Part shown: piece after piece, positions 1 through 36,711 of the stretch
Position numbering within the stretch: position 1 is the first letter of the stretch
Layout: every line of letters starts with the position of its first letter
Translations under genes and position numbers: made by a program
Assembly (NCBI GenBank): GCA_018992565.1
Contig: JACVGW010000001.1
Span: forward strand, 1-36,711
DNA from: Theionarchaea archaeon
GTDB lineage: Archaea > Methanobacteriota_B > Thermococci > Methanofastidiosales > SZ-28-30
Length of the DNA stretch: 36,711 bases
Direction of reading: 5' to 3'
Notes under the pieces: generated by a model
The model's database searches: none
Seen by the model: only the letters and a program-made list of their open reading frames with translations
What the model was told of the DNA's origin: nothing

Positions 1-476
1 TGCTTCGTCTTCCTCACTGCCAACACATCATACACGGAGAGAAGTAACAGGAAGATGATCACGGGATACACGGTCAATGATACACCAAGTAAGGCAGCAA
101 TGCCTATTGCCAGGATAACAACGCTAACCCTCTTGAACTGGGGAACAGTGTATCGCAGAATGGCTGCTATCGCTGCTATAGCCAATGATATGTAGAAATT
201 GATGAATACTGATAACATTATTGCAGTCAAGACAAATAATCCCACATACTCGGTGAAATAGTAGAGCAGAAAACTGAGCTTGAATTTTATTAGGACCAGG
301 ACCAGCAGGCTGCCAGCGATAACCATGGCGAACAAGAGAAGTGAGGTGGAGGGACGATTCCCTGATTCTATGAGCACAACATCTGCAACCCAGAACTTCC
401 TTGCCACTACAAGGGCCAATGCCTGGACAATAAGGTAGTTCACGGTCAAATAGGTTCTAAAGAGGTTCATGTACAT
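1..476 (-). CDS. Presenilin/signal-peptide-peptidase-like intramembrane aspartyl protease (archaeal PSH family); 5' part, runs off window start
   Basis: Not in the ORF track. Manual translation from ATG 476 (or 470): MYMNLFRTYLTVNYLIVQALALVVARKF...VYPVIIFLLLLSVYDVLAVRKTK. Multiple hydrophobic helices and the YD catalytic motif (LSVYDVLAV). Minus-strand TATA-like cttataaa at ~502-509. The GxGD motif would lie outside the window. Confidence 0.8.
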   Translation of the reverse strand, partial: MYMNLFRTYLTVNYLIVQALALVVARKFWVADVVLIESGNRPSTSLLLFAMVIAGSLLVLVLIKFKLSFLLYYFTEYVGLFVLTAIMLSVFINFYISLAIAAIAAILRYTVPQFKRVSVVILAIGIAALLGVSLTVYPVIIFLLLLSVYDVLAVRKTK

Positions 477-760
477 CACTGGATAAGGTATCTCTGGTTA
501 GTTTATAAGAGTTATGATGACTGAAGGCTTTCATCAGACCCGCAGGATATCTCCTTTTTTTGAACATAGTTGCCTCACCACACAAGAAGATTATACAACC
601 CTAATGCTCAAAGAGATGTGAAACTCGGTGGATAATTGGCCCGGAAGAAGTGAAGAGTCCTATCGTACCATGGGTTCATTGCTTTGAATGGAGGTACACT
701 CTGAATCCAGCAAAATCCTTAAGTCTCCCATGACAAAAGATACTCTTAGAAGGTGTTGAT

Positions 761-2767
761 ATGGAAACCTCAATTGATAAGAAAAATGCTCCATCCTGCA
801 GATTTATGGCACTGTGTGGAAGACGCTCAGACGTGCTTCTCTTTGTACTGACAGTGCTTGTCGTGCTCTTCTTTCTGGAAACCAGCCGAGAAATGCTTGG
901 CGCCACCTATAACATGAATTTGACCACGTTTTCAATCAATAGCTCTGTTTTGATGATCTTGCTGTTCTTTTCACCTGTGTTGTACTTTTTCAAGCCTAAG
1001 ACCTTGAGAATGCCCGTGCTGATGGCAGGTGCAGGAATACTCCTGGGCTTGACCCGGCTCTTGATTGCATTCAACCTTTCTATTGGGAGCTATCTCGTGT
1101 GTAATGCCGTTGCTGTAGGGAGTGCTGGAATCTTCTTTGCTGCTTTGATTTTCGAGAGCAGAACTCATCTCACATCGCTGGAGGTTGCCCTGGCAGCCGC
1201 TTCTGGAGTGGGCATTGACCTGCTTTCTCGCATCTTAGGGAATACATTTGCTGTCACAGTGTATGGTGTCACTGCTCATGGGACAGCATCCATGGTTCTT
1301 ACGGTAATTTTGGTTGCGCTATTCCTGCTGGCCCTGACGGGCTATTTCCGTACTGCAGGAGAGTCCCCCGTTAGAGAAGAACCTTCCCAGTTCGGAACGT
1401 CCTCTGGAATACTCCTGGGCCTTGGTGTGGGCGCACTGGCGTTTCTGATGGTTGGATTCATGCTGTATCCTAATACAGTCACACGATGGGCGGGCGGAGA
1501 CTACGCAGTGACTGCTGTACTGGAAGCTGCTGCCCTTGCTGCATTTTTAGCAGTATCTCTAACCCCATACCGGAGTTATCTTCACACCAATCATGCCCTC
1601 ACTCTGGGAGGTCTCCTGATTGGGATTGCCGCATTATCTATGGCTTATTCCAGCGTGCCCCTGGTTACTGCTGGGTTGGTGGCTCTCGGTGTATTCTTCC
1701 TTCCTGCCCAAGTAGAAGAGACTGTAAGACACCTTTCCCAGAAAAGTGCAACTCTCAGGCAGATCGCCCTCGTACTGGTAGTTGGAGCTCTTGTCTTCGT
1801 AATTCTACTCTTCCTGTCTGTATTCTCGCTTACCTGGGCATTTGTGGGATTGACCTTCCTCAGAGACCAGGGAGGGATGATCATACTCTGCGCAGGTGTG
1901 CTCTTCCTGGTAGTGACCACAATACTCAGATATGTCCACGTGAAATTCGAGCCTCTTGCAGCCCCTCGGAGACCCTTCCTTGTGGCGGCGGCGGCAGTTC
2001 TCGTCCTGGTGGGTGCTGTTGCGGGAGTGTCTGCCTATACAGTAACCCCTCTCTCATCTCAAAAAGACACCTTGACCGTGATGACTTACAATATACATCA
2101 AGGGTATAACATGGATGGCAGGATCAATCCGTGGCAGATACTGCAGCCAATCCAGAAAATATCCCCAGATATCCTCGTTCTACAGGAATCTGACATGAAC
2201 AGAATATCCGGCACCAATGTGGACATTGTGCAGTGGTTATCCTGTCAACTGGAAATGTATTGCTATTTTGGGCCCTCTACAAGGGATCAGATCTATGGGG
2301 TCTGCATTCTATCCAGGTTCCCGTTATCCAATACGATAACCTACTTCATGCCCAGCATTGAAGATCAGAGAGTATTGGTTCGAGCTGACATTCAATGGGG
2401 GACGAATCCCCTGTCCATCTACGCAGTCCACATGGGGCTCAGCGAAGAAGACCGGACAGCCCAAATTGCTTTCATATTGAACATACTAGATCAAAACAGT
2501 AATCCCGTGCTCTTGATAGGAGACACGAATTCTGTGCCTGACTCTCCGCAGATAATGAAGATGACATGTGGGCTGAAGGATGCCTGGGTAGCTGCAGGTA
2601 ATTTACCCTTGGATCCTGCAGGAAACAGCTTTGATTCCCTGGAGCTGTATGAGCGCATTGACTACATTCTGATCTCGCCACAGTTGACAGCTACAAGCTG
2701 CAACGTTATTCGCGGAGTCTATGGATCTGATCACGTACCAGTCTGGGCTGAGATTGCCTGGGAATAG
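761..2767 (+). CDS. Polytopic membrane protein with C-terminal endonuclease/exonuclease/phosphatase (EEP) domain (CWH43/PGAP2IP-like architecture)
   Basis: About 430 aa of transmembrane helices, then EEP motifs MTYNIHQG, DILVLQE, LIGDTN, RIDYI, GSDHVPV. SD-like aaggtg before the ATG. Confidence 0.8.
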   Translation: METSIDKKNAPSCRFMALCGRRSDVLLFVLTVLVVLFFLETSREMLGATYNMNLTTFSINSSVLMILLFFSPVLYFFKPKTLRMPVLMAGAGILLGLTRLLIAFNLSIGSYLVCNAVAVGSAGIFFAALIFESRTHLTSLEVALAAASGVGIDLLSRILGNTFAVTVYGVTAHGTASMVLTVILVALFLLALTGYFRTAGESPVREEPSQFGTSSGILLGLGVGALAFLMVGFMLYPNTVTRWAGGDYAVTAVLEAAALAAFLAVSLTPYRSYLHTNHALTLGGLLIGIAALSMAYSSVPLVTAGLVALGVFFLPAQVEETVRHLSQKSATLRQIALVLVVGALVFVILLFLSVFSLTWAFVGLTFLRDQGGMIILCAGVLFLVVTTILRYVHVKFEPLAAPRRPFLVAAAAVLVLVGAVAGVSAYTVTPLSSQKDTLTVMTYNIHQGYNMDGRINPWQILQPIQKISPDILVLQESDMNRISGTNVDIVQWLSCQLEMYCYFGPSTRDQIYGVCILSRFPLSNTITYFMPSIEDQRVLVRADIQWGTNPLSIYAVHMGLSEEDRTAQIAFILNILDQNSNPVLLIGDTNSVPDSPQIMKMTCGLKDAWVAAGNLPLDPAGNSFDSLELYERIDYILISPQLTATSCNVIRGVYGSDHVPVWAEIAWE

Positions 2768-2770
2768 TGG

Positions 2771-2815
2771 TTTTTTTTCTTTTTATTTATCTAAATCACT
2801 TTTTTATTTTCCTTT
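2771..2815 (+). terminator. Oligo-T archaeal terminator
   Basis: Long T runs begin a few nt after the stop codon at 2767. Confidence 0.55.
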
Positions 2816-2956
2816 TGCCAGCTCAGAGAGTCGATAAAGCCAGCCGCAAGACTTCAATGCTCCGAGTTCACTTTTGCCACACATGAATTTCTCAGGTACT
2901 CCCTCAACAGGAATGTCCGGAGAAAAGCATTATAACTCCTCATCAAAAGCTCATTC

Positions 2957-3748
2957 ATGGATACAGCTGCGCTCCAGGATCTTGCCACTGCAATCAGCAA
3001 AACCTCACGAATTGTCTCTCTAACAGGAGCTGGTATCTCTGTGGCTTCTGGCATTCCTGATTTCAGGTCGGAAGGAGGATTGTGGACCCGCTATGATCCT
3101 TCACTCTACGCATCCTACTCGAGGTTTGTTGAGGACCCTTCATACTTCTGGGAGATGCACATAGAGGTCATGCATCTCATTGACAAAGCAAGGCCCAACC
3201 CTGCACACAGAGCACTGGCCCATCTAGAAGAAGGAGGCCTCCTCAAGGGTGTAATTACCCAGAATATTGATGGACTGCACCAGGATGCAGGATGCAGCAC
3301 TGTGTACGAGCTGCACGGTACCAACAGGACGTGTTCCTGCATTGCATGTGGAAGGCAATATCCAACAAGAGAGATTGCTGCTCATATGTTCAGCTTCCAG
3401 AAAAAAGACCTCATCAGAAAGATGCGTAAGGGAGATGAAATTCCCACCTGTGAATGTGGTGGATGGATAAAACCAGATGTCATCCTCTTTGGCGAGAAAA
3501 TGCCGTACGAGACTGTTATAGCTGCAGAAGAACTTGCATCGTCCTGTGAGCTTCTCCTGGTAATAGGAACAAGTCTCAACGTTCAGCCCGCTGCATCCCT
3601 ACCTTTCACTACCAAGCACAGTGGGGGCTCAATAGCCATTATCAATAGAGAACCCACCATCCTGGACAGGATAGCCGACCACATGGTTCTGGGAATGGCA
3701 GAAGAAATCCTCCCTGACCTGGTGAAAAGAGTGGGCAGTACTATCTGA
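2957..3748 (+). CDS. cobB: Sir2-family NAD-dependent protein deacylase
   Basis: GAGISVASGIPDFRS, TQNIDGLH, ELHG, Zn-binding CIAC...CECG, KPDVILFGE, GTSL and NRE motifs. TATA ttataa at 2930-2935. Confidence 0.93.
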   Translation: MDTAALQDLATAISKTSRIVSLTGAGISVASGIPDFRSEGGLWTRYDPSLYASYSRFVEDPSYFWEMHIEVMHLIDKARPNPAHRALAHLEEGGLLKGVITQNIDGLHQDAGCSTVYELHGTNRTCSCIACGRQYPTREIAAHMFSFQKKDLIRKMRKGDEIPTCECGGWIKPDVILFGEKMPYETVIAAEELASSCELLLVIGTSLNVQPAASLPFTTKHSGGSIAIINREPTILDRIADHMVLGMAEEILPDLVKRVGSTI

Positions 3749-4559
3749 GTGCAGATCTCACCTTTTCTGGAGTCAGAATACCATACTCAGTGATAAACCC
3801 TCTGAAGTATTTGAGAGGAGTTCCATCAAAGTAGTAATTCTTCACTCGAATATTCTCATGTCCTTCAACGAGGACTTCATCAGGGTCTTTTTCTTCAATA
3901 GTGACATCTCGTCTGGTAAATTTGCTGGTAGAGCATGCAACATACGTGGGGAAACACTTTGCCAGCAACTTCGTACCGATCTTATTGATAACATAATGGG
4001 GAGTAACTGAATCTGCACCTACCAGGACAAAATCTGGGTTGAACAGGGAGGCAGCAGCATCCACTATGAAAATCACTTCTATGCCATTTGCAGCCAGCGA
4101 TTCTGCCAGTAATTTCCCTTCGTAGTTTGGTCTGCTCTCTGTGACAATTAGGTAGAATGGATTTTCCTTATAGGCATGGATTAAAATCTTTTCCACTGTA
4201 GAGCTTCTGCTGTGTGTGAGCACAGTGGCTCCCTTTCTGATGAGGGAGGTGCCGTACTGTACGATGATTTCCTCTGATTTTTTCAACAGCTGAACCCTTT
4301 CTTTGGTGGTGGTTCTCACACGTTCCAGTGCTTCTTCCAGAGTCTTCCCTTCTACTGCTGCATCCAGGACGTGGAAGAGCTCATTCTGAAGGGAAACCAT
4401 GCTCCGGTGAGCATCCGAAATCTTGGAGCACTGTTCTTCAATGAGGCGGAGGAACTGCTCTCTTGACAGAAAATCCTTCTCAGTAAATCGGTACAAATAG
4501 ACGAGGGCTTTTTCAGTCAACACCGCGGCTCCAGTTACGTTATCCTCTTCAATGCTCAT
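3741..4559 (-). CDS. eIF-2B alpha/beta/delta-like (aIF2B / ribose-bisphosphate isomerase superfamily) protein
   Basis: LTHSRSSTV, ESRPNYEG, VGADSV, NKIGT, NYYFDGTP and ITEYG motifs. Confidence 0.85.
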   Translation of the reverse strand: MSIEEDNVTGAAVLTEKALVYLYRFTEKDFLSREQFLRLIEEQCSKISDAHRSMVSLQNELFHVLDAAVEGKTLEEALERVRTTTKERVQLLKKSEEIIVQYGTSLIRKGATVLTHSRSSTVEKILIHAYKENPFYLIVTESRPNYEGKLLAESLAANGIEVIFIVDAAASLFNPDFVLVGADSVTPHYVINKIGTKLLAKCFPTYVACSTSKFTRRDVTIEEKDPDEVLVEGHENIRVKNYYFDGTPLKYFRGFITEYGILTPEKVRSALR

Positions 4560-4730
4560 GCATAGGGGTTCTTTTCATTGTATAAGAGTGTTTGGTTCAC
4601 GTGCACAGAAAGTGACGTTGACATGCTGTGGTCCGTCAATCAGTAAGTGGGGAGGGCCATTAACACTCCGAGAACGGGACCAGATTCCCAATAACAAAAC
4701 ACATATAAACCTGAACTGACATCGTAGTCT

Positions 4731-5180
4731 ATGGCAGATATTATCGTCAACAGGAAGAGCTTTAAACAGCTTCCCAAGATGACCAGGGACTTCATGAAGC
4801 GAGCTTCTTCAGAAATTGACATCATAACTCGTTCTTTCACCTGGGCAGATGATGAGACTCTGGAAACCATGTACGCTCTTATAAACAAAGGCGTTAAGAT
4901 TAACATTGTAGGCAAATATGGAGATGAATCGAGAGAAGTTATAAGACAGCTGATAAAATTAGGAGCTACAGTAAAGCTTCATGAATTCGCCGGCGAAACC
5001 CGTTTTATGATCATAGATGAGAAAGAGGTTGTTTTCGCTATCAGGGAACCTCTCACTCCAACAGAACGACATTATGTTGGTATTCTGATGAAAGATGAAT
5101 CCACGTCACGAACAGTGAAACAGTACGTGTTCGATGCAATATTCAAGGAGGCTGAAGAAGCGTCATATGTCGTCTCTTGA
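4731..5180 (+). CDS. Stand-alone TrmB-like effector/PLD-fold domain protein (no HTH); first gene of the bsh operon
   Basis: Pattern A..EIDI...GVKINIV...LGATVK...RFMIIDEKEVVF resembles the TrmB sugar-binding/PLD-like fold. TATA catataaa at 4702-4709. The 3' end overlaps the bshC start. Confidence 0.6.
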   Translation: MADIIVNRKSFKQLPKMTRDFMKRASSEIDIITRSFTWADDETLETMYALINKGVKINIVGKYGDESREVIRQLIKLGATVKLHEFAGETRFMIIDEKEVVFAIREPLTPTERHYVGILMKDESTSRTVKQYVFDAIFKEAEEASYVVS

Positions 5181-6687
5181 TCCCTCCCTCTATCTTTCAG
5201 GATTGCCTCTGGATTATCTCACGAACTTCTCCAGGGTTGCTTCCTATTTCTCGGCAGATTACCAGAGGATAGTACCAAAGAAGCATGCTGTGTCTGATGA
5301 AGTAATTTCTTCCATTGAGCGTTATAACCGGGAGATAGGAGCAAGTTCGCTGGTGCTTGAAAACGTTGCTCGGCTGCAGGAGAGGTCTCCAGTGGTAACT
5401 GGACAACAGCCTTGCCTGCTGACAGGACCACTGTTCGTCATATACAAGGCACTGACAGCTGTTCTCATGGCAGAGAAGTGCGGAACAGTTCCTGTATTCT
5501 GGAATGCTTCTGAAGATGATGATGCGGGAGAAGTGAACCACATCTGGGTTCACAACGGAGAGCTTGAGGAGGTTTCTGTGGCCCTGGAACCTCGACCCTT
5601 CTTCACTGCAACCATCAGCGTCCAGGAGAAAACGCACCTGATCACGATGCTCACAGAACTGACACCCCCCACCGAGTTCCGTCAGACCACTCTGAACATG
5701 ATCACTGCCTGCTCGAGGGATTTCTCCAAAATGTTTTCTCAACTCCTGTCCTCTTTATGCAGCGAATACGGACTGATCATGGTAGAACCGTATCTTTTCT
5801 GTGAGCAGACCGTTCCTCTCTACGAGGAATTGATAGCTCATCCTTTAAAGGCTGTAGCACTGGTACATAAAGCAGGCAGCAGCCTTGAAAAAATGGGATA
5901 TAAGAGACAGGTGCACAAGCAAGCAGACATGTGCAGCTTTTTCTTGCTCAGAAATGGGTACCGGCATTCAGTGACCTATGATGGGATGTTCCATGTGGGA
6001 AGTGAATCGCTCACCACTGGTGAAATGCTGGCTCACTTGCATGATCATCCGGACCAGGTCGTGTCATCAGTGATTTCCAGGCCACTTGTCCAGGATTTCC
6101 TCCTGTCAACAGGAGCATACTGCGCAGGACCGGGCGAAGTGTCGTATTTCGCCCAGATGAAAGGTGTATACGAATTCTTCAAGGTGGAAGAGCCTGCCAT
6201 CGTCCCACGACTCGGTGCAACTCTCATAGAACCCAAGGTGCAGAAAGTGTTGGATAAGTATGCTCTAGAGGTTCCCGAACTCAGAGAGCCAGAGAAAGTA
6301 GTAAAATCAATAGTGAAAGGGAATACTGGAGACTTCTTTGAAGCACAAAAGAGAGAGGTTCTTCAAATCATGAATGGAATCCAGGAATATATTACACATG
6401 TAGACAGCAGTCTGAAAAAGGCAGGCGCAGCAATGACCAATCACATTCTGCAGGATCTTGACAAATTGGAAGATAAGACAGCCTCTGCACTTAAGAGAAA
6501 GAACGAAGATGCACTGCAACAGGTAGTAAAAGCCTCTTCAAATTTATTTCCTCATAATACTCTCCAGGAGAGGATGCTCAACATATTTCAGTATTTGATC
6601 CGGTATAACACCGCTGTGGAGACAATATACGATTCATTTCGCGATGCCCTGCCAGGAGAGCATCTCATTCTCTACCTTGGTGATTGA
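5167..6687 (+). CDS. bshC: Bacillithiol biosynthesis cysteine-adding enzyme BshC
   Basis: VVTGQQPCLLTGPLFVIYKALT, PVFWNASEDDD, GPGEVSYFAQ, LFP..TLQER. The likely start is ATG 5167 (MSSLDP) rather than 5134. Confidence 0.9.
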   Translation: MSSLDPSLYLSGLPLDYLTNFSRVASYFSADYQRIVPKKHAVSDEVISSIERYNREIGASSLVLENVARLQERSPVVTGQQPCLLTGPLFVIYKALTAVLMAEKCGTVPVFWNASEDDDAGEVNHIWVHNGELEEVSVALEPRPFFTATISVQEKTHLITMLTELTPPTEFRQTTLNMITACSRDFSKMFSQLLSSLCSEYGLIMVEPYLFCEQTVPLYEELIAHPLKAVALVHKAGSSLEKMGYKRQVHKQADMCSFFLLRNGYRHSVTYDGMFHVGSESLTTGEMLAHLHDHPDQVVSSVISRPLVQDFLLSTGAYCAGPGEVSYFAQMKGVYEFFKVEEPAIVPRLGATLIEPKVQKVLDKYALEVPELREPEKVVKSIVKGNTGDFFEAQKREVLQIMNGIQEYITHVDSSLKKAGAAMTNHILQDLDKLEDKTASALKRKNEDALQQVVKASSNLFPHNTLQERMLNIFQYLIRYNTAVETIYDSFRDALPGEHLILYLGD

Positions 6688-7350
6688 ATGGACATTCTTG
6701 TTTTCTCACCGCACCCTGATGATGCAGAACTGGGAGCAGGCGGGTTCCTCCTGGAGATGCGAAAGAGGGGGTATAGTACAGGAATTGTGGATCTAACCGC
6801 TGGAGAACTGAGCAGTACTGCCACTGCTGAAACTCGCGCAGCAGAAGCGAAAAAAGCTTCTCACCTTCTGGGTTTGGAAGTGAGGGAGAACCTGAACTTT
6901 AAAGACGGTAGTCTTTCAGATTCATATGATTTCCGATTACAGGTAGCTGAAATTATCAGGAAGAATAAACCCCGGGTAGTGTTGACCCCTTTTTATGAAG
7001 ATCGTCATCCCGATCATGTGGCCTGCTCTCTCATAGTGAAGGCTTCAGTCCTCTACGCACGCCTCAGGAAAGTGGGAGAGCCTCACTATATCAAGTATTT
7101 GTATTACTACATGTTGAATACCCCCTTTGTTCCAACCTATATCGTGGACATCTCGGATTCCTTCGAAAAGAAAATGGAAGTCCTCTCCTGCTATCACTCT
7201 CAATTTGGGGCAGAGGTCCCCCTTCTCAGAGACTACATACCTCATGTGAGAGCAAAAGCTGAATATTATGGATCACTGATAAATGTGGCATATGGCGAAC
7301 CATTTAGAGCAGAAGGATTTTTAAAAGTAAGTGATCCTGTTAATCCATGA
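6688..7350 (+). CDS. bshB1: N-acetylglucosaminyl-malate deacetylase BshB1 (PIG-L family)
   Basis: PHPDDAELGAGG, DLTAGE, DRHPDH and SQF motifs. ATG directly follows the bshC stop. Confidence 0.9.
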   Translation: MDILVFSPHPDDAELGAGGFLLEMRKRGYSTGIVDLTAGELSSTATAETRAAEAKKASHLLGLEVRENLNFKDGSLSDSYDFRLQVAEIIRKNKPRVVLTPFYEDRHPDHVACSLIVKASVLYARLRKVGEPHYIKYLYYYMLNTPFVPTYIVDISDSFEKKMEVLSCYHSQFGAEVPLLRDYIPHVRAKAEYYGSLINVAYGEPFRAEGFLKVSDPVNP

Positions 7351-8429
7351 GAATTGGGATCACCTGTTACCCCACCTTTGGGGGGAGTGGAGTCTTGGCC
7401 TCAGAACTGGGCCGACAGCTTTCCAAGAAACATTCCGTGCACTTCATCTGCTATGCACAGCCTTTCCGCCTGGAAGGGACAGATATCCCTTTTCACAAAG
7501 TTGACGTTCTGGCATACCCTCTCTTCAAGTTCCCCCCGTACACACTGGCTCTGGCATCCAAGATGCTGGAGGTCGTTCAGGAGGAGGACCTGGACATTCT
7601 TCACGTTCATTATGCTGTTCCTCATTCAACATCTGCATACCTGGCCAAGAAGCTGCTCAAGGATTCTATCAAGGTGGTAACCACGCTGCATGGAACTGAT
7701 GTCCAGCTGGTAGGGCTAGATCCTTCATATTACAGTATAACGAAGTTTTCTATTGAGCAGGCGGATGGTGTCTCTGCAGTCTCAGAATCGCTGAAGAATT
7801 CCACCATGCAGAAATTCAACATTGAAAAGCATATGCGGGTCATATACAACTTTGTCGACCCTAACAGGTACTGGACAGAAGATCATGAAAAGAAGATAGT
7901 CACTCACATGTCCAATTTCAGGGAGGTTAAGAGGATTCCTGATGTCATTGATACCTTCTGCAAAATCTCTGCTCTGATACCGGCAGAATTGTATCTGGTG
8001 GGAGATGGTCCTGAAATACCTTTGGCTGAAGAAATGGTCAAAAAATGCAAAATACAGGACAGGACAACGTTTTTTGGAAATATACGCTCCATAGAGGAAA
8101 TACTTGCCAGGACAGATGTATTCCTTTTGCCCAGCGGACAGGAAAGCTTTGGGCTTGCAGCCCTGGAAGCTATGGCTTCTTCAGCAGCGGTCATAGCCAC
8201 CAATGTGGGAGGACTTCCTGAAGTCATTGATCACGAAGAAACAGGGTTCTTGTGCGCACTGGGAGACACGCAGACCATGGCAGAATACGCAGTGGAGCTG
8301 CTTCGTGATGAAAGCTATAGAAAGGAAATCGGCAGGAAAGCCAGGAAAAAGGTTGAAGAGCGGTTCACTCCTGGAGTTATTGTACCTCAGTATGAAGCGT
8401 TCTATGAATCAGTGCTAACCGAGTCATAG
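7347..8429 (+). CDS. bshA: N-acetyl-alpha-D-glucosaminyl L-malate synthase BshA (GT4)
   Basis: MRIGITCYPTFGGSGVLASELG, PPYTLALASKM, HVHYAVPH, TTLHGTD, SNFREVKR, ESFGLAALEAMA. ATGA overlap with bshB1. Confidence 0.95.
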   Translation: MRIGITCYPTFGGSGVLASELGRQLSKKHSVHFICYAQPFRLEGTDIPFHKVDVLAYPLFKFPPYTLALASKMLEVVQEEDLDILHVHYAVPHSTSAYLAKKLLKDSIKVVTTLHGTDVQLVGLDPSYYSITKFSIEQADGVSAVSESLKNSTMQKFNIEKHMRVIYNFVDPNRYWTEDHEKKIVTHMSNFREVKRIPDVIDTFCKISALIPAELYLVGDGPEIPLAEEMVKKCKIQDRTTFFGNIRSIEEILARTDVFLLPSGQESFGLAALEAMASSAAVIATNVGGLPEVIDHEETGFLCALGDTQTMAEYAVELLRDESYRKEIGRKARKKVEERFTPGVIVPQYEAFYESVLTES

Positions 8430-8522
8430 TATGCACTGCTGCGTGGATACTGAATAGAGAATCACGACGCCAGCACGAGGTAACAGCTTTACTGCAAGAA
8501 TAAGACAAAAAAAGGAAAAGGA

Positions 8523-9434
8523 TTATATTTCTACTTGCAGCCCCAGCTCATCCTGGAGCTCCTTGTATCTATTGCGGATGGTGACCTCAGTGACATTGGC
8601 CACATCTGAGACTTCCCGCTGTGTTTTTCTCTCGTCCTCCAAGATAGAAGCGATGTAGAGTGAAGCCGCCGCGATGCCTTTTGGACTCCTGCCAGAGAGA
8701 AGCTCTCTGTCAATTGCCTCCTTCAGGATTTCCGTGGCTTTCCTCTGAACTGCAGGGGATACACCCAGCTGAGAGGCAAACCGAGGCAGGTAATCCATGG
8801 GATTTGTGGGAGGGAGGTTAAAGCCCAATTCCCGCATAATATAGCGGTAATCCTTGGCAATCTCCTTTTTTTCCACTCTGGCATGCTCACTTATCTCATC
8901 CAGAGTCCGTGGCACCCTGCACTGACGACATGCAGCATAGAGGCAGGCAGATGCCATCCCTTCTATGGATCTCCCTCTGATCAAGTCTTCTTCCAGACAC
9001 CGCCTGTACAGCACTGCTGCTGCTTCCCGAATATTCTTGGGTAATTTCAGATGAGAGGACAGGCGCACGATCTCAGTCAAAGCAAAAGCTAGGTTGCGAG
9101 CAGCGGAAGAGGAAACCTTCATCCTGCTCTGCCATTTGCGCATCCTGTAAACCTGCGCCCTGCGCCTTGGAGAAAGATCTCTGCCATGAACATCCTTATT
9201 TCTCCAATCGATCTCTGTGGAAAGGCCCTTGTCATGGATCATATATGTCATGGGCGCACCAGTGCGCTCCCTTTCGTCTCTCTGTTCAGAGTCAAAAGCT
9301 CTCCACTCTGGACCCATATCGAGTATTCCTTCCTCGATCACCAACCCACAGTTGCTACACACTATCTCTGCCCTATCATAGTCCTGAACAAGGCCTTTGC
9401 TCTTGCATTCAGGACATATCTTGTCACGTAACAT
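8523..9434 (-). CDS. tfb: Transcription initiation factor IIB
   Basis: Zn ribbon CPEC...CSNCG, GPEWRAF B-reader, two cyclin repeats, [15 protein letters not shown] aggtga at 9439-9444 (minus strand). Confidence 0.97.
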
Positions 9435-9549
9435 AACGTCACCTAATAATATGGGTTAATCTGATTGTCAATGTACCCTACTTATTAGAATTCAATGTGT
9501 CCCGGGAACCCATTCCACTTCTCATGTTCCATATCTTCTTATAGCAGAA

Positions 9550-9568
9550 CCTATATAAAGCTTTCGGT
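9550..9568 (-). promoter_or_regulatory. BRE-TATA promoter of tfb
   Basis: Minus strand reads ccgaaagctttatatagg, a purine-rich BRE followed by TTTATATA. Confidence 0.65.
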
Positions 9569-9658
9569 TGCCATAGCTATCAATGGAACAGAAATGGAGT
9601 GTATATCCCTTTTTATCTCACATCATTTCTTTTCTGGTACTCTTTAGGAAAAGACGCC

Positions 9659-10972
9659 TCAAATATTGTCTTTCAGAAGCTTCTTCATCAACTCTAACTT
9701 CTTTTCTCTGGCAAATCGCAGTTTATTCTTCTTCTTTAGCTCAACCTGTCGTGTAAGAAGCATCGTATCAGGCTCCAGGTTCTCATCCACCATAACATGA
9801 GATCCCACAATAGAATTAGGACCAATCCTCATGCCCGGCATGATGGAGGCGTTGATACCTGTCTTGCAGTTCTCTCCCATAATACACCCGAACTTGTCCA
9901 TTCCTGTCTCCACAGACTGTGAATTGATTTTCACCTTCACTGGTTGTTCATCAAAGCGGAAGTTGGCAGTGACTGTCCCCGATCCAAAAGAACATCCATC
10001 CAGTATGATAGAATCTCCCACATAATTGGTGTGAAACCAGCAATCAGCTCCAATGTAACAATTCTTTACCTCTGTAGAGAAGCCAACCACTGTTCGTGCT
10101 CCGATATGCGAGTAGTCTCTCACCAGAGAATTGTTGCCAATAATGCATCCAGGCCCCAAATAGGCAGGTCCATGAACAGTGGCATACTCAAAGACTCGGA
10201 CGTCCTCTTCAATTATGACCTTCCCTTTTATGGTGGCTTTTTCAGAAATCTCCGCAGTTTCTGCAACCCAGGGCTGTGCCCGGTCCATAAAGTAGCGCGT
10301 AGCTTCAAAGATGTGCCAGGGATACTTGACAGCAGTCCAGAATCCATCGTACATCACGGGCGAAAACGTGAACCCTTCCTTTATCATGGAAGTGAGTGCC
10401 TTCTCATATACGTCATCATGGGCACTTTCTGTCTTTTCCAGGAATGCAAGCAGCGTATCTGCATCCCTGTGGTAGTGTACAACCAGGTTCACCAGATCAG
10501 AGGGCTCATTCCCCTCTCCAGGTTTTTCCACAATGCCCTTGACTCTGCCCTCATCAAGTATCAAATACCCGCCTGGGAAGTATTTCTGCACTTTGTATCC
10601 CAGGATGCAAGCGTCGCTTTCACTTTCCCGCGCAGCGAACATATTGCGGTATGCAGAAGAATCAAACAGGTCATTGGGGTTGACAACAAGAATTTCATTC
10701 CCTGAGATGACATCTTTTGCAGAAAGGAGAGCATCTGCCATTCCAAGAGGATGTTTTTGCACCACGTAGTCATGGGAGTCTCCAGCAACTTCTTTAATAT
10801 CTGAAATATTCTCAGGGTTAGACACAATGACAATATCATCCACTCCTGATTCCTGAGCCAAGTCAATCTGATGCAGAATGAGTTCTTTGCCCAGGAACTT
10901 GAGCAGACACTTTTCTTTCACAATGGGAAACATCCGTTTCCCTACACCACCTGCAAGGAAGACGAGCTTCAT
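9659..10972 (-). CDS. Bifunctional sugar-1-phosphate nucleotidylyltransferase/acetyltransferase (archaeal GlmU-like)
   Basis: LAGGVGKRMFP...K and IVEKP nucleotidyltransferase motifs, followed by hexapeptide left-handed beta-helix repeats (NYVGDSII, TANFRFD, KTGINASI). ATGA overlap with the upstream mutase. Confidence 0.85.
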   Translation of the reverse strand: MKLVFLAGGVGKRMFPIVKEKCLLKFLGKELILHQIDLAQESGVDDIVIVSNPENISDIKEVAGDSHDYVVQKHPLGMADALLSAKDVISGNEILVVNPNDLFDSSAYRNMFAARESESDACILGYKVQKYFPGGYLILDEGRVKGIVEKPGEGNEPSDLVNLVVHYHRDADTLLAFLEKTESAHDDVYEKALTSMIKEGFTFSPVMYDGFWTAVKYPWHIFEATRYFMDRAQPWVAETAEISEKATIKGKVIIEEDVRVFEYATVHGPAYLGPGCIIGNNSLVRDYSHIGARTVVGFSTEVKNCYIGADCWFHTNYVGDSIILDGCSFGSGTVTANFRFDEQPVKVKINSQSVETGMDKFGCIMGENCKTGINASIMPGMRIGPNSIVGSHVMVDENLEPDTMLLTRQVELKKKNKLRFAREKKLELMKKLLKDNI

Positions 10973-12324
10973 GGATCCACCTTCTCGAGAGCTTTTTCTA
11001 CCATTTGGTTTCCTTCATTCAAAAAGGTTTCCATGGCAGATAGAGATTCGGACTCACAGAGCACTCGTATCACAGGTTCTGTTCCGCTGGGCCTGATGAG
11101 GAGCCAGGAATCATCAAATTCGATGCGAATCCCATCCAACATGTTAACATCGGAGGGAGAAAGCTCGGAGAGAGAAGACTGTACCCTTTTCATGACGCGC
11201 TCTTTCTCGTGGTTGGGGCAGCGGACGCTGGATTTGGCGAAATGCATCGTGGGCAGCGAGGCAATGAACTGTCGAATCTGAGAAGGATGATCAATATTAC
11301 TGAGCAAGAAAAGAGCAGCATACAGAGAATCAGGATGCATACCTATCTCAGGCAAGATATAAACACCGACCTGCTCTACTCCGATGCAGGCATTTTTCTC
11401 CTTCAAGAGCTGCGCAACATGGACATCTCCTACCTTTCCCCGTTCAACTGTCCCCCCTGCTTTTCCTGCGGCACAATCCAGAAGTCGCCCTGTCTCCACT
11501 GTGGTGGCCACCACCTTTCTGGAGGATTCCTTCACAACCAAATAGGAAATATAAGCTATCATCTCATTATATCCAAGAAATCCCTGATTATCACAGAATA
11601 CGACCCTGTCAGCATCTCCATCGAAACATACAGCCAGATCTCCCCCTTCATCTCTGAGGTATTGTATGGTTTCCTTCAGGGTGTCTTCCCTGGGCTCTGA
11701 AGGTCGGGTGGGAAACCTCCCATCAGGAATATCATTTACAGGCAGCACAGAGATCCCCATCTTCTCGAATAACTGCGAAGCGATGTGGGAAGCAGCCCCA
11801 TTTCCTGGATCAACTACCACCTTCAGCGAAGTATCTACTGAGATTCTACCTCTGACTGCTTCAAAATAATGAGTATGGGCATTTTCATGTTTTTTCACAT
11901 GCCCCAGACTGCTCCAGGGGACTGTCCTGAATGCTTCATCAAAATAAATCCTTTCAACTAGCTGTTCCTGCTCAACAGAATACCCAATCGTTGAAGGATT
12001 CCAGAGTTTGACCCCATTGAACTCAGGGGGGTTGTGAGAAGCAGTGATCATCATGCCAGAATCCATTTTCAGTTCTCTTGTCAGGTAAGCCAGACAAGGT
12101 GTTGGTAATATCCCCAGATCTACCACATTCACGCCTGTTGAGAGAACTCCAGCAGTCAAGCTGCTCTTGATCATGTCCCTCGACAGCCGGGGATCGCTTG
12201 CTACACACACCTGAGAACCTACAGGGATTGTTGTACCCACAGCTTTCCCAAGATTCAACATACTCTCACTGGTGATCTCTTCATTGATCACTCCCCTCAC
12301 TCCGCTGGTGCCAAATAGCCTCAT
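10969..12324 (-). CDS. glmM: Phosphoglucosamine mutase / phosphohexomutase (GlmM/PMM family)
   Basis: RLFGTSGVRG, TASHNP (phosphoserine), FDGDADR (metal site), IRPSGTEP. Exact sugar specificity cannot be determined from the sequence. Confidence 0.8.
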   Translation of the reverse strand: MRLFGTSGVRGVINEEITSESMLNLGKAVGTTIPVGSQVCVASDPRLSRDMIKSSLTAGVLSTGVNVVDLGILPTPCLAYLTRELKMDSGMMITASHNPPEFNGVKLWNPSTIGYSVEQEQLVERIYFDEAFRTVPWSSLGHVKKHENAHTHYFEAVRGRISVDTSLKVVVDPGNGAASHIASQLFEKMGISVLPVNDIPDGRFPTRPSEPREDTLKETIQYLRDEGGDLAVCFDGDADRVVFCDNQGFLGYNEMIAYISYLVVKESSRKVVATTVETGRLLDCAAGKAGGTVERGKVGDVHVAQLLKEKNACIGVEQVGVYILPEIGMHPDSLYAALFLLSNIDHPSQIRQFIASLPTMHFAKSSVRCPNHEKERVMKRVQSSLSELSPSDVNMLDGIRIEFDDSWLLIRPSGTEPVIRVLCESESLSAMETFLNEGNQMVEKALEKVDP

Positions 12325-12332
12325 GATACCAC

Positions 12333-14741
12333 CTAATCTTCTTCTTTTTTCACCACAGTGACAGCACTGACCAGATCATTATTCTCCAGAGTCATGGCGA
12401 TAACACCCTGGGTGGCCCTTCCCATCACTCGCATCCCTTTTGCAGGAATGCGGATGAGTTTTCCCTGCTGGGAGATGATCATGACTCCGTCTTCACTGAT
12501 GACAGCCCTCATGCCGGCAATACTACCGGTTCGTGGGGTAACCTTCATACACACGACACCTTTCCCTCCCCTATGCTGTACTGAATACTCAGAGAATTCC
12601 GTTCTCTTGGCATATCCCTTCTCTGTCACGGTCAGCACGCTGCCTTCCTGCGGTATGGTGACCATTCCCACCACAGCGTCCCCATGCTTCAATGTGATCC
12701 CTCGTACTCCCTGTGTATTCCGCCCCATGGGGCGCACATCTTTTTCATGGAACCTGATTGCCTTTCCTTTCCGGGTGGCAATGAACACCTCCTGCGTTCC
12801 ATCAGTACGAATAACAGTGATCAACTCATCATCCCTGAGCTGGATGGCAATGATCCCACTGGGACGAGGGTTGCCAAATTCGCTGAGAGCAACCTTCTTT
12901 ATCATACCTTCTCTGGTTACCATCAGCAGATATTCATCTTCAGGAAAGTCATCCACGGAAATGGCAGCAGTCACTTTCTCGTCTGAAATCTTCAGCAAGT
13001 TGATCAGTGGTTTTCCTCTGGCTGTACGTGAAGATGTGGGAACCTGGTACGCTTTCAACCAATAGATCTTTCCTCTGTCAGTGAAGAACAAAACATAATC
13101 ATGAGTGGAAGCTATGAACAGGTGGTCCACAAAGTCCTCTTCCTTTGTGTCAATGCCAATGACACCTTTGCCTCCTCGACGCTGCCGGCGATACTCATCG
13201 ATAGCAGTCCTCTTAATGTATCCATCGCGGGTAATGGTGATTACTACATCTTCTTCAGAAATCAGATCCTCCATGGTAAGAACGGCCCTTTCCTCCACAA
13301 GCTCTGATCTCCTCTCATCTCCGTAGTTCTCTTTGAGCTCCAGCAATTCCCCTTTAATAATTTCCAGTATCTCCGCACGACTGGCAAGGATGCTTTCCAG
13401 TCTGTGTATCTCGCTCAGCGTATCTTCAAGATCCCGGCGTAGGTTCTCACGTTCCAGCCCCACCAATCGCTGCAATCGCATATCCAGTATGGCTTTTGCC
13501 TGCTTTTCGCTGAGGTCGAATCGAGATTGAAGTGCTTCTCTGGCTTCCTCCACCTTTTCTGACTGCCGTATGATCGTAATGACTTCATCAATATTGTCCA
13601 GGGCAATAAGCAGCCCCTCCAGGATGTGAGCTTTTTCCCTGGCCTTCTTCAGATCAAATTCAGTTCTCTTTGTGATGACCTGCACTCGATATTCAATATA
13701 GTGGGTCAACATCTCCTTCAGTGAGAGGACTCTTGGTTCTCCTTCCACCAGGGCAAGCATGATGATGCCAAACGTGGTCTGTAGCTGGGTATGTTTGAAC
13801 AATTGGTTCAGGACGATTTCAGGTGCATAATCTCTGTGCACTTCAATGATGATGCGCATTCCCTCACGGTCAGATTCATCCCTCAGATCTGCTATCCCTT
13901 CAATTTTCTTTCCTCTCACCAGAACAGCAATGTCTTCTATGAGTTTTGACTTATTAACCTGGTAGGGGATTTCGGTAATGACTATTCGATTGACCCCATT
14001 CTTCTCAGAAATGTCAGTTCTGGCCCGCAGAGTCAGTTTCCCTTTTCCACTGCGGTACGCTTTCTCAATGCCGTATCTCCCATAGATCAATCCCCCTGTG
14101 GGAAAATCTGGTGCCTTTACTACCTTCATTAACCGAGTTATTGATACATCAGGGTTGTCCACCATCATAATCAACGCATCAACCACTTCACTCAAATTGT
14201 GAGGAGGAATGTTCGTTGCCATTCCTACCGCAATTCCTGAACTTCCATTTACCAGCAAGTTTGGAAGTTTCCCAGGAAGCACAAGAGGTTCTGTAAGGCT
14301 ATCATCAAAATTGGGCACAAACTCCACAGTCTCCTTATCAATATCTGCCAAAAGCTCTTGAGCTATGGGTGCCATCTTGACTTCAGTGTAGCGCATGGCC
14401 GCAGCAGAATCACCATCTACACTGCCGAAGTTGCCCTGCCCGAAAACAAGAGGATATCGCAGGCTGAAATTCTGGACCATTCGGACTAGTGAATCGTAGA
14501 CAGCCGCCTCTCCATGGGGGTGGTACTTACCCAGGACTTCTCCCACAACGCGTGCAGATTTCCGAGTAGGCTTGTCTGCAGTAAGGCCCATCCGTTCCAT
14601 TGCATACAAAATCCGCCGGTGAACTGGCTTCAGTCCATCCCTGACATCAGGAAGTGCACGACCCACAATAATAGACATAGCATAATCAATGTACGACTCC
14701 TTCATCTCTCGTTCTAAGGTCGTTTCAATAACATTGGGCAT
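12333..14741 (-). CDS. gyrA: DNA gyrase subunit A
   Basis: RALPDVRDGLKPVHRR, YHPHG, active-site AAMRYTE, GyrA-box QRRGGKG, C-terminal beta-pinwheel repeats. TATA tttaaat at 14764-14770 (minus strand), likely leaderless. Confidence 0.97.
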   Translation of the reverse strand: MPNVIETTLEREMKESYIDYAMSIIVGRALPDVRDGLKPVHRRILYAMERMGLTADKPTRKSARVVGEVLGKYHPHGEAAVYDSLVRMVQNFSLRYPLVFGQGNFGSVDGDSAAAMRYTEVKMAPIAQELLADIDKETVEFVPNFDDSLTEPLVLPGKLPNLLVNGSSGIAVGMATNIPPHNLSEVVDALIMMVDNPDVSITRLMKVVKAPDFPTGGLIYGRYGIEKAYRSGKGKLTLRARTDISEKNGVNRIVITEIPYQVNKSKLIEDIAVLVRGKKIEGIADLRDESDREGMRIIIEVHRDYAPEIVLNQLFKHTQLQTTFGIIMLALVEGEPRVLSLKEMLTHYIEYRVQVITKRTEFDLKKAREKAHILEGLLIALDNIDEVITIIRQSEKVEEAREALQSRFDLSEKQAKAILDMRLQRLVGLERENLRRDLEDTLSEIHRLESILASRAEILEIIKGELLELKENYGDERRSELVEERAVLTMEDLISEEDVVITITRDGYIKRTAIDEYRRQRRGGKGVIGIDTKEEDFVDHLFIASTHDYVLFFTDRGKIYWLKAYQVPTSSRTARGKPLINLLKISDEKVTAAISVDDFPEDEYLLMVTREGMIKKVALSEFGNPRPSGIIAIQLRDDELITVIRTDGTQEVFIATRKGKAIRFHEKDVRPMGRNTQGVRGITLKHGDAVVGMVTIPQEGSVLTVTEKGYAKRTEFSEYSVQHRGGKGVVCMKVTPRTGSIAGMRAVISEDGVMIISQQGKLIRIPAKGMRVMGRATQGVIAMTLENNDLVSAVTVVKKEED

Positions 14742-14902
14742 GAAATTTCATGCTTTTGTTACCATTTAAAGCTTTTCAGAATGCAGGCAGAACTTCCACT
14801 GGCAACACAGGTGGCAATACACCACACTCCTCGTTGATAGTAATACACATCCAACAAGGTGAGAACGTCACCTTCAAGATGCACTATAGTCAGATTCTAT
14901 GT

Positions 14903-14926
14903 AAAAGAGAAGGGGTACACCCCTTC
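14903..14926 (-). terminator. Hairpin plus U-tract terminator after the 81-aa gene
   Basis: Minus strand gaagggg-tgta-ccccttc followed by tctttt, starting just after the stop at 14929. Confidence 0.6.
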
Positions 14927-14928
14927 CA

Positions 14929-15174
14929 TCATGGAAATCCTGCACCTATCAATCGATCATCTCTGTCCTTGAGTTTTCGATACTCTTTCCACTGGGATTC
15001 CGTTATGATATAGAGCTCCCTCTTATCATAAGTGGGCTTGATTATCTTTATCAGGCCTTTGTTGACGTACTCCGCCACGATGTATTCCTTTGCTTGTTCC
15101 AGATACTTCACTTCGCCTCTCAAAACGCAGGCGAAGTTGAATAGTTCTGAAAGATATTCTTTCTGGTCTTCCAT
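14929..15174 (-). CDS. Small hypothetical protein (81 aa)
   Basis: SD ggggtga upstream, TATA tttataa at ~15237-15243 (minus strand), terminator downstream, natural composition. Confidence 0.75.
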   Translation of the reverse strand: MEDQKEYLSELFNFACVLRGEVKYLEQAKEYIVAEYVNKGLIKIIKPTYDKRELYIITESQWKEYRKLKDRDDRLIGAGFP

Positions 15175-15347
15175 CTTACTTCACCCCATTGTTCCAATGA
15201 AGCGGAATTGGGACATCCTTCATAATTTGTTAATGCTTATAAATGTTGCGTTATATCTCCCAAAAAGCGCACAGTATGTATAAGAAAGGACATCAATCAT
15301 GTCAAGGAGTAGAAAATAGCAGAGGATGAGTAAACAAACATTCAAAT

Positions 15348-16037
15348 CTAGGGCTCCAATTGAGAAGCGAGCAGAGCTCCAATAAATGAATGAGCTTCCT
15401 CAAGTGAGGACACCTGGGGGTCCCACTGGCCATACTCTCCCTCTACAAGCAGGGTAGGAAGTCCCAGAACTTGCGCTCCTTCCAGATCTACCTGAGGTTT
15501 ATCTCCCACCATGAGGACTTCCTCGGGTTGAAGGTTAAGTTTTTCCAGTATGAGGCAGTATGGCTGAGGAAAGGGCTTGCATTGTTCTGTGTCCTCTCCT
15601 GCGATTACTATCAGATCAAAATAGCGGAGCAAAGGAAGAGAACTGATTCTCCTTCTCTTTGAATGGCTTTCGCCATCATAATCAGTGAGCAGTGCCAGCC
15701 GCACACTTGGGCTTAGAGAAGCGAGCAGAGATTCTGCATGCGGCTTTATACAGGTAGTGGAGGTGACTGAGTCCCAGTACAGGTCAGTCAAGCGCTGCTT
15801 CTGCGACAGTTCGAGATCAACACCGAATTCTTCCCACCACCTGTTGCGGTCATAAACGCCCTCGATGTTGAACCTGTAGTGAATTTCTTCCATCCTTCGA
15901 ACAGCTTCTACATATCCAGCACCATATGCCACCAGCTCTTCGCAGACTCTTTTCTTGGCCAATGCAAGATCACAGTCAGTGAGAGTCCCATCCAGATCAA
16001 AAATCACTGCCCTGAGCATATGTTCACAAAAGGTCAC
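15348..16037 (-). CDS. HAD-superfamily hydrolase (subfamily IA)
   Basis: FDLDGTL motif I, KP motif III, MVGDKPQVDLEGA motif IV. Confidence 0.9.
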   Translation of the reverse strand: MTFCEHMLRAVIFDLDGTLTDCDLALAKKRVCEELVAYGAGYVEAVRRMEEIHYRFNIEGVYDRNRWWEEFGVDLELSQKQRLTDLYWDSVTSTTCIKPHAESLLASLSPSVRLALLTDYDGESHSKRRRISSLPLLRYFDLIVIAGEDTEQCKPFPQPYCLILEKLNLQPEEVLMVGDKPQVDLEGAQVLGLPTLLVEGEYGQWDPQVSSLEEAHSFIGALLASQLEP

Positions 16038-16261
16038 GTTCTGTGCATTCTCTTTTCAAGTTTGTCCGTTTCAGATTCTTCTTCTTTCTTCTGCCAGCAG
16101 ATTATACCATTTTTCTCAATACTTTCAATCTTTCCCTCCTCTGCCAGCCTCAATAAATTCTTTCTGACTTCAAATACCTTTGTCCCTGTCTTTTCAGCCA
16201 CTTCCGCCGTAGAAAGCGGAGAATCTGCTTCTTCCAGGATCTGCTCAATTTTCTGATACAT
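16034..16261 (-). CDS. Small winged-helix DNA-binding protein
   Basis: IEQILEEA..PLSTAEVAEKTG....VRKNLLRLAEEGKI wHTH pattern. Translationally coupled to the genes on both sides. Confidence 0.75.
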   Translation of the reverse strand: MYQKIEQILEEADSPLSTAEVAEKTGTKVFEVRKNLLRLAEEGKIESIEKNGIICWQKKEEESETDKLEKRMHRT

Positions 16262-16525
16262 TCAAATCAACTCCTTGATAAGATGAAGGCACCTCAGAAT
16301 GTGTTCAATCTCATTTAAGTCTTTGGTTTCACCCAATCGGTCTAGAAGCTCTGCTCTCTTCAGATGAAGGGCAGCATCTGTTGTGGGCTGAGAGGATCCT
16401 TCCTCTTCTTCAGTGCAATTGGCGCAGATGGTCTTCCCATCCTTTTCAAACAATGGATAACCACACTTCTCGCAATGTCGGGAGGTCATCCTTGCTCCGC
16501 TCAGGAGTAATTGTGAAATATCCAT
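16262..16525 (-). CDS. UPF0148 / autoantigen-p27 (SSSCA1/ZNRD2-like) zinc-ribbon protein
   Basis: LLLSGARMTSRHCEKCGYPLFEKDGKTICANC signature. TATA tttaaat at ~16546-16552 (minus strand). Confidence 0.85.
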   Translation of the reverse strand: MDISQLLLSGARMTSRHCEKCGYPLFEKDGKTICANCTEEEEGSSQPTTDAALHLKRAELLDRLGETKDLNEIEHILRCLHLIKELI

Positions 16526-16713
16526 ATGTGGTCAGTGGGTAGCACATTTAAAAGACTATCCTAGATGGATGACTCTCCACCATCTTTGAATCAAGAACTC
16601 AAAGAAGAAAAAATAAGCTCGAGTAGGGACTTTTACCCGAACTCTTGCATCTCCAGGACTGGCCTTGGAATGACTAAACAGGATGCTCATCTGATTCTTG
16701 TGGCAGGTGCTGT

Positions 16714-16899
16714 TCACGCTTTTACCGCATGCACTCCCTGCAGCACGTTGGAATTTGCTTCTGCAGAAATCTGACATTTGTCGTCAGCCTGCTTGACATT
16801 CCTAACACTCTGAGCGATTCTCCAGTTCTCTGCCTCTTTCTGGAAGTCCAGCATTCTCTGCTTTCCAATCTCATATGAGATCATCAGGAATCCATTCAT
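16714..16899 (-). CDS. Small hypothetical protein (61 aa)
   Basis: Strong SD aggaggtg upstream of the ATG. BRE-TATA aaaagtttataaa at ~16978-16991 (minus strand). Amphipathic helix KQRMLDFQKEAENWRIAQ. Confidence 0.65.
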   Translation of the reverse strand: MNGFLMISYEIGKQRMLDFQKEAENWRIAQSVRNVKQADDKCQISAEANSNVLQGVHAVKA

Positions 16900-17197
16900 A
16901 TTTTCACACCTCCTGAGATTTTTATCTCGATGAGTTTATATTACTATGCAATGTTAATAATGACTGGCCATGTTTATGTTTATAAACTTTTCTATTGACA
17001 TATGTAAAAGGCATTTTTATCTCATCCATCAGGATATAACAGGCAAAAAAGACTGAGTTCTAGTGCGGCACAAGTATTATAGTCCTATAATATTAACATT
17101 GAGTGCGCTTATTATCTTTCCAAGCTCATAGAAGATGTTCATGTTTATAACATCTTTCGATGCAAACATTTATATACTGTTAAGGCGAAGTAGTATC

Positions 17198-17788
17198 ATG
17201 AGAAAGCAGGAAATGGTCAAGGTTGTCAAAGACCCAAAAGTCATTAACTCACTTAGTAACCCCAACTTCCATCGTATTCTCAACATAATGAGACAGGGGG
17301 AACTTAACGTAAAAGAAATTCACAAGCTATTTAATAAGGAGTATGAAGACAAGAAAACCCTGACATCAATATACCGTTACATGGACGCGCTTCTTGAGCA
17401 GGATCTGGTATTTGTTAGCCGGGAAGAGCTGAAACGGGGACACCTGGTGGAGCGATATTATTCCAGGACAGCGAGGTTCTTCCTCTTTGAAGACATCTCC
17501 GATGAAAACCTTATCAATGCAACATCTGATCTCTTCCAGCGAATCCACCATATTGACGACGAAGAAGCCCGAGAACTGAGAAGATTGATACAGGAAAGCG
17601 AAGAAAGCATGAGCAAACAGGCACAGGCGTTCTATGAGGCCAATGGTGACGAAGTGCTGGACTTGGAAAAGGTATTTGGATTCGAGGCAGCCCGTGCTGC
17701 AACCAAGACACTGATGCAATTCACGTTCTTCAGCAAAAACCCTGAAATAATAGAAAAAATCGGCAAAATAGTGAAGAAAAAGCTCTGA
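17198..17788 (+). CDS. ArsR-like winged-helix transcriptional regulator
   Basis: DPKVINSLSNP..RILNIM...LNVKEI...SIYRYMDALLEQDLV...ERYYSRTA. TATA tttatata at 17169-17176 favours a leaderless start at 17198 over 17135. Confidence 0.8.
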   Translation: MRKQEMVKVVKDPKVINSLSNPNFHRILNIMRQGELNVKEIHKLFNKEYEDKKTLTSIYRYMDALLEQDLVFVSREELKRGHLVERYYSRTARFFLFEDISDENLINATSDLFQRIHHIDDEEARELRRLIQESEESMSKQAQAFYEANGDEVLDLEKVFGFEAARAATKTLMQFTFFSKNPEIIEKIGKIVKKKL

Positions 17789-17826
17789 GTCTTATTGACT
17801 AGAAAGTCATGCTTGGGAAAGATGGG

Positions 17827-18351
17827 TCACTTGTGAGACACAACCCTGGGCTCTTTCCACTCTTCTCGCAGGATGCTGTACATAACTCCATCATGCCATC
17901 TGCCTCTGTTAAATACCGACTTTCTTATTACCCCTTCTTTGGTAAATCCAGCTTTCTCCAGCACTTTCTGGGATGCTGCATTTTCAGGGCTAGCTTCCGC
18001 CTGAACCCTCACTATGTCCTTTGAAAGAAACAAGAAGTCCACCAGTATCTTGACAGCTTCGGTGCAGTAGCCTTTTCCACGTTCTTGAGGAGACACGCAG
18101 TATCCAACAGAAAAATGTGGGCCCTGTGGGGTACACATTATCTGGCCAATCTTGGCTCCATCTTTCTTTTCAATAATGAACCACTTTTCATCAGAGCTCA
18201 ATCCTTCATACCACTTCTCCATGTCACGGAGGGAATTCTGTTCAAGGGGCTCAAACTCGCCGCCAAACTGGAGGTCATTGCTCCATGTTGTGGCCAACGG
18301 TAAGTCCTCTTTTTCCAAGACTCGTAGGTTGACAGTGACACCTTTTAGCAT
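17827..18351 (-). CDS. GNAT N-acetyltransferase, RimJ/RimL family
   Basis: RGKGYCTEAV, ENAASQKVLEKAGFTKEG, YSILREEW. SD ggtga before ATG 18351. Confidence 0.9.
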   Translation of the reverse strand: MLKGVTVNLRVLEKEDLPLATTWSNDLQFGGEFEPLEQNSLRDMEKWYEGLSSDEKWFIIEKKDGAKIGQIMCTPQGPHFSVGYCVSPQERGKGYCTEAVKILVDFLFLSKDIVRVQAEASPENAASQKVLEKAGFTKEGVIRKSVFNRGRWHDGVMYSILREEWKEPRVVSHK

Positions 18352-18557
18352 TCTATCACCGTTTGGCAATCATATTCAATCTAGCTTATAAAATCTTTCA
18401 TGGATCGCTGGTAAGAGGACTCTCCTGATGGGTTGAGACCTTCTCGCCCAGCTGGTCAAGCTACGGAACAGAAAATGATGAAGGATACCTTATAGTCCTG
18501 GGTGATTGAGCAGCACTTGCACGAAAAGAGTTATAATCTATGTCTATATTACAGGTC

Positions 18558-19664
18558 ATGAGATACGCCCCATCGCTGGCCCGACGTCAACACATGATCG
18601 CATTCCTTCTGGTGGGGTGCTTGTCCATGTTGTATGCTGAGCTGTTTTCAGGAGCGTCTCGCCTCTGGTTTTTTGATCCATGGTCAGTTCTGGTCACTTT
18701 TCCTTTGTATATGGTGCATGTTATCTTCTTTTTTAATCTGGCCCTGCTTACTGCCAGGACATCACCCGTTCACTTATATTTTTGGGGGATGCTCTTCGCC
18801 CTGTACGAATCCTGGATCACTCAGGTCCTGTGGGTGGGCTATACTGCGGGCCAGCCAATTCTGAGAGCAGTTGGTGGGATTGCTCTTGGTGAATTTCTTG
18901 GCCTGGTCTTGTTTTGGCACCCTGTTATGTCCTTCATAGTACCTCTGCTGGTTTTTGAAGTGCTGATCCTCTCAATAAGTGCAGACAATGCAGAAGAGAA
19001 AGTAGTGCCCAGTCATTTCCCTTTCTTGATTCTCACCCCCAGGAACAAGAAAGTGCTTGTTTTCCTGTACATTTTGGGCTCAATATTCATGACGGTAAGC
19101 TACCAGGGAAATATCCTCCTGGGATTGACAGTACTTGGGGGTACGTATGGGATGATTTATGGGTTGTACAGGAAGGCCCGCATGTATCAGGTCACCATAC
19201 ACTCACTACACGTTGGAAAGAAAGGGTTAGCATTCATGACGGTATACATGGTTCTCTTATATGCTGCAATGTTTTTCGGGTTTGGGTACCAGCAGGGAAG
19301 AATACCTGGCCCTATGCCCATCGTGACCACCATTCTCCTCTATATTGTCATTGCTTGGTTAATATTCTCTTCTCGTCCTGCTGAGGAGTCTGTCAAAGTG
19401 CCTCCCTCCCTCATTGCGCACAGAGTATCCTTAAGAACCTACAGAACCCTTGTTGTCTTCCAGCTGATTCTCATCTGCGGGTTGGGCATTGTATATCTTG
19501 TTGTGCCCTTTTTCATGGAGGTGGCCTTTTCCCTCCTGTATGTCCTCATATGCGGTGGAGCAATATACCTTGCTTTCAAAGCTTTTCGCCTGAGAAACAG
19601 CCAAAATGAGGAATTCCTGAAGCGTATGTACTCAGAAATTTCCGCATCATGGAGACTGGACTGA
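18558..19664 (+). CDS. Hypothetical polytopic membrane protein
   Basis: About 9-10 hydrophobic segments. TATA gttataa at ~18528-18535 suggests a start at 18558 (ORF is open from 18540). Confidence 0.7.
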   Translation: MRYAPSLARRQHMIAFLLVGCLSMLYAELFSGASRLWFFDPWSVLVTFPLYMVHVIFFFNLALLTARTSPVHLYFWGMLFALYESWITQVLWVGYTAGQPILRAVGGIALGEFLGLVLFWHPVMSFIVPLLVFEVLILSISADNAEEKVVPSHFPFLILTPRNKKVLVFLYILGSIFMTVSYQGNILLGLTVLGGTYGMIYGLYRKARMYQVTIHSLHVGKKGLAFMTVYMVLLYAAMFFGFGYQQGRIPGPMPIVTTILLYIVIAWLIFSSRPAEESVKVPPSLIAHRVSLRTYRTLVVFQLILICGLGIVYLVVPFFMEVAFSLLYVLICGGAIYLAFKAFRLRNSQNEEFLKRMYSEISASWRLD

Positions 19665-19837
19665 GGACAGTGGAAAGCTTTCCTCAATCTTCTCGACCTT
19701 TTTTTCCTTTCAGTATAGTCAACTTCAAAATCATACGAACCTATCAGCATGACCTGTACTGTACTGGGTATCCCGAATAGTTGACGTTATGCACAATAGA
19801 AGAGTTTAAAAGGATGATTCATCTTAACCATAACTCC

Positions 19838-20746
19838 ATGAAAAGGAATATTGTGGAGACTATAAAGGGCTACACTGATCTTACCAGGATACATTTCTGG
19901 TTCGTGTGGCCATTGCTGTTTTGCTCCGGACTTCTCCTTGCGTTCAAGGTCAATGGTAGTTTCACCTGGGGATTGACCATAAAAGCCGCTCTCATTGGCT
20001 TTCTGGGTTTTGAGGCTGGATTTGTGCTCAATGATTATGTGGACAGAAATATAGACAAGAAAGACGTCGAATTCAGTTTGACCAGATACTGGAGACCTTT
20101 CAAAGAAAGACCAATTCCATCGGGAATAATCTCGCCAACGAGAGCTGTTCAGGCCTTTGTGGTGCTTGTTGCTGCGGCCTGTATACTGGCAGTAACCCTC
20201 CCGTATCCTCATAATATATACGTTATTGCTGCAGGTGGATACTGCTATACCATGGAATACTTCTACCAGACAAGAAAGAAGAATCAGACACTTCCTATGG
20301 CCCAACTACTGGGAAGGACAGATTTTGTACTATTTCCAGTTGCAGGCTACCTTTGCTATGGTCATCCTGATAAGTACGCCCTCCTATTCTTTATTTTCTT
20401 CTACCCTCTTGCTCTGGCGCACTTGGGAGTGAATGATATTGCAGATATAGTAAATGATCGGGTCAAAAAGCTGAAGACGATACCTGTTCTCTATGGCTTG
20501 AAAGGGACCGGATACTGGGTTCTGGGGTTCACAATCCTGCATCTGCTAATCGCGCCTTTCTTCTTGAGAGAGATGGGGACTATTGCCCTGGCCAGTCTGG
20601 GAGTGACTGCGATGCTCTTGGGGGCCGTTAACTACAAGATATTAAAGGAAAAGAGCCCTCAGGCAGGATTACGGGTTCTGCCCCTGATTCACGTTACTAT
20701 GCTCACATATGGGATTTCTATTGTCGCCAGCTATGCTTTATCTTGA
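19838..20746 (+). CDS. UbiA-family prenyltransferase
   Basis: Asp-rich motifs NDYVDRNID and NDIADIVND, RPIPSG, KTIPVLYG. TATA tttaaaa at 19805-19811 supports ATG 19838. Confidence 0.88.
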   Translation: MKRNIVETIKGYTDLTRIHFWFVWPLLFCSGLLLAFKVNGSFTWGLTIKAALIGFLGFEAGFVLNDYVDRNIDKKDVEFSLTRYWRPFKERPIPSGIISPTRAVQAFVVLVAAACILAVTLPYPHNIYVIAAGGYCYTMEYFYQTRKKNQTLPMAQLLGRTDFVLFPVAGYLCYGHPDKYALLFFIFFYPLALAHLGVNDIADIVNDRVKKLKTIPVLYGLKGTGYWVLGFTILHLLIAPFFLREMGTIALASLGVTAMLLGAVNYKILKEKSPQAGLRVLPLIHVTMLTYGISIVASYALS

Positions 20747-20903
20747 TTTTGATTTCCACTGTCATGTCTATCCGGCCTGTGGACAACCGACACAATCCAC
20801 ATGAACGAAGTTGGACAGGAACCATCAACCACGTGGGAGAGCACAAGGAAAATCCTGACTCAAGGGATGCATTCATAAGTATCATCCCTCATGGACTCTA
20901 CAG

Positions 20904-21716
20904 GTGAATGCTCTGATTTACGAATTACATGACAGCCCGAAAATTCTTCCACTGGCCAAAACCCCACAACTGGCCCTGGTCATATCTTCAGTTGGAGAGG
21001 GGAACACCCCAAATAGAATCTGGGTTGATGATCCAGATACCCCAAGAAGTGCTCTTGTCTGGGATACCACTCATTGTCTCTACTTCATGGGGGACGTATG
21101 TGGACCCTTTCGGGAAGAACTGGAAAGAACACTGGCCGATGAGATCATTCCAACTGCTGCAAGAAAGAAAATCTACATCTTTAAAATCCACTATACGCCT
21201 CACTGGGAAGAAACGCTTCCGGGAATTTTTGTGTCCTTCAAGAAAAGGAAGCGGCAGCTCTATGCTTATACTGCACCTTCTGTTGAGATAAAATCACTGC
21301 CAGAAGGGTTTGAACGTAGGAAGATCAACAAGGAATTTCTGGAATCCCCCATCAAGAACAAGCTAGATCTTGTTGAAGAAATTGAATTATGCTGGAAATC
21401 CGTTGCAGATTTTCTTGATAACGGATGGGGGTTCTGCATTACCCATAACGACGAGATTGTATGCAGGTGTACTGCGGAATATGTCAGCCAGGGGAAATGC
21501 GGCATCGGCATTGAGACGGGAGAAGAATACAAACAGCTGGGATGTGCCACAGCTGCTGCATCAGCTCTGGTGGATTACTGCCTGTCACGAGGGATCACTC
21601 CTCACTGGGATAGCTGGGAAGACAACATTCCTTCCATTAAGACGGCTCAGAAGGTTGGATTTGCAAAAGTCGCAGATTTTTCTGTGTATTTCGGCAGTTT
21701 CAATTTGACAGAATGA
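20904..21716 (+). CDS. GNAT-family acetyltransferase
   Basis: C-terminal GIGIETGEEYKQLGCAT...PHWDSWEDNIPSIKTAQKVGF. GTG start. Confidence 0.8.
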   Translation: MNALIYELHDSPKILPLAKTPQLALVISSVGEGNTPNRIWVDDPDTPRSALVWDTTHCLYFMGDVCGPFREELERTLADEIIPTAARKKIYIFKIHYTPHWEETLPGIFVSFKKRKRQLYAYTAPSVEIKSLPEGFERRKINKEFLESPIKNKLDLVEEIELCWKSVADFLDNGWGFCITHNDEIVCRCTAEYVSQGKCGIGIETGEEYKQLGCATAAASALVDYCLSRGITPHWDSWEDNIPSIKTAQKVGFAKVADFSVYFGSFNLTE

Positions 21717-21767
21717 AGCAAATCCCTGCCTGACAGACACCACAAATAAAAGAAAAGGGAAAGGTTA

Positions 21768-23729
21768 TTAGATTTGAAGAGCGGTGTTAGCACCTTCCTG
21801 AACTGCCCTCAAAATGGATTTTGGTTCAACGCAATCTCCAATTGCCCTCAGTTTGTAGAAATCTGCTTCAATCAGTTCATCCAGAATCTTTCTCTCAGGG
21901 TAGAAACCCACCGCCAGGACTACTGCATCTGCCTTGAGTGTGTGTTCTCCGGAGGAATCTGCAATGACTACACCCTCCTTAACGATCTTCACTGCTCTTG
22001 AACCAGGCAGCATTACCACTCCAACATCTTTCAATGCTTCGCACATGAAATACCGGGCAGAAGCTCCCATATCAGGACATATAACAGGCAACTGTTCAAG
22101 AATAGTGACCTTTCCTCCTTTTTCTGCAATGAATTCTGCTGTTTCCGCACCTACTCGACCTCCACCGATAACAACTACAGCTCCCTTGGGTGTTGCAGTA
22201 CCTTCCAGAACATCCTGAAAACTGCACACGTGTTCAGAATCAGCTCCCGGAATTGACAACGTGGCAGGGACTGCTCCAGTCGCAACAATGACCACGTCAG
22301 GAGACTGACCCACAACGAAATCTGTGGTGACTTCCTTCCCCAGGACTTTTGTGACTCCTAGGGTTTCGAGCTGACGGATCTGCCAGTCAATGAATTCCTG
22401 CACTTCTTCTTTATGAGGCGGCATAACGGCTAGTAGCATCTGTCCTCCCAATTGGCCCTCCCTTTCATACAGTGTCACATTATGTCCTCGTAATTGCGCA
22501 TACATTGCTGCTGTCATCCCAGCAGGACCTCCCCCGATGACCATGACCTTCTTTGGTGTCTTCACCTTTTTGATTCGGAATATCCTTTCTCTTCCCAGTT
22601 CTGGGTTGATGGCACACGTACACGCTGCAAACCGACTGGTATCCAGATCCAGACAATGGTTGCAAGCAATGCATTTTCTTATGTCCTTGACTCTGCCTTC
22701 CTCTGCTTTCTTTGGCAATTCTGGGTCTGCTAGCAGTGCTCTTGCCATTCCCACAAGGTCTAGCTTCCCTTCGGATAGCGCCAGTTCTGCCAGATAGGGA
22801 TCATTCATCCTTCCCACTCCAATGACAGGAACATCAACCACTTCCTTCACTCCGGCAGACAGTCTCAGGTGCACCCCACGGGGAATTCGCATTGGAGGTA
22901 TGTTCCAATTGGTGGCTTCCAGTATTGAGCTTCCTGCAGAGACATTGAGAATGTCAGCGCCTGCCTCCACGAAATGGGGAGCCTGTTTCTTGGCTTCTTC
23001 CAGCTGAATCCCTGTAGAACCGAAGTAATCATCACCATTCATACGAAATGACACCGGAAAAGACTCTCCAGTTTCAGCCCGCACTTGCTCAAGTATCTCC
23101 AGCGCAAAGCGCATTCTTCCTTCAAGACTCCCACCGTATGCATCCGTTCTCTTGTTAGTATGCGGAGACAGGAATTGGTTAATCAGGTACGAATGGGCAC
23201 CGTGAATCTCTACCATGTCAAATCCAGCCTTCTTAATTCTCTCGGCCGCTGCTCCATAAGCTTCTACCAGATCTTTGATATCGCGCATCGACAGCCTGCG
23301 TGGAGTAATCATGGCCTTACCATGAGCTCCCATGAAAGCCCCTGCATGAGCCACAGGGGAAGGTGCTACTGGTTCAGAACCGTACACAGATTCAGACAGA
23401 CGTCTGCCACTGTGTATCATCTGCACGCCTGCTTTTGCCTTGTGGCCATGGAGAGCTCTTGCCAATTCTTTCAATCCGGGCATGAGATCATCACTGTAGA
23501 CTCCCAACTGGTTTGGCCTGTATTTGGCTTCAGGAACGATATAGGCACCAGCAGTCAAGATAAGTCCTGCACCGCCTTCCGCCCTTTTTTCCAAATAGTC
23601 TATCATTCGAGGTGTAACACTGCCATCATAATCTGCATATCTCACAATCATGGGTTCCATGACAATTCTGTTTTTCAATTCCATGCCTTTCACAGACAGA
23701 GAACTGAACAGCATCTGAAAGCTATCCAT
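21768..23729 (-). CDS. NADH:flavin oxidoreductase (old yellow enzyme TIM barrel + 4Fe-4S + FAD/NAD domains; 2,4-dienoyl-CoA/enoate reductase-like)
   Basis: LKNRIVM, EIHGAHSYLINQFLSP..N.RTDAYGGS, CIACNHC..CAINP, GGGPAG, GGGRVG. SD aggtga. Confidence 0.92.
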   Translation of the reverse strand: MDSFQMLFSSLSVKGMELKNRIVMEPMIVRYADYDGSVTPRMIDYLEKRAEGGAGLILTAGAYIVPEAKYRPNQLGVYSDDLMPGLKELARALHGHKAKAGVQMIHSGRRLSESVYGSEPVAPSPVAHAGAFMGAHGKAMITPRRLSMRDIKDLVEAYGAAAERIKKAGFDMVEIHGAHSYLINQFLSPHTNKRTDAYGGSLEGRMRFALEILEQVRAETGESFPVSFRMNGDDYFGSTGIQLEEAKKQAPHFVEAGADILNVSAGSSILEATNWNIPPMRIPRGVHLRLSAGVKEVVDVPVIGVGRMNDPYLAELALSEGKLDLVGMARALLADPELPKKAEEGRVKDIRKCIACNHCLDLDTSRFAACTCAINPELGRERIFRIKKVKTPKKVMVIGGGPAGMTAAMYAQLRGHNVTLYEREGQLGGQMLLAVMPPHKEEVQEFIDWQIRQLETLGVTKVLGKEVTTDFVVGQSPDVVIVATGAVPATLSIPGADSEHVCSFQDVLEGTATPKGAVVVIGGGRVGAETAEFIAEKGGKVTILEQLPVICPDMGASARYFMCEALKDVGVVMLPGSRAVKIVKEGVVIADSSGEHTLKADAVVLAVGFYPERKILDELIEADFYKLRAIGDCVEPKSILRAVQEGANTALQI

Positions 23730-24195
23730 TTTGGTTCACCTATAGTAGAAGACATCTCTCGCTATAAAAGTCTTTGCATTGATAATATTTGTATAATTGG
23801 AATTGCATTTTTATCCAAAATGAGAATTCACTGGAGTGAAAAGGAGACATGGCACTGAGACTGGCATCCATGGTCAGATCATATCCAGCACCACCATGGC
23901 CTCGGCTGTCTGATAATCTGCAGTGCATCCTTTTTCTCTGCTTCAGGACACGCTGCAAATGTGGCACAGCGCATGTGAGACAGTTGCTGATGACTTGAAA
24001 CCAAGAGCATTTGTACGAATTGGACCATACCATTCGAGAGATGAGCCGCGGGAAAGCAGTCGTACTCCACTCCCGCAACCACTGAAAACATAGATCAGTA
24101 TCGAGAAATGTCACGACGTCCTGTTCCCTTTCATTACGGGCGATTCAGTCTTGAAGAATGTATTTAAAGGATTCACTCCCCATACCAAGATGTGA

Positions 24196-24882
24196 ATGAA
24201 CATGAGAAAGCTTCTCAAGTATGGACTGACTGGAGTAATAGTCATAGTATCAATGATTTCAATAATCATGTACTACAGATACAGCCTCTACAAGAAAACG
24301 TATAGCAGTGAGTACTCCTATGAGATTTACATTGAGCCCGATATACCACTCAGTGACGTTGTCCTGTATATCCCGCTCCCTTTCATTGACACTGTCTCGC
24401 CAGTGGGAGACAATATTGTGGCTGAAAATCTCCAAACGCCAGAGAACCTGCACTGTAACGTGAGCACCACAGAATATGGAGTAATGCTCGAAATTACAGC
24501 TGACCGCATAGATGAACCCTCAACGATCACAGTGCTGCTACCTGCTGATTATTCCATTAATACCAGGGACTCCCTGCAAAATGAAATGGTGCTCTCTCCC
24601 AAGTATGATCTGATTCAGGTGCAGTGTGATTTCCCTTATCCTGACACGAGGGAGACTCAACTTGCCTGCTTTGAGTACGAAACCCTCATATATGCAGAGT
24701 ATATTCATGGAGGAGCTCTCAACATAGTTGTGACTCTGGAGGGGAGAAATACCTGGTGGATTCTGGGCTGGTCAGGCAACTCCTATCGCGATCAGATTCT
24801 GGCAAGAGTGGATGGAGAGAGCGGATGGCAGCCTGTGAGAGGGAAGCTCGTGCAGGGTGAGGGCCTTTATCGTTGGATCTGA
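24196..24882 (+). CDS. Hypothetical N-terminally membrane-anchored protein
   Basis: Basic N-terminus plus one TM helix, then a beta-rich soluble domain. TATA tttaaa at ~24163-24168. Confidence 0.7.
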   Translation: MNMRKLLKYGLTGVIVIVSMISIIMYYRYSLYKKTYSSEYSYEIYIEPDIPLSDVVLYIPLPFIDTVSPVGDNIVAENLQTPENLHCNVSTTEYGVMLEITADRIDEPSTITVLLPADYSINTRDSLQNEMVLSPKYDLIQVQCDFPYPDTRETQLACFEYETLIYAEYIHGGALNIVVTLEGRNTWWILGWSGNSYRDQILARVDGESGWQPVRGKLVQGEGLYRWI

Positions 24883-25000
24883 GTTCGTGTGTCCTGTTTT
24901 AACCCTTCTCTCCTCAGAAGTTGAAAGGTGTCACCTGTAGACAGGCCTGCTAGGAGACTGAGACGGAAAAGAATTTATACACTGCTGGCTAAACGTACGT

Positions 25001-26164
25001 ATGAAGAAACCTGTGATCATTGTGCTATTTTTGGTCTTTGCAGCGTCTGTTGTCCCACTTTATAGTCAGGCATTCGCTTTCTCTGACGAACCCTTCACCA
25101 TCACTATAGAAGTAGACAAAGGGTGCGGAGGCAAATACTTTGTCGGCGACATGCTCACTGTAACCTGGGTGGTCTCACATCCCTGTGAAATCGATTTCTG
25201 GGAGGAAGAGCCTGACGGGGTCAGAAGAAAGCTCTCATCAAGCATAATCGCCAGTGCAGGAACTGCCTCTCGCGGTTGGACACTGAAGGACTATGGATAT
25301 GGAAGAAGAGTCATTCATGCAGAAGCAGTCTCCCCTTTTGGAATGGGAAATGCATCGTGTGAGTACTACGTGTTGAAGAAAGCAGCTGATATCAGAGTTG
25401 AAGTTACTGACCAGGATGGAATGCCCATTTCCGCCGTCGACGTATTGATGGACGACACGTACATTGCTGCAACTGATGCATCAGGGAGCGTGGTCATACC
25501 AGAAGTGGAGTTCGGGGAACATACCATCACTGCCAAGTATGACAATGAAGAGCAGTCCACCAGAGTAAGAATCGCATCCACTCAAACCCAGTATGTAGAT
25601 TTCGTGTTCACCGTGGAGAAACAGGGTTCAATCAAAATCCAGGTGGTAACCCAGAACGGTGATCCAGTGGCCGACGTAGATATCTATATTGATGGGTTTA
25701 AGGAAGGTCATACTGACCCCGACGGCGTGTTCACGGTGATAGTTCCTGCAGGGGCCCACACAGTAGAGGCGAAATGGCAGAATCAGTCAGATGAACAACA
25801 TGTCACTGTCTTCAATAACCAAATGAGCTTTGCTGACCTGGTTATCACTGTGCCTGTAGAAGCCGTGCTGGGCATACGTGTGGAAGATGACGCAGGGACT
25901 CCACTCAGTGACGCAAACGTGTATGTGGACAATGTCTTTGCAGGAAGAACTGATACGCAGGGAGTAGTCCAGTACAAGACTGTCCCGGGTGCTCATACGC
26001 TGCGAGCAGAAAAACAGGGATATATAACATCTTCTTCAAATATTACAGCAGGAGAAGGTCAGACTGATGCAGTACTGGTTCTAGATCAGGAGGGAAATGC
26101 AGCTCTGTCAACAATTCTGGTGCTCGTGGGAGTTGGGTACATGCTCATGAGGAAGCGAGCATGA
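25001..26164 (+). CDS. Secreted cell-surface protein with three PEGA/carboxypeptidase-regulatory-like repeats and a C-terminal TM anchor
   Basis: Signal peptide MKKPVIIVLFLVFAAS. Repeats of the form D..G.P....VY.D....G.TD..G......G.HT..A. Hydrophobic C-terminus ending RKRA. Confidence 0.8.
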   Translation: MKKPVIIVLFLVFAASVVPLYSQAFAFSDEPFTITIEVDKGCGGKYFVGDMLTVTWVVSHPCEIDFWEEEPDGVRRKLSSSIIASAGTASRGWTLKDYGYGRRVIHAEAVSPFGMGNASCEYYVLKKAADIRVEVTDQDGMPISAVDVLMDDTYIAATDASGSVVIPEVEFGEHTITAKYDNEEQSTRVRIASTQTQYVDFVFTVEKQGSIKIQVVTQNGDPVADVDIYIDGFKEGHTDPDGVFTVIVPAGAHTVEAKWQNQSDEQHVTVFNNQMSFADLVITVPVEAVLGIRVEDDAGTPLSDANVYVDNVFAGRTDTQGVVQYKTVPGAHTLRAEKQGYITSSSNITAGEGQTDAVLVLDQEGNAALSTILVLVGVGYMLMRKRA

Positions 26165-26258
26165 GTGGAGAGTAACTGCCCCGAATGTCTATTTGTACAT
26201 CACATACGAGCTGGCAGACCCCCACATGTTTATATAGTGAGCCCCTCCTAGTGGCACT

Positions 26259-28037
26259 ATGAGATGCAAAGCGTGTATGAGAACAATCACTCCCAGCCAG
26301 AGTCAGAGATTCTCTGGGTTTGACTTCTGCACTACATGTTACGAAGCTCTAGAATTAGAATTACTGGAGAAGAAGGAAGAAAGCACTGAACCCTTCATTT
26401 TATCGTTCTCCAATGAGAACAATCATCAATTATTCGAAGCACTCCTCAGTATAGCTTCTGAATTCGACAAAGGGGCAGCTGATACTCTGCTCCTGAGATG
26501 CAATGAAATGATAGGCCGCGATTTAGCTGGGCCTCAGGAAGTGATGGCTTGTCTGATGGGTGCCTATGCATTGCAAGAAAGCCCAGGTAAACAGCCGCTG
26601 ACCACAGCAGGTGAACTGGCAGTGTATAATATCGGCAAGAGGCTGGCGGCAGAAATATTCAAGTCAAGCAGTACGTCAATACCTGATGAGCCACTTGATG
26701 AGGAAGTCATGAGAGACCTGTTTACCCAGTTGTCCTGGCAGCGATACACTACCTGCATCGATATGTTCAACCACATAACCCCATCAGAGATTACTGGGCC
26801 AATTAATGAGTTTCTTTCCAATCTGACAAACATGTATCAGTCCATGGCAGAGACCAGGAGACTGGATTGTTCTCAGATTGATGAAGGTGTATACCTTGAC
26901 GTCCCTCCGGAACTCACTGCTTCTCTGCTTGAAACACTGGGAAATGAGCATGCGTTCAGTTCCTGGAACGAATTCAAGGAAGGGTTCCAGAAATTCCAGG
27001 ATGAGTTCCTGAGCAAGAAGATTGACCTGGTCTTTCCAGAAGGAACCCAGGATGAAAGGGAAATTCACGTTTTGATAGAAGAAGGAGAGCTGTATGTTAC
27101 TTCACAATGGGAAAAGCTCAAAGAGAAGCTTGCTTCTGAAGGCGCAGACGTTGTGGCTACACTAATGAAAGAAATGCCCCATTTCGTAGTGGAACGGGCT
27201 GTTGGGGGCATCGAAAACCTTCGAACTATCGTTGAAGAGGGAATATCTAACACTGAGAATATTGATCTGATCTTGTTGTACAGCTCGCTCCTGAAAGAGC
27301 AGGGAAATGTCCAGCAGGCGGTCACTATGTTGGAGGAAAAAGCCGCTGCTATTACTGACGAACCGCCTCTGGTTGTTGAACTCGCTCTTCAGTACATAGA
27401 AACAGGTGAAGTGGAAAAGGCTATCGAGACATTGAAGAAGGTGGCCGAAATGGAGCCAGACAACTGGCTTCACCCCATGTTCATTGCTGAAGTGTACGAG
27501 AATATGGGCAAGTTCAAAGAAGCAGTAGAATACTACAGGAAAGCCGCTGCCCTGACGTCCTCTGATCCTTATCTATTGAGTTCATTGAAGAGAGCAGAGA
27601 CGGGAGAGATACTCGCTGAGATTGAAGACCTGATCTCCAGGGAAGAATACCAGCAAGCATTAACGCTAGTGGAAAAGCACTTTGATCCTTTTGGAATAGA
27701 CATCTTCCACTACTATAAAGGAGTCATCCTTGCGAGAATGAAAGAGTCAAGAGAGGCCCTGGCCGTGATAACTGATTATCTGGACATATACAGTGATGAC
27801 GAAGAGGGCTGGTTAGAAAAAGCAGGGATTTATCTGGATCTCGGGAATTTTGCAGCTGCAGCTCGCTCTTTCAGGCAGTGTTCCATGCTGACCCCTAAAG
27901 ACGTTCGCCCTCTAGTATGGGAAGCTCTCTGCCACAAGAGACTGGGAAAGTCCAGATACTACAAGCGGTGCATTAATCAGGCTCGAAAGACTGATCCTGA
28001 AAAGACTAAGGCACTCCTCAAAGAACTTCCCTTCTGA
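26259..28037 (+). CDS. N-terminal C4 zinc finger + C-terminal TPR-repeat protein
   Basis: CKAC-x16-CTTC at the N-terminus. TPR-like helices (GEVEKAIETLKK, GKFKEAVEYYRKA, GNFAAAARSF). Confidence 0.75.
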   Translation: MRCKACMRTITPSQSQRFSGFDFCTTCYEALELELLEKKEESTEPFILSFSNENNHQLFEALLSIASEFDKGAADTLLLRCNEMIGRDLAGPQEVMACLMGAYALQESPGKQPLTTAGELAVYNIGKRLAAEIFKSSSTSIPDEPLDEEVMRDLFTQLSWQRYTTCIDMFNHITPSEITGPINEFLSNLTNMYQSMAETRRLDCSQIDEGVYLDVPPELTASLLETLGNEHAFSSWNEFKEGFQKFQDEFLSKKIDLVFPEGTQDEREIHVLIEEGELYVTSQWEKLKEKLASEGADVVATLMKEMPHFVVERAVGGIENLRTIVEEGISNTENIDLILLYSSLLKEQGNVQQAVTMLEEKAAAITDEPPLVVELALQYIETGEVEKAIETLKKVAEMEPDNWLHPMFIAEVYENMGKFKEAVEYYRKAAALTSSDPYLLSSLKRAETGEILAEIEDLISREEYQQALTLVEKHFDPFGIDIFHYYKGVILARMKESREALAVITDYLDIYSDDEEGWLEKAGIYLDLGNFAAAARSFRQCSMLTPKDVRPLVWEALCHKRLGKSRYYKRCINQARKTDPEKTKALLKELPF

Positions 28038-28096
28038 GTTCCTACCACATAGGAGAGAGCCTAAAAGTATTTAAGCACATTGCAGCAGTGCACAGT

Positions 28097-28480
28097 ATGA
28101 GCAAAATAGATCAGCTTCTGGATGCTGCATCAGACAAGTTCACAGCCGCTGAGGTCTTGATCAACCAGGATTTCCATGAAGATGCTGTCTCACGAGTGTT
28201 TTACGGTCTCCTGTTCTGTGCCAGAGCCCTTCTGCTTACCAAGGAGGTCACAACAGAGAATCCGGATGAAATCATTGCTGCATTTGAAAGCCAGTTTATC
28301 AAGAAAAACATAGTGGAGAAAGAACTGGGTTCACTCATAAAGGATACAAAGAAACTGGCAGAGAAAGCAGACTTTTCTCCCACCTTCAGCATGCCTGAAG
28401 ACAAGATGAAGACAATGATGGAGAATGCCCAGGTGTTCATGGAACAGGTGGAAGACGTCATTAGTGAAATAGAGGAGTAG
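28097..28480 (+). CDS. Stand-alone HEPN-domain protein (HEPN/MNT-associated type), probably catalytically degenerate
   Basis: DAVSRVFYG..CARALLL..ADF pattern. TATA tttaag at 28070-28075 supports ATG 28097. Confidence 0.75.
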   Translation: MSKIDQLLDAASDKFTAAEVLINQDFHEDAVSRVFYGLLFCARALLLTKEVTTENPDEIIAAFESQFIKKNIVEKELGSLIKDTKKLAEKADFSPTFSMPEDKMKTMMENAQVFMEQVEDVISEIEE

Positions 28481-28599
28481 TTTCTCTCTTTTATTTTTAC
28501 CCAGCCACATGAGCTGGCTCTTTTCTGAGATTAGCAGTACTCAGGTTAAAGAGACAACCCTATCCAAAGTCTTATATAGAATAGGAAATTCCTCATACC

Positions 28600-29259
28600 A
28601 TGTCTGCAATTACCTGTACATCACTTACAAAAACCCTGGACAAGAATTCTGTGGTGGATGATATCACCTTTGAAGTTGAAGAAGGTACCATCGCAGGTAT
28701 TCTGGGTGAAGACGGTGCTGGAAAGACTACATTGCTGAAGCTTATCACTGGACTGTTGAAACCTACATCGGGGACATGCACACTCTTTGATGCTGACGTA
28801 ACCCGGAATCCCGCCAAAGCATTGAAAGGTGTGGGTTGCATGGTAGGGGAGCCTGCATTCTATCAGGATTTGACTGCCCAGAAAAATCTGGAATTGTTTG
28901 CTGCCCTGTTCCAGACAGGTCCTGATGAAGTCATTGATCTTCTTGACATCACCTTCCCATCCACCAAGGTCCGATATTTGTCTTCCACCATGAAGAAACT
29001 CCTGGGGATTGCTGCTGCCCTTCTTGGAGAGCCCAGGTTGCTCATTCTGGACGAACCTCTGGCCCTCACTCCATCGTTTCGGGATCATGTGAAAAACTTG
29101 CTGAAGGAACAAAAAGAAAAAGGAAATACTGTCCTGGTTACCACATGCATTCCTGCTGACCTCAAGGAGCTGGCATCGTACGGTGTGGTCATCAGAGAAG
29201 GAAAACCTGTATCTCAAGGAGCAATCAAGAACCTTGATCTCAAGGGGGTGAATCCATGA
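28600..29259 (+). CDS. ABC transporter ATP-binding protein (degenerate motifs)
   Basis: Walker A GEDGAGKTT, Walker B LILDEP. Signature LSSTMKK. TTC at the H-loop position. Confidence 0.85.
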   Translation: MSAITCTSLTKTLDKNSVVDDITFEVEEGTIAGILGEDGAGKTTLLKLITGLLKPTSGTCTLFDADVTRNPAKALKGVGCMVGEPAFYQDLTAQKNLELFAALFQTGPDEVIDLLDITFPSTKVRYLSSTMKKLLGIAAALLGEPRLLILDEPLALTPSFRDHVKNLLKEQKEKGNTVLVTTCIPADLKELASYGVVIREGKPVSQGAIKNLDLKGVNP

Positions 29260-30005
29260 ATGTATACCGTGTGATGAGATTTGAAACCAGTAAGCTATTC
29301 AGACAGAAAGCCGCTCATGCAGGCCTCATCGTTGTTTTTCTGGTGTGTTGCATGTACTCTGTGATAAACTGGATGACCCGCCCTGTAGGGTCTTACAGTG
29401 GAATAATGATTATCACTGACAACATCAGTCTCCAGAACAGCCTTCTTATTCTGCCCTTCCTGGCTGTTCTAATAGCGGCTACCTCCATCTGTGTGGAGCA
29501 GTCTTCTGGGACCCTGCGAACCCTGTTCACCAGGCCAGTGAAACGAGACAATGTGATAACAGGCAAGTTCCTGGCTATATTCCTGTATATGTGCCTGATT
29601 GTGTATGGAATCGCACTGATATCCTTCTTGTTCGCCATCAGATGGGGATTTCCTGAAGACTTCATATCCTTTATCCCCAGGCTGTTGCTGATCTGCCTCG
29701 TATATATCCTGATCAACATGGTAGTGGTGGCTTTCACCTTTGTGGTAGCATCTCAGACGACCAGCATTGCGCTTACCGCTCTGGCGTCCATAGGATTCTA
29801 TGTCATTTCAATGCTTGTAGAATTCTTCAGCCAGGTCCAGACATACACCTTTCTCAATAATGCCCAGACCCTGCTTCAGATGCTGCTTGGAGGACCATTT
29901 GAATTGAGGTCTGCCTATTTTTCCGTAGGAATAATCTTTATCTATATAGTGGGTCTTCTGCTGATAGCCTCCCTCCTGTGGGAAAAGAGAGATATCATGT
30001 CCTGA
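29256..30005 (+). CDS. ABC-2 type transporter permease
   Basis: EQSSGTLRTLFTRPVKR...GKF motif, six TM helices, C-terminal KRDI. ATGA overlap with the ATPase. Confidence 0.88.
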   Translation: MNVYRVMRFETSKLFRQKAAHAGLIVVFLVCCMYSVINWMTRPVGSYSGIMIITDNISLQNSLLILPFLAVLIAATSICVEQSSGTLRTLFTRPVKRDNVITGKFLAIFLYMCLIVYGIALISFLFAIRWGFPEDFISFIPRLLLICLVYILINMVVVAFTFVVASQTTSIALTALASIGFYVISMLVEFFSQVQTYTFLNNAQTLLQMLLGGPFELRSAYFSVGIIFIYIVGLLLIASLLWEKRDIMS

Positions 30006-30290
30006 ACCTGCGGACTATAGATTGCCCATTCCATTTGGAGAGAATGGGCTTTTTTCATCATTAATTGCTCCAAAAGCTCCAGAGACAAATACGTAGAAGA
30101 AGATGCTTTCTGGATGAACGCAACTTACCAGCAGGAATGGAAATTCTTCAAAAAATCTGGAAATTCTCTCATTTTCGTATGTTCTTCTATAAGCAATAAA
30201 CCAAGAATCTCGCAAGAAGACTTGAACACTTGTACCATCATGCAAACATTTATATACCGATTTTGACCTCTCCAATATGGAGGAAAAGAC

Positions 30291-30431
30291 GAGAGACGAG
30301 ATACTGTGTGTTTCCACGGGGTTCACCGGGCCCCCTTTGAGGCAAGAAAGCGGTCCAATATGCCTCGGTTGTGGTGGCATTCTGGTCGTTGAGCCTTTTC
30401 TCACAGTATTTCTCTCCAGAGGTGAGAGAAA
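30291..30431 (+). promoter_or_regulatory. Candidate structured 5' leader RNA of the GH3-like gene
   Basis: Nested stems 30293-30308/30402-30416, 30309-17/30371-79, 30318-24/30328-34 and 30339-44/30361-66. TATA tttatata at 30249-30256. Confidence 0.5.
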
Positions 30432-31630
30432 TGAGTTCCGTTCTAAATGTACTGCAGTGCGTTGATGATCCCTCCTGGATAAGAAGACCAGGAGAAACGC
30501 AGGAGAAAGTTCTTGAGGAAATTGTTCATGAGAATGTGAGTACTCGGTTTGGGAGGGAGTACCTGTTTAGAGAGATCAGAAGTACAGAGGATTTCAGAAA
30601 GTCTGTCCCCTTTTCTATGTACTGCGATGTTGAACCCTACATACAGAGGATGATGTGTGGGGAAAACGATGCTCTGATTACAGAACACACAGCAGCCTGG
30701 ATTGAGTCCGTTGGACTCAATAAGAAGCCAAAACTGATTCCGTACACACAGGATATGGCTGGTGGGTTCAGGGATGCATTTTTGAGGTTGTTTGCTTCCA
30801 GAGCAGAAGACTGGGCATATGTTTCAGGGAATGTGATTGCTGGGCTGGAACACCCACACATGGTAAGGGGAAATCCAGCTGGGGATATACTTGCTCTGGG
30901 AAGCAGTACACTGAAATCTACCCCTGTACTGGGAAGGGTGATCACTCCCCAGTTGCCAGAATCCGAAATTGATTGGAAAAAGAGATGGAAGAGAGCTATT
31001 CAGCAAGTTTCGAGACAGAATGTGATATCTGCCATTGTTGACCCAGTGCTCTTTTTGAAGTTTTTGCGCATGGTTCAGTCGGACAATGAGACAGTTGACA
31101 TTCGTCAATTGTGGCCTGACTTCTCCTTGGTAGTAACGACTGTAAGCGCAAGGCCATTCGAGAATGTGCTCAAGTCCCTCCTGGGCCAAGTGGAGTTCCG
31201 GAGGCTGTACTGCACTGATGAGGTTGTGGTAGGTGTTCAGCTGGATGAGAAAGGTATTGTACCCTTGCTTGACCACTGTTTTCTGGAATTCATCCCGTTG
31301 AACCAGTGGAGAGAGATGGAGCTCGAAGGAGGAACCTACAGGGAATATGACTTCGACATTGAGACAATGGAGACTGCAATTCCCGGGGAAGAATATGTTC
31401 TGGTGATGACTACATCCGGCCTATACCGATATATCCCGGGAGACACAGTTGCCATGGTCGACAATCTACACATAGAGCCCACTGGATTCATTGATGAATG
31501 GGCAGTCCTTCCAGAGACAGAGATAATGCAACAGATCGTACTGCTGAGAGAAGTAGCACGAGACAGTGCTGATTCACACCAGCTGGTAGCTGTGGAGTCT
31601 GAACCCTTGAGGTATCTCTTCAGAATCTGA
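30431..31630 (+). CDS. GH3 (auxin-responsive acyl-acid amido synthetase) family protein, degenerate and short
   Basis: Q..VL..I...N.ST.FGREY.F..I....DFRK.VP...Y....PYI.R, K.IP.T, FLEFIP, GLYRY..GD. SD gaggtga before ATG 30431. Confidence 0.75.
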   Translation: MSSVLNVLQCVDDPSWIRRPGETQEKVLEEIVHENVSTRFGREYLFREIRSTEDFRKSVPFSMYCDVEPYIQRMMCGENDALITEHTAAWIESVGLNKKPKLIPYTQDMAGGFRDAFLRLFASRAEDWAYVSGNVIAGLEHPHMVRGNPAGDILALGSSTLKSTPVLGRVITPQLPESEIDWKKRWKRAIQQVSRQNVISAIVDPVLFLKFLRMVQSDNETVDIRQLWPDFSLVVTTVSARPFENVLKSLLGQVEFRRLYCTDEVVVGVQLDEKGIVPLLDHCFLEFIPLNQWREMELEGGTYREYDFDIETMETAIPGEEYVLVMTTSGLYRYIPGDTVAMVDNLHIEPTGFIDEWAVLPETEIMQQIVLLREVARDSADSHQLVAVESEPLRYLFRI

Positions 31631-31914
31631 GTCCATCCAACTACAGTGGAAGAACAATGTACGTGCCACAGCGTGCAAGAGAGAACAATACTGTGAGGGA
31701 TATATGGTCTTTCTTATAGATGTGTGCAGTCTATCGTTACAGGATTCTTATTGAGAACCCGGCAATCGGTTCCCACAAAAGTGCTTGTTATTAACTTGGA
31801 TTTTTTAATTCCTCTTAATCTCAAGGATGTTGGAGATGGGTTGCCCACACTTTCTAAGTACTAAGTAATTTACCCTAGAATGCTGGCTGTCTTGTCTTAC
31901 TATATACACTTTCT

Positions 31915-32024
31915 ACAAAGAAAGGGGGAATGAAAGAGTGGGATTGAGAACAAGACGAAGGAGGTGAAATCCATGGAAGTGGTAACTTGTTTTCTTCCCA
32001 CTCTTTGGAGTTGTTACTCCGCAT
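31915..32024 (-). ncRNA. Candidate hairpin sRNA copy 1 (anti-SD-like loop)
   Basis: Stem 31933-31954/31986-32006 around a 31-nt loop. Upstream minus-strand caaaagtttaaaaaggg (32039-32055). Pyrimidine-rich 3' end. Confidence 0.55.
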
Positions 32025-32253
32025 ATTCTTTGTCATGTCCCTTTTTAAACTTTTGCAGTATTTAATACCCGCCACATCATCATTGTTTCTGTAGTTTTTA
32101 CTCGAACCCGCAAAAAGTGCAAAAGTACCTTCCAGAAAATAGTCACGAGTATTCTTTTTTCTGGGAAAAGTCTGTGAGAAGAAGGATTGAGAAGAGTGGG
32201 GATTAAATAAACAAGACGAAGGAGGTGAAATCCATGGAAGTGGTAACTTGTTT
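31949..32253. repeat. 44-nt exact direct repeat (31949-31992 and 32210-32253)
   Basis: aacaagacgaaggaggtgaaatccatggaagtggtaacttgttt occurs twice, 261 nt apart. Confidence 0.97.
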
Positions 32254-32287
32254 ACCCACTCTCCTCAGTGTTTAACTACAGTTGCAT
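32160..32287 (-). ncRNA. Candidate hairpin sRNA copy 2 (anti-SD-like loop)
   Basis: Stem 32188-32215/32247-32267 around the same 31-nt loop. Upstream minus-strand caaagacttaaaaaggg (32299-32315). Confidence 0.55.
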
Positions 32288-32505
32288 ATTGGTGTTACCC
32301 CTTTTTAAGTCTTTGTAACGCTAATATAATCAAATTTTCGAAATTGAAATATCTGACCTATTTTGTGGTTTAAAGTACACATTATTTCACAATCAGATAT
32401 TATACCTGGATCACTCCACCTCAAAGCGATTTATCTGCTCATGACTTGAATATTCGCCTGTACCATCAGAGTTGCTCTTAACCACTATCAGAGACCTGCA
32501 TGTGT

Positions 32506-33036
32506 CTATTCCTGGACAAACTGCCATTCACACCATACATCTCCCGTATGTTCATCGGGAGGACACTTTATGCAGTTGCACATGATATGAGGGTTGATCT
32601 CTCTCGCAAAATTGGAAAGGTAGCTAAATCTCACCTGTTTACACGGGAACTCTGGAAATCCCTTCTTTAATCGGGTTAATTGTGTCCTGCAGTTGAGGAT
32701 CTTCAGAATACCTATACCATTTTCTACGGTAATGATTTTTTCGTGCTGATCAAGGGCCCAGCTCGTGTGGTGCAAAGCATTCATGAGAGTAGTGACAGAA
32801 AAATCTTTCATGTTCAGGATGCCTTTGAGGGCCTTTGCCTCAAGGGTTCCCATGATATTCCACACTTCAGCATCAATTTCTGCCGCGGCCTCTGTGCCAA
32901 ACCGGTTCTCAATACCAAGGAAGTACAACCCATCTACTCTCCAAATATTCCGGTTATTGAACATCATGATCTCGATCAGCTTGTCTTCAGGTAATGCTTC
33001 CAGCATGTTTCTATCTTCGTCACTGACGTATGACAT
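32506..33036 (-). CDS. DUF6125-like protein
   Basis: WRVDGLYFLGIE.RFG.EAA.EID..VW; CRTQ..R.KKG..EFPCK; C.KCPPDEH...WCEW. SD aggtggtga supports start 33036 (ORF is open from 33069). Confidence 0.7.
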   Translation of the reverse strand: MSYVSDEDRNMLEALPEDKLIEIMMFNNRNIWRVDGLYFLGIENRFGTEAAAEIDAEVWNIMGTLEAKALKGILNMKDFSVTTLMNALHHTSWALDQHEKIITVENGIGILKILNCRTQLTRLKKGFPEFPCKQVRFSYLSNFAREINPHIMCNCIKCPPDEHTGDVWCEWQFVQE

Positions 33037-33131
33037 TGAGTCACCACCTGTGGCTCCACCCTTCACCATATAAGTGTTGCCCTCTTAGCCTCTCAACCGA
33101 GTCTGAACAGGTCAATTGAAGGGAGTGCACG

Positions 33132-34430
33132 TCACAGCCCACCCCAGGCTGCAGCATGCTGTCTCCACTGCGGAAATCGCCGTGGGTCCTTTGGATACCG
33201 ATCATAGATAGCTCTCAAAATGCTCATTCTACCCACAGCACGTCCAAGCTTGAAAAGGAGGGACGGATTTCTTGCTGCATTGGCCGCTGTGGTCAAGATG
33301 GTCTTCAAAGTGTAGGAGGGTTCGTTTTCTTCCAGCTCATACAGCACTTCATCGGTAATGACATTCTGCAGCAGTAATTTGAGTTCCTTAACTGAGAGAG
33401 ACACCATGAAATCTCTCAGAGGTAGTAGTGATCCAAAAATCCTCCCAAATTTCTGCATGAAATCATAGTTGTACTTCCACAGAGCCGCCACAGAGACATC
33501 CTTGCGGCGAATTGCCTCCACTGCCGTTGTGACTGCCATATGTCCTGCATTCAGGGAGGGAGCTATTCCCTCTCCCGTGAGAGGATTTGCTTGCCCCGCA
33601 GCGTCACCACACACCAGCAGGCCTGGCGCCACCATGGAAGAAAGAGGAGCTCCCAGAGGAAGAGCACCATAGCCCGTGCTATTCTTTTCCTTGACCCTGA
33701 AACACGGATAGGATTTCAAAACCTGATTCACTGCCTTCCTAAAAGGAGCACAATGAAGTGCCATTCCCCCGGCCCCCACATTCAGTTCACACTTGCCCTT
33801 GGGAAAGAACCAGAAGTACCCTGAAGGCACAATAGAATTATCAAAAATGATGGCGGCATATTCCTTGGGAATTGGCTCTTCCAGAATGACGTTCTCCTTG
33901 TATCCCAATCCGATAGATGACGAGCTGCCAAGTCCCTGCCAGAGTCCCCTGCTGAGAGCGGAGAAAACACCGCTGCAATCCACGGTTAATGTCCCGTAAT
34001 AGGACCTGCCATGGGTCTTAACGCCATGCACTCCATTTCTCCATACAGGCCCCGTTACAACTTCATGGCAGAATTCTGCACCTCTTCTGAGAAGTTCCTT
34101 CATCATGACTTGCCCAAATTGCCATCTGTCAATAGTGCACAGGGGATCCCTCACTCGAGCTACGCCCTGCGTACTGTCTACATATCCAGAGAGGGTGCAA
34201 ATCTCCAGACCTTTCAAGGAATAATAATCAAGAGAAATACTGAATTCTTTCTCAAGCCACTTCACCATCTTCAATGGTGCTAGCTCTCCACATATCTTCC
34301 TGCCAACGAATTCGCTCTTTTTTCGCTCAATAATGCAGACGGTCAGGTCTTCCTTCAACGCAGTTAACCCAGCTGCTGCTCCTGCCATTCCGCAGCCTAC
34401 AATTATGAGATCATATGAGTCCTTCGTCAT
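33132..34430 (-). CDS. Geranylgeranyl reductase-family FAD oxidoreductase
   Basis: YDLIIVGCGMAG, KICGE, PSGYFWFFPKG (PxxYxWxFP), GDAAGQANPLTGEGI. Confidence 0.88.
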   Translation of the reverse strand: MTKDSYDLIIVGCGMAGAAAGLTALKEDLTVCIIERKKSEFVGRKICGELAPLKMVKWLEKEFSISLDYYSLKGLEICTLSGYVDSTQGVARVRDPLCTIDRWQFGQVMMKELLRRGAEFCHEVVTGPVWRNGVHGVKTHGRSYYGTLTVDCSGVFSALSRGLWQGLGSSSSIGLGYKENVILEEPIPKEYAAIIFDNSIVPSGYFWFFPKGKCELNVGAGGMALHCAPFRKAVNQVLKSYPCFRVKEKNSTGYGALPLGAPLSSMVAPGLLVCGDAAGQANPLTGEGIAPSLNAGHMAVTTAVEAIRRKDVSVAALWKYNYDFMQKFGRIFGSLLPLRDFMVSLSVKELKLLLQNVITDEVLYELEENEPSYTLKTILTTAANAARNPSLLFKLGRAVGRMSILRAIYDRYPKDPRRFPQWRQHAAAWGGL

Positions 34431-34784
34431 TTCACCATTTAATTAGAGACTACTGCTTAAAAATGTTTTTATTTAATAATTGGGGCTTGCAAAATCCTTA
34501 ATCAACTTGATGATTCTCTCTAATTCTTCACATAATACAAAAGATGCTGCAATAAAGTTCTGAGATTGTTGTAAACTTTCTATGGCATCGTGCTGGAGGA
34601 ACCTTTACAACTGCAAAAGCTCACAGCCCCTCCAAATCTTGCCTACCCAGTGGAGCCGACTTACTGGCGAAAGAGCACAGAATATTGGCATATTCAGCTC
34701 GCTTGTCTATTCTCTTGGAGCCCACTGTCAGGTCAGTGCAAAAGATTTATTACAGCGTGAGTAGTATGCTGTGGAGGTTACAAC

Positions 34785-35879
34785 ATGAGATCGAGAGTTC
34801 AAGCCCTTGCAAAGACGTATGACCCTGATAACGTTCATATCGGTGTACTGGGTTCCCATTCTGCCCTTGAAGTTGGGTATGGGGCCCGGGAGGAAGGATT
34901 CAAGACTGTCGTAGTCTGTCAGAAAGGGCGGGAAAAAACCTATACCAAAAGGTTCAGGAACCTGTTTGATGAAGTCATTCTCCTAGAGAAGTTCTCTCAT
35001 ATTTCATCTCCTGATACTGTAGAAAAACTCAAGAACTTGAATACAATCTTTGTTCCAAATAGATCATTCTCAGTATACTGTGGATATGACAACATTGAGA
35101 CCACGTTTGAGGTTCCCTTGTTCGGAGCACGTCAAATGCTTCGGGCTGAAGAAAGAGATGTGCCCAAGAACCAGTACTACCTCATGGAGAAGTCAGGTGT
35201 TCCCTTTCCCAGAATAATAGAGACTCCCAACCATATTGACAGGTTAGTCATGGTGAAGTTGTCCCAGGCCAAGAAAAGGGTGGAGCGAGGATTTTTCACC
35301 TGCGCGTCATTCGAGGAATATACACGGAAATCTGAAGACCTTATCAAGAAAGGATTGATCCTGAAAGAAGACCTGGAAAAAGCAGTCATTGAGGAGTTTG
35401 TGGTGGGAGCGCTGTTCAATCTAGATTATTTCTATTCCCCCTTACATGATGACATTGAGTTCATGGGAGCAGACCAACGAATAGAAACAGACATTGAAGG
35501 AGTGCTCCATATGACAGCTGAAGAACAAAAAGCCTTTTCCAGGACTCCAACCGTCATACCCATTGGACACAGAGGACTAACGGTGCGGGAATCACAGCTG
35601 GACACTGTGTTTGAACTGGGAGAGAAATTCGCTAAAACGTGTAAGCAGGAATATCCTCCTGGAATATTCGGATGTTTCGCATTGCAGGGTGTGTTTGACA
35701 GAGATTTGAAATTCTATACTTTCGATGTGTCATTACGAGTGCCGGGAGCGCCAATTCTTCTGACCAGCTCTCCCTATACCATGTACAAGTATGGGGTGCA
35801 GATGAGTGTGGGTCGGCGCATCGCTATGGAAATCCGGGAAGCGGTGGATGCGGGGCGGTTATCAGACTGTGTCACATGA
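34785..35879 (+). CDS. purP: PurP-family formate-phosphoribosylaminoimidazolecarboxamide ligase (ATP-grasp)
   Basis: GSHSALEV..GAREEGFKT, FVPNRSF..Y, ERGFF, PPGIFG.F.LQ, MSVGRRIAMEI. SD ggaggt. Confidence 0.88.
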   Translation: MRSRVQALAKTYDPDNVHIGVLGSHSALEVGYGAREEGFKTVVVCQKGREKTYTKRFRNLFDEVILLEKFSHISSPDTVEKLKNLNTIFVPNRSFSVYCGYDNIETTFEVPLFGARQMLRAEERDVPKNQYYLMEKSGVPFPRIIETPNHIDRLVMVKLSQAKKRVERGFFTCASFEEYTRKSEDLIKKGLILKEDLEKAVIEEFVVGALFNLDYFYSPLHDDIEFMGADQRIETDIEGVLHMTAEEQKAFSRTPTVIPIGHRGLTVRESQLDTVFELGEKFAKTCKQEYPPGIFGCFALQGVFDRDLKFYTFDVSLRVPGAPILLTSSPYTMYKYGVQMSVGRRIAMEIREAVDAGRLSDCVT

Positions 35880-36711
35880 AATATGTGCTGGCAGGGTTGT
35901 CCACACGTGCAGTAGCAGAATCTGCAGTAAGAGCAGGGAAAGACTGTGTAGCAGTAGATTTCTTTGGAGACCTTGATCTGGAGTCTGTTTGCAGGACGAT
36001 ATCACTGCGGCGTAGATTTGGTGTATCACTGGGCTCATTCAGCCCATACTTTTTTTTGAGGGGTGCTCGGTTGGTTGATGCAGATTGCTTGATATTTGTG
36101 AGTCCTCTTGAGAANNNNNNNNNNNNNNNNNNNNNNNNNNNNNNNNNNNNNNNNNNNNNNNNNNNNNNNNNNNNNNNNNNNNNNNNNNNNNNNNNNNNNN
36201 NNNNNNNNNNNNNNATTTGGTGTATCACTGGGCTCATTCAGCCCATACTTTTTTTTGAGGGGTGCTCGGTTGGTTGATGCAGATTGCTTGATATTTGTGA
36301 GTCCTCTTGAGAACTATCCTCATATTCTTCAAAGATTCTCAGAATGCTATGAAATCATAGGAAATAACGCAGAGACGGTCAAGAAGGTAAGGGAATGGAA
36401 AAGTGTGTGTCAGGTGTGCAGCCAGCACAATATCAAGGTACCCAGAACCTGCAATGGCCACAACTACATAGTCAAACCGAAGAAGAGTGGGGGGGGCATG
36501 AAAATTCACAGGCTGTCTTCATATGTCATACAGGAATTGGTGAAGGGAGAGCCTTATTCAGTATCATTCCTAGGAGATGGTGAAAATGCACAGGTGCTGT
36601 CAGTCAATGAACAGCTCATCGGCAGGGGAGAGTTCGGGGCACGAGAATTCTGGTATTGTGGAAACATCACTCCTGGCTTTCCGGGAGAACATGCACGTGC
36701 AGTTGTGGATT
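35876..36711 (+). CDS. ATP-grasp domain protein (predicted carboligase); crosses the assembly gap and runs off the window end
   Basis: GLSTRAVAESA..AG...AVDFFGDLDL. After collapsing the duplicated gap flanks the frame continues PLENYPHIL...IIGNNAETV...IVKPKKSGGG...IQELVKGEPYSVSF...NEQLIG...FWYCGNITP without a stop. Confidence 0.8.
36016..36313. other. Assembly gap (100 N, 36115-36214) flanked by an identical 99-nt duplication
   Basis: 36016-36114 is identical to 36215-36313. Confidence 0.95.

Follow-up and report, generated by a model that had tools for sequence, protein, structure and literature searches.

A native operon carrying bshC, bshB1 and bshA suggests bacillithiol synthesis in a Theionarchaea-type archaeon

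The 36,711-nt stretch of DNA that was analysed, hereafter the window, contains a complete set of biosynthesis genes for the protective thiol bacillithiol in the order bshC-bshB1-bshA, preceded by a small co-oriented gene. The host is an uncultured Theionarchaea-type archaeon from sediment, of the class Thermococci, with order-level kinship to Methanofastidiosa. We consider it likely that the four genes constitute a native, anciently acquired operon that would encode the canonical bacillithiol pathway. The original prediction had assigned positions 4731 to 8429 to an operon of three bsh genes. These genes are real, but the first 450 bases of the span (4731-5180) lie outside bshC and correspond to a separate ORF that had been overlooked. 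The unit therefore comprises four genes, and the candidate promoter precedes the small gene (Table 1).

Table 1. Features of the predicted operon and its neighbourhood, in window coordinates.
Feature	Position	Strand	Basis
Candidate archaeal promoter	4695..4712	+	Purine-rich BRE-like stretch and TATA-like ATATAAA
Small gene, 149 aa, stand-alone TrmB-effector-like PLD-fold protein	4731..5180	+	Pfam, Foldseek
bshC, putative cysteine-adding enzyme, 506 aa	5167..6687	+	TIGR03998, 346.4 bits (cut-off 265.8)
bshB1, predicted GlcNAc-malate deacetylase, 220 aa	6688..7350	+	TIGR04001, 219.7 bits (cut-off 182.5)
bshA, predicted UDP-GlcNAc:L-malate GlcNAc-transferase, family GT4, 360 aa	7347..8429	+	TIGR03999, 484.3 bits (cut-off 273.7)
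tfb, archaeal transcription factor B, convergent neighbour, outside the pathway	8523..9434	-	NF001658, 478.3 bits (cut-off 384)
Archaeal-type glmU-like gene	9659..10972	-	TIGR03992, 279.7 bits (just under the cut-off of 292.1)
glmM	10969..12324	-	TIGR03990, 454.3 bits (cut-off 439)

In HMM searches, BshC, BshB1 and BshA each exceeded the cut-off of the corresponding NCBIfam equivalog model, in agreement with the original prediction. At this level, they belong to the same three families as BshA, BshB1(B2) and BshC of Bacillus subtilis, B. anthracis and Staphylococcus aureus, and they match solved bacterial enzymes over their full length. The predicted BshA is a two-domain GT4 protein of the GT-B type (PF13439, Glyco_transf_4; PF00534, Glycos_transf_1), for which the next-best family, TIGR03088, scored 117 bits. 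Its residues 1-358 matched the BshA structures 2jjm and 3mbo with E-values of ∼1e-109 to 1e-110, and it also matched 5d00 (E 5e-96). The predicted deacetylase, BshB1, has a PF02585 domain and matched PDB entries 1uan (E 2.9e-47), 2ixd (E 1e-42) and 6p2t (E 1e-33), the latter two being BshB structures; the rival BshB2 and MshB models of NCBIfam scored low, at 42.4 and 26.2 bits, respectively. The zinc-ligand triad of bacterial BshB is conserved: H9, D12 and H110 align with H12, D15 and H113 of 2ixd, which are described as the zinc ligands of B. cereus BC1534 (PMC5790435). BshC contains a Rossmann-like domain (PF10079, 214.8 bits) and a coiled-coil domain (PF24850, 92.6 bits), and its residues 43-501 matched the BshC structure 4wbd (E 2.6e-37). 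Database homologues of 506 aa, the length of the window protein when translated from position 5167, are named BshC by NCBI and JGI. According to PMC5790435, no BshC, bacterial ones included, has had its reaction reconstituted in vitro.

We also considered an assignment to mycothiol biosynthesis. As outlined in PMC7278568, the MshA, MshB and MshC enzymes of Actinobacteria follow the same logic of a GT4 transferase, a PIG-L deacetylase and cysteine addition. This assignment was rejected: the MshA model scored 55 bits against 462.5, and the score of 26.2 bits for MshB compares with 224.4. MshC and BshC represent different enzyme families.

Because the gene set is complete and canonical, synthesis of bacillithiol or a close derivative, as originally proposed, is a reasonable reading. 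In this pathway, BshA would join GlcNAc from UDP-GlcNAc to L-malate, BshB1 would act as a zinc deacetylase to remove the acetyl group, and BshC would add cysteine to yield Cys-GlcN-malate (bacillithiol), possibly as a precursor of further modified forms. The products of glmM and the glmU-like gene, included as context only, are predicted to make UDP-GlcNAc, the sugar donor of BshA. Searches of the window's genome for a malate dehydrogenase of family Ldh_1 or Ldh_2 found none; malate could come from a malic enzyme and a fumarase beta-type subunit, both of which this genome encodes.

The four genes are tightly packed. The bshC start codon at 5167 overlaps the end of the small gene by 14 nt, the bshC stop codon (6685-6687) abuts the bshB1 start codon, and the last 4 nt of bshB1 (ATGA, 7347-7350) are also the first of bshA; the genes are probably translationally coupled. 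The TATA promoter claimed originally is represented by a conserved TATA-like element, but this element precedes the small gene rather than bshC. Its centre precedes the start codon at 4731 by ∼25 nt, and the 18-mer that contains it does not vary among the window, G001 and G002, which represent three species, while the flanks diverge. Based on the known spacing of archaeal TATA boxes, the 18-mer is predicted to act as a BRE/TATA promoter, and its position implies that the operon would be transcribed as a leaderless or near-leaderless message. This arrangement differs from the bacterial system. In B. subtilis, bshB1 and bshA share an operon and bshC is located elsewhere, as summarized in PMC5790435, whereas the window combines all three genes in one tight operon with a candidate archaeal promoter and an extra first gene. 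A 476-nt metatranscriptome contig (depth 3.7) runs from the small gene into bshC (4883-5358) and provides a weak hint of expression; it is possibly DNA-derived, and contigs from an RNA library cannot show a transcript.

According to Pfam, the small protein matches PF11495 (Regulator_TrmB) with 25.6 bits, above the cut-off of 22.2, and PF13091 (PLDc_2) with 22.7 bits, below the cut-off of 27; no NCBIfam model matched. The protein does not contain a DNA-binding domain and, when read by eye, its HKD-type catalytic motif looks degenerate. An AlphaFold model was weak (pLDDT 58.9), and its best Foldseek matches were NucT, Zucchini, the TrmBL2 C-domain and the TrmB sugar domain. All 29 homologues are at least 81% identical, and the taxon-named ones are from Theionarchaea or Methanofastidiosia. 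The gene is present in G000, G001 and G002 and absent from G003, a second genus of the window's family, and from every other bsh cassette examined. It is confined to the window's genus-level clade, and its absence elsewhere indicates that it is dispensable for the core chemistry. The protein may be a lineage-specific, non-catalytic, ligand-binding accessory or regulator.

The thiol would probably serve DinB-type thiol transferases as well as general redox and metal buffering. The partners known from Firmicutes, Bdr/YpdA, BrxA/B and YtxJ, were not found in the window's 88%-complete genome: the best match to the Bdr/YpdA model (TIGR04018) scored 84.3 bits against 339.9, and the models for BrxC/YtxJ (TIGR04019) and BrxA/B (PF06491) gave no matches. 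DinB_2 ORFs scoring above the cut-off occurred in all four genomes of the family (2, 2, 3 and 6 matches; two in the window's own genome) and in none of 37 others of the order and class. The DinB_2 family is not specific to bacillithiol, and these proteins also gave weak MST and MDMPI matches. In one Bathyarchaeota locus, a divergently oriented DinB_2 gene lies beside bshC, and BLAST grouping alone places a homologue in seven more Bathyarchaeota loci. The 145-aa DinB_2 copy of the window's genome was not detectably similar to this bsh-linked protein (E 0.32).

The operon is embedded in an archaeal neighbourhood. As predicted, tfb is adjacent; it is convergent, lies 93 nt past the bshA stop codon and encodes TFIIB repeats and a zinc ribbon. 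TFB, archaeal GlmM and an archaeal prenyltransferase are encoded on the same 101,118-nt contig as the bsh genes. In G002, the small gene, bshC-bshB1-bshA and tfb occur together, and in G001, whose contig of 124 kb also has tfb as neighbour, the order of ORF sizes matches from a Sir2-sized to a gyrA-sized ORF. Linkage of the glmU-like gene and glmM to the operon is kept in G001 alone, as judged from equal ORF sizes and order. A 9,471-nt contig from an independent mangrove metagenome extends over positions 4300-9306 with four differences, and at least 0.97 of the sampled words of the stretch were found in 18 DNA runs from seven studies, 17 of which were flagged as possible sources. The tetranucleotide distance of 4731-8429 ranks at the 39th percentile among 675 genome segments, the codon usage of bshC and bshA falls at the 54th-55th percentile, and no flanking repeats or mobile genes were found around the cassette. 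Overall, the native composition, archaeal surroundings and absence of mobile-element scars support the proposal that the operon is domesticated.

The distribution of the genes is narrow. Among 133 genomes searched in the phylum, BshC exceeded the cut-off in all four of the window's family, which is labelled Theionarchaea/Methanofastidiosia, and in none of the other 129; all three bsh genes are intact in each of the four. In addition, ∼32 database BshC clusters are 50-100% identical to the window protein, and every taxon-named one is from Theionarchaea or Methanofastidiosia. Beyond the family, BshC matches were at most 37% identical (27-37% overall), the nearest, at 30-37%, being from Bathyarchaeota, a small number of Asgard archaea and sediment bacteria of the Aerophobetes type; Paenibacillus BshC was 27-30% identical. 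Between species of the genus, BshA identity is 80-89%, which indicates that all three genes, that of the cysteine-adding enzyme among them, are under purifying selection. In trees that sample only sequences sharing two motifs with the query, the window grouped with archaeal and Aerophobetes cassettes, and apart from Paenibacillus, both for BshC (42 rows, SH-aLRT 90) and for BshA (30 rows, support of only 61). The free trees placed G003 apart from the window's genus. A BshC tree constrained to a four-member family clade was 19 log-likelihood units above the free quick tree (p-AU 0.816), and a single clade of the family's BshC is not rejected.

Related cassettes from Bathyarchaeota, Asgard archaea (Heimdall-type) and Aerophobetes-like bacteria (L018-L064) have the gene order and tight spacing of the window, with BshC 28-37% and BshA 42-54% identical, and do not contain the small TrmB-effector-like gene. 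The order bshC-bshB-bshA was found in 26 of 33 archaea-labelled loci; the other seven have bshC-bshB or bshC alone, several on stretches of <5 kb. In Aerophobetes and 'Clostridia'-labelled bins, by contrast, the order is bshC-bshA-bshB. The original proposal of horizontal acquisition fits the patchy spread, in one family of the phylum, but a close bacterial donor is absent from the matches, and with nearest relatives of ≤37% identity the acquisition appears to be old. The cassette would have entered an ancestor of the family long ago and been inherited vertically, its composition becoming genome-like, and may be part of a pool common to anoxic-sediment Bathyarchaeota, a minority of Asgard archaea and Aerophobetes-like bacteria. 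Such sharing suggests that thiol metabolism has been exchanged among members of anoxic sediment communities.

Other origins of the operon fit these data poorly. That a bacterial operon was joined to archaeal genes by mis-binning or chimeric assembly can be regarded as refuted for practical purposes. The source is a metagenome bin of 154 contigs (88.4% complete, 1.6% contamination), but archaeal genes flank the operon on both sides, tetranucleotide and codon use are genome-typical, and the junctions recur in the assemblies of two other species and in the independent 9.5-kb contig. These three bridge bshA and tfb, where the original prediction had raised a chimeric junction. A recent, direct transfer from a bacterial source such as the Firmicutes, with integration into archaeal physiology still to come, is strongly disfavoured. 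In its favour, just four of the 133 genomes searched in the phylum have BshC, and bacillithiol is described in PMC5790435 as best known from Firmicutes and other bacteria. Nevertheless, the divergence of BshC outside the clade, including from Paenibacillus, its 50-100% identity within it, the placement in both trees and the non-rejected family monophyly all argue against such a transfer, as do the native composition, the promoter motif conserved in three species and the synteny across species.

With regard to function, active enzymes might make another end product, such as an N-methylated or otherwise modified form, or one in which L-malate is replaced by a different acceptor or cysteine by a different amino acid, perhaps with a contribution from the small protein. 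We consider this unlikely. It is favoured by the low identity of BshC to relatives outside the family, by the Ldh-type malate dehydrogenase not found in the genome, by the translationally coupled gene ahead of bshC and by the methylation of bacillithiol by NmbA reported for many bacteria (PMC12719100). Against it, each of the three enzymes clears by a wide margin an equivalog cut-off designed to exclude paralogues, BshA matches characterized Bacillus enzymes over its full length, malic enzyme and the fumarase-type subunit could supply malate, and the small gene is not needed for the core chemistry. It is very unlikely that the genes are silent or retained for another role, such as a GlcN-malate-type glycoconjugate or a compatible solute without thiol function. 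The dedicated partners Bdr, BrxA/B and BrxC were not found in the 88%-complete genome, and RNA-library contigs cover only 4883-5358 of the operon; however, the genes are intact throughout the family and conserved in ∼32 database clusters, the BshA identities indicate purifying selection, and DinB_2 candidates co-occur with the cassette. An extension of the favoured bacillithiol reading, which we rate as doubtful, is that bacillithiol is both produced and used by Theionarchaea in strictly anoxic, sulfidic surroundings, independently of the known recycling enzymes, with the small PLD-fold, TrmB-effector-like protein working directly with BshC. That protein might then bind GlcN-malate or an activated cysteine donor. 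If true, this would imply a new archaeal bacillithiol redox or sulfur-carrier system, and a partner of BshC would offer a handle on its reaction.

To our knowledge, most uncultured archaea have no established low-molecular-weight thiol, and measurements of bacillithiol come exclusively from bacteria. The original premise, that bacillithiol is characterized mainly in bacteria and that studied archaea use other thiols, was outdated, as archaeal bsh genes appear in a 2020 review (PMC7278568) and BshC names are attached to Theionarchaea proteins in public annotation. Rawat and Maupin-Furlow listed 39 archaeal InterPro matches each for BshA and BshC, mostly from Asgard archaea, proposed that archaea may make bacillithiol and stated that it had never been detected in any archaeon (PMC7278568). 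A RefSeq-based statement of 2025 placed the full pathway in no archaeon (PMC12719100), which the complete bshCBA operon of the window contradicts. The finding is sound but incremental: the idea was in print and the genes were already annotated, and what is new is the added lineage. With a canonical, native bshCBA operon in a Thermococci-class lineage, the genomic evidence for bacillithiol in archaea is no longer confined to the Asgard group.

Finally, divergent Asgard-type clusters (L106-L108), of a kind noted by Rawat and Maupin-Furlow in 2020, contain an equivalog-level BshA beside a BshC-family protein, and the product class proposed for them is that proposed for the window. Their BshC-like proteins are 539-579 aa long, score 73-112 bits on TIGR03998 and have no PF24850 match. 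Assignment of the window BshC to this branch, which is characterized by PF10079-only proteins of 540-600 aa with scores far under the TIGR03998 cut-off, was rejected based on its length, score and PF24850 domain, and the window's genome, with one BshC-family match only, has no divergent-type copy. Since the window enzymes are of the bacterial type, their expression and assay should pose fewer difficulties than those of the divergent Asgard proteins.

Positions 4731-8429 contained four genes read in one direction, as resolved by ORF listing and scans against NCBIfam and Pfam families. All three bsh products scored above the curated NCBIfam equivalog cut-offs and their genes lie side by side, in agreement with the coupled bshC-bshB1-bshA set of the original prediction. 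According to Pfam, BshC comprises a Rossmann-like BshC domain and a BshC coiled-coil domain. The in-frame ATG at 5167 yields a 506-residue BshC, the same length as its database homologues, and overlaps the stop codon of the preceding gene by 14 nt. The bshB1 ATG directly abuts the bshC stop codon, and bshB1 and bshA overlap in the sequence ATGA. The archaeal tfb said to adjoin the operon was likewise identified by its NF001658 match; it is convergent to bshA and 93 nt away. The predicted extent of the operon held for bshC-bshB1-bshA but not for the 5′ boundary: the first 450 bases are a separate ORF, a fourth gene that had been missed. That this small gene is part of bshC was ruled out, as it is a distinct ORF in another reading frame and matches other families.

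Features of the window and of the compared genomes and loci (bit scores against the respective cut-offs)
Feature	Location	Strand	Evidence
668-aa protein	761-2767		sole family signal a weak, exonuclease III-like C-terminal part; N-terminal two thirds without match
TATA-like element	4695-4712		ATATAAA after an A-rich stretch
small gene	4731-5180	+	149-aa ORF; weak Pfam matches
metatranscriptome contig	4883-5358		476 nt, depth 3.7
bshC	5134/5167-6687	+	TIGR03998, 346.4 vs 265.8
bshB1	6688-7350	+	TIGR04001, 219.7 vs 182.5
bshA	7347-8429	+	TIGR03999, 484.3 vs 273.7
tfb	8523-9434	-	NF001658, 478 vs 384
archaeal glmU-like gene and glmM	9659-12324	-	GlmU-like 280, slightly under 292; archaeal-type GlmM 454 vs 439
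flavoenzyme, Old-Yellow-Enzyme/FadH-type, Fe-S	21768-23729	-	653 aa; C-terminal pyridine-nucleotide-disulfide-reductase-like part; under all equivalog cut-offs (BaiCD-like 544 vs 825)
archaeal prenyltransferase	window		449 vs 281
GyrA	window		family scan
geranylgeranyl-reductase-family protein	window		family scan
PurP-like ligase	window		family scan
PIG-L paralogue, own genome	G000:C49:23984-24346		244-aa open frame
PIG-L paralogue, own genome	G000:C6:12242-12610		235-aa open frame
DinB_2 superfamily gene, Bathyarchaeota	L019:5294-5776	-	160 aa
divergent BshC-like and GT4 genes, genome G461	L106:1864-4643
divergent BshC-like and GT4 genes, genome G297	L107:1975-5109
divergent BshC-like and GT4 genes, genome G577	L108:1727-4483

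BshB1 aligned with PDB entries 1uan, 2ixd and 6p2t, and its residues H9, D12 and H110 coincide with H12, D15 and H113, given in PMC5790435 as the zinc ligands of BC1534 (2ixd). The single PDB match of BshC was B. subtilis BshC (4wbd; E 2.6e-37). According to PMC5790435, the BshC reaction has yet to be reconstituted; it may call for a further protein or substrate.

The product of the small gene had no NCBIfam match; in Pfam it gave weak matches to the TrmB effector domain (25.6 bits vs 22.2) and PLDc_2. All 29 homologues detected were at least 81% identical to it, the taxon-named ones being Theionarchaea or Methanofastidiosia. The gene was absent from G003, the genome of the family's second genus, and from all other cassettes compared. 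An ORF upstream of bshC in G003 was rejected as a homologue (BLASTP E 43; its 26% identity is alignment noise). The AlphaFold model of the protein was weak (pLDDT 58.9). Its best Foldseek matches were NucT and Zucchini, both single-domain PLD-family proteins, the TrmBL2 C-terminal domain and the TrmB sugar-binding domain; look-alikes in the Atlas were small archaeal TrmB-domain proteins. Because the model is poor, these matches to a possible PLD/TrmB-like fold serve as leads only. Visual inspection shows a degenerate HxK...D motif, with Glu and Arg replacing His and Lys, which makes a non-catalytic, ligand-binding role the likeliest. The product may be described as a stand-alone protein resembling a TrmB ligand domain.

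The predicted TATA promoter has a candidate in a TATA-like element that precedes the small gene, about 25 nt ahead of the ATG at 4731. Two other species (G001 and G002) carry this 18-mer unchanged from the window, while the intergenic sequence around it diverges. Archaeal TATA boxes keep a usual spacing to the transcript start, and the position of this one implies that the operon mRNA would be leaderless or nearly so. Metatranscriptome contigs from two runs covered tfb and, within the operon, just the stretch that spans the small gene/bshC junction; the lack of contigs over the rest of the operon carries no information. This is a weak hint that the two genes are co-transcribed, since DNA carry-over is possible in such a contig.

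A bacterial-type pathway in an archaeal bin could reflect a chimeric or mis-binned contig, or a recent insertion. The window makes up the initial 36.7 kb of a contig of 101,118 nt in a 2.8-Mb bin of 154 contigs (88.4% complete, 1.6% contamination), and the operon has archaeal neighbours. On a 124-kb contig of G001, the order of ORF sizes matched that of the window: Sir2- and eIF2B-like-sized ORFs, the small gene, bshC-bshB1-bshA, tfb, then glmU-, glmM- and gyrA-sized ORFs, where sequence comparison identified the small gene, the bsh genes and tfb, the other ORFs agreeing in size. In G002, the small gene, bshC-bshB1-bshA and tfb also occurred together. Eighteen DNA runs from seven studies contained at least 0.97 of the words sampled from positions 4600-9500, and 17 of these runs were flagged as possible sources; in the sole unflagged run, a single 9,471-nt contig covered 4300-9306 with four differences. 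Among 675 genome windows, 4731-8429 ranked at the 39th percentile in tetranucleotide make-up; by codon usage, bshC and bshA ranked at the 54th-55th percentile among ORFs of similar length. Repeats within 3500-9700 were short, imperfect and two-copy, none of them meaningfully flanking the operon; the window held no tRNA, and no integrase or transposase was found among its scanned ORFs. The archaeal neighbours, recurring junctions, native composition and lack of such repeats and tRNAs thus reject both chimerism and recent insertion. The bshA-tfb junction is genuine, and the original prediction was correct that mobile-element scars are lacking.

Canonical BshC, scoring over the TIGR03998 cut-off, occurred in all four genomes of the window's family, in none of 30 other genomes of the same order and in none of 99 from the remainder of the phylum. 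It was found in 2 of 301 genomes of a class sample around a Bathyarchaeota genome and in 10 of 301 of an Asgard phylum sample. A search of 5.8 billion proteins returned about 32 clusters 50-100% identical to the window BshC, every taxon-named one being Theionarchaea or Methanofastidiosia; beyond these, identity fell to 37%. In record titles and source names, the close relatives appear as Theionarchaea, Thermococci or Candidatus Methanofastidiosia archaeon. In a scan of species-representative genomes, the best 80 of 204 relatives were analysed. Among these, the 33 archaea-labelled loci were ordered bshC-bshB-bshA (26), bshC-bshB (4) or bshC alone (3), several of the latter seven being stretches of less than 5 kb. 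The 47 bacteria-labelled loci were bshC-bshB-bshA (17), bshC-bshA-bshB (2), bshC-bshA (5), bshC-bshB (3) or bshC alone (20). Identity to the window outside the family was 28-37% for BshC, 32-47% for BshB1 and 40-54% for BshA, with the G003 BshA an exception at 57%.

Unrooted trees of BshC (79 rows; quick search, PMSF model) and BshA (48 rows) were restricted to sequences sharing two motifs with the query. In the BshC tree, the window's genus fell within a 42-row group (SH-aLRT 90) that also held canonical Asgard, G003, Bathyarchaeota and nine Aerophobetes- or 'Clostridia'-labelled bins, separate from Paenibacillus, Latescibacterota/Gemmatimonadota, Abyssobacteria and others. The BshA tree repeated this grouping with weak support (61). 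A single acquisition in the family's ancestor would be compatible with these data: when the four family BshC were constrained to form one group, the log-likelihood exceeded that of the free quick tree by 19 units (p-AU 0.816). A constraint uniting the 33 archaeal rows, a group defined post hoc, was 18 units worse and was not rejected (p-AU 0.234); an archaea-only clade was absent from the free tree, in which Aerophobetes-type rows nest inside. The proposed horizontal origin stands in part: the comparison with bacterial homologues is compatible with an ancient acquisition, and the window groups with archaeal and Aerophobetes-type cassettes, not with Paenibacillus.

Both BshC and BshA of seven Aerophobetes- and 'Clostridia'-labelled sediment bins (L018, L020, L024, L026, L029, L030 and L040) nest amid the archaeal cassettes, sister to Bathyarchaeota. 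Where their loci are more complete, the gene order is bshC-bshA-bshB, not bshC-bshB-bshA. Their nesting suggests exchange between domains inside sediment communities.

In the window's own genome (88% complete), no YpdA/Bdr scored over the cut-off (best 84.3 bits vs 339.9), and YtxJ, a BrxA/B-family protein and an Ldh_1- or Ldh_2-type malate dehydrogenase were not found. The genome does encode a malic enzyme together with a fumarase beta-type subunit, as well as two further PIG-L deacetylase paralogues, which may be BshB2/Bca-like amidases or else chitobiose deacetylases. The glmU-like gene and glmM lie just past tfb, and their products make UDP-GlcNAc, the BshA substrate; same-sized ORFs occur in this order in G001, and the linkage was not seen in G002 or G003.

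The genome also encodes two DinB_2 proteins. DinB_2 matches over the cut-off occurred in 4/4 family genomes vs 0/37 others of the order and class, a co-occurrence that amounts to one evolutionary association rather than 41 independent points. These proteins are candidate thiol users, as the DinB fold is found in bacillithiol and mycothiol transferases. In the Bathyarchaeota locus L019, bshC is preceded by a divergently oriented DinB_2 superfamily gene, and BLAST clustering placed homologues of it in seven further Bathyarchaeota loci; this gene is a candidate for a pathway-linked bacillithiol-dependent transferase. The 145-residue DinB_2 copy of the window's genome had no detectable similarity to the Bathyarchaeota protein.

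Overall, the bacillithiol interpretation is reasonable, and we judge it likely that this is a native, anciently acquired and probably functional bacillithiol operon. Its presumed novelty did not survive: archaeal bsh genes are covered in PMC7278568, and NCBI and JGI already name the Theionarchaea/Methanofastidiosia homologues BshC. That article (Rawat and Maupin-Furlow 2020) counts 39 archaeal InterPro matches for BshA and as many for BshC, the majority from Asgard, along with only two YpdA homologues. Among articles outside subscription journals and supplements, no paper tied bacillithiol biosynthesis to Theionarchaea or Bathyarchaeota; the lone co-mention (PMC9426492) was unrelated. What is specific here is the lineage within the class Thermococci, the family-wide cassette and the lineage-specific fourth gene. 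RefSeq generally omits metagenome bins of this sort. A 2025 RefSeq survey (PMC12719100) reported no archaeon with the full bacillithiol pathway.

Also specific here, the window enzymes belong to the canonical bacterial type, in contrast to a divergent Asgard type. The divergent BshC-type system is far commoner in archaea than the canonical one. Matches to BshC below the cut-off occurred in 161 of 301 Asgard genomes and in 61 of 301 of the class sample around a Bathyarchaeota genome. In three Asgard and Bathyarchaeota-class loci (L106-L108), a divergent BshC-like protein of 539-579 residues, matching PF10079 only (TIGR03998, 73-112 bits vs 265.8), is encoded beside a GT4 enzyme that scores above the equivalog cut-off for BshA (277-358 bits). 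L107 additionally carries a PIG-L fragment.

Follow-up and report, generated by a model that had tools for sequence, protein, structure and literature searches.

In a window of 36,711 nucleotides from a Theionarchaea archaeon, an uncultured organism of sediments, sequence comparison places two tandem units in a family of Theionarchaea RNAs not described before. Their anatomy as genes, strand, structure and conservation, as well as their presence in RNA libraries, emerge from the sequence and from comparison with relatives. We propose that the two units encode small minus-strand RNAs that repress translation in trans, by covering the Shine-Dalgarno (SD) and start regions of mRNAs. We put the probability of this reading at about one half, and consider it the best one because the loop of the hairpin mirrors the strongest start regions of the organism. 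Each of the two tandem genes would be non-coding, with its own strong archaeal promoter and an oligo-T end, and each RNA would consist essentially of one long hairpin holding open a single-stranded loop of about 30 nt. Judging by the literature matches listed, no regulatory RNA had been described for Theionarchaea; by title and abstract start, none of these matches dealt with RNAs. The family has a clear gene anatomy, carries an invariant, presumably functional module on interchangeable scaffolds, and occurs in public RNA libraries. Coordinates are given in Table 1.

Table 1. Positions of the predicted small RNAs and of their elements in the window
Feature	Position	Strand	Remarks
Predicted small RNA 1	31917..32022	-	About 100-106 nt; placed by the TATA-to-stem spacing of 24/24 family members; predicted ends
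Predicted end of small RNA 1	31923-31917	-	Within CCCCCUUUCUUUG
Unit 1 hairpin	31933..32006	-	Outer stem 31933-31943/31996-32006; inner stem 31946-31954/31986-31994
Unit 1 open loop, 31 nt	31955..31985	-	RNA = UUACCACUUCCAUGGAUUUCACCUCCUUCGU
Predicted start of small RNA 1	32019-32022	-	G at these positions; about 22 nt past the TATA box
BRE/TATA box, unit 1	32055-32040	-	caaaagtttaaaaagg / CAAAAGTTTAAAAAGG
Spacer between units	32023..32165	-	Found in RNA-library contigs
Predicted small RNA 2	32166..32285	-	About 111-125 nt; start near 32279-32290
First minus-strand T4 of small RNA 2	32169-32166	-	Weak terminator
Unit 2 hairpin	32188..32267	-	Outer stem 32188-32200/32255-32267; inner stem 32208-32215/32247-32254
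Unit 2 open loop, 31 nt	32216..32246	-	Same sequence as unit 1 loop
BRE/TATA box, unit 2	32315-32300	-	caaagacttaaaaagg / CAAAGACTTAAAAAGG

The two units share an identical core of 44 nt (31949-31992 and 32210-32253); a pair of identical cores of this length appeared in none of 100 dinucleotide shuffles. In unit 1, aaagagtggga pairs with tcccactcttt in the outer stem and gagaacaag with cttgttttc in the inner one. The corresponding pairs of unit 2 are tgagaagagtggg with cccactctcctca, and taaacaag with cttgttta. On the minus strand the outer stem of unit 2 is an unbroken helix of 13 bp, one pair of which is a G-U that becomes an A-C mismatch on the plus strand. The hairpin can form on either strand with the loop unpaired, with folding Z-scores of -2.6 to -3.5. 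The stems, the 31-nt loops, the minus-strand boxes and the identical core were all present as the original prediction, made from the sequence alone, had described them. Inspection by eye revealed no H/ACA, C/D box or K-turn motifs. On the minus strand, each unit ends in a T-run facing the 3' end of a convergent GH3-like gene; neither unit sits in the leader of a same-strand gene, and a role of the window's units as a cis-regulatory leader or riboswitch was rejected.

The prediction of RNA units assumed that the locus is transcribed, and it is indeed present in public RNA libraries. Of the 1.8 kb examined, contigs of three RNA libraries from a single study cover only positions 31963-32290 and leave the flanking genes uncovered, in runs that were picked because they contain this stretch; the parts without contig cover are no evidence of silence. 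The contigs span 31963-32100, 32027-32163 (with adapters at both ends) and 32082-32290, with ends at 32279 (X1) and 32290 (X3), and the TATA box of unit 2 is not covered. They bridge the spacer between the two units, probably by read-through from unit 2. These runs consist of contigs only, in which the strand is not visible. One adapter-flanked insert has its read 1 on the plus strand; under dUTP-stranded library preparation, this would point to a minus-strand RNA.

The existence of a family had also been predicted, and a search of the genome and its relatives yielded both further copies and covarying stems. The copy set draws on three genomes of one genus and on loci found with a loop pattern, 43 in metagenomes and 5 on genome contigs; the pattern matched 64 copies, of which 48 are distinct. 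BLAST and a sequence-only model recovered nine copies, at 41 to 55 bits, in all three genomes of the genus. Among 133 genomes of the class, the sequence model found no distant members, the next best score being 18.8 bits. Genomes carry 2 to 4 copies. The stand-alone units have GH3-like and DUF6125 genes as neighbours, and the locus between these genes is kept across lineages; the orthologue of small RNA 1 in genome G002 matches it with 100% identity over 31927-32055. The DUF6125 locus of another family of the order carries a different conserved leader in place of this RNA. Tandem pairs occur at at least five loci or lineages (the window, C12 of G002, C24 of G003, L040/L049/L064 and L046/L054), and single units are as common as pairs. 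That the units match no known RNA family, as first supposed, agrees with an Rfam 15 search of positions 31000-33200, where the best matches (E 2.1-7.8) were far under the gathering scores. For nine loci of the stem classes B and C described below, Rfam returned only 5S rRNA, tRNA and two chance miRNA matches.

Three unrelated, covarying stem types carry the invariant loop of about 30 nt. The outer stem of class A is kept in all 17 distinct rows, and 170 of 170 cells pair in the minus-strand RNA. Class B has 267 cells, of which 98.9% pair; changes on both sides are seen in five pairs, a number equalled in 1 of 500 shuffles, while the covariation score was equalled in none of 500. Class C, represented by C1 and C11 of G002 and not found in the assemblies of G000 and G003, has the loop and inner stem of the window's units. 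Class B and C copies lie upstream of genes and adjoin winged-helix (wHTH) genes, and in both classes conserved ORFs follow on the minus side. In related organisms, the same loop module would also form part of longer transcripts ahead of winged-helix regulator genes. Flanking stems of at least 10 bp are found in all 42 distinct units with complete flanks.

Since each unit is an inverted repeat around the palindrome TCCATGGA, and class B and C copies adjoin wHTH genes, one could think of a DNA element, either a repeated inverted repeat such as a MITE or the operator of a winged-helix regulator. Such an element is unlikely, to the point that we give it hardly any weight. Variation is found in the arms and the centre is constant, which is the reverse of a MITE; the few copies per genome are syntenic between GH3-like and DUF6125 genes; and the changes in the arms preserve RNA pairing, strand-specific G-U pairs included. 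Plasmid, phage and IMG/VR viral searches gave no copy of the hairpin unit, and a mobile element was rejected on these grounds. The operator was rejected as well, since the hairpin is missing ahead of both wHTH homologues in this genome.

Several features assign the hairpin RNA to the minus strand. There, CAAAnnTTTAAAA is invariant in 24 of 24 stand-alone units, 32 to 41 nt before the stem (AGAGUGGG), and in 23 of 24 a T-run of T4 or longer lies at most 30 nt past the stem. Both rRNA promoters of this genome (cgAAAcgTTTAAAAg) have a box of the same form as the BRE/TATA of the units. These observations uphold the central claim of independently promoted, minus-strand hairpin RNAs, with lengths of about 100 to 125 nt. 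Some details had to be revised. The 'aatatgc' supposedly shared at the start site is not conserved across the family, AAACAC being the conserved motif near the expected start in the family alignment. The U-rich 3' ends hold for the family as a whole but not for copy 1, which has only two T3 runs past the stem; a T6 stands there in the orthologue from a sister genome. Strand asymmetry is also seen in the stems: owing to G-U pairs, 26 cells of class B can pair on the minus strand alone, compared to 2 on the plus strand alone, and the figures for class A are 5 and 0.

Could the plus strand be the functional one? It would display SD and AUG as a ribosome decoy, a standby site or the start of a small ORF. 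On this strand the loop is an ideal start region, folding is possible on both strands, T5 and T6 runs on the plus strand could terminate transcription, and the RNA-library contigs are blind to strand. We nevertheless regard a functional plus strand as very improbable, given the G-U asymmetry, which also speaks against the ribosome decoy offered in the original prediction as an alternative. The conserved promoter and T-run are confined to the minus strand, no conserved plus-strand promoter was seen by eye in an alignment of the 24 stand-alone units, and the adapter-flanked insert comes from a minus-strand RNA if its library is dUTP-stranded. Nor is a peptide conserved. The plus-strand peptides of the window's units have 30 and 13 amino acids, and ORFs starting from the loop ATG range from 5 to more than 40 amino acids in three frames. 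A conserved plus-strand ORF was not found. The differences in frame and length confirm that protein coding does not explain the conservation.

The units might instead be antisense to a single gene, either in the manner of a type I toxin-antitoxin system or with a trans target starting with aaggaggtgaaatccATGGAAGTGG, class C being the target message. Class C does combine the loop and inner stem of the window's units with plus-side TATA-like boxes and a short Cys-rich ORF, MEVVTC[YC]CFGPDPHL. This explanation is now largely refuted and retains very little probability. No copy among the 42 fully flanked units is stem-less, and none of the 64 loop occurrences in the three genomes and the metagenome scan is a stem-less, fully complementary target. 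The plus-strand peptides vary in frame and length and have no conserved promoter by eye. Class C is missing from two assemblies, and its conserved ORFs are on its minus side. The type I antitoxin envisaged at the outset, which would call for a plus-strand ORF and promoter and for such a target, finds no support here.

We now turn to the loop. In unit 1 it contains an anti-SD, UCACCUCCUU, an anti-start CAU within the palindrome UCCAUGGA, and a second anti-SD-like block, CCACUUCC. Over 38 distinct units, 21 loop columns are invariant and 7 nearly so; 25 of these positions were preset by the search pattern in the metagenome copies, but not in the 9 genome copies that BLAST or the sequence model recovered. 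The anti-SD half of the loop and its 5' half (CCACUUCCAUGG) are equally invariant. The family alignment thus bears out an invariant anti-SD/anti-AUG loop with compensatory changes in the stems.

This loop is the mirror image of the organism's strongest translation starts, AAGGAGGUGAAA..AUG. GGAGGTG precedes 157 ORF starts in the genome, most commonly with a spacing of 5-6 nt and A-rich flanks; codons 2-3 of these SD-led genes are varied (AAA 23, AGA 13, GAA 10). The 12-mer AAGGAGGTGAAA occurs at nine non-hairpin places in this genome, at least seven of which precede the nearby start codon of an ORF of at least 30 amino acids. Among the start regions sharing at least 11 nt with the mirror image of the loop are several that belong to paralogous, secreted-looking genes. 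With such starts the loop forms 11 to 14 contiguous bp, compared to 8 for the 16S tail. From these matches we infer that the loop, as the mirror of an ideal start region (AAGGAGGUGAAA, a short spacer and AUG), would pair with the SD and start codon of strongly SD-led mRNAs. Pairing would keep the small ribosomal subunit off these messages and so reduce their translation. The identity of the mRNAs and the effect on translation are likewise deductions from the loop sequence. The units also have what would be expected of an sRNA directed against ribosome binding sites (RBS): an independent transcription unit free of ORFs (promoter, T-run, no conserved peptide, predicted ends), and an unpaired region complementary to SD and start codon on a conserved structure (open loop, covarying stems). 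In its predicted action, the RNA would compete for the strongest start regions with the tail of the 16S rRNA. If the loop acts on many messages, it may be a simple global brake on initiation, copying the ribosome's own recognition sequence.

Other observations argue against occlusion of the SD. Counts of AAGGAGGTGAAA outside hairpins are no guide to whether a genome has the RNA (9 in G000, 9 in G002 and 3 in G003, compared to 6 in G001, of a sister genus without it). The 12-mer being as frequent without the RNA, nothing points to co-evolution of start regions and RNA. In a whole-genome scan of duplex energies with the loop, long interrupted duplexes dominated and gene starts were not singled out, which made the scan uninformative. 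Of the neighbouring genes, GH3-like and DUF6125 were rejected as targets, their start regions having only ordinary or weak SD complementarity. Finally, pairing with a consensus start region leaves the invariance of the 5' half of the loop unexplained.

The hairpin may alternatively be a free copy of the mRNA-binding face of the small subunit (16S tail plus an initiator-anticodon-like CAU), serving as a global SD sponge or as a decoy for a factor of the pre-16S 3' end; we consider this rather unlikely. As a sponge with rRNA-type promoters, it would set the translatable share of the strongly SD-led, largely secreted-protein mRNA pool. Under the sponge or decoy reading, the module would have spread to different stems and to the leaders of regulator genes since, like the 16S tail itself, it is not free to change in sequence. 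In a related reading, to which we give a similarly low weight, the loop copies the 16S 3' tail (UCACCUCC) together with a 9-mer from the pre-16S trailer and, instead of pairing with mRNAs, would titrate as a decoy some protein or particle that recognises this tail; candidate partners are an RNase or a late small-subunit maturation factor such as Nob1 or Dim2/Pno1. The 16S of this genome ends in ...GAUCACCUCC, followed by AAUUCCAUGGA, and the loop has both UCACCUCC and UUCCAUGGA, while sixteen relatives of the order without the family have other trailers. The tail itself is the same GAUCACCUCC in the relatives whose 16S ends were read. Invariance of all of the approximately 30 loop positions is easier to reconcile with recognition by one fixed partner than with loose pairing to many mRNAs, and the unit promoters resemble rRNA promoters. 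However, the two shared blocks are in opposite order in loop and pre-rRNA. The match was spotted after the fact and comes from one readable 16S 3' end, the G002 and G003 assemblies being without it; moreover, the stand-alone units are not accompanied by any candidate protein gene, their neighbours encoding GH3-like and DUF6125 proteins. As for direct pairing of the loop with the pre-16S leader/trailer, 372 and 621 of 1000 shuffled loops did as well, and ungapped complementary runs with the rRNA operon reached at most 11 bp, G-U included, in about the number estimated by chance.

A partner for the loop could also be another RNA or a second loop, kissing via the palindrome UCCAUGGA, either inside one tandem transcript or from molecule to molecule, to yield a dimer, a sponge or a scaffold. 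The loop-loop duplex has a predicted energy of -13.2 kcal/mol, matched by 8 of 1000 shuffles; tandem pairs recur across lineages, and RNA-library contigs bridge the spacer of the pair in the window. We hold this possibility to be doubtful. The palindrome may be a by-product, because any antisense to ..UCC AUG GA.. contains it; single units are as common as pairs; and no complementary RNA partner was found in the genome beyond the start regions. Repression of translation at the start regions remains our preferred reading, and it is in this light that known systems are compared below.

To our knowledge, the mode of action is known for few archaeal regulatory RNAs; none of the matches listed in a literature search on anti-SD mimic sRNAs was relevant. 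Well-studied antisense RNAs use short kissing loops, unlike the open loop of 31 nt seen here, which counts against our reading. Antisense RNAs of the hok/sok type are small and act on a short hydrophobic ORF by covering its SD and start; the window's units have no conserved toxin ORF and, by eye, no conserved plus-strand promoter, and their frames differ between copies. In Firmicutes, C/U-rich unpaired loops of the RsaE/RoxS, LhrC and RNAIII type target the SD of several mRNAs. They commonly come as siblings or in tandem, and their seeds have 4-8 nt (UCCC/CCCC), often in several small loops. The present family is unrelated to them in sequence and has a single, very large archaeal loop with a full anti-start region. 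Another likeness is to the organism's own 16S 3' tail: both the loop and GAUCACCUCC contain UCACCUCC, both would pair with GGAGGUGA in mRNAs, and both are invariant, as expected of sequences that must fit many partners. The complementarity of the loop differs in that it extends on both sides (AAGGAGGUGAAAUCC) and includes an anti-start codon, and in that its carrier is an RNA of about 100 nt rather than the ribosome.

Among archaeal RNAs, the nearest parallels, and a precedent for such loops, are sRNA154 (loop 2) and sRNA41 of Methanosarcina mazei, intergenic sRNAs with anti-RBS sequences (reviewed in PMC5867862). As described in that review, they resemble the window's units as independently transcribed archaeal sRNAs in which a stem-loop exposes an RBS-complementary sequence, and for which RBS masking has been proposed to repress translation, possibly of several messages. 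The likeness drawn here is one of description. The window's loop of about 30 nt stands apart in mirroring SD, spacer and AUG together, and in having two anti-SD-like blocks, invariant on three unrelated stems, in an uncultured host.

The sequence agrees with the original prediction's description of an identical 44-nt core occurring twice, between flanks that have diverged and still pair, and none of 100 dinucleotide-preserving shuffles contained a two-copy 44-nt core. Whichever strand was folded, both loops remained unpaired in the minimum-free-energy and in the centroid structure, with Z-scores of -2.6 to -3.5. An Rfam search of the region returned no family (best E-value 2.1), as expected from the earlier statement that no known RNA family was recognized; the hairpin RNA belongs to no described family.

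Hairpin units of the window, stem classes, and 16S rRNA operon of the window's genome (G000; G002 is another genome of the genus)
Feature	Location	Sequence	Remark
Unit 1, predicted small RNA	31917-32022, minus		
Unit 2, predicted small RNA	32166-32285, minus		
44-nt core	31949-31992 and 32210-32253	AACAAGACGAAGGAGGTGAAATCCATGGAAGTGGTAACTTGTTT	identical in both units
Unit 1 stems	31933-31943 with 31996-32006; 31946-31954 with 31986-31994		flanks differ from unit 2 yet pair
Unit 2 stems	32188-32200 with 32255-32267; 32208-32215 with 32247-32254		flanks differ from unit 1 yet pair
31-nt loops	31955-31985 (unit 1); 32216-32246 (unit 2)		
Class A stem		GAGAAGAGUGGGA/UCCCACUCUUCUC	includes the window units
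Class B stem		GCAGAGGGUCUGC/GCAGACCCUCUGC	
Class C stem		GUGGGAGAUCUGG/CCAGAUCCCCAC	G002 only; loop with 1-3 changes
16S operon of G000	leader at L082 2969-3250	cgAAAcgTTTAAAAg	two tandem promoters of this sequence before the leader; tRNA-Ala gene after the trailer

The window units are the only copies in the assembly of G000 (154 contigs, 88% complete). A BLAST search for the unit in relatives, proposed earlier as a check, found more copies in both sister genomes: four in G002 (the syntenic tandem pair and two of another type) and three in G003 (a tandem pair and a single unit). No copies were found in the family's other genus or in 30 further genomes of the order. A sequence-only loop model, applied to 133 genomes of the class, scored exactly these nine copies at 41 to 55 bits and everything else at 18.8 bits at most, so these genomes hold no half-diverged loops. 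An exact loop pattern with four positions open detected 5 loci in the genome collection, all in the two sister MAGs, 43 in metagenomes and none in viral contigs, and BLAST against plasmids and phages gave no match to the unit. The total is 64 loop copies, 48 of them distinct. Loop invariance in the metagenome copies is partly set by the pattern, which itself fixes 25 positions; the columns outside it (A before CCAC, CGU after CCUU) are at least 90% conserved, though not fixed by the search.

The loop is carried by three classes of stem, with nothing else detectable in common. For class B, 21 distinct rows and 13 pairs were compared: 98.9% of 267 cells held standard pairs, a proportion that fell to 39-54% when the partner was slid by 1-3 columns. 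Both sides had changed in five pairs (1 of 500 shuffles did as well), and the covariation score exceeded that of all 500 shuffles, which bears out the compensatory stem changes anticipated earlier. The 10-bp core stem of class A pairs in 170/170 cells with little variation, and its inner stems are swapped outright between lineages (for example ACAAG/CUUGU, AAAA/UUUU, AAUA/UAUU) or missing.

Three lines of evidence point to the window's minus strand as the one from which the functional RNA is read. The first is the pairing of the stem cells. In class B, 264 of 267 cells pair in the minus-strand RNA against 240 in the plus-strand one (26 minus-only, 2 plus-only); the corresponding class A values are 170 and 165 of 170 (5 and 0). 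Since neutral decay of a DNA palindrome should yield both kinds of cell equally, this G-U imbalance argues for a minus-strand RNA; the cells are non-independent events, and the class B G-U pairs are spread over six different columns. The second line is gene anatomy. In 24 distinct full-length class A units, the minus-strand order is a CAAAnnTTTAAAA box, AAACAC, the hairpin and a T-run. The box is invariant (24/24), 32-41 nt before AGAGUGGG; AAACAC is conserved at about the expected transcription start; and a T4 or longer follows within 30 nt of the hairpin in 23 units, the exception being window unit 1 with CCCCCUUUCUUUG, whose G002 orthologue has T6. The minus-strand BRE-TATA elements and U-rich 3' ends of the original prediction recur in these aligned class A units. 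The two promoters before the 16S gene of G000 have the same box. In this alignment, no sequence conservation was found beyond the T-run, and no conserved plus-strand promoter was seen by eye. Third, read 1 of one adapter-flanked RNA-library insert lies on the plus strand, which would mean minus-strand RNA if the library was dUTP-stranded.

Contigs of three metatranscriptome runs from one study, chosen because they contain part of the stretch, were compared over 31300-33100. At 99% likeness or more they cover only 31963-32100, 32027-32163, 32082-32290 and 32179-32279, strand and ends not being visible in contigs; in a fourth, from a different study, coverage is confined to part of the GH3-like gene. 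The contigs break at the 44-nt repeat, as de Bruijn assembly would. Their right ends at 32279 and 32290, short of the TATA box (32300-32315), fit a minus-strand start there, and their continuity across the spacer between units fits a weak unit 2 terminator (only U4) with read-through into unit 1. The units are very probably real minus-strand structured RNA genes.

Two further elements lie nearby. One, just upstream of the small-RNA BRE/TATA, is a conserved stretch some 40 nt long (CATATTTTTGGnTTGCGAAAAnnTGATCAAATAAAT, minus; window 32320-32375), present also at homologous positions of DUF6125-adjacent class A units, which could be a site for a regulator of small-RNA transcription. The other is an inverted repeat, AATATCTGA / TCAGATATT (32340-32405, minus; spacer about 35 nt), located between the stop codon of DUF6125 and the promoter of the small RNA. 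It has a weak, chance-level Rfam match (SpF36, E 3.4) and may mark where the DUF6125 transcript ends.

Protein coding does not explain the conservation, as had been argued: ORFs from the loop ATG range from 5 to more than 40 aa, have only MEV(V) in common, and cross the 3' arm in three frames (PTLL, PLF and SHSS in class A; PSA, DPL and TLC in class B). In all 42 distinct units whose flanks are complete, stems of at least 10 bp enclose the loop, so none of these occurrences is a plain gene start that could serve as a fully complementary target, and in the three genomes of the genus the only BLAST matches to the unit were hairpins. These results largely rule out the suggested type-I antitoxin as well as a single perfect trans target, at least in the assembled 84-91% of the genomes.

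Most class A units lie between a DUF6125 gene, which they follow, and a GH3-like ligase gene, with which they are convergent, a setting seen in the window, both sister genomes and many metagenome contigs; another class A locus, a tandem pair in every case, adjoins a gene read by eye as MvhD-like. Class B hairpins sit within a larger conserved non-coding region, 25-170 nt upstream of HxlR/PadR-like winged-helix genes on the same strand. Class C precedes three short consecutive ORFs, the last with a weak winged-helix match. Given these contexts, the loop module occurs both as a stand-alone RNA and as part of longer transcripts. In G000, no hairpin element of this kind lies upstream of the winged-helix homologues.

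Other elements were observed around these loci. In classes B1 and B2 (loci L041-L080, for example L043 and L067), a purine block, (CAUG)GAGGUGGGGGAG, follows the hairpin on its 3' side at a distance of 12-16 nt. Its complement is a CUCCCCCACCUUC tract located another 60-80 nt or so downstream, and the two vary in concert (L076 has GAGGGUGGGGGA and UCCCCCACCCUC); they make up a long-range helix within the HxlR/PadR-like regulator leader, which has a TATA-like box. ATCTTTCACCCCC stands beside a GC-rich hairpin at no fewer than five G000 loci (C138:28118, C127:6345, C8:20202, C154:32600, C81:1277), at least two of them with a TATA-like box; in metagenome contigs the motif also stands about 150-200 nt away from class B hairpins. 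These loci may be another small-RNA or leader family. Genes for a 5S rRNA and a tRNA (L025 76-272) are found 1.2 kb away from the class C hairpin on contig C11 of G002, with a DNA methylase fragment on the other side. In genus g5 of the same order (L134-L149), the DUF6125 gene is followed, about 250-400 nt on, by a conserved promoter-like box and then by a structured leader, GGGGGAGAG...ACCCUCCUUUAUGUCC...CUCUCUCCUCC, preceding a gene that by eye looks like a PaaK/GH3-like ligase; it is conserved across the 10 g5 genomes examined and has no Rfam match.

The 16S gene of G000 ends in ...GGCUAGAUCACCUCC, and the loop contains UCACCUCCUU. GGAGGTG occurs 585 times in this genome, in 157 cases with an ORF of at least 60 aa starting 2-12 nt downstream. 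The commonest spacing is 5 nt (61), then 6 nt (27), which is that of the loop's mirror image, and A is commonest at two positions before and three after the motif. The 12-mer AAGGAGGTGAAA is found at nine places outside the hairpins, and at least seven of these shortly precede the start codon of an ORF of no fewer than 30 aa. Starts matching the loop's mirror image by at least 11 nt include paralogous, secreted-looking genes (about six with a signal peptide and SVDY.F motif, three with SPL(F/Y)..RME), and on such starts the loop could form 11-14 contiguous pairs, compared to 8 for the 16S tail. The longest gene-start match belongs to a strongly promoted, strongly SD-led 32-codon ORF at C133:20596 (MKFNVKKVESVSTTAVAPAAKNPWKETKAQCL): 14 nt, AAGGAGGTGAAATC, then ATG; an equally long one lies inside a gene at C13:10001.

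The most economical reading, with a probability of about one half, is a small RNA acting in trans, whose stem would present the anti-start-region loop to putative target mRNAs and whose loop would compete with the 30S subunit for predicted, strongly SD-led messages. It is the main reading of the original proposal, small RNAs occluding SD and AUG. Two observations count against it. Outside hairpins, the 12-mer start motif is as frequent in G001 (6), of the sister genus lacking the RNA, as in G000, G002 and G003 (9, 9 and 3). The invariance of the loop's 5' half is not accounted for by a consensus start region either; second codons of SD-led genes vary. This half, CCACUUCC, is a second anti-SD-like block that would pair with GGAGGUGG through one G-U, and the loop centre, UCCAUGGA, is antisense to ..UCC AUG GA.. 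and also self-complementary. A genome-wide duplex-energy scan with the loop was uninformative.

Alternatively, the loop is possibly a decoy for something recognising the 16S tail. As the spacer right after the 16S 3' end of G000 reads AAUUCCAUGGACUC, the loop and the pre-16S end both contain UCACCUCC and the 9-mer UUCCAUGGA, and trailers are unrelated in sixteen relatives of the order lacking the RNA; however, the common blocks stand in opposite order, and the match was noticed after the fact with a 16S 3' end from one family-holding genome only. The loop paired with the pre-16S leader or trailer no better than shuffled loops did, and its complementarity to the rRNA operon was at about the estimated chance level. 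The processing stem is made by UGGACUCAAA of the G000 trailer (AAUUCCAUGGACUCAAACACC; L082, contig C127) together with UUUGAGUCCA of the 5' leader.

Among the matches listed, papers naming Theionarchaea included none on their non-coding RNAs, and a full-text search for anti-SD mimic small RNAs gave nothing relevant. Anti-RBS small RNAs, with C/U-rich loops, are known in many bacteria. By kind, the window RNA is such an anti-RBS small RNA, as known in Methanosarcina. In the review PMC5867862, an anti-RBS loop is the mechanism proposed for loop 2 of Methanosarcina mazei sRNA154 and for sRNA41, the same pairing of a loop with a start region as proposed here. The window RNA is set apart by one very large loop mirroring SD, spacer and start codon together, with two anti-SD blocks and a central palindrome, by the full invariance of this module on three unrelated, covarying stems, and by promoters of the rRNA type.
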